Shown here: piece by piece, positions 1 through 11,434 of the stretch
How positions within the stretch are numbered: position 1 is the first letter of the stretch
Layout: every line of letters starts with the position of its first letter
From: a virus
DNA: 11,434 nt
IMG/VR virus record: IMGVR_UViG_3300033072_000982
Reading direction: 5' to 3' (one strand)
Notes under the pieces: generated by a model
What the model was told of the DNA's origin: nothing
The model's database searches: none
What the model saw: the letters and a program-made list of their open reading frames with translations, nothing else
Made by a program: the position numbers and the translations under genes

Positions 1-387
1 TATAATATTTTTAATAGTTGAATAATTATTTGAATATTTTCCTTTATATTTTTTTATAGTGTCATATATAAACATTATAATATTATCAGGTGATACAATT
101 TTTTTATCAAATAAAAATATATCAAAATTTTTATCTTCTATTTTTTTACTACCAGAATATTTTGAATAATCAAGAATATAAAATAATTTACTTTGTCCAA
201 ATTCCCGATCATAATAAAAAACATATTCCCGATTAGAATCTGGCTCATGTATAAATATTTTTTTATTTGTTTCAGATTCTATAAATTTTTTAAGATGATT
301 TAATAAGTCATTTATTTTTAATTCTTTTTTAAAAAATTTACTTTTAATATCTGATATAAAATTATCATATAATTTAAGTTTTTTCAT
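1..387 (-). CDS. Cassette-family protein, partial: N-terminus in window (start ATG at 385-387), C-terminus beyond the window edge
   Basis: Manual reverse translation from 387 down to 1 gives MKKLKLYDNFISDIKSKFFKKELKINDLLNHLKKFIESETNKKIFIHEPDSNREYVFYYDREFGQSKLFYILDYSKYSGSKKIEDKNFDIFLFDKKIVSPDNIIMFIYDTIKKYKGKYSNNYSTIKNII with no stop. The ATG overlaps the TGA stop of the upstream family member as ATGA, inside the conserved junction motif. The N-terminus resembles MKYIKQYDNF of the 1894-3210 gene. It is absent from the supplied ORF track, presumably because it runs off the edge. Confidence 0.55.
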   Translation of the reverse strand, partial: MKKLKLYDNFISDIKSKFFKKELKINDLLNHLKKFIESETNKKIFIHEPDSNREYVFYYDREFGQSKLFYILDYSKYSGSKKIEDKNFDIFLFDKKIVSPDNIIMFIYDTIKKYKGKYSNNYSTIKNII

Positions 388-743
388 AGATTATATTTTT
401 TTGTTGTATCATATAAATCTGCAAACTTATTAACTTGATATTTTGATAAATAAACATTTATTTCATAGAAAGTTTTATAATTATTTACATACTCACTAGA
501 AACTTTTAACTTATATTTTTTTAGAAAATCATAAAATTTATCATATGTTTCTTCCTCTGTGAATAATTGAAAATAAAATGTAAATATTGTTTTATTTTTT
601 TCTGACTCACCAAATAAACATTCTTCAAATCCATCATCATTTGATATATTTAACATTTCTTCTAAATACAATGCTGCTGATGTACATTTATCTTGGAAAT
701 CAAATGCACCTGAATAATCTTCGTATATTTGTATATGTTTCAT
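384..743 (-). CDS. Cassette-family protein (119 aa), N-term MKHIQIYED, C-term TKKYNL; body unrecognised
   Basis: Track ORF. Start lies in a TTATAAATGAAACAT junction (TAA stop of the upstream gene immediately followed by ATG). Its own TGA stop overlaps the next ATG (CTATGAAAAAAC). Shares the family N/C-terminal peptides. Confidence 0.7.
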   Translation of the reverse strand: MKHIQIYEDYSGAFDFQDKCTSAALYLEEMLNISNDDGFEECLFGESEKNKTIFTFYFQLFTEEETYDKFYDFLKKYKLKVSSEYVNNYKTFYEINVYLSKYQVNKFADLYDTTKKYNL

Positions 744-1016
744 TTATAAGTTATATTTTAATGCGGCTACTTCTTCTTCAGTAGCTTTTATAAGATTATC
801 TTGTTTTATCCAACTATAAAAACCTTCTCTATCGGCTAATTTATCTTTATCTTCATATTTTTTTAAACGGCAAACATCTTTAACCATTGTATATTGACGA
901 CAATCATAACCATCAACAACATATATTGTATTCGTGTTATCACCAATAATTTTTACAGGATCACTAATATTAAATTTTTGAATAACTTTATCTTCATATG
1001 TTTTTATATATTTCAT
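744..1016 (-). CDS. Cassette-family protein (90 aa), MKYIKTYED...ALKYNL
   Basis: Track ORF. Junction upstream reads AAAAAATATAACTTATAACTTATGAAATAT, i.e. the canonical junction with a 7-bp TAACTTA tandem duplication that creates a TAA stop and moves the ATG 6 nt downstream. Confidence 0.65.
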   Translation of the reverse strand: MKYIKTYEDKVIQKFNISDPVKIIGDNTNTIYVVDGYDCRQYTMVKDVCRLKKYEDKDKLADREGFYSWIKQDNLIKATEEEVAALKYNL

Positions 1017-1019
1017 AAG

Positions 1020-1361
1020 TTATAAGTTATATTTTTTTGCATTTAATATTATTTCTAAATCTTCTTTATTTTCTGAATATTCTAAAATATCATAACGGGA
1101 AAACCATATAATATTTTTACCTTTTATTTCATCTGTAGCAAAAAAATGCATTATATTATCAGGAACATTATCATAGTGAATGGCGTATGGAAAATCAACA
1201 TTACTAAGATGTTTTACATATTGACCAATATTGTTGCTTATAAATTTTTTTAATTTATTAACATTTTCTACACCAGAAGCATAGCCACTAGATTCTTGAC
1301 AAATTACATAACTTCCAATCCTTAATCTATTTACATTTTCGTATTTTTTTATATATTTCAT
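1020..1361 (-). CDS. Cassette-family protein (113 aa), MKYIKKYEN...NAKKYNL; body unrecognised
   Basis: Track ORF. Canonical ATGA overlap junction at 1358-1361 (AAATATAATTTATGAAATATA). Confidence 0.7.
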   Translation of the reverse strand: MKYIKKYENVNRLRIGSYVICQESSGYASGVENVNKLKKFISNNIGQYVKHLSNVDFPYAIHYDNVPDNIMHFFATDEIKGKNIIWFSRYDILEYSENKEDLEIILNAKKYNL

Positions 1362-1894
1362 AAATTATATTTATTAATATTTTTTTTCATTAAATAATAA
1401 TCATATTGTTTTGGTGCTTCATTTTTAAGAAAATCTAATATTTTTTTCTTTAATGTTTTTGTTAATCTATCACTTTCATCTAATAAATCATAAAAATCAT
1501 ATTTCCAATCTTCACCTTTATCAACAAATATACTTGTATCTGCGCCTGCTTTTATAAGCATCTTAAACATAGCAAAATATTTATCATCACTTTTCTTTCT
1601 AAAATTATAAATAGAATTAGTTAATACTGTATCACCATCTTTATTTCGTAAATTAACATTATATCCATGATCTATAAATAATTTAACAATTTCTAAATTA
1701 ATACCTGTTGTATAAGATTGTGTAGCAATAATTGTTTGTAGATCATCAAGAAAATCCGGCATATAACCGCTATCTAATAATCCTTTTACAATACTTACTT
1801 CATCATTTTCAATAGCCAAATTCATTAGTTTTTCCTTTTGAGTATTATTCAAATCTAATGTCACCAAATCTTCAAATGTTTTAAGATATTTCAT
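1358..1894 (-). CDS. Cassette-family protein (178 aa) with ankyrin-like repeats
   Basis: MKYLKTFED...NINKYNL. The body contains ankyrin-like segments (DHGYNVNLRNKDGDTVLTNSIY...MLIKAGADTSIFVDKGEDW). The start overlaps the upstream TAA as TAATG. Confidence 0.78.
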   Translation of the reverse strand: MKYLKTFEDLVTLDLNNTQKEKLMNLAIENDEVSIVKGLLDSGYMPDFLDDLQTIIATQSYTTGINLEIVKLFIDHGYNVNLRNKDGDTVLTNSIYNFRKKSDDKYFAMFKMLIKAGADTSIFVDKGEDWKYDFYDLLDESDRLTKTLKKKILDFLKNEAPKQYDYYLMKKNINKYNL

Positions 1895-3210
1895 TATAAA
1901 CCATATTTTTCTGTATTTTCACCAAAAATAAACTTTTCATAAGCTTCCAAATCAGCTTTAGTTCCATTTTTGAGAATATATTTTTCAAATTCACTAGTTT
2001 TTAACCATTTTAATATATCACCATTAATAATTTTAGCAAGTTCAAATAAATTACCTTCTTTATCATTATAATTTATATAGATTTTATACCAATAACTAAA
2101 TAATGTATATTCAATATTATTTTTAAATAATTCTAAATTATCAACTTGAATTAATTTTGGAAATATATCATCTGGACTATCTAAATATTTTTCTACTACA
2201 TTTTCAACTTCTCTATTTAAATCTTTATATCCATTTTTTATATAATCTTCTAATCCTTCATATTCTATATCATATGAAAAATCATTCTGAACATTTTCTA
2301 AAAATTCTGAAATACTTTTAATTTCTTGTAGATTATGTTTTTTAATATATTTTATAATATCTTCATAATCAAAATATAATTCAATATCAAATTTTTCTTT
2401 ATTTGAATAACTTATTTCAAAAGGAATTGTTTTTAATTCATCTTTTATACTTGCTTTTAATGCTTGTTCTTTTTCAGATGATATTTCATCTTTAAAATCT
2501 GTTAATTCTCTTTTTAAACCTAATTTTATGAAAAATTCATGAATCACACCTATATCAATATCACCATATTTATCATATTTTAATTCATATTTTAGTAATT
2601 TTGCTAATGCTTCTATTTTTTTAATATTTTCATAACTTAAATATCTATCAAGATAATCTAATTCACTATCATCTATATAATATTCATAATTACTATAATA
2701 ATTTGTAATGTTTAACATCCAATTTATTACACCATCATTTATATTCATTAAATTTTCTAATTCATCTGATTTCATAAATATAGTTAATGAATCAGATTTA
2801 TAAATTTCATCTTCACTTTGCCATCTATCAGATTTAACTTGATAATCATTTTCATCTATACCAATATAGTTTTGAATATCTTTTGGATCAAAATCTGATT
2901 CTAAAAATGTTAATAAGTTTTTTTCATTTTCTTCATTACTTTCTGTAACAGAGTTTCTTAAATATTCTTGTTGTTTTAATTTTTGATATTGTAAATCTTT
3001 AAGCTTTTGAATTTTATCATTTTTATCATTATTCATTTTAGCATGTTTATTAACATTCTTATTCTTAGGATCATCTAATCTTTTTCTAAGACTTTTAATT
3101 CCCCTTTGTAAAAATTGAATACTCTTATCAATATTCTTTTTTACTTTAAAAGGTTTTGCCGAATTTACTTTAATTGGCTTAAAATTATCATATTGCTTAA
3201 TATATTTCAT
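1894..3210 (-). CDS. Cassette-family protein (438 aa), acidic/low-complexity, probable fusion of two cassettes
   Basis: MKYIKQYDNF...TEKYGL. Very D/E/K/Y rich. An internal relic of the family start motif sits at plus coordinates 2335-2357 (TTATAAAATATATTAAAAAACAT versus canonical TTATGAAATATATTAAAAAATAT), encoding ..DIIKYIKKHNL.. Confidence 0.72.
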   Translation of the reverse strand: MKYIKQYDNFKPIKVNSAKPFKVKKNIDKSIQFLQRGIKSLRKRLDDPKNKNVNKHAKMNNDKNDKIQKLKDLQYQKLKQQEYLRNSVTESNEENEKNLLTFLESDFDPKDIQNYIGIDENDYQVKSDRWQSEDEIYKSDSLTIFMKSDELENLMNINDGVINWMLNITNYYSNYEYYIDDSELDYLDRYLSYENIKKIEALAKLLKYELKYDKYGDIDIGVIHEFFIKLGLKRELTDFKDEISSEKEQALKASIKDELKTIPFEISYSNKEKFDIELYFDYEDIIKYIKKHNLQEIKSISEFLENVQNDFSYDIEYEGLEDYIKNGYKDLNREVENVVEKYLDSPDDIFPKLIQVDNLELFKNNIEYTLFSYWYKIYINYNDKEGNLFELAKIINGDILKWLKTSEFEKYILKNGTKADLEAYEKFIFGENTEKYGL

Positions 3211-3219
3211 TTTTTACTG

Positions 3220-3786
3220 TTATAAATTATATTTTTCAGCATTTTTCTTAGCTTCATATCCTTTTGGATCTAATTTCCACTCATTATATTCTTCTAAATT
3301 ATCATATATTAAACGATTATTTTTACAATATAATTGTCTTAATTTTGGTAATTTTGGTAATTCAGTTAATTGATTATTAGAACAAATTAATCCTTTTAAT
3401 GTTTTTGGTAATTCTGGTAAATTACTTAATTGATTATTAGAACATTCTAATTCTTTTAATGTCTTTGGTAATTCTGGTAAATTACTTAATTGATTATTAT
3501 AACATTCTAATTCTTTTAATGTCTTTGGTAATTCTGGTAAATTACTTAATTGATTATTAGGACAATGTAATTTAATTAATGATTCTGGTAATTTAGGTAA
3601 CTCAGTTAATTGATTACCATGACAAGATAAGATTTCTAAATTAATATACTCACTTAAATCTGGTAATTTAGTTAAATTCTGATTAGAGAAATTCAAGTCA
3701 GTGATTTTTGATTTATCGTTTACTTCTTTTGACGATTCGATTCGGTTTACGCCCTTTATTTCCTCGTATGTTTTAATATATTTCAT
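3220..3786 (-). CDS. Cassette-family protein (188 aa) with bacterial YopM/IpaH-type 20-residue leucine-rich repeats
   Basis: MKYIKTYEE...AEKYNL. Body has about 6 tandem 20-aa LRRs (LSNLPELPKTLKELECSNNQ), encoded by 60-bp DNA repeats. Start is in a canonical ATGA junction. Confidence 0.85.
   Translation of the reverse strand: MKYIKTYEEIKGVNRIESSKEVNDKSKITDLNFSNQNLTKLPDLSEYINLEILSCHGNQLTELPKLPESLIKLHCPNNQLSNLPELPKTLKELECYNNQLSNLPELPKTLKELECSNNQLSNLPELPKTLKGLICSNNQLTELPKLPKLRQLYCKNNRLIYDNLEEYNEWKLDPKGYEAKKNAEKYNL
3301..3660. repeat. 60-bp tandem repeat array (about 6 units) encoding the LRR units
   Basis: Units align exactly with the 60-column sequence lines. Units 3421-3480 and 3481-3540 differ at 1 nt; 3361-3420 and 3541-3600 are close copies; outer units are more diverged. 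Confidence 0.85.
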
Positions 3787-3800
3787 AAATTATATTTTTT
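3777..3800 (-). promoter_or_regulatory. Canonical inter-cassette junction motif AAAAAATATAATTTATGAAATAT (stop/start ATGA overlap)
   Basis: Encodes the ..KKYNL tail of the upstream gene, a TGA stop, and the ATG-AAA-TAT of the downstream gene in one 23-mer. Near-identical copies occur at about 4232-4257 and 1353-1373. Variants with 2-12 nt insertions occur at about 377-403, 736-758, 1008-1037, 1884-1908 and 3202-3236. Confidence 0.45.
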
Positions 3801-4241
3801 CGCATTTTTCCAATCTAAATAGTTTTCATATTTATCTGGATAATCTTCAATAACTATTTCTAAATATTGATCATCTAATTGATTAATAAAATCTTCATCA
3901 TCAATATTATTTATATTCCAATTTGCGCCAGATTCAATTAAAAATTGAATCATATTAAAATTATTAGATTGAGCTGCTATCATTAAAGATGTATTACCAT
4001 TACCATCTGGATAATTAATATTAGCACCTTCTTTTAATAATTTTTTTGCATGATCTAATCTATCATAATATGCAGCAGCAGTTAGTGGTGTGAAATTATT
4101 ATCATCAACAAAATTTAAACTATAGCCACTATTTAAAAAATTAATAAGTATTTTATTAAACATTTGTTCTGCAAATACTATGGCAGACATTAACTTATAT
4201 CGCATTTTTTGTTTGCTTTCAAAATATTTTAAATATTTCAT
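3783..4241 (-). CDS. Cassette-family protein (152 aa) with two ankyrin repeats
   Basis: MKYLKYFES...NAKKYNL. Ankyrin signatures present (FTPLTAAAYYDRLDHAKKLLKEGANINYPDGNGNTSLMIAAQSNNFNMIQFLIESGANWN). ATGA junctions at both ends. Confidence 0.85.
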   Translation of the reverse strand: MKYLKYFESKQKMRYKLMSAIVFAEQMFNKILINFLNSGYSLNFVDDNNFTPLTAAAYYDRLDHAKKLLKEGANINYPDGNGNTSLMIAAQSNNFNMIQFLIESGANWNINNIDDEDFINQLDDQYLEIVIEDYPDKYENYLDWKNAKKYNL

Positions 4242-4257
4242 AAATTATATTTTTTTG
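4232..4257 (-). promoter_or_regulatory. Canonical inter-cassette junction motif (copy)
   Basis: GGCAAAAAAATATAATTTATGAAATATTT on the minus strand, the same stop/start architecture as 3777-3800. Confidence 0.45.
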
Positions 4258-5275
4258 CCATTATAACTTCTGGATAATTCTTTTCAATCCAATCTTTTAC
4301 AATATTTATAAATTTAAATTTTTTCAATGATAAATCATAAAAATTTTCATTATCATTATTAGTATGAAATATATTAGCTCCCGCTTTAATTAATTCTTTT
4401 AACATTTTTAATCTACCTTCTTTTGCAGCAAGTAAAAGTGCAGTATTACCATTAATATCAGTTTCTTCTAAATTATATTTATTACTATTTAACAATTTTA
4501 AAAAATGTGAATAATTGACATTTACAATATCAGACATCAATTCATTCCAGTCATTTTTAGCATTAATTATATCTTGTTTAAGTGAATTTGTTATTCTACC
4601 ACCATTAAATAATTCAGTAAGAACTTTTTCTTTATTTGTTATTTTAGATAATTCTTTCTTTACATCTGCATAATTTTCTGATCCAATTTCAACAACTTCA
4701 ATATGTGGGTATTTATTTTTCACTATTTCTTTAATTTTTTTATTATTGTAATAATCTTTCTTTAAAATAATTCTTTTAACATATTTACTGACATCTAATT
4801 TATCAGTAAGTATTAATTCTTCTGCTATACCAAAATCCATAGCACTTTTATCGGTTTTTACTCTCCATAATAATTTACCAACGTTTTTATCTTTTGACCT
4901 TAATTGATTTTGGAATCTACCTAATTTAGTTTTCGCTGGCTTACCTTCAAAATCCAAATAAAAATCAGGATTTTCAGAAAAAGGTATAATTCTATACTTA
5001 TCAGATATCTTTTCAACATCTAATTCTAATGCTGGTAATCCTAAATAATTTAAATTTCTAGTTGCTGAAATTGTTTTAAATTTAGTATCATTTTCTTTCC
5101 AATGTGGTAAAACAGATTTTCTTAATGCAGTATTCCAAAATTTGCAATCATCATTATCACCACCACCACATTTTATATAACCATCTTTTAATATGCTTTC
5201 TAAAGATGATGTTTTATGAAACAATTGATAGTTTCCTTTTCTTTCAAAAATTTTGTATGTTTGTAAATATTTCAT
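4238..5275 (-). CDS. Cassette-family protein (345 aa): unrecognised N-terminal domain plus C-terminal ankyrin repeat; probable fusion of two cassettes
   Basis: MKYLQTYKIFE...MAKKYNL. An internal ..NSNKYNL-EETDINGNTALLLAAKEG.. is encoded by AAATATAATTTAGAAGAAAC (plus 4462-4482), a degenerate copy of the junction AAATATAATTTATGAAATAT. First gene of the minus-strand array; its upstream region is the 5276-5514 intergenic hub. Confidence 0.8.
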   Translation of the reverse strand: MKYLQTYKIFERKGNYQLFHKTSSLESILKDGYIKCGGGDNDDCKFWNTALRKSVLPHWKENDTKFKTISATRNLNYLGLPALELDVEKISDKYRIIPFSENPDFYLDFEGKPAKTKLGRFQNQLRSKDKNVGKLLWRVKTDKSAMDFGIAEELILTDKLDVSKYVKRIILKKDYYNNKKIKEIVKNKYPHIEVVEIGSENYADVKKELSKITNKEKVLTELFNGGRITNSLKQDIINAKNDWNELMSDIVNVNYSHFLKLLNSNKYNLEETDINGNTALLLAAKEGRLKMLKELIKAGANIFHTNNDNENFYDLSLKKFKFINIVKDWIEKNYPEVIMAKKYNL

Positions 5276-5514
5276 AGTTCTATATATAAAAATTGTAAGA
5301 GATATTTTTTTTATTTAAAAAATATTCCTTATCTTTGTTCTATGAAAAAGACAACAAAAACATATACCGAATTGAATGAAATACAGAGATTAAAAATCTC
5401 TAAAGTTTTCATGTATAATAAACTTGATAAGCAAATGCTTAATGAGTGTAAAATTGTATTTGAAGGTGACAAAATGAAATACCTATTTGTTAATGAAATG
5501 ATAATTGATTTGTA
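5276..5514. promoter_or_regulatory. Divergent intergenic hub between the minus-strand and plus-strand arrays (presumed bidirectional promoter region)
   Basis: Only sizeable non-coding gap in the first 7.8 kb. Contains a perfect palindrome AGAGATTAAAAATCTCT (5385-5401) and two plus-strand copies of the family start motif ATGAAATAC (5376 and 5474). The second opens a 13-codon mini-ORF MKYLFVNEMIIDL whose TAA overlaps the 5515 ATG as TAATG. Confidence 0.4.
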
Positions 5515-6138
5515 ATGAAAATAAGACAAGGCTTTGTAAGTAATAGTAGTTCAAGCAGCTTCGTTTTACAAGTTGGAGAAAAATTCTCAACTGTAAAAGA
5601 AGTTGCTCGTTATATTTTAAATACATGTATTTCAGAATGGGGTACAACTGAAAATTTTGAAAAAGAATTAATTGAACTTGATAAAATTAGTTCAGACACA
5701 CCAGTATTTTTCAATACTGGAGGTGATCACACTTATATTCGTAAGATGGATAATAAGTTAGTTATTACAACTTCTCAAAATATTGATCTTCCAGATATTT
5801 CTAACATTAGTTTGAATGATAATGATTTGACTGATGATTTTTATCATCAATTTGATTATATTGATAAATATATGGATCTTGAAGAAGAAATTATAGTTGA
5901 TTCAATTGAAGGATTAGATGGTCAACATAAATTTAATGATTTTTATTCTCTTCAGTATGGATTATATGGTAGACATACATATCTTGATAATATTTGTCCT
6001 ATTTGTAATAAAAGTTTTAGAGCATTTAAATTAAAAAATGGTGATGTTATATGTAATTGTCAACTTGAAAAATATGCTAAGTCTTTACTTAGAAAGAATA
6101 AATTGAAAGAAATAAATGAAAACAATAATAGTAAATAA
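5515..6138 (+). CDS. Hypothetical protein (207 aa), N-terminal MKIRQGFVSNSSSSSF motif and C-terminal Cys4-type zinc-ribbon-like motif (CPICN..x13..CNC)
   Basis: Track ORF. Paralog of the 7030-7446 gene through its first 18 residues; codons differ but amino acids are conserved. C-terminus KEINENNNSK is encoded by the AAATAAATGAAAACA junction that contains the next gene's ATG. Confidence 0.75.
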   Translation: MKIRQGFVSNSSSSSFVLQVGEKFSTVKEVARYILNTCISEWGTTENFEKELIELDKISSDTPVFFNTGGDHTYIRKMDNKLVITTSQNIDLPDISNISLNDNDLTDDFYHQFDYIDKYMDLEEEIIVDSIEGLDGQHKFNDFYSLQYGLYGRHTYLDNICPICNKSFRAFKLKNGDVICNCQLEKYAKSLLRKNKLKEINENNNSK

Positions 6139-6436
6139 GAGTGATAGAGATAATGTATCTATTAATTTTGCAAACAACAAAAATATTTTTATAACATTTA
6201 GGAACAAAATCTATAATGAATTAAAAATCAATTCAACTTTTGATTTAATAAATGCACATAAATTTACTGATAAATATAATATATTTGAAGGTTGTAAAGT
6301 AATAGATATTTCATTTATTGAAAATACTATACATTCAAATGAACATTTTATACGAGTTAAAACAATTACAGAAAAAGATATTTTAGCAAAAAATAGAAAA
6401 GATAAATTAAATAATATTAATGGAACTATACAATAA
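6116..6436 (+). CDS. Hypothetical protein (106 aa), overlaps upstream gene by 23 nt
   Basis: Track ORF starting MKTIIVNKSD at the TAAATG junction motif. No recognisable domain. Supported mainly by tight operon-like packing. Confidence 0.5.
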   Translation: MKTIIVNKSDRDNVSINFANNKNIFITFRNKIYNELKINSTFDLINAHKFTDKYNIFEGCKVIDISFIENTIHSNEHFIRVKTITEKDILAKNRKDKLNNINGTIQ

Positions 6437-7043
6437 ATATATTAAATTAAATGAATTTAAAACATCTGAAATAGCATTTGTTAATTGTAGTAATACAATA
6501 TTAAAAGTACATGTTTATTTTGTAAAATTATTCAATGGACAATCTGGCTTTTTTACAGACAATTCAGGCGAATTAAAAAGATTAACAACACTTTTTCTTA
6601 AAAAAAGAGCATCTTCCGGTTACCTGACCAATATAACTGAAAATAGAGAAAAATTTTTTTTATCAAATACAGAAAATATTATTCGAGATATTCAACCAAC
6701 TACTCAGCATTATTCTTATATCAAAATTATTGATGATAAACAAAATCCACAATTAAATGATCAAATATTAATATTTAAATATGGAAATCTTATTACTAAT
6801 ATTATAGGTGATTATTTTTCTAATTTAGAAGATGGTGAGTTATTAGAAATAAAGAAAAGTTTTATACTAAAATTAGAAAATAAAGGTGGATTTCCATCAT
6901 ATGATAATAGTCATTTTACAAATAGATACTATCATGTATGTGATTATAATTTAGATTTAAATTCTGAAATTCATTTCAACAATTTTAATTTAAATAAATA
7001 TATTAGAACAGAAAAAATTAAAAAAATAAATGAAAACACGTAA
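6420..7043 (+). CDS. Hypothetical protein (207 aa)
   Basis: Track ORF. Overlaps neighbours by 17 nt and 14 nt. C-terminus KKINENT is encoded by the second copy of the AAATAAATGAAAACA junction. Confidence 0.6.
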   Translation: MELYNKYIKLNEFKTSEIAFVNCSNTILKVHVYFVKLFNGQSGFFTDNSGELKRLTTLFLKKRASSGYLTNITENREKFFLSNTENIIRDIQPTTQHYSYIKIIDDKQNPQLNDQILIFKYGNLITNIIGDYFSNLEDGELLEIKKSFILKLENKGGFPSYDNSHFTNRYYHVCDYNLDLNSEIHFNNFNLNKYIRTEKIKKINENT

Positions 7044-7446
7044 CGGATTTGTAAGCAATTCATCATCAAGTAGTTTTATATTACTAAGAGATATATTATC
7101 TGAAAAACAATTTGATATGATTGTTGATTATGAAGAATGGGTAAAATTTTTCATTGAGCTTGATCAAAAGAAAGGTAGTCCAGAAAAACTAAATGATAGA
7201 TTTTCATATTATGATGATTCTTGGAGAATAGTTGTAAATGATGATTATATCTTTGGTGAAACATCTATGGATAACTTTAGTATGTATGATTATTTTGATT
7301 TTATTGGTGTTGATCAAGATTTTGTATCTTGGGATAATGGTTATAATGATGAACCATATAGTTCTCAGTTAGAATTTATTAAAAAAATGAAAGTCAAAAT
7401 TCGTAAAAATAAAATTGATAAAATTAATAATAATTTGGAGGAATAA
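7030..7446 (+). CDS. Hypothetical protein (138 aa), MKTRNGFVSNSSSSSF N-terminal motif paralog, acidic/aromatic C-terminal half
   Basis: N-terminal 18 aa match the 5515-6138 gene with synonymous codon differences (Ser codons TCA TCA TCA AGT AGT versus AGT AGT TCA AGC AGC; Arg CGT versus AGA). Possible further weak similarity (IELDQ versus IELDK). Confidence 0.7.
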   Translation: MKTRNGFVSNSSSSSFILLRDILSEKQFDMIVDYEEWVKFFIELDQKKGSPEKLNDRFSYYDDSWRIVVNDDYIFGETSMDNFSMYDYFDFIGVDQDFVSWDNGYNDEPYSSQLEFIKKMKVKIRKNKIDKINNNLEE

Positions 7447-7448
7447 TT

Positions 7449-11434: not shown

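Follow-up and report, generated by a model that had tools for sequence, protein, structure and literature searches.

Domain accretion by the fusion of adjacent genes is known from fusions of the 'Rosetta stone' type. DarT, a DNA ADP-ribosyltransferase, and Tpt1/KptA, an RNA 2'-phosphotransferase, belong to one clade of the ADP-ribosyltransferase fold. In phage T4, the ejected internal proteins have nothing in common but a short capsid targeting sequence at the N-terminus and are otherwise unrelated; Alt, an ADP-ribosyltransferase, undergoes processing at either end (PMC3012670, PMC9026906). T4-type internal proteins are packaged by means of an N-terminal propeptide, which the prohead protease cleaves (PMC9026906). 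We compared with these systems a locus from the IMG/VR virus record IMGVR_UViG_3300033072_000982; the window referred to throughout is the whole stretch of DNA that was analysed, 11,434 nucleotides.

The GC content of the window is 19-30%, and 19-23% over a minus-strand array of eight genes. Each array gene begins with MKY[IL]K.[YF]E, with variants that include MKH- and another residue in place of the E, and seven of the eight end in KYNL, the eighth in KYGL. Stop codon and next ATG frequently overlap as TTATGA, and a canonical 20-nt junction, AAATATAATTTATGAAATAT, is present without mismatch at three gene boundaries (1353-1372, 3778-3797 and 4233-4252). The features needed below are as follows.

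384-743, 744-1016, 1020-1361 and 1358-1894, minus strand: array genes, from the ORF list.
1894-3210, 3220-3786, 3783-4241 and 4238-5275, minus strand: array genes, continued, from the ORF list.
4238-5275, minus strand: 345-aa gene, an ORF and the first gene of the array, with a predicted ADP-ribosyltransferase-fold domain and an ankyrin module.
4640-5275, minus strand: conserved N-terminal domain of this gene (residues 1-212), predicted DarT/Tpt1-like ADP-ribosyltransferase fold.
4610-4633, minus strand: putative fusion seam, codons 215-222 (KEKVLTE/L), from alignments, decay of DNA homology and low pLDDT.
4238-4612, minus strand: module derived from an ankyrin cassette (residues 222-345), without the MKYIKTY head and with the KKYNL tail kept.
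4469-4480, minus strand: flagged 12-mer AAATATAATTTA, which codes for K266-Y-N-L269 in an ankyrin inter-repeat loop.
4233-4252, minus strand: genuine array junction at the 3' end of the 345-aa gene, an exact copy of the 20-mer in which the KKYNL stop overlaps the next ATG (TTATGA).
5281-5291, minus strand: TTTTATATATA element, 5 nt upstream of the ATG of the 345-aa gene and the single occurrence in the window.

The surroundings look phage-like, with a gp32-like SSB (phrog_224) at window positions 6420-7043 and, on a syntenic 59-kb contig, GIY-YIG/NUMOD endonucleases, a glucosaminidase and a NUDIX protein. In the syntenic locus L001 an orthologue of the 345-aa gene heads the array and is followed by the orthologue of the 438-aa gene; nucleotide identity to the window is 89% over a gene resembling that of the major vault protein (MVP) and 83% over the head gene. 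This MVP-like gene (~800 aa) lies near the gene for the N-terminal domain in L001 and L014, and a divergent 57-aa gene adjoins such genes in L001, L004, L005, L007 and L014. A motif, TTTTTATATATAA, is conserved 3-6 nt 5' of the ATG of head-of-array genes (L001, L004, L005, L014 and L018) and, with the TTTTATATATA element of the window, may represent a candidate head-of-array promoter giving a near-leaderless mRNA. Searches of a phage collection returned no match for the window DNA (megablast) or for the 345-aa protein, and the exact protein was absent from the records. Scanning GTDB genomes with the family alignment gave no match and hence no clue to the host, and scanning IMG/VR with an alignment of the ankyrin module found no close relatives, only generic ankyrin proteins at 29-39% identity, many of them from giant-virus MAGs. 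Terminator and tRNA scans found none, and a literature search on KYNL, or on MVP, ankyrin and phage together, yielded nothing relevant.

Across nine loci, including the window, L001, L011, L014, L017 and L018, 46 ORFs begin with M[KR][YH][IL]K.[YF]E, and 33 of these end in YN[LI], compared with 3 of 81 other ORFs. The consensus 5' of the head-signature starts is AAAAAAATATAATnT-ATG. The head signature is kept by head-of-array genes with different upstream DNA, and the tail by some genes that come last in their array (L004, L014), so that the start region of a neighbouring gene does not simply account for either end. The array resembles the T4 internal proteins in that a short N-terminal peptide is common to effector-like proteins of diverse kinds (ankyrin, LRR, ADP-ribosyltransferase fold), and in its phage-like context, with the gp32-like SSB in the window and the GIY-YIG/NUMOD endonucleases in relatives. 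It differs in that the array proteins share a C-terminal peptide too; moreover, packaging and cleavage are known for the T4 proteins, whereas the array is known from its sequence pattern, and the likeness is an analogy. The array ends could instead be junction signals acting at the nucleotide level.

The N-terminal part of the 345-aa protein has a predicted structure similar in fold to solved members of the DarT/Tpt1 clade, which suggests that residues 1-221 are a DarT/Tpt1-like ADP-ribosyltransferase-fold domain. R52, S70, R73, E152 and E153 are invariant within it. In contrast to DarT, Tpt1 and KptA themselves, the domain has no match at the sequence level to Pfam or PDB profiles: Pfam assigned no family other than ankyrin to the 345-aa protein at E<=1, thus neither DarT nor PTS_2-RNA, and a profile search of PDB sequences with the N-terminal domain gave nothing relevant. 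Unlike DarT, its gene has no antitoxin-like macrodomain partner seen adjoining it. We collected 44 homologues of the 345-aa protein through this part. The domain also occurs as a free-standing protein (n=23, 203-251 aa), and these short homologues have tails that stop, on alignment, near query residue 224. None of the 23 ends in [KRN]YN[LI], compared with 16 of the 19 homologues that carry a C-terminal extension (at least two of the three exceptions, P0027 and P0032, look truncated), which indicates that a KYNL-type tail arrives together with a captured cassette. The extensions include several mutually dissimilar sequences.

The rest of the protein is ankyrin. Pfam Ank (PF00023) matches residues 275-307 with 29.8 bits against a cut-off of 21.1, Ank_4 (PF13637) residues 261-293 with 28.5 bits against 22.7, and Ank_2 (PF12796) residues 254-310 with 27.3 bits against 27.3; the last two of these matches span KYNL. 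An AlphaFold model of the module (residues 200-345, built with 17 sequences) has a pLDDT of 82.6, with 56-61 for residues 200-229 and ~90-95 around KYNL. It forms a single compact domain of stacked helix-turn-helix repeats that superpose on solved ankyrin proteins, designed and natural, over 87-102 columns, and Foldseek aligned it with the three-repeat protein 3ANK (1n0q_B) at a TM-score of 0.80 over 98 columns. As these superpositions are longer than the 76 residues that follow KYNL, the ankyrin fold must run through the flagged site. In the full-length AlphaFold model KYNL lies in a loop (264-273) between helices 255-263 and 274-285, flanked by the helix pairs 243-252/255-263 and 274-285/289-297, and the sole low-confidence interdomain stretch is residues 213-227 (pLDDT <50). 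Set against the Pfam Ank/Ank_2 consensus LLxxGADVNxxDxxGxTPLHxAA, KYNL follows the second helix of a repeat and precedes the first helix of its successor, standing just before D-I-N-G-N-T-A-L-L-L-A-A, where the relative P0024 has a canonical AGANVN. The family departs from the consensus in a degenerate first repeat, a capping-like helix pair, and the loop of the window protein is, as the alignment reads, longer than that of P0024. The module probably serves the enzyme domain by binding proteins or by targeting it.

Within this loop, the reverse complement of 4461-4480 (AAATATAATTTAGAAGAAAC) codes for K266-Y-N-L269-E-E-T, and its 12-mer AAATATAATTTA reproduces bases 1-12 of the array junction exactly. 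The original prediction had taken this match, which it set a base or two off at 4462-4482, for a fossil junction at which two cassettes of about 269 and 76 residues were fused through loss of the stop and start. The match is indeed there, 12 bases exact, and KYNL does end at residue 269 with 76 residues after it. There are five exact copies of the 12-mer, four of them at gene ends and one at the internal site, against 0.18 expected from dinucleotide shuffles. The eight bases after the 12-mer (GAAGAAAC versus TGAAATAT) agree at 3 of 8 positions, the chance level at 22% GC. When internal KYNL was counted over 118 ORFs (23,684 residues) from seven related loci, amino-acid composition predicted 1.13 occurrences and one was observed, the flagged site itself, so that the single extra copy is not above chance; by arithmetic from the same figure, ~0.17 would be expected in the ~3,450 codons of the window. 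The codons AAA-TAT-AAT-TTA consist of A and T only, the kind that would be expected to be favoured in a 22%-GC genome, and the DNA match therefore probably adds little to the peptide match. Near-copies arise inside genes by chance (KYKL at 507-518, KYNI at 6272 and 8043), and P0043 has an internal DKYNL inside the conserved enzyme-like domain. A TTAAAA-18-TATAAT site overlaps the flagged 12-mer, where a check for a transcript start had been proposed; we rejected an internal promoter, as the region holds 18 such sites and shuffled sequences 16.1±4.3.

Orthologues other than a near-identical copy have different codons at the position, and no homologue ends there. AAA TAT AAT TTA occupies codons 266-269 in the window and in L003, which is 98% identical, and KY is found at this site in these two only. 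The syntenic, uninterrupted 329-aa orthologue of L001 has SDVNLEDTD (GAT GTT AAT TTA), the fused 340-aa orthologue of L004 has IVDLEEEN (ATT GTT GAT TTA), and a more distant ankyrin-bearing relative in L005 has the canonical AGANVN (GCT AAT GTT AAT).

A search with residues 215-345 found 15 free-standing homologues (P0060-P0074) of 127-174 aa, most of 130-141 aa, at 46-72% identity; query coverage is 95% for 13 of them and 69% for P0069 and P0072. Most begin M[KR]Y[IL]KTYE-LFNGGRIT (variants MEYIQTYE and MVYLKTYE; P0069 and P0072 have no head), and all end in KKYNL. In L005, L011, L017 and L018 the ankyrin cassette is an independent gene of an array. With the head, the tail and the array context all present in its free homologues, residues 222-345 have the features of a captured array cassette. 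At the flagged position, about residue 50 of their own sequence, the free cassettes read KNTNLEEAD, KTEDLEYQD or DIVDLEQED (pattern xxNLEE or xxDLEY), and relative to them the window lineage has two extra residues. To judge from these alignments, N-L-E-E is of long standing and conserved in the ~130-aa ankyrin cassette family. K-Y would then be new in the window lineage, by substitution or by a two-codon insertion in A/T-rich sequence, and the coincidence with the junction peptide may be put down to K, Y, N and L being among the commonest residues and to their A/T-only codons. The outcome named beforehand as telling against a fossil junction, an old segment whose junction likeness is coincidental, is thus the one found. 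No free gene corresponds to the proposed 76-aa unit, which would start EETDINGN without a head signature, and its homologues start ~50 residues further upstream; nor does any short homologue of the N-terminal domain end like the proposed 269-aa unit, their tails stopping near residue 224.

P0069 (89 aa) was considered as a short free ankyrin fragment and rejected, being an ORF call made after an in-frame TGA, at a conserved Trp codon, in a full-length cassette of 130 aa. In L031 (570-962) a 130-aa ankyrin cassette is broken by a TGA at a conserved Trp codon (NVWNDF becoming NV-stop-NDF). This TGA could be a nonsense mutation or a sequencing error; local recoding of TGA is less likely. At the array junctions TGA is a stop.

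Each half of the 345-aa gene has free-standing homologues, which supports the general proposal of a fusion, and by alignment the gene appears to unite two array genes in a single reading frame. The join lies elsewhere than had been proposed, at residues 215-222, some 45 codons upstream of KYNL. Homology to genes for the free N-terminal domain stops at E221 and homology to free ankyrin cassettes begins at T220/E221-L222, so that the seam falls within codons 215-222, most likely between E221 and L222. Here the window reads SKITNKEKVLTE-LFNGGRITNSLKQD, and the heads of the free cassettes (MKYIKTYE-LFNGGRIT) align to window residues 214-229, where the window protein has KEKVLTE-LFNGGRIT. The window codons GAA AAA GTT CTT ACT GAA TTA TTT AAT GGT GGT AGA ATA ACA can be compared with those of the free cassette in L011, ATG AAA AAG TTA AAA ACA TAT GAA TTA TTT AAT GGT GGA AGG ATA ACT. 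On the other side, the free gene P0004 of L007, 75% identical in the domain, has KEKV(I/L)(N/T)E in common with the window, and DNA homology between window and L007 decays directly after the GAA of E221. More distant free genes end KEPVLEKRKNI-stop, overlapping the next ATG (L014). The exact point is ambiguous, as KEKVLTE is similar to the N-domain tail KEPVLE but also, if weakly, to the head of a cassette, KYIKTYE. In the window, codons 215-222 retain no trace of a stop or start; the seam of L004 keeps part of a cassette head, LKKVKTFE against MKYIKTFE, with TTA AAA AAA GTA AAA ACA TTT GAA in place of ATG AAA TAT ATT AAA ACA TTT GAA and thus TTA replacing the ATG.

P0004 (L007 3722-4396) ends exactly at the seam position and runs into a convergent epimerase gene, from which it follows that the downstream array of L007 was replaced. 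The L007 breakpoint coincides with the cassette boundary.

We propose that the first partner was a head-of-array gene with the DarT/Tpt1-like ADP-ribosyltransferase fold, which alone would have ended KEPVLEKRKNI-stop, a degenerate tail, and that the second was an ankyrin cassette which alone would have begun MKYIKTYELFNGGRIT. A joining deletion may have taken out everything from the tail through the stop and start to the MKYIK(TY) head. Because the frames at a TTATGA overlap differ by one base, such a deletion must be of 3n+2 bases. Modelled on the L014 junction, removal of 32 nt, plus one codon, would join CTT to ACA in frame, and the product would be KEKVLTE-LFNGGRIT with a flexible linker at the seam. 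Among the loci found, none has a head gene directly followed by a separate ankyrin cassette, and the unfused ancestral state is one that we infer. Like other Rosetta stone fusions, the gene has halves that relatives encode separately, and its seam is a disordered linker with neither stop nor start left. It differs in that its partners come from an array whose members have conserved peptides at head and tail and junctions that overlap as TTATGA, and in that the head gene carries several mutually dissimilar C-terminal extensions across relatives. Taking these data together, we put at about 0.88 the probability that the internal KYNL, in an ankyrin loop, resembles the junction by chance, and that the gene is a fusion with its seam elsewhere.

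A further explanation for the 12-mer is that KY(NL) was copied from a junction by short-tract recombination or template switching, in which case it would be homologous to the junction without ever having been a gene boundary. Copies of the junction are abundant nearby, the window lineage has the two-residue insertion relative to free cassettes, and an exact run of 16 nt, TAATAAATATAATTTA, is common to the internal site and the junction at 1358-1372, upstream of 1358. This run, however, consists of A and T only in a 22%-GC genome, NL was already ancestral so that only ~6 nt would be new, the 3' flank shows no homology, and composition alone predicts one such site; we regard such copying as highly improbable. 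Fission would turn the history round, with the two-domain gene ancestral and both the free N-domain genes and the 130-aa ankyrin cassettes split from it. P0004 resembles a truncation of the fused form exactly at the seam, and loss of the module therefore does occur. Against this, most free ankyrin cassettes carry the MKYIKTYE head of dozens of unrelated cassettes, which is easier lost than created, the ankyrin-fused clade is nested in a tree of mostly free or differently extended N-terminal domains, and the extensions include the mutually dissimilar sequences described above, so we give fission very little weight. A fossil stop/start at 266-269, with 269-aa and 76-aa ankyrin cassettes fused by loss of TGA/ATG, deserves next to no credence, for although the 12-nt match is exact, the array uses the same motif at real boundaries and the gene does encode a two-module protein, no homologue has its end where residue 269 lies, the site is spanned without a break by the ankyrin fold and by the free cassettes, KY is absent from all orthologues except the 98%-identical copy, direct reading finds no trace of a MKYIKTYE head after KYNL in any frame, and stop loss alone cannot fuse genes that are in different frames.

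The fusion favoured here, with its seam at codons 215-222, may not be the only one of its kind. The N-terminal domains of the window protein, P0002, P0003 and P0004 group as one clade, 72-79% identical, and ankyrin modules within this clade are only 51-54% identical to each other, whereas fused modules match particular free cassettes at 64-66% (window with P0062, P0003 with P0070). The seams also differ among the fused members. Although the trees, built by neighbour joining on short sequences, are weak, these comparisons point to independent fusions, or to replacement of the cassette after fusion. The C-terminal extension of P0029, used as a query for a second captured cassette, found no match, and with the P0009 and P0029 extensions as queries BLASTP gave none among the small cassettes of the window either. 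Recurrent capture of cassettes is suggested by the tail statistics and by the ankyrin case.

A broader reading would treat the array as a set of host-directed effector cassettes (ankyrin, LRR, ADP-ribosyltransferase fold and proteins of no assigned type) whose ends are functional or serve shuffling, with a head gene that repeatedly captures its neighbour; as a whole this is tentative and rather unlikely. By analogy with the T4 internal proteins and Alt, the MKYIKTYE head and the KKYNL tail would be functional peptides, such as capsid-targeting or processing signals; they could equally form a ~40-nt junction module that drives the shuffling of cassettes. Time and again, the enzyme gene at the head would acquire the cassette that follows it, and with it a new targeting domain, and if so, the dissimilar extensions, nearly all of which end in KYNL, would be a record of capture in which the window fusion is one instance.

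For the history of the locus, the result removes a false 'fossil junction': the internal KYNL carries no information on how the array evolved, and codons 215-222 are the place to seek the fusion mechanism. What remains is one dated case of gene fusion, from a phage-like group that is very AT-rich and uncharacterised, in which an enzyme-like head gene acquired an ankyrin module from the cassette pool. The KYNL finding itself is ordinary and the surrounding cassette array is more interesting, being a tractable case for the recombination of effector and targeting domains in phages.

Several other features of the locus were observed. The plus-strand gene at window positions 8599-11016 encodes an 805-aa protein with Vault_3, MVP_shoulder and Band_7/SPFH domains; this MVP-like gene is the best-conserved gene of the locus, with versions of 802-805 aa in L001 and L014, and major-vault-protein domains are unusual in a phage-like element. 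L003 has a 1.29-kb insertion (1580-2866, corresponding to about window 5310) that encodes a 403-aa OrfB_IS605/TnpB protein and lies 35 nt upstream of the head gene ATG; it lacks window 6330-8475. The LRR cassette (3220-3786, minus strand) contains a 60-nt tandem repeat at 3343-3616, with 4.6 copies at 88% identity, which encodes near-identical LRR units of 20 residues (NQLSNLPELPKTLKELEC) and suggests a recent expansion. Outside the array, the plus-strand gene at 7947-8486 bears the head signature MKHIKTFENL with a junction-like sequence upstream (AAATATATTATATG), ends in DLESE and has an internal KYNI at 8043-8054. Finally, the paralogous proteins encoded at 5515-6138 and 7030-7446 (plus strand) and at L011 1575-1967 have the N-terminus MK[IT]R.GFVSNSSSSSF in common and belong to phrog_7397, a family of unknown function.

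Follow-up and report, generated by a model that had tools for sequence, protein, structure and literature searches.

A repeated 15-mer at two stop/start junctions of an AT-rich phage contig is probably a by-product of gene overlap and of a conserved C-terminal peptide tail

The window analysed here is an entire viral contig of 11,434 nt with a GC content of about 23%. Its plus strand carries a run of small genes ahead of a gene (8599..11016) for an 805-aa protein with major-vault-protein (MVP) shoulder and repeat domains. The genes involved in the junctions described below, and the unit that contains them, are as follows.

5342..7835, plus strand: putative single operon of six genes, tightly packed or overlapping
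5515..6138, plus strand: gene for a 207-aa paralogue of the family with the MKxRxGFVSNSSSSSF N-terminus; upstream partner at junction 1
6116..6436, plus strand: gene for a 106-aa protein beginning MKTIIVNK; downstream partner at junction 1
6420..7043, plus strand: gene for a 207-aa T4 gp32-like single-strand DNA binding protein (SSB; phrog_224, E 3.6e-9); upstream partner at junction 3
7030..7446, plus strand: gene for a 138-aa protein of the MKTRNGFVSNSSSSSF family; downstream partner at junction 3

A consensus scan found no terminator-like site within 5342-7835, the sole terminator-like hairpin of the 5200-8700 region being located at 8511-8551. Consensus scans for sigma-70-like promoters gave no excess over chance within 5342-7835, and matches to the Bacteroidetes promoter TAnnTTTG were also at chance level. 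Since neither an internal terminator-like site nor an excess of promoter-like sites was seen, the six genes probably form one operon. Pairwise BLASTP of the operon proteins returned marginal matches only, besides the common GFVSN N-terminus; a literature search for the GFVSNSSSSSF motif found nothing. A tandem duplication of a gene unit was rejected on gene order, as a GFVSN paralogue lies before junction 1 and after junction 3.

The 805-aa MVP-like protein has thousands of metagenomic homologues, on contigs of up to 531 kb. Related loci, with an MVP-like protein 80-92% identical and a GC content of 24-27%, encode GGDEF, response-regulator, cold-shock, radical-SAM, Thg1, NUDIX and glucosaminidase proteins, and PHROG matches include endolysin, tail-fibre-like, homing endonuclease and glycosyltransferase families. 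Where genes of the clade are co-directional and lie close together, ATGA overlaps far outnumber every other spacing (43 pairs), and overlaps of -8 to -38 are also present. This phage gene content, the gp32-like SSB and the ATGA overlaps therefore indicate that the window belongs to an AT-rich huge bacteriophage and not to a eukaryotic virus. Because the contig ends with the window, a count within the same genome was impossible, and counts were made on seven related fragments including the window, which together comprise 128 kb and 210 predicted genes. Closer relatives include a near-identical 2.8-kb contig (L001, 99.5%) and two contigs of 2.6-4.8 kb (L040 and L041) with the gene order of the window and an SSB-like protein 92% identical. 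A blastn comparison of the window with GenBank phages gave no matches, and no related loci for genes 6420 and 6116 were found in the viral contigs searched.

Two co-directional gene pairs were confirmed as out-of-frame overlaps. Gene 5515..6138, which ends in ...RKNKLKEINENNNSK, shares 23 nt with gene 6116..6436, and gene 6420..7043, which ends in ...RTEKIKKINENT, shares 14 nt with gene 7030..7446. Between them, gene 6116..6436 overlaps gene 6420..7043 by 17 nt (junction 2). The first-pass annotation had placed an identical 15-mer at junctions 1 and 3, at 6111-6125 and 7025-7039. Both copies of AAATAAATGAAAACA are indeed exact, and they are the two present in the whole window; their real positions are one base lower, at 6110-6124 and 7024-7038 on the plus strand. 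They are read in two frames.

6110..6124, plus strand: 15-mer copy 1, encoding (E)-I-N-E-N in the frame of gene 5515..6138
6110..6124, plus strand: the same copy in the frame of gene 6116..6436, TAA-ATG-AAA-ACA, that is a stop followed by M-K-T
7024..7038, plus strand: 15-mer copy 2, encoding (K)-I-N-E-N in the frame of gene 6420..7043
7024..7038, plus strand: the same copy in the frame of gene 7030..7446, TAA-ATG-AAA-ACA

Direct reading of the frames thus bears out that both copies encode the K[EK]INEN of the upstream gene in another frame. That the 15-mer supplies the ATG of a downstream gene beginning MKT also held, 6116 and 7030 being true starts whose N-termini match homologues. For the first (ATG at 6116-6118), a homologue on the related contig L026 aligns from Met1 at 40% identity (MKTIIVNKSDR versus MKLIIVNKEDR) and is preceded there by an intergenic region. 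For the second (ATG at 7030-7032), the MKTRNGFVSNSSSSSF N-terminus is common to dozens of homologues, and in relatives the gene keeps its place beside a 128-aa gene and the MVP-like gene. These starts bear on the idea that the A-runs form a programmed frameshift site fusing the upstream and downstream ORFs, for which a run of seven A at 7020-7026, just ahead of the junction 3 ATG, could be invoked. However, a TAA in the downstream frame (6113-6115, 7027-7029) abuts each ATG, so that any earlier shift would lead to termination; a -1 shift meets a TGA within three codons; and the free N-termini of the downstream proteins are conserved in relatives. As the in-frame TAA before each ATG rules out a fusion, we assign this idea practically no probability.

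The 15-mer had also been proposed as a recurrent, TAAATG-type junction signal, to be checked by counting it at gene starts. In the seven related fragments this count gave no enrichment. The 14-mer AAATAAATGAAAAC occurs twice in the 128 kb and 210 genes of the clade, both times at the two window sites, and no further copy of the 15-mer or the 14-mer is present in the approximately 117 kb and 194 genes of the relatives. In the same 128 kb, 6.2% of the starts (13 of 210) bear the hexamer TAAATG, compared with 4.4% of all ATGs (217 of 4926). Orthologues of gene 7030 differ upstream of the start, where they read ...AAAAAAAATG, ...TTAATAATG, ...TTTATAATG and ...AAAATCAATG. Of the first 120 IMG/VR matches to the 15-mer, 64 begin an ORF of 60 aa or longer, and most of these ORF-opening copies are intergenic, in unrelated AT-rich phages, with no upstream gene running across them. 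The 15-mer thus amounts to a favourable start context of a general kind (A-rich leader, in-frame TAA, ATG-AAA-ACA) joined to an MKT N-terminus, and is no recurrent or dedicated signal of the phage group; the TAA of TAAATG is simply the in-frame stop ahead of the start.

In poxviruses, late transcripts begin inside TAAAT and bear a 5' poly(A) head. The hexamer had been noted, with a reservation as to its relevance, as the poxvirus late promoter/initiator motif. The virus being a bacteriophage, this analogy is without basis, and a poxvirus or giant-virus reading was rejected on the gene content together with the lack of TAAATG enrichment. In a wider form, the 15-mer or TAAATG would act at the nucleotide level at the end of the preceding gene, as a poxvirus-type late promoter/initiator or as a phage promoter. 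Such a signal would agree with TAAATG at both starts and with the start association of the 15-mer in IMG/VR, but not with the phage identity of the virus, the near-background hexamer frequency, the absence of the 14-mer from the 194 other genes, the diverging sequences upstream of the gene 7030 orthologues, the chance-level sigma-70-like and TAnnTTTG matches or the conservation of amino acids instead of bases described below. We give it very little credence.

The recurring element is a peptide. Its motif, R-K-x-K-[L/I]-x-x-I-N, has 16 matches in the 209 proteins of the seven related fragments, all of them 11-20 residues from the C-terminus and none elsewhere in these proteins; residue-shuffled tails give 0.02 matches. 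This tail sits behind protein bodies that are unrelated to one another, among them the GFVSN family, the gp32-like SSB and a membrane protein. In the window, the five consecutive genes of 5515-7835 all end in R-[K/T]-x-K-[L/I]-x-x-I-[N/K].

6091..6117, plus strand: tail R-K-N-K-L-K-E-I-N of gene 5515..6138; ATG 6116 lies across the Asn and Glu codons, 25 nt past the Arg codon
6395..6421, plus strand: tail R-K-D-K-L-N-N-I-N of gene 6116..6436; ATG 6420 lies in the same register, across the Asn and Gly codons
7005..7031, plus strand: tail R-T-E-K-I-K-K-I-N of gene 6420..7043; ATG 7030 lies in the register of junction 1
7402..7428, plus strand: tail R-K-N-K-I-D-K-I-N of gene 7030..7446; no embedded start
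7800..7826, plus strand: tail R-K-E-K-L-E-Q-I-K of gene 7449..7835; followed by an intergenic region, with no overlapping start

The gene after 7030..7446 starts at 7449 and is preceded by GGAGG at 7437-7441; it and its orthologues retain the tail without any overlapping gene. The tail Arg codons (AGA 10, CGT 4, CGA 2) occur in the proportions of genome-wide usage, and the Leu/Ile codons (TTA, TTG, CTG, ATT) are likewise used in genome-typical proportions. DNA close to the consensus AGAAAAGAAAAATTA (at most one mismatch) is almost always found in frame 0, 11-20 residues before a gene end. This synonymous codon variation, and the retention of the tail where nothing overlaps it, point to conservation at the peptide level and not at the nucleotide level. 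Judged by sequence comparison, a short conserved peptide in the C-terminal region of unrelated proteins is thus confirmed for the tail. A Mimivirus-type early promoter was also considered here, as the octamer AAAATTGA is found in the gene 7030 tail and TAAATTGA in the gene 5515 tail; it was rejected, since homologous tails read AAAATTAA, AAGATTGA and AAAACTGG at this site and keep the Lys-Leu/Ile dipeptide, not the octamer.

By itself, a repeated exact 15-mer is unremarkable in a window of 23% GC. A second-order Markov model of the window predicts about 2.8 repeated exact 15-mer pairs, and several isolated pairs in the window look accidental by this comparison. A pure coincidence, in which two A-rich starts happen to share 15 bases, could appeal to this expectation and to the MK N-terminus of 96 of 209 proteins. 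The likeness of the two copies nevertheless reaches 36 nt at 81% identity (6089-6124 versus 7003-7038), with 3 mismatches in 25 nt in the extended form of the repeat, and the full nine-residue tail lies in the same register in both upstream proteins and at the junction between them. The shuffled-tail control also argues against an artefact of composition. Further, under a position-specific model built on 208 starts, the 16 genes of the window should yield 0.006 start pairs sharing -6..+8; the coincidence therefore needs a cause, and chance alone is a very improbable explanation. The specific cause is the peptide motifs that the two junctions have in common.

When Glu or Gly follows the motif Asn, the codon pair AAT-GAA or AAT-GGA brings in an ATG, 25 nt past the Arg codon. 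This embedded ATG is the start of the next gene at three consecutive junctions of the window (6116, 6420 and 7030), and the same Asn-codon register is found on the related contigs L026, L002 and L028, as well as L032 and L038. It is not an obligatory start: in two other tail-bearing genes ending in RKEKLxKINE (one on L033, L035 and L036, the other on L039) it opens just 3 or 11 codons. At orthologous SSB-to-GFVSN junctions, the tail is retained but the start shifts: it lies 25 nt past the Arg codon in the window, 32 nt in L042, as an ATGA overlap, and 34 nt in L043. Codon usage in the genome is strongly biased, with AAT at 86%, GAA at 92% and AAA at 88%.

We propose the following origin for the repeat. 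Many unrelated small proteins of the clade share the tail R-[K/T]-x-K-[L/I]-x-x-I-N at 11-20 residues before the stop, and a Glu or Gly after its Asn creates an ATG within the tail codons, used at these junctions as the real start of the next gene. A downstream Met-Lys-Thr (ATG-AAA-ACA), as in both copies, then forces xAT-GAA-AAC, hence Asn-Glu-Asn, in the upstream protein, to which the motif adds Ile-Asn. The same peptides in two overlapping frames, under strong codon bias, yield the same DNA. In our judgement, the 15-mers are probably two out-of-frame stop/start overlaps whose identity is a by-product of the conserved tail, a common N-terminus, codon bias and dual coding; they match because the shared peptides (INEN and MKT), the codon bias and the dual coding leave them alike. 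The ATG register is identical at six junctions at least, which is more regular than a pure by-product requires, and selection or recombination may act on the junction as a unit.

Recombination could enter as follows. The tail coding sequence plus the ATG (about 27-36 nt) would be a linker through which small genes are gained and lost as in-frame cassettes, and the repeat would be maintained or spread by recombination, beyond peptide selection alone. Gene content does vary, in close relatives, upstream of a conserved block formed by the GFVSN gene, the 128-aa gene and the MVP gene. In L026 the gene 6116 homologue is immediately followed by the GFVSN gene, the two being joined in the same Asn/Glu register, the exact product expected of an in-register deletion between window junctions 2 and 3. 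Gene 6420 is flanked by the motif on both sides, and the genes downstream at such junctions often bear the tail as well. The nucleotide identity, however, is no higher than expected from peptide identity, codon bias and dual coding, and a 15-nt exact match is short for homologous recombination. The product of a deletion between junctions 1 and 3 is found in no relative, the tail also occurs at gene ends without a junction, and the support comes from essentially one comparison, that with L026. We therefore regard a recombination linker as unlikely, and the dual-coding overlap is retained as the preferred reading of the 15-mer.

The start context of the overlaps resembles that of the clade as a whole. 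Across 209 clade starts, A makes up 58-72% of positions -18..-9, and 63-72% at -14..-10 versus about 42% farther upstream; G is held to 2-5% at -18..-9 and to 2-6% at -16..-5, with no Shine-Dalgarno (SD) peak, the GGAGG ahead of gene 7449 being an exception. The second codon is mostly AAA, and A is found at -3 in 52% and at -6 in 41% of the starts. Predicted folding is weak at starts, with a mean minimum free energy (MFE) of -1.9 kcal/mol versus -4.5 at internal windows (p 5e-24), and the predicted MFE of -30..+20 is 0.0 at junctions 1-3. In Flavobacterium johnsoniae, which lacks SD sequences, A is over-represented at -14..-11, A at -3, -6, -12 and -13 promotes initiation, and T at -3 is a negative determinant (PMC6847099). 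Both copies of the 15-mer have A at -6 and T at -3. Because of this T, their fit to a Bacteroidia-type context is one of general A-richness and not position by position.

The suggestion that an initiation signal is embedded in the tail of the preceding gene can be kept in part: the start does lie out of frame within the tail, which is A-rich and unstructured, but the 15-mer is no recurrent signal. The A-rich, G/C-poor and structure-free tail RNA would allow ribosomes to load directly at the embedded start. Alternatively, ribosomes could re-initiate after terminating upstream translation 14-23 nt downstream of the start. A review treats both routes for genes that lie close together (PMC12548453). 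From the gene arrangement, translational coupling at the junctions appears likely.

The junction is thus an ordinary dual-coding stop/start overlap, which reveals neither a novel initiation signal nor a connection with poxvirus promoters. It illustrates how, in a very AT-rich genome, conserved protein termini can mimic nucleotide motifs, and how huge uncultivated phages use SD-less, A-rich, structure-free start regions inside upstream genes. The portable tail R-K-E-K-L-x-K-I-N(-E) is more interesting than the 15-mer. Other common C-termini were noted, namely MKYIKTYE...KKYNL in the minus-strand array of the window and ...KRIVEL in L007, a relative of 59% GC, both at the very end of the protein; these would agree with the reading of the tail as the real feature. 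The tail motif, strictly C-terminal and carried by many unrelated small proteins adjoining a vault-protein-like gene, may merit follow-up. On at least nine unrelated small-protein families of MVP-encoding AT-rich huge phages, it might serve as a sorting, cargo or hub-binding signal, as an in-register cassette boundary, or both. This proposal is tentative and we hold it to be unlikely; if true, a role as sorting signal or recombination boundary would matter for understanding the organisation and diversification of accessory genes in huge phages.

Several known systems invite comparison. Encapsulin cargo-loading peptides are short C-terminal targeting peptides. The tail resembles them in being short, conserved and located close to the C-terminus of proteins that are otherwise unrelated, and the analogy extends to its being encoded, in the window, directly upstream of and co-oriented with the MVP-like, shell-type gene. 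Unlike them, it does not occupy the extreme C-terminus, and some tail-bearing genes lie about 9 kb from the MVP-like gene; a cargo or compartment role of the tail would be speculation only. With the poxvirus TAAAT(G) element, the junctions share the hexamer TAAATG spanning the start codon in both copies, whereas they come from a prokaryotic virus in which the hexamer is not start-enriched and orthologues do without it.

Mobile promoter-stem-loop cassettes (PeSL), an account of which is attributed to Arbiol et al. in 2010, reportedly flank small genes in the hyperplastic regions of T4-type phages. The window is similar in that small, variable genes of a large phage are bordered by short repeats, which could mediate modular gene shuffling. 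Its repeat, in contrast, has no stem-loop (MFE 0.0) and no promoter enrichment, and is coding and conserved as peptide. An assignment to PeSL cassettes was rejected for these reasons.

The SD-independent starts of Bacteroidia (Baez et al. 2019, PMC6847099) are likewise SD-less, A-rich at -14..-10, low in structure and A/U-rich. The differences are the T at -3 in both copies, the GGAGG at gene 7449 and an A-rich leader that is itself translated here as the tail of the preceding protein. As in the short overlaps of prokaryotic and phage operons (PMC12548453), the genes are co-directional and out of frame, share fewer than 30 nt and have the downstream start near the upstream stop. The spacings commonly enriched among such overlapping genes are -4, -1 and -8 (PMC12548453); those of the window differ from them in measuring -14, -17 and -23, and in their constant placement relative to the recurrent C-terminal motif.

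The C-terminal tail motif R-[KRT]-x-K-[LI]-x-x-[IL]-[NK] is present in 16 of the 209 clade proteins, where it is strictly C-terminal and lies 11 to 20 residues before the stop. The bodies of the tail-bearing proteins are unrelated and represent at least nine families. Codon usage within the motif is ordinary, so the peptide is what selection acts on. Outside the window, the tail was observed in the related loci L002, L003, L024, L026, L028 and L032-L039. Within genes 5515-7835 of the window, its positions are as follows:

6091-6117, tail motif
6395-6421, tail motif
7005-7031, tail motif
7402-7428, tail motif
7800-7826, tail motif

A common terminus of another kind defines the GFVSN family, in which the N-terminus MK[TI]RxGFVSNSSSSSF is nearly invariant and the rest of the protein bodies is divergent. 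In huge-phage contigs whose GC content spans 25-52% (related loci L008-L023), these genes are arrayed in tandem, with as many as eight members in 20 kb. The GFVSN proteins have no match in Pfam, their sole PHROG match is phrog_7397, a family of unknown function, and the N-terminal string was not found in the literature searched.

Window 5515-5565, GFVSN N-terminus
Window 7030-7080, GFVSN N-terminus
L012 6241-10600, GFVSN genes in a relative
L019 10001-13500, GFVSN genes in a relative
L010 10956-14866, GFVSN genes in a relative

A hypervariable segment, which holds 0, 1 or 4 extra genes depending on the close relative, lies 5' of the conserved GFVSN gene. When L026 (2658-3399) is compared with window 6116-7446, the former seems to have undergone an in-register deletion between tail repeats. 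L024 (8809-9401), compared with window 5342-7446, has the appearance of a deletion between the two repeats coding for the GFVSN N-terminus.

A second family with common termini is encoded by the "minus-strand array" of the first-pass annotation:

Window 384-5275, array of eight adjacent minus-strand genes

All eight proteins start with MK[YH][IL][KQ] and end with KYNL at the stop (KYGL in one case); in relatives, the ends at the stop are K[YF]N[ILM]. Neighboring genes overlap through ATGA in most cases. Ankyrin and LRR proteins are among the eight; in gene 3220..3786 (minus strand), five tandem 60-nt units at 3284-3643 encode its leucine-rich repeats and are 63-92% identical (120-nt comparison window). 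Contig L007 has 59% GC and an MVP-like gene that is 42% identical. Over 1430-16099 of this contig, five proteins encoded close to that gene end with K/T-R-[IV]-V-E-[LVS] at the stop, with varying codons. Thus, neighboring proteins with common C-terminal peptides are also found in a distant GC-rich relative.

Another repeat was observed at stop regions. The 17-mer AATCAGAATAAAAAAAA occurs twice in the window, at 8476-8492 and 11006-11022, where gene 7947..8486 (ESE at the stop) and the MVP-like gene (KSE at the stop) have their 3' ends; this repeat could be due to chance and an A-run. Between these two genes, a near-perfect 19-bp palindromic hairpin (8511-8551) with A and T runs on its flanks is the sole terminator-like site within 5200-8700 and probably forms a bidirectional terminator. 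Further upstream, GGAGG at 7437-7441 lies 7 nt 5' of the gene 7449 ATG, and the terminal Leu-Glu-Glu codons of gene 7030 supply it. This Shine-Dalgarno-like site is isolated, the clade being otherwise devoid of them.

The product of the MVP-like gene (8599-11016) is 805 aa long; it contains the shoulder and repeat domains of major vault protein and weakly matches SPFH/Band-7. This protein is kept at 80-98% identity in many contigs, the largest of about 530 kb, and has more than 6,000 homologues at E <= 1e-10. The 207-aa protein encoded by window 6420-7043, which bears a RxEKIKKIN tail, matches T4 gp32-type single-strand DNA binding proteins over residues 83-206 (phrog_224, E 3.6e-9). As this match stops at profile position 237 of 318, the product looks like a short gp32-like protein.
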